A DNA stretch of 46,994 nucleotides from Mycobacterium sp. (GTDB lineage Bacteria > Actinomycetota > Actinomycetes > Mycobacteriales > Mycobacteriaceae): the NCBI GenBank assembly GCA_003165155.1, contig PLSK01000251.1, forward strand, positions 1 to 46,994, read 5' to 3'. Under the pieces are notes generated by a model, which saw only the letters and a program-made list of their open reading frames with translations, was not told the DNA's origin and did not search any database. This document shows positions 1-46,994 of the stretch, in pieces (position 1 is the first letter of the stretch; each line of letters begins with the position of its first letter). A program made the position numbers and the translations under genes.

Positions 1-2359
<2,359 letters not shown>

Positions 2360-2390
2360 CTCGGCCAAGGTTAGACCGCGGTTGTCAGAA

Positions 2391-2816
2391 TCAGACGTGC
2401 AGCGCGCTGAATGGCGGAAAGGGAATGTTTCGCACCACAAACCACACCGCCACCAACGACAGCGTCACAACCGCGGCCCAGCGATGGTGTTGCCAGCTCC
2501 TGATCTGGCGGCCCGTCACGCGGCCGTAGGTCCAGGCCAGGTACGCCCACACCAACAATATGGCCGCCAGCAGACCCAGAGCGTTGAACCGGGCGGCCGC
2601 CAATAAATTGCCGTGCATGAGTGAGTACAGCATCCGCGCGGTGCCACATCCCGGACAGTCGATGCCCAACAGGGCCTTCGTTGGGCATAACGGCAGCGGA
2701 CCACCCGGGGTGGTTGGATCACCTACCCACACGGCCGCACAGACGCACGCTGCGGATGCGACCACCAGCAGTGGTGCGCCGAGACTAAGCGGCACCGACC
2801 GTTGGCGGACTATCAC
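2391..2816 (-). CDS. DUF2752-family membrane protein
   Basis: CP...LLGIDCPGCGTARMLYSLMHGNLLAAARFN signature; three hydrophobic segments. Confidence 0.8.
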   Translation of the reverse strand: MIVRQRSVPLSLGAPLLVVASAACVCAAVWVGDPTTPGGPLPLCPTKALLGIDCPGCGTARMLYSLMHGNLLAAARFNALGLLAAILLVWAYLAWTYGRVTGRQIRSWQHHRWAAVVTLSLVAVWFVVRNIPFPPFSALHV

Positions 2817-2839
2817 CCTTGCCTAGCCTAGCCTGGCCC

Positions 2840-3184
2840 TTAAAATGCTGAAAACAGCACGGCCGCAGCCGTATTCGTATCAGAGTTCATGGTCGCCACA
2901 TTGACCCCAATGACGATCACGTTGACGATCAATCCAACGATGACCGACCAGGTCACCCATTTCTTGGCACTGTCGGCGGCAGCCTGAGCCTCCGCGAACT
3001 GGCCTTGCGCCCACAACCCATTAACCGACGCGGACTTGACGATCGCCACGATGCCGAGGGGGAGGCAGCAGAACAGTGTCACCAGGATGGACCACACCAA
3101 ATAGTTCTTCGGCGCTTGCCCTGCGGGCTGCGGCGGCGGGTAAGCGGGTGGTGGTGGCTGTGCAGTCATGGATTCTCCAGTCAA
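2840..3184 (-). CDS. CD225/dispanin-family membrane protein
   Basis: Pro-rich N-terminus then NYLVWSILVTLFCCLPLGIVAIVKS..V...W..G...EAQ..ADSAKKW; the start could be the downstream Met (MTAQPP). Confidence 0.85.
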   Translation of the reverse strand: MTGESMTAQPPPPAYPPPQPAGQAPKNYLVWSILVTLFCCLPLGIVAIVKSASVNGLWAQGQFAEAQAAADSAKKWVTWSVIVGLIVNVIVIGVNVATMNSDTNTAAAVLFSAF

Positions 3185-3272
3185 GAGAAGTTAGCTGGAC
3201 GTACAGCGGTGCCTACCATACCGGACGTGGGTCCCGACGGCGCAGTGCGCGGCGCGCAAATACACTCCTGAG

Positions 3273-3803
3273 ATGTCTCACCTCAGCAATGCGTTGCGCG
3301 CCATGACGGCCGCGGCGCTGATGGGCAGCTTCGCCTGCCTAGGTTCGGCCGCCGCGAGCGCTGACCCCACCACCAGCAACTCGCCAGCTATCACCACCCT
3401 CGCCGCCTCGTTGTCGAAGGGCTACAGCCTTAATAACTGCACTTCGCAGGATGTGACCGGGAGTCAGGCCGGTAGTCAACTGGCCGTGCTCACTTGCGGA
3501 CCAAGCTCCGACTCCGGCGGGCCTGCTCAGGCCAAATACGTTCTTTTCAGCGGTCCCGCCGATCTAGCGGGCTCGTTCAAAGCCAGCATCAAAGACGACA
3601 CCCTGACCGCGTGCGGGGACGCCGGCCAGTCACCGACCCCCTGGCATCAGGGCACCGCCGGCGGGGGAACGGTCGCGTGCGGGACGTACCAAAGCGCCGC
3701 GGAGATCATCTGGACCATTGACGCCAAAAACATATTGGCCTACGTGCGTGCATCCAACAGCGACGTCTCCGCCCTCTACCAGTGGTGGCGGACCAACGGT
3801 TGA
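3273..3803 (+). CDS. Secreted protein resembling the extracytoplasmic C-terminal domain of some mycobacterial Ser/Thr kinases
   Basis: Signal peptide ending AAASA-DP; four mature-region Cys; QSPTPWH and LYQWW motifs; no kinase domain. Confidence 0.65.
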   Translation: MSHLSNALRAMTAAALMGSFACLGSAAASADPTTSNSPAITTLAASLSKGYSLNNCTSQDVTGSQAGSQLAVLTCGPSSDSGGPAQAKYVLFSGPADLAGSFKASIKDDTLTACGDAGQSPTPWHQGTAGGGTVACGTYQSAAEIIWTIDAKNILAYVRASNSDVSALYQWWRTNG

Positions 3804-3813
3804 TCCGCAGGGG

Positions 3814-5553
<1,740 letters not shown>

Positions 5554-5572
5554 AAGACGATCACCAGACTGA

Positions 5573-6580
5573 TTACCACCGTGATCCGACCGGAAGAAGC
5601 TCGGAGACAATCTGTTCGGCTGTCCACGGCGCCAGCAGAAATCCAGATCGGCCGTGACCGGCGGCAACAAGAGTACGTTCGTCCAGGCGTTGCACGAGGG
5701 GCAGATTATCGGGCGTCATCGGGCGTAGCCCGGCGGCACACTCGGCCAGCTCGTACTCACCCAGACCCGGCAGCACCGCACAAGCGTCGTCGAGCAGGTC
5801 GCGCACTCCCGACACGACCGGCGCGGTGTCGCGGCCATGCTCATACTGGGTGGCGCCGACAACGACGCCGTCAGCGCGCGGAACCAGATACACCTGCCGA
5901 CCGTGCACTCGGGCGCGAATAACCCTCTGCGGCAACGGCATGCAACCGTCTCTCCAACGCAGCCGCAGCACCTCGCCCTTCACCGGTCGCACCGGCAGGC
6001 CTGGCCATAGCGTAGGGGCGTCGATGCCGTTCGCTATCACCACCATGTCGCCCTCAACATCGGACAGGGCGTTAATCGGGGGCGCCCATCGAACTCCTCG
6101 ACGCTCGCAGTCCAGGGACAGCGCGTCGAGGACCGCGCGGTTGTCCACTGCCAGTTCGGTTGGCGCCCGAAAGCCGTGCCGTATCCCTTGTGCCAGCAGG
6201 GGTTCGACGTCGCGGGCGGCCGACTCCCAGATCACCGGGTGCCCCTGGGTGGACAACCAGTCCGCAACGGTCCGCAGGTCGGCGACATCGGCCTGGTCGA
6301 CGGCCACCACCAGCGACTCGCGGGCGGTAACCACCCCCGGCGGCAGTCCGTCCAGAAAACCGCCCTCGCGCCACAGCCGCAGCGACTCCAGACCCAGCCG
6401 CAGCAACCGCTCTTCGCCGGGCCAACCTTCGCTGTGTGGGGCCAGCATGCCGCCGGCGACCCAGGACGCGCCTCGATCGCCGGTCCTGTGTAGCTGCACA
6501 GACCACCCGGCCTGTGCCGCCCGGCGCGCCACCGACAGCCCGATGACACCGCCGCCGATGACAGCGAGCGACCCCGACAT
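5573..6580 (-). CDS. thiO: Glycine oxidase
   Basis: VIGGGVIG FAD motif, ASWVAGGMLAP, VKGEVL, GLRPMTPD, GHGRSG. Confidence 0.95.
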   Translation of the reverse strand: MSGSLAVIGGGVIGLSVARRAAQAGWSVQLHRTGDRGASWVAGGMLAPHSEGWPGEERLLRLGLESLRLWREGGFLDGLPPGVVTARESLVVAVDQADVADLRTVADWLSTQGHPVIWESAARDVEPLLAQGIRHGFRAPTELAVDNRAVLDALSLDCERRGVRWAPPINALSDVEGDMVVIANGIDAPTLWPGLPVRPVKGEVLRLRWRDGCMPLPQRVIRARVHGRQVYLVPRADGVVVGATQYEHGRDTAPVVSGVRDLLDDACAVLPGLGEYELAECAAGLRPMTPDNLPLVQRLDERTLVAAGHGRSGFLLAPWTAEQIVSELLPVGSRW

Positions 6581-6585
6581 GAGTT

Positions 6586-6716
6586 GGCCTCCCTTCGCCG
6601 GCATGACCCGGATCAGGTGTGACGGTAAGGGCAGGTCCAGGTTGCAAGCTGGCTTGCAAAATGGTTTAGCCCACTCTCAGCCCCGCAGAAACTCCGCCCG
6701 GGACTCCCGTGTTGCC
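6586..6716 (-). ncRNA. TPP riboswitch upstream of thiO-thiS-thiG (boundaries approximate)
   Basis: Minus strand reads GGGAG...GGGCTGAGAG...CCCTTACCGTCACACCTGATCCGGGTCATGCCGGCGAAGGGAGG, the TPP aptamer consensus. The thiO Shine-Dalgarno GGGAGG is in its 3' end. Confidence 0.93.
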
Positions 6717-6744
6717 TCTACACGCTAGCGGCTAGCGTCGCCGT

Positions 6745-7419
6745 GTGCACGAACCCCGTCTCGCCCGACTAACCACGGCACAGCTGTATCTGTGCACCGA
6801 TGCCCGGCGTGAACGCGGTGATCTGGCCGAGTTCGCCGATGCCGCGCTGGCCGGCGGCGTCGACATCGTCCAGCTGCGTGACAAGGGTTCGGTCGGTGAG
6901 CAGCGGTTCGGCCCGCTCGAAGCGGGCGACGAGTTGGCGGCGCTCGAGGTCCTCGCCGACGCCGCCCGGCGCCATCGCGCCCTTTTCGCGGTCAACGACC
7001 GCGCCGATATCGCCCGCGCCGCCGGCGCCGACGTGTTGCATCTGGGGCAGGGCGACCTTCCGCTGGACGTAGCGCGGGAGATCGTCGGGCCGGGCTGCCT
7101 AATCGGCCTGTCCACCCATGACGGGGAGCAGGTGGCCGCGGCCGGGGCCGCGAACGTCGACTATTTCTGCGTCGGCCCCTGCTGGCCCACCCCGACCAAA
7201 CCAGGCCGCGCGGCCCCGGGCCTGCATCTGGTGAGGCGCGCCGCCGAAATCACCACCGGCAAACCCTGGTTCGCGATCGGCGGTATCGACGCGGACCGGC
7301 TGCCCGCCGTGCTCGACGCCGGTGCCCGACGGGTCGTGGTGGTGCGTGCCATCACCGCGGCCGACGACCCGCGGGCCGCGGCCGAACGTCTCAAGTCGGC
7401 GCTTGCAGCAGCGAGCTGA
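6745..7419 (+). CDS. thiE: Thiamine-phosphate synthase
   Basis: LYLCTD, QLRDK, NDRADIA, HLGQGD, STH, TPTK, AIGGI motifs. Confidence 0.96.
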
Positions 7420-8023
7420 TCCGAAGACTCAGTTGCGACGGCGCGTGACCGGCGTCGCCGGGCATGCACCAGACGAAGACTCCGGCCTCGATCTCCATGG
7501 TGCGCGGCAAGCGCCGGCGCCGTTCGTCCTCCTCGCCCAATGGAACCAGCGCCCGGGAGGTGCGCAGGCGCTGCCAGCTGGCGGCAAAGGCGGGATGCAG
7601 CGGGAGCTGCGCCACCTCGTTCTCGCCAACCCAGCGCAGTTCGGCGCTTTCCCGGTTGGGCACCGTCTGCAGCAGCTCGCCGGCGTCGGCGACGACGGTG
7701 GTGTAGGTCCACGCCATACCGCCGATCCCGGCCACCTCAGACGTGACCACCGTCCCTCGCACCGACAGCCGGTCGGCCGTCAGCCCGGCCTCTTCGCGGG
7801 CTTCACGGACCGCGGTCTCCTCGGCGGTCTCGTGGCTGTCTCGAGCACCGCCCGGCAAACTCCAGGTGCCGCCCTGATGGCTCCACACTGCCCGATGCTG
7901 CAGTAAGACCGCGGGGGTGCCGTCGGGCCGCGGGGCACGTAGCAATAGACCAGCCGCGCCATGCCGGCCCCAGAAGTGAGCGCCGTTGTCGGATACCACC
8001 CATCCGTCACCGTCGCCATGCAC
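7391..8023 (-). CDS. mutT3: NUDIX hydrolase, MutT3-like
   Basis: Nudix box [24 protein letters not shown]; position between thiE and glnX. Confidence 0.88.
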
Positions 8024-8179
8024 GAGTTCAGGATATGCGGGGCCCGGATCGAGAACGAACGCGACGCGAACCGGTTAATCCGAGCAATATGAGTCGGCCT
8101 CCCCCCATCTACCGGAACCTGCTCTTAGAATTCGCTTATAGAGTTCGTTTGACGACCGAGAGATGAGGTCTGAACAGAC

Positions 8180-9498
8180 GTGACGGTTGAGCTGGCGCAC
8201 CCGTCGACCGAGCCGCTGGGGTCGCGGTCACCGGTCGAGCCGGCTCATCCCCGCTGGTGGTTCATCTCGACGACGCCGGGCCGCATCCTTGCCGTCGGGA
8301 TCGTTCTGGCGGCCCTGGGTGTCGGCAGCGCGTTCGCCACCTCGACGACCATCAACCACCGGCAGCAAGTGCTGACGACGGTGCTCAACCACACCGAGCC
8401 GCTGTCATTCGCCGCCGGGAGGCTCTACACCACGCTGTCCGTGGCCGACGCCGCGGCGGCCACCGCGTTCATTGCCCAGGCTGAACCCCGCCCGGTCCGG
8501 CTTCGCTACGAGCAGGCCATCACCGACGCTGCGGTGGCCGTGACCAGGGCGTCAAGCGGGCTGACCGACGAACCACTGGTGCAGTTGCTGGGCAAGATCA
8601 ATGCCGAATTGGGCGTCTATACCGGGCTGATCGAGATCGCGCGCACCAACAACCGGGAAGGCAACCCGGTCGGATCGTCCTACCTGTCCGAGGCGTCGGG
8701 TCTGATGCAGTCGACGATCCTGCCGGACGCGGCGCAGCTCTACCAAGCGACCTCCGCGCGGGTGGACACCGAGACCACCGCCTCGACCGAGATCCCGGCC
8801 CCGGTGATCCTGGTCCTGCTGACGACTGTGGTGTTCGGCGCGTTCTCCCATCGCTGGCTGGCCCGGCGCACCAGGCGCCGAATCAATCCAGGTCTGGTCG
8901 TTGGCGCGCTCGGTATCCTTGTCATGGTGGTGTGGATGGCAATTGCGCTGACGATCTCCACGACGGCCAGTCGGAGCGCCAAAGTCACCGCCGCCGAGTC
9001 GCTCAAGACCGTTACCAATGTCGCGATCACCGCCCAGCAAGCACGAGCCGACGAAACGCTGTCGCTGATCCGGCGCGGCGATGAGCAGGTCCGGAAGGAA
9101 TCCTTCTACCAGCGGATCGACTCCATGCACCAACAGCTCGACCGCTACATGGCCCGCAGTGATGCCGTCGACAAAGCCGACTTGCAAGGCGCCGACCAGC
9201 TGCTGGTCCGCTGGCGGCAGGCCAACGACAGGATCAACACATACATCTCGGTGGGCAATTATCGGGCCGCCACCCAGGTCGCGCTGGGCTCCGGTGAGGA
9301 CGACTCCACTCCCGCATTCGACAAGCTCGAAGACGGCCTGGGCAAGGCCATGGACCAAAGCCGGACCCAGCTGCGCAACGACGTCCTCAACGCGCGCAGC
9401 GGACTGTCCGGCGCCCAAGTCGGCGGCGTGGTGCTCAGCCTGAGTGCGGCCATCGCGGTCGCCCTCGGCCTGTGGCCCCGACTGAAGGAGTATCGGTG

Positions 9499-9499
<1 letters not shown>
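8180..9499 (+). CDS. glnX: Membrane protein GlnX (Rv0412c-like) of the PknG signalling operon
   Basis: Four TM segments with helical extracellular domains; first gene of glnX-glnH-pknG. Confidence 0.85.
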
Positions 9500-12740
<3,241 letters not shown>

Positions 12741-12807
12741 CCCGCGTCGAGTGTGCGTCCAGGGCGGAAAATTCGCCGAGATCCCACCCTCAGTGCACGC
12801 TCAAAGC
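12741..12807 (+). repeat. REP-like imperfect hairpin, copy 1 (CGTC-tagged)
   Basis: cccgCGTCgagtgtgcgtccagggcgg...caccctcagtgcacgctcaaagc: arms gagtgtgc..agggcg and caccct..gcacgctc pair. Its reverse complement aligns without gaps to 13738-13804. Confidence 0.8.
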
Positions 12808-12809
12808 CT

Positions 12810-13664
12810 TTACCGCACACTAGAAGCCGCGATCGCCGCCTCCACCCGACGCAGAACGCGAGCCGGGCTATCCTCTGCCACAACCCGGACGATGATCCAG
12901 CCCATCTCTTCGAGCATCTCCAGCCGGCGTATGTCTTTGACGTACTGGTGCCGATCGGTCCGATGATGGTCCCCGTCATATTCCACCCCGACCATCCAGT
13001 CCTGCCAGCCCAAGTCGAGGTAGGCGACCGGAATGCCGTCGACACCGAGCACCGGTATCTGAGTCTGCGGCCGCGGGAATCCGGCATCGATGATAAGTAG
13101 CCGCAGGTAACTCTCCCGCGGCGACTGCGCACCCGGGTCGACCAGGTCCAGCGCAGTCTCCAATGCTCGCAGCCCCGGCGAGCGCGGATGCGCCTGCGCA
13201 ACACTGAGCACGTCGTCGACCTTGAAGCCGGTTGCGCGTGCGAGGGCATCCAGCCGCGCGACCGCTGAATGGACAGCACCGCGCCGGCCGATATCGAAAG
13301 CAGTCCGCTCGGGCGTTGTCACGGCACACCCTGCCAAAACCTGAGCCTCGCCGTCAGCCAACGCATCTCGCCGAATCACCACGCCGTGGGGCGAACGGGT
13401 GCTGCCGCAGATCAACTCGACCGGAACATTTTCAGGAATCCACTTGGCGCCGTGTAACGCCGCGGCGGCGGCACCTGCGATGGTCGCCCCGCGGTTGCAC
13501 CAGAGCCAGGCTGCCGCGATGCGCAGCTCAAGCGAGGGCTGGAGGTCTTTTCCGACGTAGACGTTCGGAAACACCGCGCGGTAACGCGTCCGCAACTGAT
13601 GCCGGCTCAACGCGCCACACGCCAACGCCTCGCTGCCGATGAATGGTTCCCCCGCACACTCCAT
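12810..13664 (-). CDS. DUF559/AbiEi-like putative endonuclease (Rv3714c/Rv1073-type family)
   Basis: PFIGSEAL start, TTPERTAFD, AQSPRESYLR, PQTQIPV, AYLDLGW, GVEYDGDHH..D..QYVKD..R...GW..VRV (Vsr/PD-(D/E)xK-like C-terminus). Confidence 0.85.
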   Translation of the reverse strand: MECAGEPFIGSEALACGALSRHQLRTRYRAVFPNVYVGKDLQPSLELRIAAAWLWCNRGATIAGAAAAALHGAKWIPENVPVELICGSTRSPHGVVIRRDALADGEAQVLAGCAVTTPERTAFDIGRRGAVHSAVARLDALARATGFKVDDVLSVAQAHPRSPGLRALETALDLVDPGAQSPRESYLRLLIIDAGFPRPQTQIPVLGVDGIPVAYLDLGWQDWMVGVEYDGDHHRTDRHQYVKDIRRLEMLEEMGWIIVRVVAEDSPARVLRRVEAAIAASSVR

Positions 13665-13714
13665 CTTGCGAACAATCCCACGGAGGCGAGGACTCTGATT
13701 ACGGCTATCCACAA

Positions 13715-13731
13715 CCCGCGTCGAGTGTGCG
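13715..13731 (+). repeat. 17-bp exact direct repeat of the left arm of REP-like copy 1
   Basis: cccgcgtcgagtgtgcg at both 12741-12757 and 13715-13731. Confidence 0.85.
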
Positions 13732-13737
13732 CTGGCG

Positions 13738-13804
13738 GCTTCGAAAGTGCACTGAGGGCGGCGTATAGGCGATTTTCTCACCCTGCAAACACACTCGAGG
13801 CGCC
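13738..13804 (-). repeat. REP-like imperfect hairpin, copy 2 (inverted relative to copy 1)
   Basis: gcttcgaaagtgcactgagggcggcgtataggcgattttctcaccctgcaaacacactcgaggcgcc versus reverse complement of copy 1 gctttgagcgtgcactgagggtgggatctcggcgaattttccgccctggacgcacactcgacgcggg. Confidence 0.8.
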
Positions 13805-13875
13805 TGTGGGCTGGGGCTCAAGAAGATCGCAAGCCGATTCAGCCAATTTTCAGCTACCGGCCGCACAGTTATCGC

Positions 13876-15180
13876 ATGGCGGGGCAGTCCACACAGTGGG
13901 TCGCCACGGCCCGCGTGCTACGGCGGGCCGGGTTTGGGGTGACCGGGCCCGAGGTGGATGCTGCGGTTACCCGCCCCTGGCCGGCATACGTCGACGCAAT
14001 GCTGGCCGCGGATCCCGATGCCGACCCGGGTGCCGCCGCTGCCCCGATGCCGTCGCTGGCCGAACCTCGTCCCGTTGGCAAAAGGGCAACACAAGGGGCC
14101 CGCAAGCAATACAACCAGCAGCTGTCCGAACAGCAAGGCGTGCTGTCGGATTGGTGGCTGCGCCGCATGACAACCGTTGACCAGCCGATCCACGAGAAGT
14201 TGACTCTGTTGTGGCACAACCACTTTGCCACCTCGGCAGAGAAGGTTCGCAGCGCGGCGCACATGGCGGCGCAGAATCAGAAGCTGCGCACCCTCGCACT
14301 GGGCGATTTCGGCAACCTGGCCTACACAATGCTGACCGACGCCGCAATGTTGCGCTGGCTGGACGGGCAGAGCAATACCGCCAAGGCCCCCAATGAAAAC
14401 CTCGCGCGCGAATTCATGGAGCTGTTCGCACTGGGCCACGGAAACGGGTACACCGAGGAAGACGTCCGCGACGGTGCCCGGGCGCTAACGGGATGGGTCA
14501 TCGGCGCCGACGGCCGAACCTCGATGATCCCCAAACGCCACGACGGCAGTGCCAAAACGCTGTTCGGCCTCACCCGCAATTTCGACGCGGCCGAATTCTG
14601 CGACACCGTGCTGGCGCAGCCTAAGTCGGCGGAATACGTCGCCGGACGCCTGTGGCAGCAACTGGCCTCCGACGATCCGCCCTCACCTCAGGCGTTAGGC
14701 CGGATCGTCTCGGCCTACGGAACCGGTCGCGATCTGCGGGCGCTGACCCAGGCGATCCTTACCGACGAAGAGTTCACCGGAGGCCGGGCCACCGTGGTCA
14801 ACACCCCAATCGAATGGCTAGTCGGCGTAATCCGGGCCCTGCGGGTGCCCGCCCAGCCCAAGATGGTCCACGCGACGCTGCGAACGCTGGGGCAGCGACC
14901 GTTCTACCCACCCAGCGTCGGCGGCTGGCCAAGCGGGCAGGTCTGGCTGTCCACCGCCAGCGCCGGGGCGCGGCTGCACGCAGCGATCCAGTTGGCGCAC
15001 GCCGGGGACCTGTCCAGCATCGAGAGCGTCGCAGCCGGAGATCGCATCGATGCGGTCGGATATCTGATCGGCGTCGGAGCGTGGTCGGACCGCACGGTCG
15101 AGGCGCTGGAGCCCCTGCTGCACCAACCGCCGCAGTTGGTCGCAGCCGCGGTCAACACGCCCGAATACCTGACGTCCTAG
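13876..15180 (+). CDS. DUF1800-family protein
   Basis: LRRAGFG, EKLTLLWHNHFATS, MLRWLD, PNENLAREFMELFALG, PPSVGGW motifs. Confidence 0.9.
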   Translation: MAGQSTQWVATARVLRRAGFGVTGPEVDAAVTRPWPAYVDAMLAADPDADPGAAAAPMPSLAEPRPVGKRATQGARKQYNQQLSEQQGVLSDWWLRRMTTVDQPIHEKLTLLWHNHFATSAEKVRSAAHMAAQNQKLRTLALGDFGNLAYTMLTDAAMLRWLDGQSNTAKAPNENLAREFMELFALGHGNGYTEEDVRDGARALTGWVIGADGRTSMIPKRHDGSAKTLFGLTRNFDAAEFCDTVLAQPKSAEYVAGRLWQQLASDDPPSPQALGRIVSAYGTGRDLRALTQAILTDEEFTGGRATVVNTPIEWLVGVIRALRVPAQPKMVHATLRTLGQRPFYPPSVGGWPSGQVWLSTASAGARLHAAIQLAHAGDLSSIESVAAGDRIDAVGYLIGVGAWSDRTVEALEPLLHQPPQLVAAAVNTPEYLTS

Positions 15181-15191
15181 CGAGACTGACC

Positions 15192-16382
15192 ATGCCGGAG
15201 ATCAATCGCCGCAAATTCCTCATCGCCAGCGCGGGCGCGGGCGCGGCCGGCCTGCTGTCCGGGGCGGTGGCGATCAGCTGGCCGGACCTGATGCGCGCGG
15301 CGCAGGACCGGCCGCTGCCCGCCAATGCCGGCGTCCTGGTGATCGTCTCCCTGTACGGCGGCAACGACGGCATCAACACTCTGATCCCATACGCCGACAA
15401 CGCATATCACGATGACCGGCCTGAACTCGCCTACGCGCCGGGTGATGTCCTACACCTCGATCAGCACCTGGGTCTCAACCCCGCGATGCGGGGTCTGGCT
15501 CAACTGTGGAGCCAGCGGCAGCTGGCGGTCGTGCGCGGCGTGAGCTACCCGCAACCCGACCACAGCCACTTCCGGTCCATGGATATCTGGCAGACGGCGT
15601 CCCCGTCCGAGCCGGTCCCGACGGGCTGGATCGGCCGCTGGCTCGACGCCGGCGGCGACGACCCGTTGCGCGCGGTCAACATCGGAGCGGTCCTGCCCCC
15701 GCTGGCGGTCGGTGCGAAATACACCGCGGCAGCGCTTTCCACCGGCGCCCGGCCGGCCAATGCGGAAAAGTTCGGCTCCATCATGAGTGCGCTGGGTAAC
15801 GATGATCCAAGCGACACCGTGGCGATGGCCGCGGTTTGCAAGGCCTACCGCGCCGCACGCACCACCGATGCGACCTTCGCGTCCGTCAAACCGGATACCG
15901 AGAAACATAATTCGCTCTCCACCCAACTGAGCGTGGTGGCCAACGCGGTCAAGGCTCGTGTCCCGACGCGGGTGTACACAGTGCAACTCGGCGGGTTCGA
16001 CACACACGCCAACGAGCGCGAAACCCAGCAGCGGCTGCTGCAGACATTCGACACGGCCGTCAGCGGATTCCTGCAGGATATGGCGGGTGACCCTTACGGC
16101 AAGAACGTGGTCCTGCTGGCATATTCGGAGTTCGGCCGAAGAGTGCGCGCGAATGCTTCCCAGGGCACCGATCACGGCACCGCCGGTCCCGTTTTCGTCG
16201 CGGGCGCACCAGTGCAGGGCGGGTTCTACGGTGAGGAGCCCAGCCTCACCGACCTCCACAACGGAGACCTCAAGTTCAGCACCGACTTTCGCGACATCTA
16301 CTACGAGCTGCTGTTGCGGACCGTCGGGACTGATCCCACACCGTCGGTCGGCACCGGACGCACCAGCCTGGGCTTCTTATAG
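15192..16382 (+). CDS. DUF1501-family protein with Tat signal peptide
   Basis: INRRKFL twin-arginine signal; [41 protein letters not shown] motifs; 11 bp downstream of DUF1800. Confidence 0.9.
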
Positions 16383-17534
16383 GCCTGCCAATGCGTCAAC
16401 ACAGTCCCGCGCGATCGCCAGTTCTTCGTTTGTCGGGACTACCAACACGGTAATCCGTGAGTCGTCTTGTGAAATCCGCCGCGGTCCTTTGTCGGGGCTG
16501 AGATTGCGCTCTTCGTCGAGTAGTACGCCGAGCTCACCCATACCGGCCACGGCGTCCCGACGCACCCAGGGCGCGTTCTCGCCGATCCCGGCGGTAAAGG
16601 TGATCACATCGGTATGCCGCAGCACTGCGAGGTAGGACCCGATGTACTTGCGCAACCGGTGGATGAACACGTCGTAAGCCAATTGTGCTGATTCATCGCC
16701 CGATTCGACCATCAGCTGCAGTCGCCGAAAGTCGCGCTCTCCCGCCAGGCCCCACACCCCGGACCGCTGATTCAGCATGGATTCGATCTCCTCGACGCTC
16801 ATGTTCGCGCGGCGCCACAGGTAGCTGATGACGCCGGGATCGATGTCGCCGCTGCGGGTGCCCATCACGAGGCCCTCCAGCGGCGTCAGGCCCATCGACG
16901 TGTCGACCGGTCGGCCGGCCGCGATCGCCGATGCCGAGTCTCCGTTGCCCAGGTGCAGCACAATCTGATTCAGGCTATCTAACGGCCTGCCGAGGAAGGC
17001 GGCGGTCTGCTCGCTCACGTATCGATGCGAGGTGCCGTGAAATCCGTAGCGGCGTATCTGCCACCGCTGCGCCAGCACTCGGTCGATGGCATAAGTCGCG
17101 GCCGCGGCTGGCAGGTCGTGAAAGAAAGCCGTATCGAAAACAGCGATCTGCGCGACGTCGGGAAGCAGCTTCCGCGCCACCTTGATGCCCTGTACCGCAG
17201 CCGGATTGTGCAACGGCGCCAGCTCTGACAACTTCTCGAGCTCGACGATCCGTGCGTCGTCGAGAAGCGTCGGGCGATAGAAATCCATGCCTCCGTGCAC
17301 GACCCGGTGCCCGACGGCCAGTAGGCCGCACGACTTCAGGTCTATGCCGGTCTCGGCCAACTCCTCGAACGCCAGACGCAGAGCCTGCTCATGGTCGCCG
17401 ACCCGCGATGACGGCTCGCCGATCTCCTGGATGACGCCACCCGCCTGAGTGCTGCCCGACTCCGGTTCAACGAGCTTGTATTTCAGCGATGACGACCCGG
17501 AGTTGATCACCAGCACGTTGCCGCTATGGGCCAT
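16377..17534 (-). CDS. ackA: Acetate kinase
   Basis: [55 protein letters not shown]. Confidence 0.97.
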
Positions 17535-19620
17535 TCCCGACCCCCTGCGCCTGGATGGCGGTGATGGCGACGGTGTTCACGATGTCTTCGATCAGGGCAC
17601 CACGGGAAAGATCATTGACCGGCTTGCGCAAACCTTGCAACACCGGACCGATCGCGATGGCCCCGCCAGTGCGCTGCACGGCCTTGTAGGTGTTGTTACC
17701 GGTGTTGAGGTCGGGAAAGATCAGCACGGTCGCGCGACCTGCTACTGGTGAATCACTCATCTTGGTGGCTGCGACCGCGGGGTCCACGGCGGCGTCGTAC
17801 TGGATGGGTCCCTCGACGAGCAGATGCGGGTCGCGCGCGCGCACCAATTCCGTTGCCGTCCTCACCTTGTCAACATCGGCCCCAGTGCCAGATTCACCGG
17901 TGGAGTAGGACAGCATCGCCACTCGCGGCTCGATGCCGAACTGTGCGGCGGTGCGCGCCGACGAGATGGCGATGTCGGCGAGCTGCTCTGATGTCGGGTT
18001 CGGGACAATCGCGCAATCCCCGTATGCCAGCACACGGTCGGGCAGGCACATGAGGAAAATGCTGGATACCGTCGACACGTCCGGAGCGGTCCTGATGATC
18101 TCGAAAGCCGGTCGAACCGTGTGCGCCGTAGTATGCGCAGCGCCGGACACCATGCCGTCGACCATGCCGTTGTACACCAGCATGGTGCCGAAATATGAGA
18201 CATCGCGCATGATCTCACGGGCCTGCTCGACCGTCATGCCCTTTGCCTTGCGTATCTCGGCGTACTGGTCCGCGAATTGGTGCCGCAATTGCTCTGCGCG
18301 CGGATCGATTACCTTCGCCTCGTCCAGATCGACACCGAGCTCGGCCGAACGTGAGCGGATTTGAGATTCATCGCCCAGGATGGTCAGATCCGCAACACGG
18401 CGCTGCAGGAGGCGGCCGGCGGATTTCAGGATGCGGTCTTCGTCGCCTTCCGGAAGCACAATGTGCTTGCGGTCGGACCGGGCCTGCTGCTGCACACGAT
18501 GGGTGAACATCTGCGGCGTGGTCACGGTTGGGATCGGGATAGCGAGTTGCGCCAACAGATCCGGGACATCGACGTAGCGGTCCATCAGTTCCAGCGCGGT
18601 GTCGATCTTGCGCTGTGAGACGGACGTGATGCGCCCCCGAGCCGAGGCTGCGGCCTCGGCGGTTTCGAACGTGCCCAATGTGGTGGCGACGATGGGGAGC
18701 CGCAACCGCAGGCCGGCGACCAACGCCGCGATCGACGGATGCAGCTCCAGTCCACCGTTGATGATGATGCACGACAGGGACGGAAAGCCTTCGGCCGCAT
18801 GGGCACTGGCGACGGCGAGTACGACGTCGGAGCGGTCACCGGGGGTGATGACCGCCATCCCGTCGCTCAGCCGTTCCAACACGTGGTCGGCGGTCATCCC
18901 GGCGACCAGGATGGCCATCACCTCACGTTCCCGCAACTGGGCGTCTCCGCTGATCGGCGTCCCGTCCACGGCCTTCTCCAGCTCGGCGACCGTCGGCGCC
19001 GACAACAGCGGTTCTTCGGGCAGCACATAACTGGGCGGGGTAGGCGACGGAAGGGCTGCTAAAGCATTGCGGACCGCACCGAGCTCCGACGGCTCACACC
19101 GGTTGGCCACCACTGCGGCGGTGTGGGCGCGCTGTCCGGCGAGTTCGGCCAAACAGACATCGACGAGATCCGCCACGTCATTGGCGGTTCGGCGCTGGGC
19201 GTTTACCGCCAGCAACACCGGCGCGCCGAGGTTCACCGCGATCCGCGCATTGATCGAGAGTTCGGCGGGGCTGGGGATGTTCGTGTAGTCGGTCCCGACG
19301 ATCACTACCACGTCGCACGCCTCGGCCATCGTTTGATACGAGTCGACGATCATGGCGATCGCGGCTTCCTTGTCGGCGTGCAGCTGCTGGTAGGTCACCC
19401 CGACGCACTGCTCGTAGGGCAGGCCCACCGTGGTGTGTTGCAGCAGCAGCTCCAGGATGTAGTCGCGGTCGCCATCAACACCCCGCCGGGTGATCGGCCG
19501 GAAGACACCGATTTTGGCGACTGTCGCGGTCAACCGGTGCAAGATCCCCAGCGCGATCGTGGACTTGCCGGTCGCCGGTTCGGCCGCGGCGATGTAGATA
19601 GCGGACGGACCGGCTGCCAC
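17524..19620 (-). CDS. pta: Phosphate acetyltransferase (long form with DRTGG domain)
   Basis: GKS P-loop-like N-terminus, [40 protein letters not shown]. Confidence 0.97.
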
Positions 19621-19631
19621 CCCCCTGCCTT

Positions 19632-20642
19632 TCAGGCCAGCCGCCGCAGCCTGGGCGCCAGATCCTTTTCGAACAGCTCCAGGAACCGGCGCTGGTCATG
19701 GCCTGGGGCGTGGAACACCAGGTGGTTGAGGCCCCACCCCACATATTGACCGACCTTTTCGACAGCCTCATCCGGGTCCGACGAGACGATCCAGCGCTTG
19801 GCGATCTGTTCGATCGGCAGCGCGTCGGCAGCCTTCTCCATCTCGATCGGGTCGTGAATGCTGGTCTTCTGTTCGGCCGTCAGCGACAACGGCGCCCAGA
19901 ACCGAGTGTTCTCCAGCGCCAGTTCGGCATCGGTGTCGTAGGAGATCTTGATTTCGATCATCCGGTCGATGTCGTCGGGATTCTTCCCCGCCGCCTCTGC
20001 GCCCTCCCTCATCGCGGGGATGAGCTTGTCCTTGTATAGCTCCTCGCCCTTGCCGGAGGTGCAGATGAAGCCGTCACCCGCGCGGCCGGCGTACTTGGCA
20101 ACCTGCGGGCCCCCCGCGGCGATGTAGATCGGGATGCCGCCCTCGGGCACGTCATAGATGGAGGCGCCCTTGGTGTGGTAATACTCGCCCTGGAAGTCGA
20201 CCCGGTCACCCAGCCACAGCTCGCGCATCAGCCGCACTGATTCGCGCAGCCGGGCATAGCGCTCCTTGAAGTCCGGCCATTCGCCCTCGTAACCGGTGGC
20301 GATTTCGTTGAGCGACTCCCCGGTGCCGACACCGAGGAAGATGCGATCCGTGTAGAGACACCCCATGGTGGCAAAGGCCTGCGCAATGACGGCGGGGTTG
20401 TACCGGAACGTAGGGGTGAGCACCGAAGTGCCCAGCTGGAGCCTTTTGGTGCGTTCGCCGACGGCGGTCATCCAGGCCAGCGAGAACGGGGCATGCCCGC
20501 CCTTGTGCCGCCAAGGCTGGAAGTGGTCGCTGACGCTGGCGCTGTCCATACCGTGAGCTTCGGCGGAAACGGCCAGTTCGACGAGCTCGCGCGGTGCGAA
20601 TTGTTCGGCAGATGCTTTGTATCCGAGTTTCAGTTCAGCCAC
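19632..20642 (-). CDS. fgd1: F420-dependent glucose-6-phosphate dehydrogenase
   Basis: [43 protein letters not shown]. Confidence 0.97.
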
Positions 20643-20659
20643 TCGTTCTTTCTACTCCC

Positions 20660-20767
20660 ATCCTCTGGTCGCGACCCGCCGCGCCCGGCTTCGCCGCGCT
20701 TGCGATCGCTCCTATCCTCTGGTCGCGACCCGCCGCGCCCGGCTTCGCCGCGCTTGCGATCGCTCCT
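20660..20767. repeat. MIRU/VNTR-like tandem repeat, 2 x 54 bp exact
   Basis: atcctctggtcgcgacccgccgcgcccggcttcgccgcgcttgcgatcgctcct at 20660 and 20714, between divergent fgd1 and MBL genes. Confidence 0.92.
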
Positions 20768-20778
20768 AGACTCGCGGC

Positions 20779-21537
20779 ATGACGCACCCGTCGTCGGAGA
20801 CGCCGACTCTTGTTCAGGTAACCGACACCGTCTACCTGGCCCAGGGCCACGCCGTGAACTGGGCGCTGGTTACCGGCGAGACCGGCGTCATGCTGATCGA
20901 TGCCGGTTATCCAGGTGACCGCGTGGACGTGCTGGCCTCGTTGCGCAAGCTGGGTTATGACGCCCGCGACGTGCGCGCCATCCTGCTGACACACGCGCAC
21001 ATCGACCACCTGGGTTCGGCGATCTGGTTCGCCAACGAGTACGGGACCCCGGTGTACTGCCATGCCGACGAGGTGGGGCACGCGAAGCGGGAGTACCTGG
21101 AGCAAGCCTCGGTTTTCGATGTCGCGCTCCGGATCTGGAAACCTCGATGGGCGGTGTGGGGCATGCACCTGGTCCGCAACGGCGGCTTGATCCGCGACGG
21201 CATCCCGAGCACCCAGCCGCTGACCGCCGAGACGGCGGCCGGACTGCCGGGTCATCCGATGGCCATCGCCACTCCGGGGCATACCAGCGGCCATTGTTCT
21301 TATGTCGTCGACGGCGTGCTGGCCAGCGGCGACGCGCTGATCACCGGCCATCCGCTGCTGCGTCGCAGCGGACCGCAGCTGCTGCCTGCGGTGTTCAGCC
21401 ACAGCCAGCAGAACAGTATGCGCAGCCTGAGCGCGCTGGCCCTGCTGGACACCCAGATTCTGCTGCCCGGTCACGGCGATGTGTGGCGCGGCCCGATCCG
21501 CGAGGCCACCGAAACGGCCATATCGCTGGCCCAGTAA
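20779..21537 (+). CDS. Metallo-beta-lactamase-fold hydrolase (Rv0406c-like)
   Basis: THAHIDH, PGHTSGH, GDALIT, PGHG motifs. Confidence 0.92.
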   Translation: MTHPSSETPTLVQVTDTVYLAQGHAVNWALVTGETGVMLIDAGYPGDRVDVLASLRKLGYDARDVRAILLTHAHIDHLGSAIWFANEYGTPVYCHADEVGHAKREYLEQASVFDVALRIWKPRWAVWGMHLVRNGGLIRDGIPSTQPLTAETAAGLPGHPMAIATPGHTSGHCSYVVDGVLASGDALITGHPLLRRSGPQLLPAVFSHSQQNSMRSLSALALLDTQILLPGHGDVWRGPIREATETAISLAQ

Positions 21538-21549
21538 GGGAACTTCATT

Positions 21550-21885
21550 GTGACGGTGGCCAAGTCGATTGCATTGTTTGCCCTGGCGGCGCTGTTCGAG
21601 ATCGGCGGCGCATGGTTGATTTGGCAGGGGACGCGTGAACATCGTGGCTGGATGTGGATGGGCAGCGGCGTCGTCGCGCTCGGCGCCTACGGCTTTGTTG
21701 CCACCCTGCAAGCCGACGCCCATTTCGGTCGTATCCTGGCTGCGTACGGAGGTATCTTCGTCGCGGGCTCACTGCTGTGGGGAATGGGCTTCGATGGATT
21801 TCGGCCCGATCGTTGGGATGTCGCCGGAGCTGTGATCTGCTTGCTGGGTGTGGCCATCATCATGTACGCGCCACGAACTCACTGA
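21550..21885 (+). CDS. YnfA/UPF0060 small membrane protein
   Basis: [31 protein letters not shown] motifs; four TM segments. Confidence 0.9.
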
Positions 21886-23231
21886 CACTCACCGACCCTA
21901 AGACCCAGGTGCTCGCGCAGGGTTTCGCCGCTGTACTCGGTGCGGAATGCGCCGCGCTCCTGTAACAGCGGCACCACCCGGTCGACAAACTCGTCCAAAC
22001 CGCGCGGCGTCAGGTGCGGCACCAAGATGAAACCGTCGCACGCGTCGGCCTGGACATACTGGTCAATCTCAGTCGCGACTTGCGCGGCGGTGCCGACGAA
22101 CTGCTGCCGGTTGGTGACCGCGATTACCAGCTCGCGGATGGACAGGTTCTCCGCCTCGGCACGTTCGCGGTAATCGCGAACCACCGCAGCCGGGTCGACG
22201 TGGCGTACCCGGCCCTGGGTGATGCCGGTGTCGTCGGTCGGGTCGATATCGGGTAGCGGGCCGTCAGGGTCGTAGCCTGATAGGTCGCGGCCCCACACCT
22301 GCTCGAGCATTGCGATCGCCGTCGCCCCGCTCACCTGTTGATGGCGGATGTGCCGCGCCTTGTCCTCGGCATCCGCGCCAGTGTCCCCAATAACGAACGT
22401 CGTCGCCGGGAAAACCTTGAGCTGGTCCGCATCTCGACCGTAGGACACCGCGCTGCCCTTGACGTCAGCGTAGTAACGCTGACCGTCCTGCAACGACGAG
22501 TGCAGGGTGAACAGCGCGTCGGCGTACCTGGCTCCGAACGCGCGGCCGTCGGCGGAGTCACCGGCCTGCAGCAACACCGGATGACCCTGCGGCCCCGGCG
22601 GCAGCGTCGCGAACCCTCGCACGGCGAATTGCGATCCCGAGTGCTCGACGCGGTGGATTCGGTCCGGATCGACGTAGACCCCGGCCTCCAGGTCGGCAAG
22701 CACGGCGTCGGCATCCCAGCTATCCCAGAATCGCCGGGCCACCGTCACGAATTCCTCGGCGCGCGCGTACCGATCGGCATAGTCGAGAAATCCCCCGCGC
22801 CGGAAGTTGGCACCCGTGAAGGCGTCCGATGAGGTGACGATGTTCCAGCCGGCCCGGCCACCGGACAGATGGTCAAGCGTCGCGAATTGCCTTGCCACCT
22901 CGAATGGCTCGTTGAAGGTGGTGTTGATGGTTCCCGTCAGCCCGATCCGGTCGGTGACGCCGGCCAGCGCGGCCAGCACGGTGAACGTGTCCGGACGACC
23001 CACCACGTCGAGGTCGTAGATGTGCCCGCGGCGCTCCCGCAGCCGAAGCCCCTCGGCGAGAAAGAAGAAGTCGAACAATCCGCGTTCCGCGGTGCGGGCG
23101 AGGTGCACGAACGAGTCGAAATCGATCTGGCTGCCCGCGCTCGGGTCCGTCCACACCGTGGTGTTATTGACACCCGGGAAATGGGCTGCCAGGTGAATCA
23201 GCTTGCGGTCCTTGCCTTCCCGGACATTCAC
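21879..23231 (-). CDS. NtaA/DmoA-family FMN-dependent monooxygenase
   Basis: [55 protein letters not shown]; GTG start overlaps the upstream stop. Confidence 0.9.
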
Positions 23232-24358
23232 GCGTTCAGTCCCCAGCGCTTGGCAATCAATTCGTGTGAGCGCAGCCGGTCTACGTTCCGGTAGGTCACC
23301 GACGTGACGACAAGCTCGTCGGCGCCGGTGACCCGCTGCAGCGTCTCTAGACGTTCGGCGACTTCGTCGGCGGTGCCGACGAATTGTGTTGCTATCCGGT
23401 CTTTTACCACGGTCAGCTGCTCGTCGGTCAGCGGTGTGAAATTGTCGGGGTCGGGGTATTGCATGGCGCCGACACCGGTTCGGATTGAATACACCCACCG
23501 GCCGTAGCCGGCCGCCAGGCGTTTGGCGGTAGCGCTATCGTCAGCGACCACGATGTCGGCCGATACCACAACGTAGGGCTGCGCCAGCATCGCCGACGGC
23601 CTGAAAGTGTCGCGGTACGCGTCGATAGCCTCCAGCGTGGTGGCCGGTGTGATGTGATAGCTCGCGACGAAGGGCAGACCGAGTGCTCCTGCCAAACGCG
23701 CGCTTTGGCCTCTGGTACTGCCGAAGATCCATGGCGTCAGCGCGGCCCCTTCGCCGGGCACCGCGTGCACATCGGACCCGCCCGCTTGATAACTGCCATC
23801 CAGCAAGGCGATGATGTCACCGACCTGCTCGGCGAAGTCGGGTGACACCGCCTCGGGCTGCTGCAGAATCGCCATGGTGGCCTGCAACGCCTCCATGTTG
23901 AGCAGTCCGCGCACATCGAACGGCGTCGGAACCACGAGACCGTCGACCTCGTGCCACACTCGCGGCGGTCTGGGTTCTCTCGGCTTCTTGGGTTGGTGCT
24001 CTTCGGACCGACGCTGCCCGGACCGACCAACACCGAGATCGATGCGTCCGGGATAGAACGCGTCCAACGTGCCAAAGCTCTCGACCACCGCGGCCGCGGT
24101 GGTGTAACCCAGCTGCACCGCGGCCGCACCCACCCGAATCCTGTTGGTAGCTGCGGCGATTTGGCCGATCAATACGGCCGGCGATGAGCTGGCGACGCCG
24201 ACGAAGTGATGCTCGGCGATCCAGTACCGGTGAAACCCCCACTCCTCGGCACGCTGGGCCAGCTCAATCGTGTTTCGTAACGCCGTCGCGGCGTCACTGC
24301 CGGCGCTGATCGGCGCCAGGTCCAGAATTGACAGCGGCACGGTACCCGAGATATTCAC
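23228..24358 (-). CDS. Luciferase-like (LLM) monooxygenase, MsnO8/CmoO-like
   Basis: LSILDLAPI, YWIAEHH, RIRVG, PGRIDLGVGR, GADEL motifs. Confidence 0.88.
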   Translation of the reverse strand: MNISGTVPLSILDLAPISAGSDAATALRNTIELAQRAEEWGFHRYWIAEHHFVGVASSSPAVLIGQIAAATNRIRVGAAAVQLGYTTAAAVVESFGTLDAFYPGRIDLGVGRSGQRRSEEHQPKKPREPRPPRVWHEVDGLVVPTPFDVRGLLNMEALQATMAILQQPEAVSPDFAEQVGDIIALLDGSYQAGGSDVHAVPGEGAALTPWIFGSTRGQSARLAGALGLPFVASYHITPATTLEAIDAYRDTFRPSAMLAQPYVVVSADIVVADDSATAKRLAAGYGRWVYSIRTGVGAMQYPDPDNFTPLTDEQLTVVKDRIATQFVGTADEVAERLETLQRVTGADELVVTSVTYRNVDRLRSHELIAKRWGLNA

Positions 24359-25455
24359 CAGGCCACCGCCTTGTACCGGTTCGGCGCGACCGGCAGGCCC
24401 AGCCGTGCGCGCAGCGTTTCGCCGTCCCGGTAGCCGGCGCGGAATCGCCCGGCTTTCTGCAGCAGCGGCACCACTCGGTCGACGATCACCGGGAGATCGG
24501 TGGCGTTGACGGAAGGCCGCAACCGTGCGCCGTCGACGCCCAGCCGCTGCCAGTCGAGCAACATGTCAACCAATTCCTCTGGGCTGCCGCCGAAGTCGAG
24601 CGCATCAGAGCGGGGGTCGCCCTCGCCGTCGAAAGACACCAGCACGTCCGCGAAGACCTTCAAATCGGCGCCACCGGCCGCGCGAACCTGATCGAGGATG
24701 CTTCGCAGCGACGCGTCGTCGGTGGGTGTGATGAACACGATATCGGCACTGGCGGCGGCGAATTCGTACACCGGGCCGGCGTGCGCCAGCGCAGCCACCA
24801 CCGGCTGGCCCTGCGGTGGACGTGGCGTGATCGACGGACCCTTGACCGAGAAGTACTGCCCGGCGAAATCGATGTAGTGCAGTTTGTCCGTGTCGACGTA
24901 GCGCCCGGTGGTCACGTCGCGGATGATCGCGTCGTCCTCCCAGCTGTCCCAGAGCCGGCGCACCACGTCGACGTACTCGGCGGCCTCTTCGAAGTAGGCA
25001 ACTTGGGTTTCGTCTCGTCGGCCGAACAGGGCCGCCTCGTGCGCGGTTGCACTGATGCGTGCCTGCCAGCCCGCCCGGCCGTGCGACACATAGTCAAGGG
25101 TGGCGATGGCTTTGGAGACGTGGAAGGGCTCGGTGTGGGTGACCGTCGCCACAGGAATCAACCCGATGTGGCGCGTCGCCGGGGCGATGCGCGCCGCGAC
25201 CAGCACGGCGTCCCCGCGGCCGGCCAGACGTCGCGGGTCGATCCGCTCGCGACGCCCCGGCTGCGGCATCAGGGTGTCGTCAATGGTGAGGAAGTCGAGC
25301 AGTCCACGTTCGGCGGTGGCCGCCAGGTCGGCCCAGTAGCGGCCACTGAGCACCGACGGGGTGCCGGAGTCTGACACCAGCGTGGTCCGCCAGGCCTGCG
25401 GGTGCCATCCGTACCCGTCCAGCGCGACCGCCAGGTGCAGCAGCGTGCCGGTCAC
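24355..25455 (-). CDS. LLM flavin-dependent oxidoreductase, short NtaA/DszA-like
   Basis: HLAVALDGYGWHPQAWR, AERGLLDFLTIDD, HTEPFHVSKAIATLDYVSHGRAGW, FSVKGP, VVPLLQ. Confidence 0.88.
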   Translation of the reverse strand: MTGTLLHLAVALDGYGWHPQAWRTTLVSDSGTPSVLSGRYWADLAATAERGLLDFLTIDDTLMPQPGRRERIDPRRLAGRGDAVLVAARIAPATRHIGLIPVATVTHTEPFHVSKAIATLDYVSHGRAGWQARISATAHEAALFGRRDETQVAYFEEAAEYVDVVRRLWDSWEDDAIIRDVTTGRYVDTDKLHYIDFAGQYFSVKGPSITPRPPQGQPVVAALAHAGPVYEFAAASADIVFITPTDDASLRSILDQVRAAGGADLKVFADVLVSFDGEGDPRSDALDFGGSPEELVDMLLDWQRLGVDGARLRPSVNATDLPVIVDRVVPLLQKAGRFRAGYRDGETLRARLGLPVAPNRYKAVAW

Positions 25456-25940
25456 GCGAGTTTCTTCTCGAATGCGATCGGGAAGACCGGACCGTCGGAC
25501 GGCAGTGGTTCCGGCAACCGGGTATACCCGCCGGCCTCGTAGAGCTTCTCGGCCTCGGGCTGGCGATCGCCGGTCATCAGGTAGATCCTCCGGTAGCCCC
25601 GGGCAGCGATCTCGGCCTCCAGCTCGACCAACAGCGCCATCGCGAATCCACGACGCCGATGTTCGCTGTCCGTCCAGATTCTCTTGAGTTCGGCGGTGTC
25701 GGCATCAAATCGCCGAAACCCACCGCCGGTGACCGGACGGCCGTCCAGTAAACCGATCAACATTCCGCCGTCGGGCGGTGCGAACTCGTCGGTCGGATTG
25801 TGCTTCAACCAGCCCAAAACCATCGACTGGGGGCGGTCATAGCGCTGCGCGTACTCGACCGCCAACTCCGCCACCAACGGCTGCGCCAGCGCATGGTCCA
25901 AGTTGGCCGGCACAAACCTGAGTTGGGTCTTGGGCATCAC
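25452..25940 (-). CDS. GNAT N-acetyltransferase
   Basis: AELKRIWT...HRRRGFA (acetyl-CoA motif A), TGDRQPEA..LY...GY. Confidence 0.9.
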   Translation of the reverse strand: MMPKTQLRFVPANLDHALAQPLVAELAVEYAQRYDRPQSMVLGWLKHNPTDEFAPPDGGMLIGLLDGRPVTGGGFRRFDADTAELKRIWTDSEHRRRGFAMALLVELEAEIAARGYRRIYLMTGDRQPEAEKLYEAGGYTRLPEPLPSDGPVFPIAFEKKLA

Positions 25941-25989
25941 TTACGATCCAACGTCTCCGACGCCCACGCATTCCGGGCCCGCATTTTCG

Positions 25990-26352
25990 TCAGACGCCGG
26001 ATCGGTCCCGCGAGATCAGCCCAACGACCGCGCGCCAACCGAGTAAAAGAACCGCGGTGACCGATGCCGCGACGACCACAAAACTCACCGCTACACCCGC
26101 CGAACTGGCTTTGCGCAACGCCATGCCGACCAGCACGGTGCTCAGCCAGACAACCACCCCGGTTGGGGCCACCGCCGTGGGCCGCCGCCAGGCACGGGAC
26201 GCCAGCCAGCCCAGGGCCGTTCCAGTGAGAAACGGCCATGCGGTGGTTGCGACGCCGGTGAGGGTGATTCCCTCGGCGTGGCTGCGGCGTCCGACAGCGC
26301 AGAACACCAGCACACCGATGACGTCCATGACGAGCCACCCCGGCCGCTGCAT
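25990..26352 (-). CDS. DUF3054-family membrane protein (Rv0401-like)
   Basis: D...V.VF...GRRSH..G, TAWPF, FVVVA..LLLGWR; divergent from fadE7. Confidence 0.85.
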   Translation of the reverse strand: MQRPGWLVMDVIGVLVFCAVGRRSHAEGITLTGVATTAWPFLTGTALGWLASRAWRRPTAVAPTGVVVWLSTVLVGMALRKASSAGVAVSFVVVAASVTAVLLLGWRAVVGLISRDRSGV

Positions 26353-26404
26353 GCAGCGAGACTACCGGGCCTGGTTCATGCCTCGACGTGGCAGGCTGAT
26401 TGCC

Positions 26405-27601
26405 ATGAGCACGGTTGCCTTACCCGCCTTCGACCGATACGACCCCCTCGGGCTCGATGCCTCGCTGTCGAGCGACGAGATCGCGGTGCGCGACACCGTC
26501 AGAAAGTTCTGCGCCGAACACGTCACCCCGCACGTCGCCGAATGGTTCGAAATCGGCGACCTTCCGGTCCGCCAACTCGGGAAGCAGTTCGGCGAACTCG
26601 GCCTGCTCGGTATGCACCTGGACGGCTACGGATGCGGCGGGGCATCGGCGGTGCACTACGGCCTGGCGTGCGTTGAACTAGAGGCGGCCGACTCCGGCCT
26701 TCGGTCGATGGTCTCGGTGCAGGGGTCGCTGGCGATGTTCGCGATCTGGAACTTCGGCTCCGAGGAGCAGAAGCAACAATGGCTGCCCGGCATGGCCACC
26801 GGCGAACTGCTCGGCTGCTTCGGGCTGACCGAGCCCGATGTCGGATCCGATCCCGCCGCGATGAAAACCCGGGCCCGACGCGATGGTTCCGATTGGGTGC
26901 TCAACGGCCGCAAGATGTGGATCACCAACGGATCGGTCGCCGATGTCGCCGTAGTGTGGGCCGCCATCGACGACGACGGAGGCCGCGGAATTCGGGGCTT
27001 CCTGGTCCCAACGGGCGCAGCAGGTTTCACCGCCAACACCATCCACCACAAGCTGTCGCTGCGGGCATCGATCACCAGCGAGCTGGTGCTCGACGACGTA
27101 CGGTTGCCCGCGGACGCGATGCTGCCCGACGCGAAGGGTCTCAAAGGGCCGCTGTCCTGCTTGTCCGAGGCGCGCTACGGAATCATCTGGGGATCCATGG
27201 GAGCGGCCCGGTCGGCCTGGCAATCCGCGCTCGACTACGCGACGCAGCGCACCCAATTCGGCCGTCCGATCGCCGGATTCCAGTTGACCCAGGCAAAACT
27301 GGTCGACATGGCGGTGGAACTTCACAAGGGGCAGCTGCTGTCGCTGCACCTGGGGCGCCTTAAGGACAGCGTCGGACTGCGTCCCGAACAGGTCAGCTTC
27401 GGCAAGCTCAACAACACCCGTGAGGCGATCAAAATCTGCCGAACCGCTCGAACGATATTGGGCGGCAACGGGATATCGCTGGAGTACCCGATAATCCGGC
27501 ACATGGTGAACCTGGAGTCGGTGCTGACTTACGAGGGCACACCGGAGATGCATCAACTGATTCTCGGCCAGGCTTTCACCGGTAGCGACGCTTTCCGATG
27601 A
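26405..27601 (+). CDS. fadE7: Acyl-CoA dehydrogenase (glutaryl-CoA dehydrogenase-like)
   Basis: GCFGLTEPDVGSDP, NGRKMWITNG, KLSLRAS, LGGNGI, TYEGT. Confidence 0.9.
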   Translation: MSTVALPAFDRYDPLGLDASLSSDEIAVRDTVRKFCAEHVTPHVAEWFEIGDLPVRQLGKQFGELGLLGMHLDGYGCGGASAVHYGLACVELEAADSGLRSMVSVQGSLAMFAIWNFGSEEQKQQWLPGMATGELLGCFGLTEPDVGSDPAAMKTRARRDGSDWVLNGRKMWITNGSVADVAVVWAAIDDDGGRGIRGFLVPTGAAGFTANTIHHKLSLRASITSELVLDDVRLPADAMLPDAKGLKGPLSCLSEARYGIIWGSMGAARSAWQSALDYATQRTQFGRPIAGFQLTQAKLVDMAVELHKGQLLSLHLGRLKDSVGLRPEQVSFGKLNNTREAIKICRTARTILGGNGISLEYPIIRHMVNLESVLTYEGTPEMHQLILGQAFTGSDAFR

Positions 27602-28221
27602 CAGGAGTCTCGATGCTCAATTCGTACGCACGCCTTGCGGCCTGCTGGCTATGCCTGTTCGCTGTGGTCGGGATGCCCGTGGCAGCGGCCGATCCCGTCA
27701 CCCTGCCCCCGATGACATCCAGCGGTGGCGGCCCGATCATCGGCGGCGGAAGCAATGCGGCGGTCTCGCAACAGTTGTTCAGCTTCGGCAGTTCCAATGT
27801 CCAGGAGGTGGACGGCTCGGACGCGGCCGGATTCATCACAGCTGCAGCCGCGGTCGCCAACCCGCAGCTGGCCGCCCCGTTCTCGCCGCTGCGCCGCGCG
27901 TTGGGATGCCAGAACAACAACGCCGGATTCGGCGCGCGGACCTACCGACGGACTGACGGGCAGTGGGGAGGCGGGATGCTGGTCATCGCCAAGAGCAGCG
28001 TGCCGAGCATCGATACACTGACCGCCTGCGAAATGACCAATTGGCATCGACCTTCGGCCGGTGGGCAAAATTTGATGTGCGCCAGCGGATATGTCTACCC
28101 CAACGACTACAACAGCCGCCGCAGCAGCGAGGGTTATTTCGTCTTGATCGCCGGTACCGACCAGGATTTCTGCACTGCGGTCAATGGGAAATTCAAGACC
28201 AACTCGAGCGGGTGGCCGTGA
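27598..28221 (+). CDS. Secreted protein, Rv0398c-like
   Basis: Signal peptide, then LPPMTSSG, QQLFSFG, GFGARTYRRTDGQWGG; ATG overlaps the fadE7 stop. Confidence 0.8.
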   Translation: MTGVSMLNSYARLAACWLCLFAVVGMPVAAADPVTLPPMTSSGGGPIIGGGSNAAVSQQLFSFGSSNVQEVDGSDAAGFITAAAAVANPQLAAPFSPLRRALGCQNNNAGFGARTYRRTDGQWGGGMLVIAKSSVPSIDTLTACEMTNWHRPSAGGQNLMCASGYVYPNDYNSRRSSEGYFVLIAGTDQDFCTAVNGKFKTNSSGWP

Positions 28222-28222
28222 G

Positions 28223-29707
28223 CTAAAAGGGCGGTGGTTCGTCGTCGGGTGAGGGTGTGTGTTGTGCGGCTTGGTATGCGGCTTGTCTGCGTTTCCGGTT
28301 GTGGCTTCGTTCGGTGGCTACGCGTTGGGCGCGGTCTTGGGCGCGGGTGCGTCGGCGTTTGGGCATCATCGCGGCGCGGTCGGGGCTGTAGGCGATGCGG
28401 TGATGGGTGTGGACGGCGGGCATCCCGGCGACCGGGGTGCACAGGTTGGGGAACAGCAGGGCGCTGCCCGGGGTGGTGACATAGGTGTGTTTGGTCGGTG
28501 AGGTCAGGATCAGGGTGCCATCAGGCAGTTGTTGTTCGCCCCAGTCGTAGAACGTCTTCACCAAATGATGTGTACGGCAATAACACTTGAGATTGGCCAC
28601 ATGCGTAGGGCCGCCCTCAGAGTAGGGAATCGTATGGTCCACATCGCAATCGTGTGCGGGGTGATCACAGCCCGGCCAGCGACACGTCAGATCGCGACAA
28701 CGCACGAAATCAGCCAACGCCTTCGAAGGGGTATAGCGGGGTTCGGGTGGACTGTCACCGGGATGGATCAAGGGTACGAGTTTCGCGGTGCCCGCCAGCT
28801 CGGCGACCACTTCCGGCGGGATCAACCCGTCCGCGCCGATCTCGGACCCCGGCGCGGTACCGCCGGTCAGGGTGGACTGCTCGGCGATCACATGAATCAC
28901 CACCGGGGAAGCCGGCGGACGCGCCCAGGCCGCACAATCCGGTCGATCGCAGCGGCAGCCCAACCGGTCCGCCCCGGCAGCCAACGCCCCCAACGCATCA
29001 GCGCGGCGCTGATCGCGGGTACGGGGGTCGTGCGGGCAGACCGTGGCCGCCAACGCGGTGAGCCGTTCGTCTAGGGCCATCCCGTCGGGCTGCAGCAGAG
29101 TGCCCGACAGCTCGCACAGCCCGTCGGTCCGCACATTGATGCAGACCTGACGATCAGCCTGGTATTGGATGCGTTCGCGCAGCGCATCGCGGTCGGCTTT
29201 GACCACAATCTTGTCGATCGCACCCGCGAGCCGCCCGCGGCTCATCGAGGGCCAGCGCGCCACATTGGCCGCCAACTGTGAATCCACGGTGGCCATCAGC
29301 GCGGGGTCCTCGATCAGATCGGTGCGAAACACGATGGTCTGAAACATCCGGAAATCGATATCCCCGGCCTGAAAAACGTCACCCACCTTCGGCAGGCGTT
29401 CGCGCATCGCCCGGGCATACCGCAACCGACTCGCGGCCAGCCCTTGGCTGATCCGCAACGCCGCACCCACCTCAGCAGTCACCGCCTCCACGGTGTCAAT
29501 CGCCCAGTCCTCAGTCTCCGAACACCGCGACAACCGATACCCGAACAACTCCCCGACCGCGACCAACTGCGCGGCCGCCGCCCGATTCTCGACACGGGTG
29601 GCCGCACACATCCGCTCCACCAACGCCGCCGACTCCTCGGTCGTCGACGGACAATGGCGCTCCGAGCTGTCGGCAATCACCGCGGAGAACGCATCGGGAT
29701 CGAACAT
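28223..29707 (-). CDS. DUF222 + HNH endonuclease (REP13E12 family)
   Basis: MFD start, RTRDQRRADALGAL, FVRCRDLTCRWPGCD, CDVDHTIPY, NLKCYCRTHHLVKT, C-terminal DEPPPF. Confidence 0.92.
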   Translation of the reverse strand: MFDPDAFSAVIADSSERHCPSTTEESAALVERMCAATRVENRAAAAQLVAVGELFGYRLSRCSETEDWAIDTVEAVTAEVGAALRISQGLAASRLRYARAMRERLPKVGDVFQAGDIDFRMFQTIVFRTDLIEDPALMATVDSQLAANVARWPSMSRGRLAGAIDKIVVKADRDALRERIQYQADRQVCINVRTDGLCELSGTLLQPDGMALDERLTALAATVCPHDPRTRDQRRADALGALAAGADRLGCRCDRPDCAAWARPPASPVVIHVIAEQSTLTGGTAPGSEIGADGLIPPEVVAELAGTAKLVPLIHPGDSPPEPRYTPSKALADFVRCRDLTCRWPGCDHPAHDCDVDHTIPYSEGGPTHVANLKCYCRTHHLVKTFYDWGEQQLPDGTLILTSPTKHTYVTTPGSALLFPNLCTPVAGMPAVHTHHRIAYSPDRAAMMPKRRRTRAQDRAQRVATERSHNRKRRQAAYQAAQHTPSPDDEPPPF

Positions 29708-29715
29708 ACATTCGA
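29700..29715. promoter_or_regulatory. LexA SOS-box-like palindrome over the HNH gene start codon
   Basis: TCGAAC-ATAC-ATTCGA; one mismatch to the mycobacterial consensus TCGAAC-N4-GTTCGA. Confidence 0.65.
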
Positions 29716-29736
29716 GTATGCCATGACCCGCCGACA
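29715..29736 (-). promoter_or_regulatory. PafBC-type (RecA-NDp) DNA-damage promoter
   Basis: Minus strand TGTCGG-N10-CATACT versus consensus TGTCGG-N10-TA-N3-T; the ATG follows 7 nt after the -10 hexamer, consistent with a leaderless transcript. Confidence 0.6.
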
Positions 29737-29799
29737 CGACAGTACGACACGCAGCCGGCTCGCCGAAAAGTGGTGATACGTGCCGGGCTCACATACGAC

Positions 29800-30075
29800 A
29801 TGGGCGGCAGCGTCGGGAGTGGAACTGCCGGTCGTGGCGGCTCCGCCTTCCTCTTCGGCAACGGCGGGGCTGGCGGAGGCAACTCCGCCGGCCTGGCCGG
29901 CGACGGTGGCAACGGCGGCCTCTTCGGCAACGACGGCGCCGGTGGTTCCAGCCAGTTTGCCTATGTTGGCAATGGCGGCAACGGCGGAGACGGCGGGCAG
30001 GGCTCGACACCAAACAACGGCGGTATCGGCGGCAAACGCGGGCTGCTATTCGGTACCCCCGGCCAAAACGGATAG
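29800..30075 (+). pseudogene. Orphan PGRS-like glycine-rich C-terminal fragment with no PE domain
   Basis: LFGNGGAGG, GDGGNGGLFGN, GNGGNGGDGG, GGKRGLLFGTPGQNG* are typical PGRS repeats and terminus. Confidence 0.65.
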
Positions 30076-30078
30076 GGC

Positions 30079-31299
30079 TTAGCTCAGCGCCTGGTCGATG
30101 TCCGCGATCAGGTCGTCGGTGCCTTCCAGCCCGACGGAGATGCGGACGACGCCGTCACCGAGCCCGATCGCGGCGCGCCCCTCCGGTCCCATCGCCCGGT
30201 GCGTTGTGGTCGCGGGATGTGTGACAAGCGATTTGGCGTCGCCGAGGTTGTTGGAGATGTCGATCAACCGCAACTTGTCCAGCAGTTCGAAGGCGCGTTG
30301 CTTGGCGCGGCCTTCCGGCGCGTCGAGCTCAAAAGTGATCACCGTCCCGCCGCCCGTCATCTGGCGTTTGGCCAGCTCGTGCTGGGGGTGCGATGACAAA
30401 AAGGGGTAACGCACCCACCGCACCGCGGGGTGGCCCTCCAAGAACTCCGCGATCCGGTGCGCAGACGAGTTGCTGTAATTGACCCGAACCGCCAGCGTCT
30501 CTAGGCCTTTCAGCAAAACCCAGGCATTGAAGGCGCTCAATGCGGGGCCGGTGTGTCGCATCAACTTCTGCACCGGCCCGTCGATGTACTCCTTGGCGCC
30601 GAGGATGGCGCCACCGAGCACACGGCCCTGGCCGTCGATGTGCTTAGTGCCCGAGTACACCACCACGTCAACCCCGAGCGGAAGGCCCTGCTGCAGCAGC
30701 GGCGTAGCAAATACGTTGTCCAGCACCACTTTGGCGCCCGCCGCATGAGCGAGCTCGGTCACGGCGGCGATATCCACCAGCGACTGCATCGGGTTCGACG
30801 GCGTCTCGAAGAACACCGCCTGAGTGGGCACCGACAGCGCCCGCTCCCACTGCGACAAGTCGTCGCCATCGACGAAGACGGTCTCCACGCCCCACCGCGG
30901 CAAGATCTCGTTGCACACCACAAAGCAAGACCCAAACAGGCTGCGTGAGGCCACCAACCGGTCACCGGCGGCCAGTAGGGCGCCCAGTGAGGTGAACACC
31001 GCGGCCATACCACTCGCGGTGGCGAACGCGGCAGGAGCTCCCTCAATCAGGCGCAGCCGTTCCTCGAACATAGTCACGGTGGGGTTGCCGTACCGCGAAT
31101 ACACGAAGTGGTCCAGCTCGCCGGTGAACGACTGCTCCGCAACGGCTGCCGACTCGTAGACATAGCCGGACGTCAGAAACATCGCCTCGGCGGTCTCGTC
31201 GAACCCGGACCGCAACAGTCCCCCGCGCACGCCGATGGTGGCCTGGCTGACGCCGTCGGGCAGCGCCTTCGGGGTGCGGACCGAGGGGTCGTCAGTCAT
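30079..31299 (-). CDS. metZ: O-succinylhomoserine sulfhydrylase
   Basis: YSRYGNPTV, ATASGMAA, ETPSNP, DNVFATP, YSGTKH (PLP lysine), SNNLGDAKSL. Confidence 0.95.
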   Translation of the reverse strand: MTDDPSVRTPKALPDGVSQATIGVRGGLLRSGFDETAEAMFLTSGYVYESAAVAEQSFTGELDHFVYSRYGNPTVTMFEERLRLIEGAPAAFATASGMAAVFTSLGALLAAGDRLVASRSLFGSCFVVCNEILPRWGVETVFVDGDDLSQWERALSVPTQAVFFETPSNPMQSLVDIAAVTELAHAAGAKVVLDNVFATPLLQQGLPLGVDVVVYSGTKHIDGQGRVLGGAILGAKEYIDGPVQKLMRHTGPALSAFNAWVLLKGLETLAVRVNYSNSSAHRIAEFLEGHPAVRWVRYPFLSSHPQHELAKRQMTGGGTVITFELDAPEGRAKQRAFELLDKLRLIDISNNLGDAKSLVTHPATTTHRAMGPEGRAAIGLGDGVVRISVGLEGTDDLIADIDQALS

Positions 31300-31306
31300 C
31301 CCTGTT

Positions 31307-31732
31307 TCATCCCTGTTTCCAGGGCAATCCGACTGCCCGCCAACCAGTTTCCCCGCGGTGACCATTGGCGTCGAGATTACCTTCGAAGCCGTCCAGCACG
31401 TTGTAGGCCGGCGCTATGCCCGCCTCAGTCGCGACCACGGCGGCACCGATAGAGCGGTTACCCGAGCGACACAGGAACACCACCGGCCGCTCGTCCCCAC
31501 CGCCTTCTACCGGCGCGACCTGCTCCCGCAATTCGGTGAGGAAGTTCCCATTACGTCTCCCGTCGGTGGTGTTCCACTCGATGTACACCACGTCACGCCC
31601 AAGGCTGGACAAGTCGGGTACCCCGACGAACCGCCATTCGGCGTCGGTGCGCACATCGACCAACACCGCCTCGGGGTTGTCGCTGAGTAGCTTCCATGCG
31701 TCCAGTGGCGTGATATCTCCTGCGTACTCCAC
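31307..31732 (-). CDS. Rhodanese-like protein (Rv0390-like)
   Basis: LVDVRTDAEW, FLCRSGNRS active-site loop, LDGFEG, GW...GLPW. Confidence 0.92.
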   Translation of the reverse strand: MEYAGDITPLDAWKLLSDNPEAVLVDVRTDAEWRFVGVPDLSSLGRDVVYIEWNTTDGRRNGNFLTELREQVAPVEGGGDERPVVFLCRSGNRSIGAAVVATEAGIAPAYNVLDGFEGNLDANGHRGETGWRAVGLPWKQG

Positions 31733-31779
31733 GGCTAAGCAGCTTACTGCCAGTGCCCCTGGGGCCGAACCGGCCTCGC

Positions 31780-32445
31780 TCAAGCAGGCAATCCGGCCTT
31801 GACGGCCGCATCCTGCTTGCGTGCGATATCGAGAACGAAGTCCGGTTTCAGCGGATCGTTGCCCGGGTTGAAGAACTCGATTTGAACGAAAGCGTTGCCC
31901 TCGCTGAACGCCAACCTCGCCCGAGACTTGGAGCCGTCGGAGTTGGACCCTATTGCCATCGCGCCGCCAGTGCCCACGTCGGCCGGAATAGCCGTTCCTC
32001 CAACAAGTGTGAATCCCATGTTTGGGTCAGCAATGGCCGGGGCGATCTGATCGTGTTCCTTTGCCGCCATGGTGGCGTCGGGATAGACGTGGATTATGAC
32101 GTCGACTTCACGAGTGGGGCCATTAACGTCGACAGAGGCGCTAGCAAACGTACCGGTAACCCCCGCCGGGTCGGTACTTGGCTTCGTTGACGCCAGAGTG
32201 AAGGTGTCGCCTGGCACGACGATGTCAGTGGGCTTGATCAGCAAATTGCCGTATTCCGAAGGCTGGGCAGCACCGCTGCTCGATGTCGGTGCCGCCGACG
32301 ACGACGCGGAGGAAGTCGACGTCGGCGATGACGTTGTCGACGGTTGGGTCGACGACTTGTTACTTCCGCACCCGGCAACCGCCACACCAGCCACCAGCAT
32401 GCTCGCCCCCAAGCCGGCTGCCATCACCGATGTCTTCATCACCAT
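31780..32445 (-). CDS. Putative lipoprotein with Ser/Thr-rich linker, function unknown
   Basis: VAGC lipobox, STTSSPTSTSSASSS linker, AGGAG Shine-Dalgarno upstream. Confidence 0.75.
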   Translation of the reverse strand: MVMKTSVMAAGLGASMLVAGVAVAGCGSNKSSTQPSTTSSPTSTSSASSSAAPTSSSGAAQPSEYGNLLIKPTDIVVPGDTFTLASTKPSTDPAGVTGTFASASVDVNGPTREVDVIIHVYPDATMAAKEHDQIAPAIADPNMGFTLVGGTAIPADVGTGGAMAIGSNSDGSKSRARLAFSEGNAFVQIEFFNPGNDPLKPDFVLDIARKQDAAVKAGLPA

Positions 32446-32481
32446 TGACTCCTTGAGGTGTGACCGCGATTAACGCGTAGC

Positions 32482-33648
32482 TCAACCGCGTGAGTCTGGC
32501 ACATTGAGCGCGGCCGCCACCTCTCGGGCGCGGTCGCGGGCAGTGTCCAGATCTGGCCCAGTAGCCAGCGCCACACCTCCCCCATGGGGCCCGAACACCT
32601 GAACATCGCTTTCCGGCACACCGAGTGCGCGAGTCAGCGCTGCTGCACTCGGGGCGGCCCAGCCCGGGCCAATCGGACACGCGGCGCCGGGTGAAATCAT
32701 CACGGTGTCCACCGGCAGGCCCAGGATGGCGCGGGCCTGCAATTCGAACACCGAAAGTCGCTGGCTGCATGTGGTGACCCAGGCACTATCTCCCGGGCCC
32801 GCCGTTACGCCGGCGAAGTACACCTCATCGCCGTTGATCATCAACTCGATGCCGAAGATGCCGCGTCCACCGAGCGCTTTGACGGTGCGCGCAGCTATCG
32901 ACTTGGCGGCATCCAGCGCCGCCGCGCTCATTTTCTGCGGCTGCCAGGATTCCAGCACCTCGCCGTCGGCGTCGCGATGACCGATGGGTGCGCAAAACTC
33001 GATCACCGGCCCGTCGGGGCCGTCGCTGCGTACGGCGAGCAGGGTGACAAAAGCCTCGACCTCGACCACCGTTTCAGCCAACACACGCAGATGCGCCGTA
33101 CCTGAACCAGACCCGACGGCACGTTGCCAGGCGGCCTCGACATCCTCGGGGCCCGCGACCACCGACTGGCCCACCAGCAGCGGATACCCGGCGTGGGCCG
33201 CGACCGACTTGAGTTCGCCGACCGAGCCGACGAACCAGAACGGCGCGGTGGGCAGGCCGAGTTGATCGGCGGCGAGCCTGCGCAGGCCCTCCCGGTCGGC
33301 GGTGATGCGGACGCTGCGTGCACTGGGCACCAGCTCGATGACGTCGTGGTCAGGGCCGGCGGCGAGCGCGTCGAGGGCATTCACCGAGATCACATCGGCC
33401 AGGCTCACCACGAAATCCGGGTGCATTTCGTCGATCAACGCCCTGAGCTCGGCCACCCCGTGCGCGGGCGCACCCGGGTGATCGTCGACGGCGATCACCT
33501 CGGCACCCAGACGCTGCAAGGCGACTGCCAGCTGCCGGGCGAACTCATCCGCGCCCAGCAGCATCACCCGAGGCCTGGCTTCAGCGGCTTGGGTGGCTTG
33601 GGTGGCTTCGGCGGCGGCGTGCCGTCCCTCGGTCAAGCCGTCAGTCAT
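32482..33648 (-). CDS. purT: PurT-like ATP-grasp protein (degenerate)
   Basis: RVMLLG..F.RQLA, GAPAH, DREGLRRLAADQLGLPT, ESWQPQ, GIFGIEL; apparent internal deletions. Confidence 0.8.
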   Translation of the reverse strand: MTDGLTEGRHAAAEATQATQAAEARPRVMLLGADEFARQLAVALQRLGAEVIAVDDHPGAPAHGVAELRALIDEMHPDFVVSLADVISVNALDALAAGPDHDVIELVPSARSVRITADREGLRRLAADQLGLPTAPFWFVGSVGELKSVAAHAGYPLLVGQSVVAGPEDVEAAWQRAVGSGSGTAHLRVLAETVVEVEAFVTLLAVRSDGPDGPVIEFCAPIGHRDADGEVLESWQPQKMSAAALDAAKSIAARTVKALGGRGIFGIELMINGDEVYFAGVTAGPGDSAWVTTCSQRLSVFELQARAILGLPVDTVMISPGAACPIGPGWAAPSAAALTRALGVPESDVQVFGPHGGGVALATGPDLDTARDRAREVAAALNVPDSRG

Positions 33649-33683
33649 TCCTGCATGCTACGAGCCGTCGGCGATCCGGCGGC

Positions 33684-34310
33684 TCAGGGCTGGCCAGCGA
33701 GCAACCGCACCATCAGCCCGTTGCCCTCGGCCAACACGGTGTCGTCGCTGTCGACCAGTTCCGCGGAAACAAACGCCTTGCGTCCCTCGGTTCTGGTTAC
33801 CCGGCCGCGAATCGCCAACGGCGTGTCGATGGGGGTGATTTTGCGGTAATCGACATGCAGGAATGCCGTCCGGCTTATCGGACGGCCCGCGGCGTGCGAA
33901 ATCATGCCGAACATGTGGTCAAACAGCAGCGGCAGAACACCGCCGTGCACCGCCCAGTTGCCGCCGACGTGAAAGCGGGTGAAATGCCCCTCCATTTCGA
34001 CACCGTCGGGGGCGTATCGCGTCAGCATCCATGGCGGCAACAAGAGGCTGCCCATGCCGGGCAGTTCCGGCGACCGTCCGGCCGGCGCCTTCCCCTGCTC
34101 ATCGGTCTGAAACGGTGCCAGCAGATCCACCAGCTCCGCGGCGCGGTCGGCCGCGACGTCCCAGAGGGCGTCTCCGGGGTCGGCGGACACGGCAAGATCC
34201 TGCAGGCGTCGCATAGTGGCCACGAACCGGCCGAATCCAGGGCCCGGGCTGGCCGGGCCGTATTCGGGAAACCCGCCGTGGTGCCGGTACTCGGGGTCAG
34301 CATCCGTCAC
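33684..34310 (-). CDS. PaaI-family thioesterase (Rv0356c-like)
   Basis: [33 protein letters not shown]; GTG overlaps the purA stop. Confidence 0.88.
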
Positions 34311-35605
34311 GGGCGAGCCTGCAAGACATCGCGGCGCACAATGGTCTGGTCCCGCCCCGGACCGACGCCGATGCACGAAATCGGTGCGCCGGCAAGCTCT
34401 TCCAATCGCAACACATAGTCGCGCGCTTTGGCGGGCAGATCGTCGAAGTCGCGCGCGGCCGAGATGTCTTCCCACCAGCCCGGCAGTTCTTCGTAGATCG
34501 GCTCGGCGCGGGCGAGGTCACTCTGGGTCATCGGCATCTCGCCAGTGGTCGCACCGTCGATCCGATAGCCGACGCAGACCGGCACCGTTTCCAGGCTGGA
34601 CAGCACATCGAGCTTGGTCAAAAAGAAGTCGGTGATTCCGTTGACCCGGGTCGCGTAGCGGGCGATGACGGCGTCGAACCAGCCACAGCGGCGGCGCCGT
34701 CCGGTGGTGACGCCGAATTCGCTTCCGGTCTTGGACAGGTAATCGCCGTACTCGTCGAACAGCTCGGTGGGGAACGGGCCAGAGCCCACCCTGGTCGTGT
34801 ACGCCTTCAAGATTCCCAGCACGGTGGTGATCCGGGTCGGCCCGATGCCGGACCCGACGGCCGCGCCGCCCGCAGTCGGATTCGACGATGTCACATACGG
34901 ATAAGTGCCGTGATCGACGTCGAGCAGGGTGCCCTGCGAGCCTTCCAGTAACACCGTTTCGCCAGCATCCAGTGCATTATTGAGCAGCAGCCTGGTGTCG
35001 GCGATGCGATGCCGGAAGCCCGCTGCCTGGTCGAGCAGAGCCTCGACCACGTGGTCGGGCTCAAGCGCCTTGCGATTGTAGATCTTGACCAGTATCTGGT
35101 TTTTGAGTTCCAGCGATGCTTCGATTTTGTGGGCCAGCTGTTCGGGGTCGAGTACGTCGGCGACCCGAATTCCCGTACGTGCGATCTTGTCCTGGTAGCA
35201 GGGACCGATGCCACGGCCGGTGGTGCCGATCTTCTCTCTGCCCATGTAGCGCTCGGTGACCTTGTCGATGGCCACGTGGTAGGGCATCAGCAGGTGGGCG
35301 TCGGCGGAGATCAAAAGCTTCGAGGTGTCGACCCCGCGGCCTTCGAGGCCCTCCAGTTCGTTGAGCAGCACGCCCGGGTCTACCACCACACCGTTGCCGA
35401 TGACGTTGGTGACTCCGGGCGTAAGCACCCCCGACGGGATCAGATGCAGCGCGAAATTCTCGCCGGTGGGCAAGACGACGGTGTGCCCGGCGTTGTTGCC
35501 ACCCTGATAGCGCACTACCCACTGCACGCGCCCGCCAAGCAAGTCAGTGGCCTTGCCTTTGCCCTCGTCGCCCCATTGGGCGCCGATGAGGACGATTGCC
35601 GGCAT
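34307..35605 (-). CDS. purA: Adenylosuccinate synthetase
   Basis: [45 protein letters not shown]. Confidence 0.99.
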
Positions 35606-35686
35606 GACATGCTCCTGCCTGGTCTCGCCTGCTTATTGTGGTCCAGCCGGGGACCCACACTATCCCAGCGAATTGCGAGGAGCTTC

Positions 35687-36340
35687 TTGAACACGGCCGA
35701 GAACACCCCCAGCGTGGCGCTGGTGGTTTTCGGCGATGGCCAGGTCTCCTCCGCATTGAGTGACCTGCCCGCCCACCGCCCGGACGGTCCGGCCGAAATC
35801 GACTCCGTTATCGGGGATTACGGGCGGCTCGTGGTGATCGGCGCCGACGCGGATCTGGCCGGCGTGCTCAGCCGGTTGTTGCGCGCCGACCGGCTCGACA
35901 TTGAGGTGGCTTACGTGCCGCGCCGGCGCACGGCGGCAACCCGGGTGTACCGGCTTCCGGCCGGGCGTCGAGCCGCGCGGCGCGCCCGGCGTGGCTCTGC
36001 CCGGCGGGTAACCCTGATTCGCGACGAGACCGGGTCGGTGATCGTCGGCCGGGCTCGCTGGCTGCCACCGGATAACCAGCAGCCGTTACGCGGCGAGGCG
36101 GTGGTGGACGACGCCAGCCTGTTCGACGGCGATGTCACCGGCGTGTCCATTGAACCGACGCTGGCCATCCCGGGCCTGCGAGCCTCACTAGACGGAATCT
36201 GGCGCCGGTGGATCGCCGGCCGCGCGGTCCAGCTGGGCAGCACCGGCGTGACCGTGGTGCGTGATGGTGTCCCGGCCCCGCGCCCGGCTCGCCGATCGAC
36301 CTTCTACCGCCATGTCGAGGGCTGGCTGCTGGTCCGGTAG
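35687..36340 (+). CDS. Conserved hypothetical protein (Rv0358-like)
   Basis: TTG start after GAGGAG; RLLRADRLD, LIRDETG, RRSTFYRHVEGWLLVR. Confidence 0.8.
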   Translation: MNTAENTPSVALVVFGDGQVSSALSDLPAHRPDGPAEIDSVIGDYGRLVVIGADADLAGVLSRLLRADRLDIEVAYVPRRRTAATRVYRLPAGRRAARRARRGSARRVTLIRDETGSVIVGRARWLPPDNQQPLRGEAVVDDASLFDGDVTGVSIEPTLAIPGLRASLDGIWRRWIAGRAVQLGSTGVTVVRDGVPAPRPARRSTFYRHVEGWLLVR

Positions 36341-36361
36341 TTTTCCAGCAGTGAGACCCTC

Positions 36362-37135
36362 ATGAGGAACATGCGCGCGCGTGAATCGGTGCGACCCAGC
36401 CCAATCTTTTTCGCCCTGCTCGGGTTGACCGCGGTTGGGGGTGCGCTGGCCTGGCTGGCCGGCGCGACCGTGAGACCGCTGTCCTACGCCGGGGTGTTCA
36501 TTTTCGTCCTCGCCGGCTGGATGGTGTCGCTGTGCCTGCATGAATTCGGGCACGCGGTGACAGCCTGGCGATACGGCGACCATGACGCCGAGGTGCGCGG
36601 GTATCTGACGCTGGATCCGCGACGGTACAGCAATCCCGCACTCTCGCTCCTGCTGCCGATGCTGTTCACCATACTGGGTGGGATCGGCCTGCCGGGTGCC
36701 GCCGTGTATTTGCGGACGTCGTTCATGACGCCCACGCGTCGCACCCTGGTCAGCCTGGCGGGCCCGGCGGCCAACCTGGTGCTGGCGGTGCTGCTGCTGA
36801 CGCTCACCCGGTCGTTCTTCGACATGGACCACTGGGTGCTCTGGGCGGGCGTGGCGTTCCTGGGCTTTCTCCAGATCATGGCGGTGGTGCTGAACCTGCT
36901 GCCGATCCCGGGCCTGGACGGCTACGACGCCCTGGAGCCGCACCTGAGCCCCGAGACACAGCGCGCGGTGGCGCCGGCAAAGCAGTGGGGTGTTTTTGTT
37001 CTGGTGTTTCTGCTCTTCGCGGCTAACCGCTACCTCTTCGGGTTCGTGGACTGGCTTTTCGAGTTCTCCGGCGTGCCCAGTCAGCTGGCGACCTTCGGCA
37101 ACAACTTGACCCGCTTCTGGAGCCAGTGGTTCTAA
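36362..37135 (+). CDS. Site-2 (M50) intramembrane metalloprotease, Rv0359/Rip2-like
   Basis: LHEFGH, GYLTLDP, AGPAAN, NLLPIPGLDG. Confidence 0.93.
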   Translation: MRNMRARESVRPSPIFFALLGLTAVGGALAWLAGATVRPLSYAGVFIFVLAGWMVSLCLHEFGHAVTAWRYGDHDAEVRGYLTLDPRRYSNPALSLLLPMLFTILGGIGLPGAAVYLRTSFMTPTRRTLVSLAGPAANLVLAVLLLTLTRSFFDMDHWVLWAGVAFLGFLQIMAVVLNLLPIPGLDGYDALEPHLSPETQRAVAPAKQWGVFVLVFLLFAANRYLFGFVDWLFEFSGVPSQLATFGNNLTRFWSQWF

Positions 37136-37143
37136 AGCTTGCC

Positions 37144-37167
37144 ATGTATGCATCAACGCGCATATAT
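37144..37167. promoter_or_regulatory. Candidate ArsR/SmtB-type metal-repressor operator
   Basis: Imperfect inverted repeat ATGTATGC-atcaacgc-GCATATAT, AT-rich, directly before a CDF gene. Confidence 0.45.
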
Positions 37168-37168
37168 T

Positions 37169-38068
37169 ATGGGCATGGGCGCCGGTCACAGTCACACCCC
37201 TGCCGAAGCTGATGAATCTCGGATGATTCCCCGCATGATGATCGCCGCGGGGATATTGGCGGCGTTCTTCGTGATCGAGCTGACCACCTCGCTACTGATC
37301 AACTCGATCGCGCTGCTGGCCGACGCGGGGCACATGCTGACCGACGTCGTTGCCGTGTTTATGGGGCTTGGCGCCGTCACACTGGCCCGGCGCGGCAGCT
37401 CGTCACCCGCGCGCACCTACGGCTGGCATCGCGCCGAGGTGTTCACCGCGGTGGCCAACGCGGCGCTGCTCATCGGGGTCGCGGCGTTCATCCTGTACGA
37501 AGCGGTCGAGCGGCTCAGTGCAGCGCCGTCAGTCCCTGGCGCACCGATGATCGTGGTGGCGCTGGCCGGGCTGGCCGCCAACTTCGGGGTGGCGCTGCTG
37601 CTGCGCTCCAACGCGTCGCAGAGCCTCGCCGTCAAGGGCGCCTACATGGAGGTCGTCGCCGACACCGTAGGCAGCGTGGGAGTACTGATCGCCGGCATCG
37701 TCAACGTCACGACGCACTGGCCGTACGCCGACGTGGTGGTCGCCGTGCTGGTCGCGCTGTGGGTGCTGCCGCGGGCCATCTCCCTGGCCCGCGCTGCGCT
37801 GCGAATCCTCTCCGAATCGTCGCCGACTCATATCGACGTGGAGGAACTGCGTTGCGCACTGGGCGCCGTCGACGGCGTGACCGAGGTGCACGACCTCCAT
37901 GTGTGGACGCTGTCGCCCGGCAAGGACATGTGCACCGCACACCTGACCAGCGCCGCCGACTCGGCCAAGGTGTTGTACGAGGCACGCGCGGTGCTCTCCG
38001 CTCGCGGGCTGGACCATGCCACCGTCCAGATCGAATGCCCGGACGGCAAATGCAACGAGGCCTTTTAG
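37169..38068 (+). CDS. Cation diffusion facilitator (Zn/Co/Cd efflux, ZitB/CzcD-like)
   Basis: GAGHSH, ALLADAGHMLTD, TYGWHRAE, AYMEVVAD, HDLHVW, HATVQIE; start may be 37175. Confidence 0.92.
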   Translation: MGMGAGHSHTPAEADESRMIPRMMIAAGILAAFFVIELTTSLLINSIALLADAGHMLTDVVAVFMGLGAVTLARRGSSSPARTYGWHRAEVFTAVANAALLIGVAAFILYEAVERLSAAPSVPGAPMIVVALAGLAANFGVALLLRSNASQSLAVKGAYMEVVADTVGSVGVLIAGIVNVTTHWPYADVVVAVLVALWVLPRAISLARAALRILSESSPTHIDVEELRCALGAVDGVTEVHDLHVWTLSPGKDMCTAHLTSAADSAKVLYEARAVLSARGLDHATVQIECPDGKCNEAF

Positions 38069-38478
38069 AGCCCAAGCGCCGGGCGGGCCCCGGGGTCGCA
38101 ATCGTCGAGTAAATCCAGGCAGCGGAGGAATTCCGGGGTCTCGCCGATGGCGTCAGCGGCCCGGGCCAGCGCCGCCACACACCGCAGGAAGCCAAGGTTG
38201 GGCTCATGTGCGTACGGCACCGGGCCGAAGCCCTTCCAGCCGTTGCGGCGCAGCTGGTCCAGCCCGCGGTGATACCCGGTGCGGGCGTAGGCGTAGGCCG
38301 TGATGGCCTTGTCGTCCGCCAGCGCCTCCTCGGCCAGAGCCGCCCAGGCCAACGACGCCGACGGATGCGCGGCGGCGACGACACCCGGGTTCTCGTTCGC
38401 GAGCAATTCCGCTTCAACATCGCTGTCTGCGGGTAGCAGGATCGGATCAGGTCCCAGGAGATCACCCATCGGTGCCAT
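38065..38478 (-). CDS. DUF3151-family protein (Rv0360c-like)
   Basis: HPSASLAWA, AYAYARTGYHRGLDQLRRNGWKG. Confidence 0.9.
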   Translation of the reverse strand: MAPMGDLLGPDPILLPADSDVEAELLANENPGVVAAAHPSASLAWAALAEEALADDKAITAYAYARTGYHRGLDQLRRNGWKGFGPVPYAHEPNLGFLRCVAALARAADAIGETPEFLRCLDLLDDCDPGARPALGL

Positions 38479-38573
38479 GGCTACATCGTGCCGGACCTCG
38501 GCCGACGCCCCAACCCCGGGCCGGGTCGCTAAGCTCCAACTACCTACTCGATTCCGGGAGAACAGCAACCGTC

Positions 38574-39371
38574 ATGCCCAATGCGCCCGAGCCCGACCAC
38601 GGCGACACGCCCGACGACGGGGTCACCGAGGAGTACCCCCTGGTGCCTAACGACACCGAGACCGAGACCGTGGTGATCAGTAAGAACGAGCCGGACGACG
38701 ATCCCGCGGCCGATCTGGAGGATCCGCAGCTCGAACGTCGCTTCACCGCACCAGGTTTCGACGCGAAAGAGACGACCATCATCGCCACCACCCCGGAACC
38801 CGCCACGGAAGTCTTCGCGCCGCTCCCCGGGCCGGGTGGGCCGCAGGCGCAAATAGGGGCGGCGTCAAAAAACGCTGCACCACAATCAATCCGGCCCCGC
38901 GAAGAGGGAAGGCTGCGGAGCGCGAAGCAATCCAAGTGGGGCTGGGTGTTAGCGATTGTGGTGATCGTTTTGGCGGTGACCGCGATCGCGATCTTGCTCA
39001 CCGTGTTGTTGACGCGGAGTAGGAACGCGAAAGTCTCGCAGGAAGACCAGGTACGGCGCACGATCCAGAATTTCGACGCCGCGGTGCAGCGGGGCGATCT
39101 CGCCGCACTGCGCGGCATGACGTGCGGCACCAGCCGCGACGGGTATGTGGACTACGACGAGCACGCGTGGGAGGAAACCTATCAGCGGGTTTCAGCGGCC
39201 AAGCAATACCCGGTGATCGCGAACATCGACCAGGTCGTCGTCAACGGACAACACGCCGAGGCCAACGTCACCACATTCATGGCCAACGACCCGCAGGTGC
39301 GCTCGACGCGCAGCCTCGACCTGCAGTACCGCGACGACCAGTGGAAGATCTGCCAGTCCTCCAGCGGCTAG
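38574..39371 (+). CDS. Single-pass membrane protein, Rv0361-like
   Basis: Acidic disordered N-terminus, one TM (WGWVLAIVVIV), extracellular domain with two Cys. Confidence 0.82.
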   Translation: MPNAPEPDHGDTPDDGVTEEYPLVPNDTETETVVISKNEPDDDPAADLEDPQLERRFTAPGFDAKETTIIATTPEPATEVFAPLPGPGGPQAQIGAASKNAAPQSIRPREEGRLRSAKQSKWGWVLAIVVIVLAVTAIAILLTVLLTRSRNAKVSQEDQVRRTIQNFDAAVQRGDLAALRGMTCGTSRDGYVDYDEHAWEETYQRVSAAKQYPVIANIDQVVVNGQHAEANVTTFMANDPQVRSTRSLDLQYRDDQWKICQSSSG

Positions 39372-39395
39372 CGCCCGGCCTGGTGTGAGGGGAAG

Positions 39396-40427
39396 TTAAG
39401 TGACTGACTTACCGGCGCAGTGCAGGTCGTTGCAGGCCTCCACGACTCGCTCCGTCATGCTGGCTTCGGCCTTTTTCATATAGGTGCGCGGGTCGTAGAC
39501 CTTCTTGCTGCCCACTTCGCCGTCAACCTTGAGGACGCCGTCGTAATTCGTGAACATGTGGCCGGCGATCGGGCGGGTGAATGCGTACTGGGCGTCGGTG
39601 TCGACGTTCATCTTCACCACGCCGTAGCGTAGCGCCTCCTCGATCTCCGACTTCAGCGAACCCGACCCGCCGTGGAACACGAAGTCGAACGGCTTGGCGT
39701 CGGCAGCGAGTCCGAGCTTGGCCGCCGCGACCTTCTGACCCTGATCGAGAATGTCCGGACGTAGCTTGACGTTGCCGGGCTTGTAGACGCCGTGCACGTT
39801 GCCGAACGTCGCGGCCAGCAGGTACTTGCCGTGTTCACCGTGCCCCAGTGCCTCGACGGTCTCCTCGAAGTCCTCCGGGCTGGTGTAGAGCTTCTCGTTG
39901 ATCTCGGCCTCGACGCCGTCCTCTTCGCCGCCGACGACGCCGATCTCGATCTCCAGGATGATCTTGGCGGCCGCCGCCGCCTTGAGCAGCTCCTGGGCGA
40001 TCGCGAGGTTCTCGTGCATCGGAACTGCGGAGCCGTCCCACATGTGTGACTGGAACAGCGGGTTCTTGCCGGCGGCCACCCGTTCGGCCGAGATCGCCAG
40101 CAGCGGACGCACGTAGGTGTCGAGTTTGTCCTTGGGGCAATGGTCGGTGTGCAGCGCGACGTTGATCGGGTACCGGGCCGCAATGCTGCCGGTGAACTTG
40201 GCCAGCGCCACCGCGCCGGCCACCATGTCCTTGACCCCAAGGCCGGAGGCGAACTCCGCGCCACCGGTGGAGAATTGAATGATGCCGTCACTTCCCGCGT
40301 CGGCGAAGCCTTTGATGGCGGCGTTGACGGTCTCCGAAGAGGTGCAGTTGATGGCCGGGAATGCGTACGAGTTCTCCTTGGCGCGTCCGAGCATCTCGGC
40401 GTAGACCTCGGGAGTTGCGATCGGCAT
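39396..40427 (-). CDS. fba: Class II fructose-bisphosphate aldolase
   Basis: MPIATPEVY, LHTDH, HMWDGS, FGNVHG, FHGGSG, KMNVDT. Confidence 0.98.
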   Translation of the reverse strand: MPIATPEVYAEMLGRAKENSYAFPAINCTSSETVNAAIKGFADAGSDGIIQFSTGGAEFASGLGVKDMVAGAVALAKFTGSIAARYPINVALHTDHCPKDKLDTYVRPLLAISAERVAAGKNPLFQSHMWDGSAVPMHENLAIAQELLKAAAAAKIILEIEIGVVGGEEDGVEAEINEKLYTSPEDFEETVEALGHGEHGKYLLAATFGNVHGVYKPGNVKLRPDILDQGQKVAAAKLGLAADAKPFDFVFHGGSGSLKSEIEEALRYGVVKMNVDTDAQYAFTRPIAGHMFTNYDGVLKVDGEVGSKKVYDPRTYMKKAEASMTERVVEACNDLHCAGKSVT

Positions 40428-40519
40428 GAAACTTCCTCCTCCAAAGACTGGGTCCAATCAGTATCGCAAGATCCCGTTGAATGTGGGCAGCCAGGACGGG
40501 GCCGGTATGTTGTGAGATC

Positions 40520-41206
40520 GTGAGCACCGCCGTGATGGCCTCGGGGAACATCCTCGACCCGATGTTCTGGCTCGGCGGCGACGGCCCGTTCGGGTCGGCG
40601 GTCCTGCCGACGATCCTCGTCATCGTCTTCGTCGAGACCGGGCTGCTGTTCCCGCTGCTGCCAGGCGAGTCGCTGCTGTTCACCGGCGGGTTGCTGGCCG
40701 CCCATGGCAATCCCAACATCTGGGTGCTGGCCCCTGCCGTCGCGGTGGTGGCCATCCTCGGCGACCAGACCGGCTACTTCATCGGGCGCCGGATCGGGCC
40801 GGCGCTGTTCAAGAAGGAGGACTCGCGCTTCTTCAAGCAGCACCACGTGACCGACTCGCATGCCTTCTTCGAGAAATACGGGCCGCCGGCCATCATCCTG
40901 GCTCGGTTCATGCCGTTCGTGCGCACGTTCACGCCGGTGGTCGCCGGGGTGTCGTACATGCGCTATCCGGTGTTTCTGGGATTCGACATTGTCGGCGGCG
41001 TCCTATGGGGTGGCGGTGTGACGGTTGCCGGCTATTTCCTGGGCAACGTACCGTTCGTCCACCAGAATCTGGAAAAGATCGTCCTGGTCATCCTGTTTGT
41101 GTCGATGTTGCCGGCGTTCATCGCGGCCGGGCGTGGCTACCTGGCCCGTCGCAGGAGCACTTCAGGAGACTTCCGTCCTGCGGTACTGGACGAAACCGTC
41201 GAATAA
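40520..41206 (+). CDS. DedA/VTT-family membrane protein (Rv0364-like)
   Basis: FVETGLLFPLLPGESLLF, GDQTGY, ARFMPFVRTF. Confidence 0.92.
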   Translation: MSTAVMASGNILDPMFWLGGDGPFGSAVLPTILVIVFVETGLLFPLLPGESLLFTGGLLAAHGNPNIWVLAPAVAVVAILGDQTGYFIGRRIGPALFKKEDSRFFKQHHVTDSHAFFEKYGPPAIILARFMPFVRTFTPVVAGVSYMRYPVFLGFDIVGGVLWGGGVTVAGYFLGNVPFVHQNLEKIVLVILFVSMLPAFIAAGRGYLARRRSTSGDFRPAVLDETVE

Positions 41207-43123
41207 TTCCGGTCTGTCGACCGAACTCTTCTGCACCGCGTCGGCCGGCGCGGTACCGAGCAGAATGCGCTTGATCGGGATCTCCAGCCGCTTGCCGGTC
41301 AAGGTTCGCGGGATGCCGGGAACTACCAGGATGTCGTCCGGCACGTGTCTCGGGGAGGCCCCGTTGCGGATTGCCGTGACGATCCTCGAACGCAGTTCCT
41401 CGTCCAGTTCAACACCGTCTTCCAGATCCACGAACAGCGGCATCCAGTAGCCGCCGTCGTCCTGCTCGATGCCGACCACCACACAGTCGCGCACCTCGGG
41501 CATGCGCTCCACCGGGCCGTAGATGTCGGCGCTGCCCATCCGGACACCCAGCCGGTTCAGGGTGGCATCTGAACGGCCGTGCACCACAACGGATCCCCGG
41601 TCGCTGATGGTGAGCCAGTCACCGTGGCACCAGACACCCGGATACTTGTCGAAGTAGGCGGCGCGATAGCGGCTGCCGTCGGCGTCGTTCCAGAAGGACA
41701 CCGGCATCGACGGCATGGGCTTGGTCAGGACCAGTTCGCCCTCTTCCCCGATGATCGGGGTCCCCGGGCCGGCCCAGGCCTCGATGGCCGCGCCCAGGCA
41801 GATGCAGTTCAGTTCGCCGGCGACCACCGGCACAATCGGACTTCCGCCGATGAAGGCCGTGCAGACGTCGGTGCCACCGGACATCGAGATCACCGGAACC
41901 CGCCGTCCCAGCCCCTCCTGCACCCAGCCGAATGCGGACGCCGGCAGCGGTGAACCGGTCGACCCCACCGTTCGCAGCCCATCGAGCGAATACGACTTGC
42001 CTGGTGCCAGACCCTGTTTGGCGCAGCCCAGCAGGTAGCCGGCCCCGGCGCCGAACACCGTGACCCCGGCGTCGGCGGCCACCCGCCACAGGCCGTCCGT
42101 CGTCGGGTAGGTCGGGCTGCCGTCGTAGAGCACGATGGTGGTGTCGACCAGCAGCCCGGACACCAGCAGGTTCCACATCATCCAACTGGTGGACGAGTAC
42201 CACAGGAAATGCTCGCCGGGATGCAGGTCCAGTTGCAGGCCCAGGTATTTCAGGTGCTCCAGCAGCGCACCGCCATGACCGTGCACGATGCCTTTTGGCT
42301 TGCCGGTGGTTCCCGACGAGAACATCACCCAGAGCGGGTGCGCGAACGGGACCGGCAGGATCTCCAGCGGGGCGTCCGCTCCGACTGCCGCCGACCATGG
42401 AACCCATTGATCGCTGGAGTCCTCTAGGTCTAGTCCAAGGCGGGGCACCACCACGGTGGCCCGCAGCGTCGGCATCGCCGCCCGGATCGTGGTCAGCTCC
42501 GGTCGCCGGTCGATGCGCTTGCCGGCGTACAGGGAGCCGTCGGTGGCGACTAGGACTTTCGGCTCCACCTGGCCCAGCCTGGCTATCACGCCGTCGACGG
42601 ACACGTCCTGGTTGCACACCGCCCAGATCGCGCCCACGCTCGCCGCGGCCAGCGCGGCGACCACGGCCTCGCCGACGTTGGGCAGATACCCGACGACACC
42701 GTCGCCGGGCTTCACCCCGAGACCCCGCAGGTAGGCCGCGAACGCGGCGGTCTCGCGCTGCAGTCGGGCCCACGACCACTCGGTCGAGCCGTCCTCGCCG
42801 GCGACGATCATCGCGGGGCGTTCGTCTGTGGCGTGCCGAAATATCTCGGTGGCGTAATTGATTGTGGCGCCGGGGAACCACTCGGCGCCCGGCATGGTCG
42901 AGTTGGCCAGCACCGCGGTCGGTGGGCTGGCCGCCTGGATGTCGTAGTACTCCCAGACGGCGTCCCAGAACCATTCGATGTCATCCACCGACTTCGCCCA
43001 CAGCTCTTGGTAATTGGCGTAATGACCGCGTCCGGTCTCGGCCAGCCAGGCCATGAAGTGGGTGAGGTTCGCCGCGGCCAGACTCGCCTCGTCGGGGTGC
43101 CAGCCGCCGTCGAGTTCACTCAT
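41162..43123 (-). CDS. Acetoacetate--CoA ligase-like acyl-CoA synthetase
   Basis: NYQELWAKS, WFPGATINY, FSSGTTGKPKGIVHG, SGGTD, HGDW, GRSDATLN, TLTGKRLE. Confidence 0.9.
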   Translation of the reverse strand: MSELDGGWHPDEASLAAANLTHFMAWLAETGRGHYANYQELWAKSVDDIEWFWDAVWEYYDIQAASPPTAVLANSTMPGAEWFPGATINYATEIFRHATDERPAMIVAGEDGSTEWSWARLQRETAAFAAYLRGLGVKPGDGVVGYLPNVGEAVVAALAAASVGAIWAVCNQDVSVDGVIARLGQVEPKVLVATDGSLYAGKRIDRRPELTTIRAAMPTLRATVVVPRLGLDLEDSSDQWVPWSAAVGADAPLEILPVPFAHPLWVMFSSGTTGKPKGIVHGHGGALLEHLKYLGLQLDLHPGEHFLWYSSTSWMMWNLLVSGLLVDTTIVLYDGSPTYPTTDGLWRVAADAGVTVFGAGAGYLLGCAKQGLAPGKSYSLDGLRTVGSTGSPLPASAFGWVQEGLGRRVPVISMSGGTDVCTAFIGGSPIVPVVAGELNCICLGAAIEAWAGPGTPIIGEEGELVLTKPMPSMPVSFWNDADGSRYRAAYFDKYPGVWCHGDWLTISDRGSVVVHGRSDATLNRLGVRMGSADIYGPVERMPEVRDCVVVGIEQDDGGYWMPLFVDLEDGVELDEELRSRIVTAIRNGASPRHVPDDILVVPGIPRTLTGKRLEIPIKRILLGTAPADAVQKSSVDRPELFDGFVQYRRTEVS

Positions 43124-44232
43124 GACTTGCTCACGGCGGTGACGTTACAGGCGGCCTCCATCAGCATCCACCCCGAAACCTGTACCGAAAGGTCCCGCTC
43201 GGCGATCTCGGAAGCGTCCACCGCACCTTCGACGAACTGCGCCCCCTGACCACCCTCCCTGGGGAGCTCAGCCGCGCGATCCCAAAACGCCCCGAATAGC
43301 GGCAATCCGTCGACCGTCTGACGGTTGTCCCACGCCGATTGCGCCGAGGACAACACCACCGCGCGGGCCGTGTCGCGGGCCGCGACGTCCGGAGCCGAGT
43401 CACCGGGGAGCGCTGTGGCGACCAATGCAAGGTAGCGGGCGGTAACGCCCGCGAAGAGTCCGCCGTCCCCGCCGCCCGCGCCACTCAGCACCCCCGCCGG
43501 CGCCATCTGCTCGCTGACGGCCGCGACCAGGCGGTGCACCCGGGCGGGGTGCCGGTCGTCGCTGGTGCGCGCCGCAAGCTCCGTTTCCAGCCCCAACACC
43601 ACGCCCTGGCAGTAGGTGTACTGCGCGCGGACCAGGGAGCCGCCCTTGATGCCGTCGAACACCAGGTGCGTCTCCGGGTCGATCAGAGTGCTGTCGATCC
43701 AGTCGGCCATCTGCTGGGCCCGCCGTAGCCGGTCGCCGTAGCGGGCCAGGAAGAGTCCCACCGGGCCGTTGGCCGGGGCGTTGAAGAACTGGTCCTGCTT
43801 GCGCCACGGGATGCCGCCGCCGTCCTCGGGCACCCACGCTTTGACGAACTGGTCGGTGAGCTTGGGCAGCGCGCGCTTGCGCTCGACACCGGCCAGTCGC
43901 GCGGCACGTTCCAGGGCCAGCGCCAGCCACGCCATGTCGTCGTAATAGCTGTTGATCCACGATCCGTTGTTGCGCAGCCGGTGTGAGCGGACCTGCCGGT
44001 TGATCTTGATGCGGCGTTCTGGCTGCGGGTCCCGCACTTGGGCGTCGACCAGGCAATCCAGCAGGTGCGCCTGCCACCAGTAGTGCCAGGTGCCGAACAG
44101 CCGGTCGCGCCGCTCCGATGGCCAGGCCACCACTCCGAGCTGAGTTCCGGGCAGTGCCCATAGCCGTTTCAGGTGTCGTTGCTCAACAGCGGCTTCGGCG
44201 CTGGCCGCCCGGTTCGCCCATAGCTGATCCAT
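43120..44232 (-). CDS. lamH: GH76 alpha-1,6-mannanase (Rv0365c/LamH-like)
   Basis: WHYWWQAH, YYDDMAW (catalytic DD), GGGIPW, NAPANG, YTYCQG, GGDGGLF. Confidence 0.85.
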   Translation of the reverse strand: MDQLWANRAASAEAAVEQRHLKRLWALPGTQLGVVAWPSERRDRLFGTWHYWWQAHLLDCLVDAQVRDPQPERRIKINRQVRSHRLRNNGSWINSYYDDMAWLALALERAARLAGVERKRALPKLTDQFVKAWVPEDGGGIPWRKQDQFFNAPANGPVGLFLARYGDRLRRAQQMADWIDSTLIDPETHLVFDGIKGGSLVRAQYTYCQGVVLGLETELAARTSDDRHPARVHRLVAAVSEQMAPAGVLSGAGGGDGGLFAGVTARYLALVATALPGDSAPDVAARDTARAVVLSSAQSAWDNRQTVDGLPLFGAFWDRAAELPREGGQGAQFVEGAVDASEIAERDLSVQVSGWMLMEAACNVTAVSKS

Positions 44233-44276
44233 GCCTGCAGATCCTGCCATCGTTGGCCCGTCGGCCGCTGAAGCGG

Positions 44277-44921
44277 TCACCAGGCGCGGGTCAGGTCCCC
44301 GTGCTGCCTGATCCAGGCGTGCATCGCGATGCCGGCGGCAACGCCGGCGTTGATGCTGCGCGTCGAACCGAACTGGGCGATCGACACCGTGATGGCCGCG
44401 CCCAACCGGGTGTCGTCGGTGATGCCGGGACCTTCCTGACCAAACACCAATAGACATTCGTGCGGCAGCGCGGTCTCTTCGAGCCGTGCGGCCCCCGGCA
44501 CGTTGTCCACCGCGACCACGCTCAGACCGGTCGCCACCGCGAAGTCCAGCAATTCGGCGGTGCTGTCGTGATGACACAACCGCTGATAGCGGTCGGTCAC
44601 CATGGCGCCGCGGCGATTCCAGCGTCGGCGCCCGACGATGTGCACGGTGTCCACGGCGAATGCGTTGGCGGTGCGCACCACCGAACCGATGTTGGCGTCG
44701 TGGCCGAAGTTTTCGATCGCGATGTGCAGCGGGTGCCGTCGGGTATCGATATCGGCGATGATCGCCTCGCGCGTCCAATAGCGGTAAGCGTCGACGACAT
44801 TGCGAGTATCGCCGTCGCGCACCAGGACTGGGTCGTAACGCGGGTCGTCGGGGACATCTCCCGGCCATGGCCCGACGCCGGTGGCGGGTGCTGCCCACTC
44901 GGTGGGGCCTGGCTCGCTCAC
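44277..44921 (-). CDS. TrmH/SpoU RNA methyltransferase (Rv0380c-like)
   Basis: NIGSVVRTANAF, FGQEGPG, RSINAGVA SPOUT motifs. Confidence 0.92.
   Translation of the reverse strand: MSEPGPTEWAAPATGVGPWPGDVPDDPRYDPVLVRDGDTRNVVDAYRYWTREAIIADIDTRRHPLHIAIENFGHDANIGSVVRTANAFAVDTVHIVGRRRWNRRGAMVTDRYQRLCHHDSTAELLDFAVATGLSVVAVDNVPGAARLEETALPHECLLVFGQEGPGITDDTRLGAAITVSIAQFGSTRSINAGVAAGIAMHAWIRQHGDLTRAW

Positions 44922-46994: not shown

Follow-up and report, generated by a model that had tools for sequence, protein, structure and literature searches.

A predicted nuclease gene paired with type-specific palindromes and repeatedly inverted between their arms in Mycobacterium

A nuclease gene between two palindromic units at the pknG locus

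The window, that is the whole 46,994-nt stretch of Mycobacterium DNA that we analysed, carries on its plus strand pknG (10428-12740; Pfam PknG_TPR, PknG_rubred and Pkinase) and a DUF1800 gene (13876-15180; Pfam), and between them, on the minus strand, a gene for a predicted nuclease of 284 aa (12810-13664). The pknG stop codon (12738-12740) abuts a first palindromic unit, A (12743-12827; core 12746-12807), which belongs to a dispersed family of hairpins (nhmmer E 1.6e-15; covariance model 73 bits). Unit A begins at 12741/12743 and its 62-nt core runs through 12807, 2 nt short of the nuclease stop codon (12810-12812, minus strand). A reading of the letters alone, hereafter the sequence-only reading, had placed a hairpin of about 67 bp between the two stop codons; its position and the 2-nt gap were right, while the unit turned out to be longer (85 nt), overlapping the stop and the last five codons of the nuclease gene. 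Its inner arm at the 3' end of this gene (12814-12827) pairs with 12744-12757 and encodes the protein tail ..SSVR. Unit B (13718-13802; core 13738-13798; nhmmer E 2.5e-13) is an inverted, diverged copy of unit A upstream of the nuclease start, as had been noticed: together they form an inverted repeat with arms of 85 nt, 74% complementary and 890 nt apart. The outer (first) arm of unit A (12740-12757) recurs as an exact 18-nt copy at 13714-13731 (100% identity, spacing 974), which pairs with 13790-13802 (13 nt, 92%). The tetranucleotide difference between copies, GCGTCGAG vs GCCTCGAG, is present as first described and carries no weight. We placed the start codon at the ATG at 13664 and not at the GTG at 13781, inside the repeat, because the orthologs begin at that ATG. 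Between the start codon and unit B stands a conserved 5' motif (13703-13714, minus strand; sense strand TTGTGGATAGCC), which is kept in pknG-locus orthologs and travels with the gene upon inversion.

The DUF559 and MTES_1575 Pfam models both score below cut-off on the protein (PF04480, 16.0 vs 20.6 bits; PF18741, 32.0 vs 38.2 bits), and close homologs match PF09407 and PF18741. Searched with the AF2 model (pLDDT 95.7), Foldseek returned the AbiEi-like fold of Rv2827c (1zel, probability 1.0 over 216 columns) and the nuclease domain of I-Bth0305I (3r3p, probability 0.99, TM 0.57-0.68 normalised to target). Catalytic-type residues are present (D217, E228, D230, H234, D244) and are lost in about a fifth of the aligned family sample. 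On this structural basis, the protein is modelled as an AbiEi-like winged-helix part fused to a predicted Vsr/EDxHD-like PD-(D/E)xK domain. Pfam and Foldseek agree here with the initial call of a PD-(D/E)xK-type nuclease and not an HUH transposase, and neither PF01797 (HUH Y1 transposase) nor any other transposase domain matched the protein. Y1 transposases encoded elsewhere were considered as movers and set aside: the genome holds two intact genes, neither flanked by these hairpins, and they could act in trans.

The fold would also suit a protein that serves autoregulation only, the upstream palindrome being the operator of the AbiEi-like winged helix, the downstream one a terminator or a second, looping operator, and the scattered copies of the palindromes (solos) unrelated relatives within a hairpin superfamily. 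The PF09407 matches of homologs fit this, as does the upstream hairpin of the paralogs, which stops a few tens of nt short of the start codon and leaves a 5' region with conserved motifs. However, neither the nuclease domain nor the type-matched solos and their co-occurrence with the gene (see below) would be explained, and two orthologs, in genomes G008 and G003, have no upstream hairpin. We consider this explanation improbable.

The nuclease gene is of old standing, has been inherited vertically and evolves under purifying selection. Even at deep divergence, with dS reaching 1.7, orthologs are found at one locus; dN/dS is 0.13-0.22, and identity ranks roughly match those of pknG. The gene has stood between pknG and ackA since before the split of the compared species and is not a recent arrival, in contrast to the insertion between these two genes that was proposed at first; empty pknG-ackA sites do exist in relatives, as anticipated. 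In G058, G062, G018 and G061 ackA directly adjoins the cassette, and the DUF1800 gene together with DUF1501 is a later insertion between cassette and ackA in a subclade. One could still picture the nuclease gene as selfish and active in its own right, hopping between hairpin sites in the manner of a homing endonuclease or a transposon and leaving solos as footprints. Its nuclease domain resembles that of I-Bth0305I, its presence at loci is patchy and, at the C136 and C103 sites, occupied and solo states are polymorphic. Yet there is one gene per palindrome type with no near-identical gene copies, orthologs stay put, and no target-site duplication is seen; this makes a hopping cassette very unlikely in our view.

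A palindrome family with one type per nuclease gene

Thermodynamic folding of the two window copies was rejected as support, as shuffled sequence folds just as well (DNA z -0.2 to -1.35); the significance of units A and B comes instead from their homology to a family. The profile of this family detects about 24 loci by nhmmer, so the hairpin is multi-copy, as had been expected, and the six gene-flanking palindrome types combined account for 77 loci. Stems covary across 25 copies, with 88.5% of cells paired compared to 30-55% in slid controls, and double-sided changes occur in 56 cells vs 22.7 in shuffles (0/500 shuffles as high). One solo differs between species by a double change that is compensatory. 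Among 62 long palindromes found de novo in the genome, 27 are of the gene-flanking types, and five lie within 200 nt of the six genes where about 0.09 would be expected from a length-share estimate. Palindromes measure roughly 60-85 nt, with one type per gene; most types also occur as scattered solos near gene ends, from 0 to about 30 per type, diverged from the gene-flanking pair and not near-identical to it. Paralog C66 is intact yet without solos, while paralog C22, apparently broken by an N and a stop that may be an assembly error, has about ten. For two small families of palindromes, the assembly, which is 90% complete, contains no cognate gene. An Rfam search of the window region returned nothing relevant, and matches of solos to miRNA families were discarded as generic hairpin matches.

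All six full-length paralogs of this genome lie between matched palindromes, and for flank matching all six rank within the top 8 of 2472 control genes, in line with the sequence-only reading, which had predicted that DUF559 paralogs would preferentially be flanked by matched variants. Among the controls, we noticed a hairpin pair around just one further gene. C210:2082-2909, which has two flanking hairpins, was examined as a hidden family member and rejected. We extended the survey to homologs from other genomes of the genus by flank matching, as a dG-based hairpin survey was not discriminating in a 65% GC background: 50 of 79 homologs exceed the 99th percentile of the controls and 29 of 79 have no clearly matched palindrome pair. 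Flanking pairs are direct in 34 cases vs inverted in 15. The gene family is carried by all 61 sampled Mycobacterium genomes, with 1-19 matches per genome. Genome G031 gave a single weak match, and no claim made here depends on it. Protein identity between paralogs follows hairpin similarity as a weak trend (rho 0.50, p 0.057; six paralogs, non-independent pairs). At the pknG locus, units A and B are closer to their own orthologs than to each other, and therefore no ongoing homogenisation is seen there. Across Mycobacterium, nuclease genes are paired with type-specific palindromes.

Inversion of the cassette and turnover of the repeats

At three loci with conserved flanks on both sides, the cassette has opposite orientations in different species; at least four inversion events are needed, and their breakpoints fall in the palindrome arms. 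Inverted repeats bracket the segment. In the window, the segment inverted relative to G004 comprises the nuclease gene and its 5' region (12814-13731); the strand switch is located at the inner arm 12814-12827 (left breakpoint) and at the arm 13714-13731 (right breakpoint), and reversing the segment in silico restores collinearity with G004. Apart from the cassette, no local inversion was found in 278 kb aligned. The sequence-only reading had described a third, 17-bp arm at 13715-13731. Its identity to the first arm and its pairing stand, but it is 18 nt long (13714-13731) and adds no further site, being the outer arm of unit A that the cassette inversion has split from its partner. The 18-nt direct repeat is likewise a product of inversion and not a target-site duplication, none having been seen, as was initially stated. 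The outer arms change together between G000 and G004 (GTGCG vs GTGCA, in both arms), a matched change that suggests recent exchange. These comparisons establish that the nuclease gene has repeatedly been inverted between palindrome arms.

Recurrent inversions with breakpoints in the arms, and the joint change of the outer arms, are also what a programmed, phase-variable switch would produce, with the arms as recombination sites and flipping altering expression or the C-terminal tail. A survey of programmed inversions (Milman et al. 2023, PMC9881135) lists 'DUF559 domain-containing protein' as enriched, 14-fold among predicted targets, in a table row without comment; we attribute this enrichment to the repeated inversion of the cassette. 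In contrast to what a switch predicts, contigs of four peat/permafrost metagenome samples show the window orientation only and no joints, although contigs hide rare forms. Moreover, the gene is inverted together with its 5' region and should not be switched off by flipping, and the genes directly beside the cassette, pknG and the DUF1800 gene, are not recombinases. We give a dedicated switch little credence.

Turnover of the repeats was followed for one type on a single-gene (pknG) tree. Repeats of the C159 type (model R2, E<=1e-5) were found in 7 of 41 genomes, with about 30 copies in this one. The cognate gene at the C159 locus is present in 6/7 repeat-bearing and 0/34 repeat-free genomes; conversely, the repeats occur in 6/6 gene-bearing vs 1/35 gene-less genomes, a result for this one type and this tree. 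G044, the exception, lacks a close cognate gene but carries about 25 loci of the C159 type, and four gene-less genomes searched again at E<=0.01 gave 0-1 weak matches. Carriers are not monophyletic on the pknG tree, where well-supported branches force three changes. Counts per genome with model R1 are capped and mix types, and were left out as a test. Orthologous sites in G042 and G008 cleanly lack C159-type solos, and one fixed site is occupied by different types in G000 vs G004 and, in G003 and G042, by a whole cassette. Solos show lineage-specific gains, with one replacement of type at a fixed site; most of those checked occupy the same sites in the closest relative, so that turnover and spread are slow. 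Slow gain and replacement of solos, the cassette inversion and the co-occurrence of the C159 type with its gene are the new observations of this work.

Part of this pattern could arise from a passive association, in which the palindromes would be RNA-level 3'-end elements akin to TRIT ('Tuberculosis Rho-independent terminator'), perhaps RNase III substrates or insulators. A gene of unrelated function (for example in defence or as an AbiE-like toxin-antitoxin) would then have entered and left their sites by host recombination, which would also have duplicated the resident hairpin, the inversions being recombination between inverted arms. Solos are indeed enriched between convergent genes (50% vs 22% background) and hug stop codons within a few nt, as published for TRIT (PMC3152330). 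There are empty sites with a single solo hairpin at positions that in other species are occupied by hairpin-gene-hairpin, the co-directional state of the cassette places both hairpins at gene 3' ends, and solos match the Rfam sRNA Ms_IGR-8 below threshold. This account leaves unexplained, however, why a whole repeat type is all but restricted to genomes with the cognate gene that are not sisters, and why each paralog has its own type. It also fits poorly with unit B, which in the window lies between divergent genes and at no gene 3' end, and with the rarity of other hairpin-paired genes among the 2472 controls. Passive association is possible but, we think, unlikely.

A putative nuclease-palindrome partnership and known systems

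The layout of genes and palindromes points to an undescribed partnership of nuclease and repeat. Literature searches on DUF559 proteins with repeats, palindromes or inversions, and on RAYT/REPIN in Mycobacterium, found no description of such an arrangement. The best reading, to which we assign a probability of roughly 0.55 from comparative sequence evidence, is a partnership like that of REP and RAYT but with another enzyme at its core, in which the nuclease would act on the palindromes. The protein would recognise its cognate palindromes, probably via the winged-helix part, and nick or cut them as duplex, cruciform or hairpin. Such cutting would keep the palindromes symmetrical, and repair would copy them into other hairpin sites; as a by-product, recombination between the arms would flip or delete the cassette. 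This would be a second and chemically different instance of the REP/RAYT principle. More tentatively, we propose that the family may be the missing partner of TRIT-type palindromes, presumably including those of M. tuberculosis, in a REPtron-like system run by a Vsr-like nuclease. Each paralog would then keep its palindrome type symmetrical, copy it by break repair into other hairpin sites and flip or delete its own cassette, with effects on the ends of genes and on local rearrangement of genomes throughout Mycobacterium. This would provide a concrete candidate protein partner for mycobacterial gene-end palindromes. Mycobacteria have many such conserved palindromes (TRIT), whose role has been in dispute since 2011, with a terminator, an RNase III site and neither of these all considered, and we know of no published protein partner or gene-flanking arrangement for it.

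Each component has relatives. The first roughly 200 residues share the fold of AbiEi antitoxins (Rv2827c, PDB 1zel) and homologs match Pfam AbiEi_1; unlike in type IV toxin-antitoxin systems, there is no adjacent AbiEii nucleotidyltransferase gene and a nuclease domain is fused instead. The C-terminal fold of roughly 90 residues is that of EDxHD/Vsr-like I-Bth0305I (PDB 3r3p) and DUF559, with E228-x-D230-x3-H234 at the matching motif, but the gene does not lie inside an intron, intein or host gene and has no sign of recent homing. In contrast to IS and MITE elements, the cassette has neither a transposase domain nor a target-site duplication. DUF559 proteins are among the enriched inversion targets of Milman et al.; here, one arm of the inverted repeat extends over the last codons and the gene has been flipped in the course of evolution, whereas flipping at the population level is not seen in the contigs of the four samples.

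Among repeats, the consensus of Rfam RF02470 (Ms_IGR-8, a Mycobacterium smegmatis sRNA) has its outer-arm and inner-stem motifs in common with the C136 and C22 types (GCCGCGAGUGUGAAG..CUGCGA..UCGCAG); solos match it at 21-35 bits (best 35.1), below the 44-bit cut-off, and the window copies do not match. TRIT is palindromic and bidirectional, is reported only from Mycobacterium, in tens to over a hundred copies near stop codons, often overlapping the coding end, and is of unsettled function (Gardner et al. 2011, PMC3152330), with RNase III proposed to be involved (PMC13714241). The solos resemble TRIT, compared by its published description only, in being palindromic, bidirectional, near stop codons, in many copies and in Mycobacterium.

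Our preferred reading takes its model from a further system. In the REPtrons of Proteobacteria (REP/REPIN with RAYT), a single-copy gene for an HUH Y1 (IS200/IS605-like) transposase is flanked by its own dispersed palindromes. The mycobacterial system differs from these in its enzyme, an AbiEi-like part with a predicted Vsr/PD-(D/E)xK nuclease, in its repeats, which are single, long, diverged palindromes (0-30 per type) and not the abundant near-identical doublets of REPINs, and in its flanking pairs, more often direct than inverted. It is like them in that a single-copy and vertically inherited gene is flanked by its own dispersed palindrome, with one repeat type per gene; for the C159 type, the repeats also tend to occur where the gene is, G044 being the exception.

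Layout of the nuclease locus and its palindromic units

The nuclease gene of the window (minus strand, stop at 12810-12812, ATG at 13662-13664, 284 aa) is bracketed by two palindromic units. Unit A (12743-12827, 85 nt, core 12746-12807) directly follows pknG (10428-12740, plus strand, TGA stop at 12738-12740), and unit B (13718-13802), an inverted, diverged copy of unit A, is followed by a DUF1800 gene (13876-15180). A repeat search of the window returned the two units as 85-nt arms with 74% complementarity, together with an exact 18-nt direct repeat (12740-12757 and 13714-13731). The hairpin-bracketed gene described by the sequence-only reading thus stands, with its 67-bp unit and 17-bp repeat corrected to 85 and 18 nt. 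Within each unit a core hairpin is set between the outer arm and its complementary second arm, giving the order a...a'-gene-a...a', and the inner arm of unit A overlaps the last codons of the gene. Folded singly, the units did not exceed shuffled sequence in stability (z -0.2 to -1.35); they are eroded copies, whose meaning is drawn from family membership. The hairpin, whose copies had been left to be counted, proved to be multi-copy, with about 24 loci detected by an iterated nhmmer profile in G000, the genome containing the window (5.26 Mb, 341 contigs, ~90% complete). Across 25 copies, 88.5% of stem cells were paired, and both partners had changed in 56 cells, compared with 22.7 in shuffles (none of 500 as high); pairing fell to 30-55% in a control where the partner was slid by 1-3 columns.

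The C-terminus of the protein matched Pfam REase_MTES_1575 (32 vs 38.2 bits) and DUF559 (16 vs 20.6 bits) below threshold, and close homologs, including named Mycobacterium proteins, carry AbiEi_1 and MTES_1575. The AlphaFold model is confident (pLDDT 95.7) and was matched by Foldseek to Rv2827c, an AbiEi-type protein (probability 1.0 over 216 columns), and to the catalytic domain of the Vsr-like homing endonuclease I-Bth0305I (probability 0.99). D217, E228, D230, H234 and D244 are all present; in a 46-sequence alignment of the family these positions are retained in 72-83% of members, and the AbiEi-like part has several residues that do not vary at all. The family comprises 11,307 cluster representatives at E<=1e-3 and was matched in 61 of 61 sampled genomes of the genus (1-19 per genome). 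By tblastn, G000 encodes six paralogs of full length (identity 42-57%) plus a longer, divergent member. In a 528-aa open frame (G000:C191:57554-59137) the last 260 residues resemble the family (E 1e-40) and follow an additional N-terminal half; no matched pair flanks this frame, and a palindrome of another type lies ~660 nt downstream. Comparison of window 13640-13714 with the upstream regions of loci L058-L136 revealed short conserved 5' motifs within the invertible segment of family members, possibly promoters or operators: in many members TGTCGGTG stands ~20 nt ahead of the start, and in pknG-locus orthologs TGTGGATAG stands ~50 nt ahead of it.

Pairing of nuclease genes with palindromes

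All six full-length paralogs of G000 lie between two palindromes of ~60-65 nt, matched within each pair and different between genes. When flank matching was scored by local alignment between the 300-nt flanks of each gene, all six ranked eighth or higher against 2472 control genes; the other top-ranking controls were mostly in repeated-gene contexts. Preferential matched flanking of DUF559-type paralogs, a check proposed in the sequence-only reading, was thereby supported. A de novo scan of G000 found 62 long palindromes, 27 of them of gene-flanking types; five were located <=200 nt from the six genes, with ~0.09 expected by our own estimate from the genome share of those windows. Among 79 homolog loci from other genomes of the genus, 50 exceeded the controls' 99th percentile, 29 had a flank score of at least 25, and pairs were direct at 34 and inverted at 15. 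Such pairing is thus frequent without being universal, and the inverted pair of the window is the minority form.

Elsewhere in G000, a gene of ~276 aa outside the nuclease family (C210:1757-3006) is bracketed by window-type hairpins (1763-1823 and 2925-2985), so hairpin pairs are not exclusive to this family. A five-copy long-palindrome family with arms AGCAGACACAGAATCGCA occurs on contigs C198, C216, C238, C288 and C293; it has no cognate nuclease gene in the 90%-complete assembly, and a related hairpin stands alone at the C136 locus of genome G023. Two AT-rich palindromes 1.8 kb apart in this GC-rich genome (C78:19041-19091 and 20908-20960) have no relation to the hairpin families and could mark where a foreign element starts and ends.

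Inversion, locus history and site turnover

In the closest relative (G004), window 12741-13761 aligns on the opposite strand with both flanks collinear, and in-silico reversal of 12814-13731 restored collinearity. The breakpoints fall in the inner arm beside the 3' end of the gene and in the arm at 13714-13731, which accounts for the third arm noted earlier: the repeat is real, but it is an arm displaced by cassette inversion and not a separate extra one. In the opposite orientation this arm and 12740-12757 pair at 18 of 18 positions and form the outer stem of unit A. The G004 counterpart arms pair over 13 nt and both carry GTGCA, against GTGCG in both G000 arms; a variant common to both arms suggests recent exchange between them. 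The same flip was seen at the pknG locus in the clade of G018 and G061, which implies two independent inversions there. After 92 loci had been grouped by their outer flanks into 15 orthologous groups, two additional loci were found to have the gene flipped against conserved flanks on both sides (L086 and L111 versus five others; L064 versus L098), and two more cases had one-flank support only. Inversion breakpoints fell within palindrome intervals of ~100 nt; as a control, no other local inversion was found in 278 kb aligned between G004 and G000. Contigs of four peat or permafrost metagenome samples contained only the window's orientation, the opposite one not being found. DUF559 proteins are listed without comment as 14-fold enriched among predicted programmed-inversion targets (Milman et al., PMC9881135). 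A phase switch is a possible but less likely explanation.

In 14 genomes the nuclease gene is placed between pknG and ackA (or DUF1800); G013 has a frameshifted version and G021 a remnant. None of the conclusions draws on the unpublished genome G031. Empty sites, which the sequence-only reading had expected in relatives, are present in G005, G016 and G020 (pknG-ackA gap of only 44-60 nt), and unrelated ORFs occupy the site in other genomes. Ortholog dN/dS is 0.13-0.22 at dS 0.7-1.7, near the values of the pknG C-terminus, and ortholog identities rank roughly as those of pknG. The shared locus, selection values and pknG-like ranks mark the gene as old, vertically inherited and selected; it is not a recent insertion. 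Across the genus the gap (window 12741-16382, loci L007-L020) may be empty or hold the cassette, a DUF1800-DUF1501 pair or one of several other unrelated ORFs; in G009 a solo hairpin (a copy without gene) of another type follows the pknG stop.

Most solos checked occupy the same sites in G004, and one shows a compensatory double change between species that preserves the palindrome. The C87 solo is shared by G000 and G004 and cleanly missing from G042; the C177 solo is cleanly missing from G042 and G008. At the C103 site (L165, G000:C103:53670-53731) G000 has a C159-type solo and G004 a solo of another type, and in G003 and G042 an entire hairpin-gene-hairpin cassette with G004's type occupies the site, in opposite orientations (L211, L214, L215). 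At the C136 locus the cassette is found in six genomes including G000, one solo hairpin in G042, G014 and G023, and only a short unrelated hairpin in G008. A site can thus be empty, hold a solo or hold a cassette and change between these states, and one solo can be replaced by another type. Recombination at the arms would produce both the inversions and the cassette-to-solo changes; that the gene is mobile is a possible but less likely explanation. Another solo (L159, G000:C294:6518-6592) is located at the junction where a 4-10-kb segment, present in G010, G003, G008 and G014, is missing from G000 and G004.

Proposed repeat-gene partnership and known elements

Palindrome types were named after the contig of the paralog they flank. 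A model of the C159-type repeat (R2), searched in 41 genomes, matched at E<=1e-5 only in G000, G004, G010, G042, G043, G051 and G044 (13-51 each). In a DNA search with the C159 locus, the first six carry the cognate gene at that locus and none of the 34 repeat-free genomes does. The gene-less G008, G003, G014 and G023, which group with G000 on the pknG tree, gave 0-1 weak hits at E<=0.01. G044 is the exception, with ~25 C159-type loci and no close cognate gene (best 57% identity); its loci all score <=60 bits, versus 71-87 in carriers. The four placeable carriers are not one clade on the pknG tree, where well-supported branches force three changes, and G042 is sister to G007, G008 and G003, all three without gene and repeats. 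These data, from one type and a single-gene tree, favour a real link between repeat and cognate gene.

The best-supported explanation is that each nuclease paralog is in lasting partnership with its own palindrome type. Several observations stand against a strict partnership: the C66 gene is intact without solos, the broken-looking C22 gene still has them, two small palindrome families lack a cognate gene in G000, G044 has repeats without the gene, and 29 of 79 homologs lack a clear pair. In the C22 paralog (L022, G000:C22:45266-46087) the nuclease core contains an N and a stop in frame, yet the hairpin pair is near-perfect and there are ~10 solos; the gene could be a pseudogene, or the defect could come from faulty assembly of this metagenome-assembled genome. 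From domain content and genomic association we infer that the nuclease acts on the palindromes; autoregulation only is a possible but less likely alternative to such a partnership.

Profiles built on each gene-flanking pair gave, in G000, no solos for the C66 type, 6 for C222, ~5 for C136, ~30 for C159, ~10 for C22 and ~13 for the window type. Half of 70 placed loci lie between convergent genes, versus 22% of all intergenic regions, and most are within ~30 nt of a stop codon; passive association of the genes with general 3'-end hairpins is a less likely explanation than a partnership. At the level of description, the solos' placement and palindromicity agree with TRIT (Tuberculosis Rho-independent terminator), of which 147 palindromic bidirectional copies hug stop codons in M. 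tuberculosis and which is reported only in Mycobacterium (PMC3152330); its terminator role is now doubted. Rfam Ms_IGR-8, whose consensus shows the same arms, was matched by solos of two types with sub-threshold scores of 21-35 bits (cut-off 44 bits). In the literature on DUF559 with repeats, palindromes or inversions, and on RAYT/REPIN in Mycobacterium, we found no description of a nuclease between palindromes. The proposed partnership of a gene with its own palindrome type is analogous to that of REP sequences and RAYT transposases in Proteobacteria, but the enzyme is unrelated to the HUH transposase of that system.

Follow-up and report, generated by a model that had tools for sequence, protein, structure and literature searches.

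Two Bacillus subtilis operons are the closest described counterparts of the locus reported here. The Cmo operon (ytmI-ytnM), encoding SnaA, TcyJKLMN, CmoO, CmoI, CmoJ, RibR and SndA, serves S-alkylcysteine salvage (PMC10863075), and the Scm operon (yxeK-Q) includes the N-acetyl-S-(2-succino)cysteine monooxygenase ScmK/YxeK together with SnaB/YxeL and YxeP (PMC9706529). In mycobacteria and their relatives, organosulfur salvage is poorly charted, and our literature searches for such a cluster in mycobacteria, for seuABC of C. glutamicum and for SAM-IV riboswitches with LLMs (luciferase-like monooxygenases) returned nothing usable; a protein atlas added no information on the operon. Bacterial luciferase LuxAB and pristinamycin IIA synthase SnaA/SnaB are heterodimeric LLMs. 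So are StmO1-StmO2 and NtfO1-NtfO2, the latter with one subunit that is without a lid (PDB 7E36, PMC8027225).

The locus studied here lies in a 46,994-nt stretch of DNA (the window) from an environmental Mycobacterium and comprises four intact minus-strand genes in the order GNAT, short LLM, MsnO8-family LLM and long LLM (Table 1). Their coupling, as put forward in the original prediction, stands, with all ORFs and all three GTGA overlaps found at the positions claimed. GTG starts at these overlaps give N-termini that agree with homologues, and since the gene lengths are those of the orthologues none of the four is broken. One flank carries a DUF3054 gene (Rv0401-like) and an acyl-CoA dehydrogenase gene (fadE7-like), the other a metallo-beta-lactamase-fold gene (Rv0406c-like), fgd1, pta and ackA; we take this slot to be roughly where M. 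tuberculosis H37Rv has mmpL1-mmpS1-fadD30-pks6. We discarded another ORF, at 20635-21723, whose 362-aa product matches no family and which runs antisense to the metallo-beta-lactamase-fold and YnfA genes.

Table 1. Features of the four-gene operon and its leader (positions counted within the window).
Feature	Position	Strand	Evidence or content
GNAT N-acetyltransferase, 162 aa, operon gene 1	25452..25940	-	PF00583 E 1e-11
Short NtaA-like LLM, 366 aa, lid-less	24355..25455	-	Bac_luciferase; TIGR03860 242.5 bits (sub-cut-off)
MsnO8-family LLM, 376 aa	23228..24358	-	TIGR03558 296.3 bits
Long NtaA/DmoA-family LLM, putative FMNH2-dependent monooxygenase (family-based), 450 aa	21879..23231	-	TIGR03860 452.7 bits
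GTGA overlap, GNAT stop / short LLM start	25452..25455	-	read in sequence
GTGA overlap, short LLM stop / MsnO8-family LLM start	24355..24358	-	read in sequence
GTGA overlap, MsnO8-family LLM stop / long LLM start	23228..23231	-	read in sequence
Operon leader, 49 nt, DUF3054 gene to GNAT	25941..25989	-	holds motif CGGAATGC

Our main reading, to which we assign a probability of about one half, is that of a sulfur-limitation operon which scavenges sulfur from an amino-acid-like organosulfur compound, on the plan of SnaA-CmoO-CmoJ and SnaB-ScmK and with other parts. An S-substituted amino acid would be N-acetylated by the GNAT and oxygenated at its sulfur by the MsnO8-family LLM, and the long NtaA-type LLM would cleave the C-S bond using FMNH2 and O2. 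The short LLM may be envisaged in obligate partnership with the long one, probably as a heterodimer subunit (cf. LuxB-LuxA and NtfO1-NtfO2), and reduced flavin as well as the final deacetylation would be supplied by genes elsewhere in the genome, where both flavin reductases and homologues of M20 deacetylases are encoded.

To compare the LLMs with named enzymes, we used PDB bit-score ranks and B. stercoris orthologues (reached via the Pveg probe). The long LLM passes TIGR03860 (curated cut-off 279.7 bits; 422 model positions) over model positions 9-422, and its family has retained WNxVTS, RY and QAGxS, motifs that contain the BdsA FMN contacts V137, S139, R159, Y160 and L230. Among solved structures it scores 306 bits with CmoJ/YtnJ, 291 with NTA monooxygenase and 269 with BdsA; in B. 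stercoris its top two Bacillus-group matches are ScmK/YxeK (41.6% identity, 342 bits) and CmoJ (39.6%). At 40-42% identity these lie below orthologue level and barely above the similarity to NTA monooxygenase and BdsA; the value for B. stercoris YxeK misses the threshold of more than 50% identity to B. subtilis YxeK by which orthologues have been called (PMC9706529). We propose the long LLM as a candidate C-S-cleaving catalytic subunit. The MsnO8-family LLM clears the TIGR03558 cut-off (166.95 bits), the same model giving 343.1 bits with B. stercoris CmoO, to which it is 48% identical over the first 108 aa only. After the motif PGRIDLGxGRS it carries an insertion of ~50 aa that is common to orthologues adjoining short and long LLM pairs. 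A closer, full-length CmoO-like paralogue is encoded elsewhere in the genome (C286), and this counts against our main reading.

So does the finding that neither a riboswitch nor a recognisable sulfur regulator site could be located 5' of the operon: an Rfam scan of the leader gave no match, even at E up to 1, and a promoter/terminator scan of the locus gave no result on the coding strand. In an alignment, the leader motif (CGGAATGC, 15 nt, GTTGGA) is kept 5' of the GNAT gene in five Mycobacterium species; as a regulon motif it had one further copy genome-wide, which is the control level. Among 60 homologous pairs examined, a same-strand SAM riboswitch directly precedes five (L034, L041, L110, L111 and L112) and is absent 5' of the remaining 55. 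The riboswitch-preceded operons belong to four other genomes from three other Mycobacteriaceae genera; L112 reads SAM-I riboswitch, GNAT, LLM, short, long, with a GNAT 50% identical to ours (called orthologous). Genes next to the operon in genus g11 that are under SAM-IV control are sulfur-related (a SufS-like desulfurase and a family-5 SBP), and MetY of our Mycobacterium sits behind the only SAM-IV riboswitch of its genome.

The best solved relative of the GNAT, B. subtilis YsnE, is weakly similar, and blastp against B. stercoris SnaA/YtmI (E 0.5) and SnaB/YxeL (E 0.007) revealed no specific similarity, on which account orthology to either was rejected. The original view of the locus as a Cmo analogue is upheld at the family level, where CmoO belongs to the MsnO8 family and ScmK and CmoJ head the matches of the long LLM, but the GNAT is unlike SnaA/SnaB and the identity of the long LLM is below that of orthologues. 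In the strongest alternative, unlikely to our minds but to be taken seriously, the LLMs would act on sulfonates, sulfonate esters, sulfones or oxidised methionine (in the style of DszA, SfnG or Seu), and a GNAT that does not prepare their substrate could detoxify an analogue (methionine sulfoximine or sulfone) or act separately. Since the GNAT is retained without LLMs in two species of the genus (G031, G138), it may indeed have an independent role; moreover, the long LLM resembles BdsA and NTA monooxygenase almost as much as CmoJ, control by SAM in relatives suggests a link to the methionine pool and the second LLM of L112 is CE1758/2I7G-like rather than MsnO8-like. Such a separate GNAT is, however, hard to square with its linkage: 15 of 24 homologues of at least 45% identity, from five genera, adjoin a short and long LLM pair or lie on the same strand within 7 kb of one, and in genus g6 the riboswitch is followed first by the GNAT gene. 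The two enzymes that match the long LLM best in Bacillus, too, act on N-acetylated cysteine thioethers.

As for the short LLM, the original prediction had counted it among three flavin monooxygenases, a count we revise: it is without the lid and FMN-contact residues and appears to be an obligate partner of the long LLM. It fails TIGR03860, aligning only over model positions 2-251 and with a piece near the C-terminus, and has no stretch equivalent to BdsA residues ~272-371, i.e. the whole IS5 lid, which in BdsA makes up the gateway for FMN and substrate and bears H316. At the position of H156, which together with R159 makes essential FMN contacts in BdsA (PMC5819316), there is a gap; R159 is replaced by Y or L, Y160 by F and the QAGLS loop (QAGxS) by ALAHA. 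A truncated pseudogene was rejected as an explanation, the short LLM belonging to a large family of proteins of 365-400 aa. That all three LLMs are nonetheless active and carry out three successive oxygenations of an acetylated organosulfur compound might be argued from the strong purifying selection on the short LLM (129 positions invariant within its family), the TIM barrel of its AF2 model (pLDDT 79) and the retained equivalent of the BdsA flavin-site residue S139. To us this is decidedly unlikely in view of the lost lid, FMN contacts and loop, the sub-cut-off score and a short gene that is hardly ever seen without a long one beside it. We read the short LLM, strongly conserved as it is, as probably a non-catalytic partner subunit and not a third monooxygenase.

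Consistent with such a partnership, 151 sampled Mycobacteriaceae genomes contain 68 long-type genes, 66 of them with a short-type gene within ~2.5 kb, and short and long pairs occur in 52 of these genomes, up to three per genome, with stop/start overlaps at many homologous loci. Both traits by which a two-subunit LLM may be recognised, the constant co-occurrence of adjacent genes and one subunit without lid and flavin site, are found here, and judged by sequence and synteny alone short and long LLM probably form a heterodimer. Within the genus, the locus is lost stepwise, from the full operon through GNAT with a single LLM and mere gene fragments to the GNAT alone, which fits niche-dependent loss of sulfur scavenging.

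The sulfur-salvage link that had been anticipated for the locus gains support from Cys/Met depletion and from the SAM riboswitches of relatives. Against a genome mean of 2.86% Cys plus Met, the short, MsnO8-family and long LLMs contain 0.55%, 1.07% and 0.67% (percentiles 1.9, 6.1 and 3.0 in the genome), and in 20 homologous loci the means are even lower (short 0.19%, MsnO8-type 0.67%, long 0.36%; neighbours 2.53%). The 25 other LLM paralogues of the genome are normal (mean 2.59%) and the GNAT is not depleted (3.1%). The genome's sulfate-binding protein and MetY, our positive controls, have no Cys or Met except for the initiator, and B. stercoris shows the same pattern, with CmoO (0.90%) and CmoJ (1.09%) depleted and the GNAT SnaA (3.33%) normal. 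Proteins of no relation to these, PE-PGRS and EccD among them, are low in Cys/Met as well. A role outside sulfur metabolism, be it aminopolycarboxylate or xenobiotic catabolism or secondary-metabolite tailoring (cf. NtfO1/O2, pristinamycin SnaA/SnaB and MsnO8), would suit the closest solved relatives, which include NTA monooxygenase, MsnO8 and NtfO1/O2, and an operon without sulfur transporter or regulator, but is highly improbable with no biosynthetic cluster nearby, an extreme Cys/Met depletion that is specific to the operon LLMs, and relatives under SAM-riboswitch control whose SAM-IV neighbours in g11 are sulfur-related.

Taken as a sulfur-limitation operon, the four genes look like an uncharacterised actinobacterial sulfur-recovery kit, a related design being proven only in B. 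subtilis. If true, this would give a widespread module a name, explain the degeneracy of one among 'three monooxygenases', provide concrete substrates and partners for testing and improve the annotation of thousands of genes labelled just 'LLM class flavin-dependent oxidoreductase'. A more far-reaching proposal, which we offer tentatively and consider doubtful as a whole, is that short and long LLM form an obligate alpha/beta-type heterodimeric C-S monooxygenase of the NtaA family that serves the primary sulfur metabolism of Mycobacteriaceae at large and is controlled by SAM or sulfur starvation. In mycobacteria it could recycle N-acetylcysteine S-conjugates (mercapturic acids) from mycothiol-dependent detoxification, with the GNAT adding free S-alkylcysteines.

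Compared with the Cmo operon, our locus likewise unites in a single operon a GNAT, an LLM of the MsnO8 family (the NCBIfam subfamily of CmoO) and one of the NtaA/DmoA family; its LLMs are Cys/Met-poor next to a normal GNAT, and its relatives are under sulfur- or methionine-status control. It differs in a GNAT sharing no homology with SnaA beyond the fold, a long LLM 39.6% identical to CmoJ, the insertion in the middle LLM and the extra lid-less short LLM. It is also without importer, CmoI, flavin reductase (RibR) and deacetylase (SndA), and no such gene is conserved in the 20 homologous loci, whose flanks vary between genera. With the Scm operon, source of the long LLM's top Bacillus-group match (ScmK), it shares the acetylate-then-oxygenate logic and an adjoining GNAT, but it is devoid of the ABC importer, YxeP and YxeQ, has two additional LLM genes and its long LLM stays below 50% identity to YxeK. 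The dibenzothiophene-sulfone monooxygenases DszA/BdsA (PDB 5XKD, PMC5819316) resemble the long LLM in NtaA-type fold and (predicted) FMNH2-dependent C-S cleavage; in contrast, DszB and DszC have no counterparts in our operon, and BdsA ranks below NTA monooxygenase and CmoJ. The architecture recalls NtfO1-NtfO2, where adjacent overlapping genes also encode a full-length NtaA-type protein with lid and FMN site and a shorter, lid-less one; in 7E36, our short LLM matches chain A and the long one chain B. Yet the short LLM is no NtfO1 orthologue (NtfO1 ranks 11th in a profile and 25th in a fold search): NTA monooxygenase, CmoJ and BdsA are all nearer to it than NtfO1 is, and the lid has therefore been lost independently. 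While NtfO1-NtfO2 serves antibiotic tailoring, our pair, whose complex is predicted, would act in primary sulfur metabolism and, if so, would extend to it a two-subunit LLM architecture of which luciferase and antibiotic tailoring have so far been the only known cases.

Two lines of evidence, the Cys/Met composition of its proteins and the riboswitches found in relatives, may tie the four-gene operon to sulfur, and on this sequence-level footing it would be a sulfur-salvage operon on an acetylate-oxidise-cleave plan. The original prediction of acetylate-then-oxidise sulfur salvage, to which the family make-up adds support, therefore seems right in kind but not in detail, as its enzymes probably comprise two oxygenases and a degenerate partner. 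All four open reading frames and their three coupling GTGA overlaps were found in the sequence as described, and with the GTG starts the N-termini line up with those of homologues. Upstream, beyond the DUF3054 gene, lies a divergent acyl-CoA dehydrogenase gene, whose 514-aa ORF overlaps the DUF3054 gene (region 26057-26431, +) and has domains starting at residue 139, so that its true start is probably near 26432. Downstream, the YnfA/UPF0060 gene converges on the long LLM (luciferase-like flavin monooxygenase) gene with a 7-nt overlap at its 3' end and marks the end of the operon; past it follow a metallo-beta-lactamase-fold (MBL) gene, fgd1, pta and ackA. This arrangement would correspond to the M. 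tuberculosis region Rv0400c-Rv0401 ... Rv0406c-Rv0409. A family-less antisense ORF opposite the MBL and YnfA genes is probably spurious.

Features of the operon, its surroundings and the sulfur-related loci compared with it
Feature	Location	Strand	Details
GNAT gene	25452-25940	minus	162 aa, intact ORF
Short LLM gene	24355-25455	minus	366 aa, intact ORF
MsnO8-family (middle) LLM gene	23228-24358	minus	376 aa, intact ORF
NtaA/DmoA-family (long) LLM gene	21879-23231	minus	450 aa, intact ORF
DUF3054 gene	25990-26352		49 nt upstream of operon
YnfA/UPF0060 small membrane-protein gene	21550-21885	plus	PF02694, E 3.6e-40
Antisense ORF	20635-21723	minus	362 aa, no family
DUF222 gene	28223-29737	minus	PF02720, 300 bits; between fadE7 side and metZ-like gene
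Leader motif	25947-25975	minus	upstream of GNAT start
Sulfate-binding protein gene	C101:4378-5361		as depleted as MetY
SAM-IV riboswitch, the genome's only one	G000:C244:833-953		precedes MetY
MetY gene	G000:C244:1138-2478		446 aa; initiator aside, no Cys or Met
Two tandem TIGR03620 LLM genes (L064, L065)	G000:C169:2712-4645		F420-dependent; Cys+Met 0.35 and 0.29%
SAM-IV riboswitch, L034	G103:C11		84.9 bits; about 105 nt ahead of short gene
SAM-I riboswitch, L041	G110:C3		44.8 bits (gathering score 44.4); ahead of two tandem pairs
SAM-I riboswitch, L110	G103:C1		62.9 bits; abuts short gene
SAM-I riboswitch, L112	G038:C4		49.5 bits; operon head
SAM-I riboswitch, L111	G060:C69		46.7 bits; operon head
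SAM-IV riboswitch, L043, genus g11	15541-15654	minus	divergent
SAM-IV riboswitch, L043, genus g11	15866-15984	plus	divergent
SAM-IV riboswitch, L044, genus g11	15463-15575	minus	about 4 kb from pair

Counted without the initiator, Cys+Met make up 0.55% of the short LLM (percentile 1.9), 1.07% of the middle LLM (6.1) and 0.67% of the long LLM (3.0), against a mean of 2.86% for 2575 ORFs of the same genome, 2.4-4.4% for the flanking genes and 3.1% for the GNAT. Across 20 homologous loci the means are 0.19% (short), 0.67% (middle) and 0.36% (long), with 2.53% for 232 neighbours. The 25 LLM paralogues found in the genome, a list that takes in the window's short LLM and fgd1, average 2.59%; a second NtaA-type gene (contig C229) has 3.27% and a CmoO-like paralogue (C286) 2.51%. 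The genome's most depleted proteins include MetY, an O-acetylhomoserine sulfhydrylase, and the binding protein of the sulfate ABC system (0.00% each) as well as SufD, and also unrelated PE-PGRS and EccD proteins. The two tandem TIGR03620 genes are another strongly depleted case.

The second line comes from an Rfam scan of 60 homologous pairs, i.e. adjacent short-type and long-type genes, in which a same-strand riboswitch lies directly upstream at five loci (table). At one of these (L112) the riboswitch is followed by a GNAT with 50% identity to the window's, a CE1758/2I7G-like LLM, and the short and long genes. About 4 kb from the pair, genus g11 has divergent SAM-IV riboswitches in control of two kinds of gene, one for a SufS-like cysteine desulfurase, the other for a family-5 solute-binding protein (SBP) of TIGR04028-like type; the region looks like a small sulfur island. 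The leader of the window's own operon gave no Rfam match; it does carry a motif (CGGAATGC, 15 nt, GTTGGA) that is conserved in five Mycobacterium species, has no copies above control level elsewhere in the genome and is a candidate operator or promoter element.

As for the enzymes, the long LLM scores above the TIGR03860 cut-off (452.7 bits), its solved relatives being CmoJ/YtnJ (306 bits), NTA monooxygenase (291) and BdsA (269), and the middle LLM passes TIGR03558 with MsnO8 as its solved match; the GNAT weakly matches YsnE. The short LLM, in contrast, stays below the TIGR03860 cut-off (242.5 vs 279.7 bits) and matches over the N-terminal 251 positions only. Short and long LLM match chains A and B, respectively, of 7E36, the NtfO1-NtfO2 heterodimer in which one of the two subunits has no lid (PMC8027225). 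Long-type genes (E <= 1e-110) occur in 52 of 151 sampled Mycobacteriaceae genomes, with up to three pairs per genome, and for 66 of 68 such genes a short-type gene lies no more than about 2.5 kb away, in most cases directly upstream and in many with an overlap.

When 17 short and 21 long proteins are aligned, the short family is about 85-100 residues shorter and has lost the WNxVTS, RY and QAGxS motifs invariant in the long family, although 129 positions are invariant within it. Mapped on BdsA, the short LLM misses residues ~272-371 and with them the entire IS5 lid, where FMN and substrate enter and where H316 is located (PMC5819316). Phosphate-binding H156 falls in a gap, R159 becomes Y or L and Y160 becomes F, with S139 retained; single mutation of these residues nearly abolished BdsA activity (PMC5819316). 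The AF2 model is a TIM barrel (pLDDT 79, pTM 0.83) nearest to BdsA, NTA monooxygenase and CmoJ. Given these losses, the pairing and the model ranks, the short protein is probably a conserved non-catalytic partner that arose through lid loss of its own. That it is an NtfO1 orthologue we reject, NtfO1 coming only at rank 25 against the model; nor do we see it as a third oxygenase, the lid and the H156/R159/Y160 equivalents being gone, so the three flavin monooxygenases once proposed come down to two plus this partner. The long LLMs most similar to the window's (66-73%) come from pairs in which the short partner shares just 45-51% identity with the window's short LLM. In those pairs outside the genus whose short partners come nearest (55-62%), the long partners stand at 53-64%, a pattern suggestive of unequal rates or partner re-assortment.

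Outside its own genome, 15 of 24 GNAT homologues (>=45% identity) adjoin a pair or lie <7 kb from one on the same strand, in five genera; G069 has one weak GNAT match, on which no conclusion is based. Within the genus, the complete operon occupies the same locus in genomes G109 and G124, and in G077 it stands away from fgd1-pta; G055 (L117, G055:C5) keeps the GNAT and the middle MsnO8-type LLM, and in G094 (L116, G094:C3:28000-47999) the middle LLM persists along with a deletion-bearing short gene and mere fragments of the long gene. In G031 (L114, G031:C1) and G138 (L115, G138:C4) the GNAT alone adjoins MBL-fgd1. This range of states shows that the operon is undergoing stepwise loss within the genus and that the GNAT may have an independent role.

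For comparison we used the yxeK-Q and ytmI-ytnM operons, identified by gene order, of B. stercoris, a species closely related to B. subtilis that was reached with a Pveg probe. With the long LLM, ScmK/YxeK shares 41.6% identity and CmoJ 39.6%, the former value being below the 50% used to call YxeK orthologues (PMC9706529). No gene for a deacetylase, an importer, a CmoI-like protein or a flavin reductase is linked to the window's operon or conserved in the 20 loci; at other sites the genome carries four flavin reductase genes (PF01613) and two SndA/YxeP homologues of the M20 amidohydrolase type. Our literature search found no paper on a mycobacterial cluster of this make-up; a Rhodococcus proteomics table of sulfur-role proteins includes NtaA-type proteins, one of them labelled ScmK (PMC8557817). 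The analogy drawn with Bacillus snaA-cmoO-cmoJ (for its chemistry, see PMC10863075) does not extend to the GNAT, which is non-orthologous to SnaA and SnaB (E 0.5 and 0.007, not significant). It does hold for family composition: as CmoO scores 343 bits on TIGR03558 and so belongs to the family of the middle LLM, the operon does, by sequence family, mirror SnaA-CmoO-CmoJ. CmoO is 48% identical to the middle LLM over the first 108 residues only; an insertion of ~50 residues sets the middle LLM and its orthologues apart from both CmoO and a generic paralogue in the window's genome. The B. stercoris proteins also repeat the LLM/GNAT pattern of Cys+Met content seen in the window, CmoO (0.90%) and CmoJ (1.09%) being depleted and SnaA (3.33%) not.
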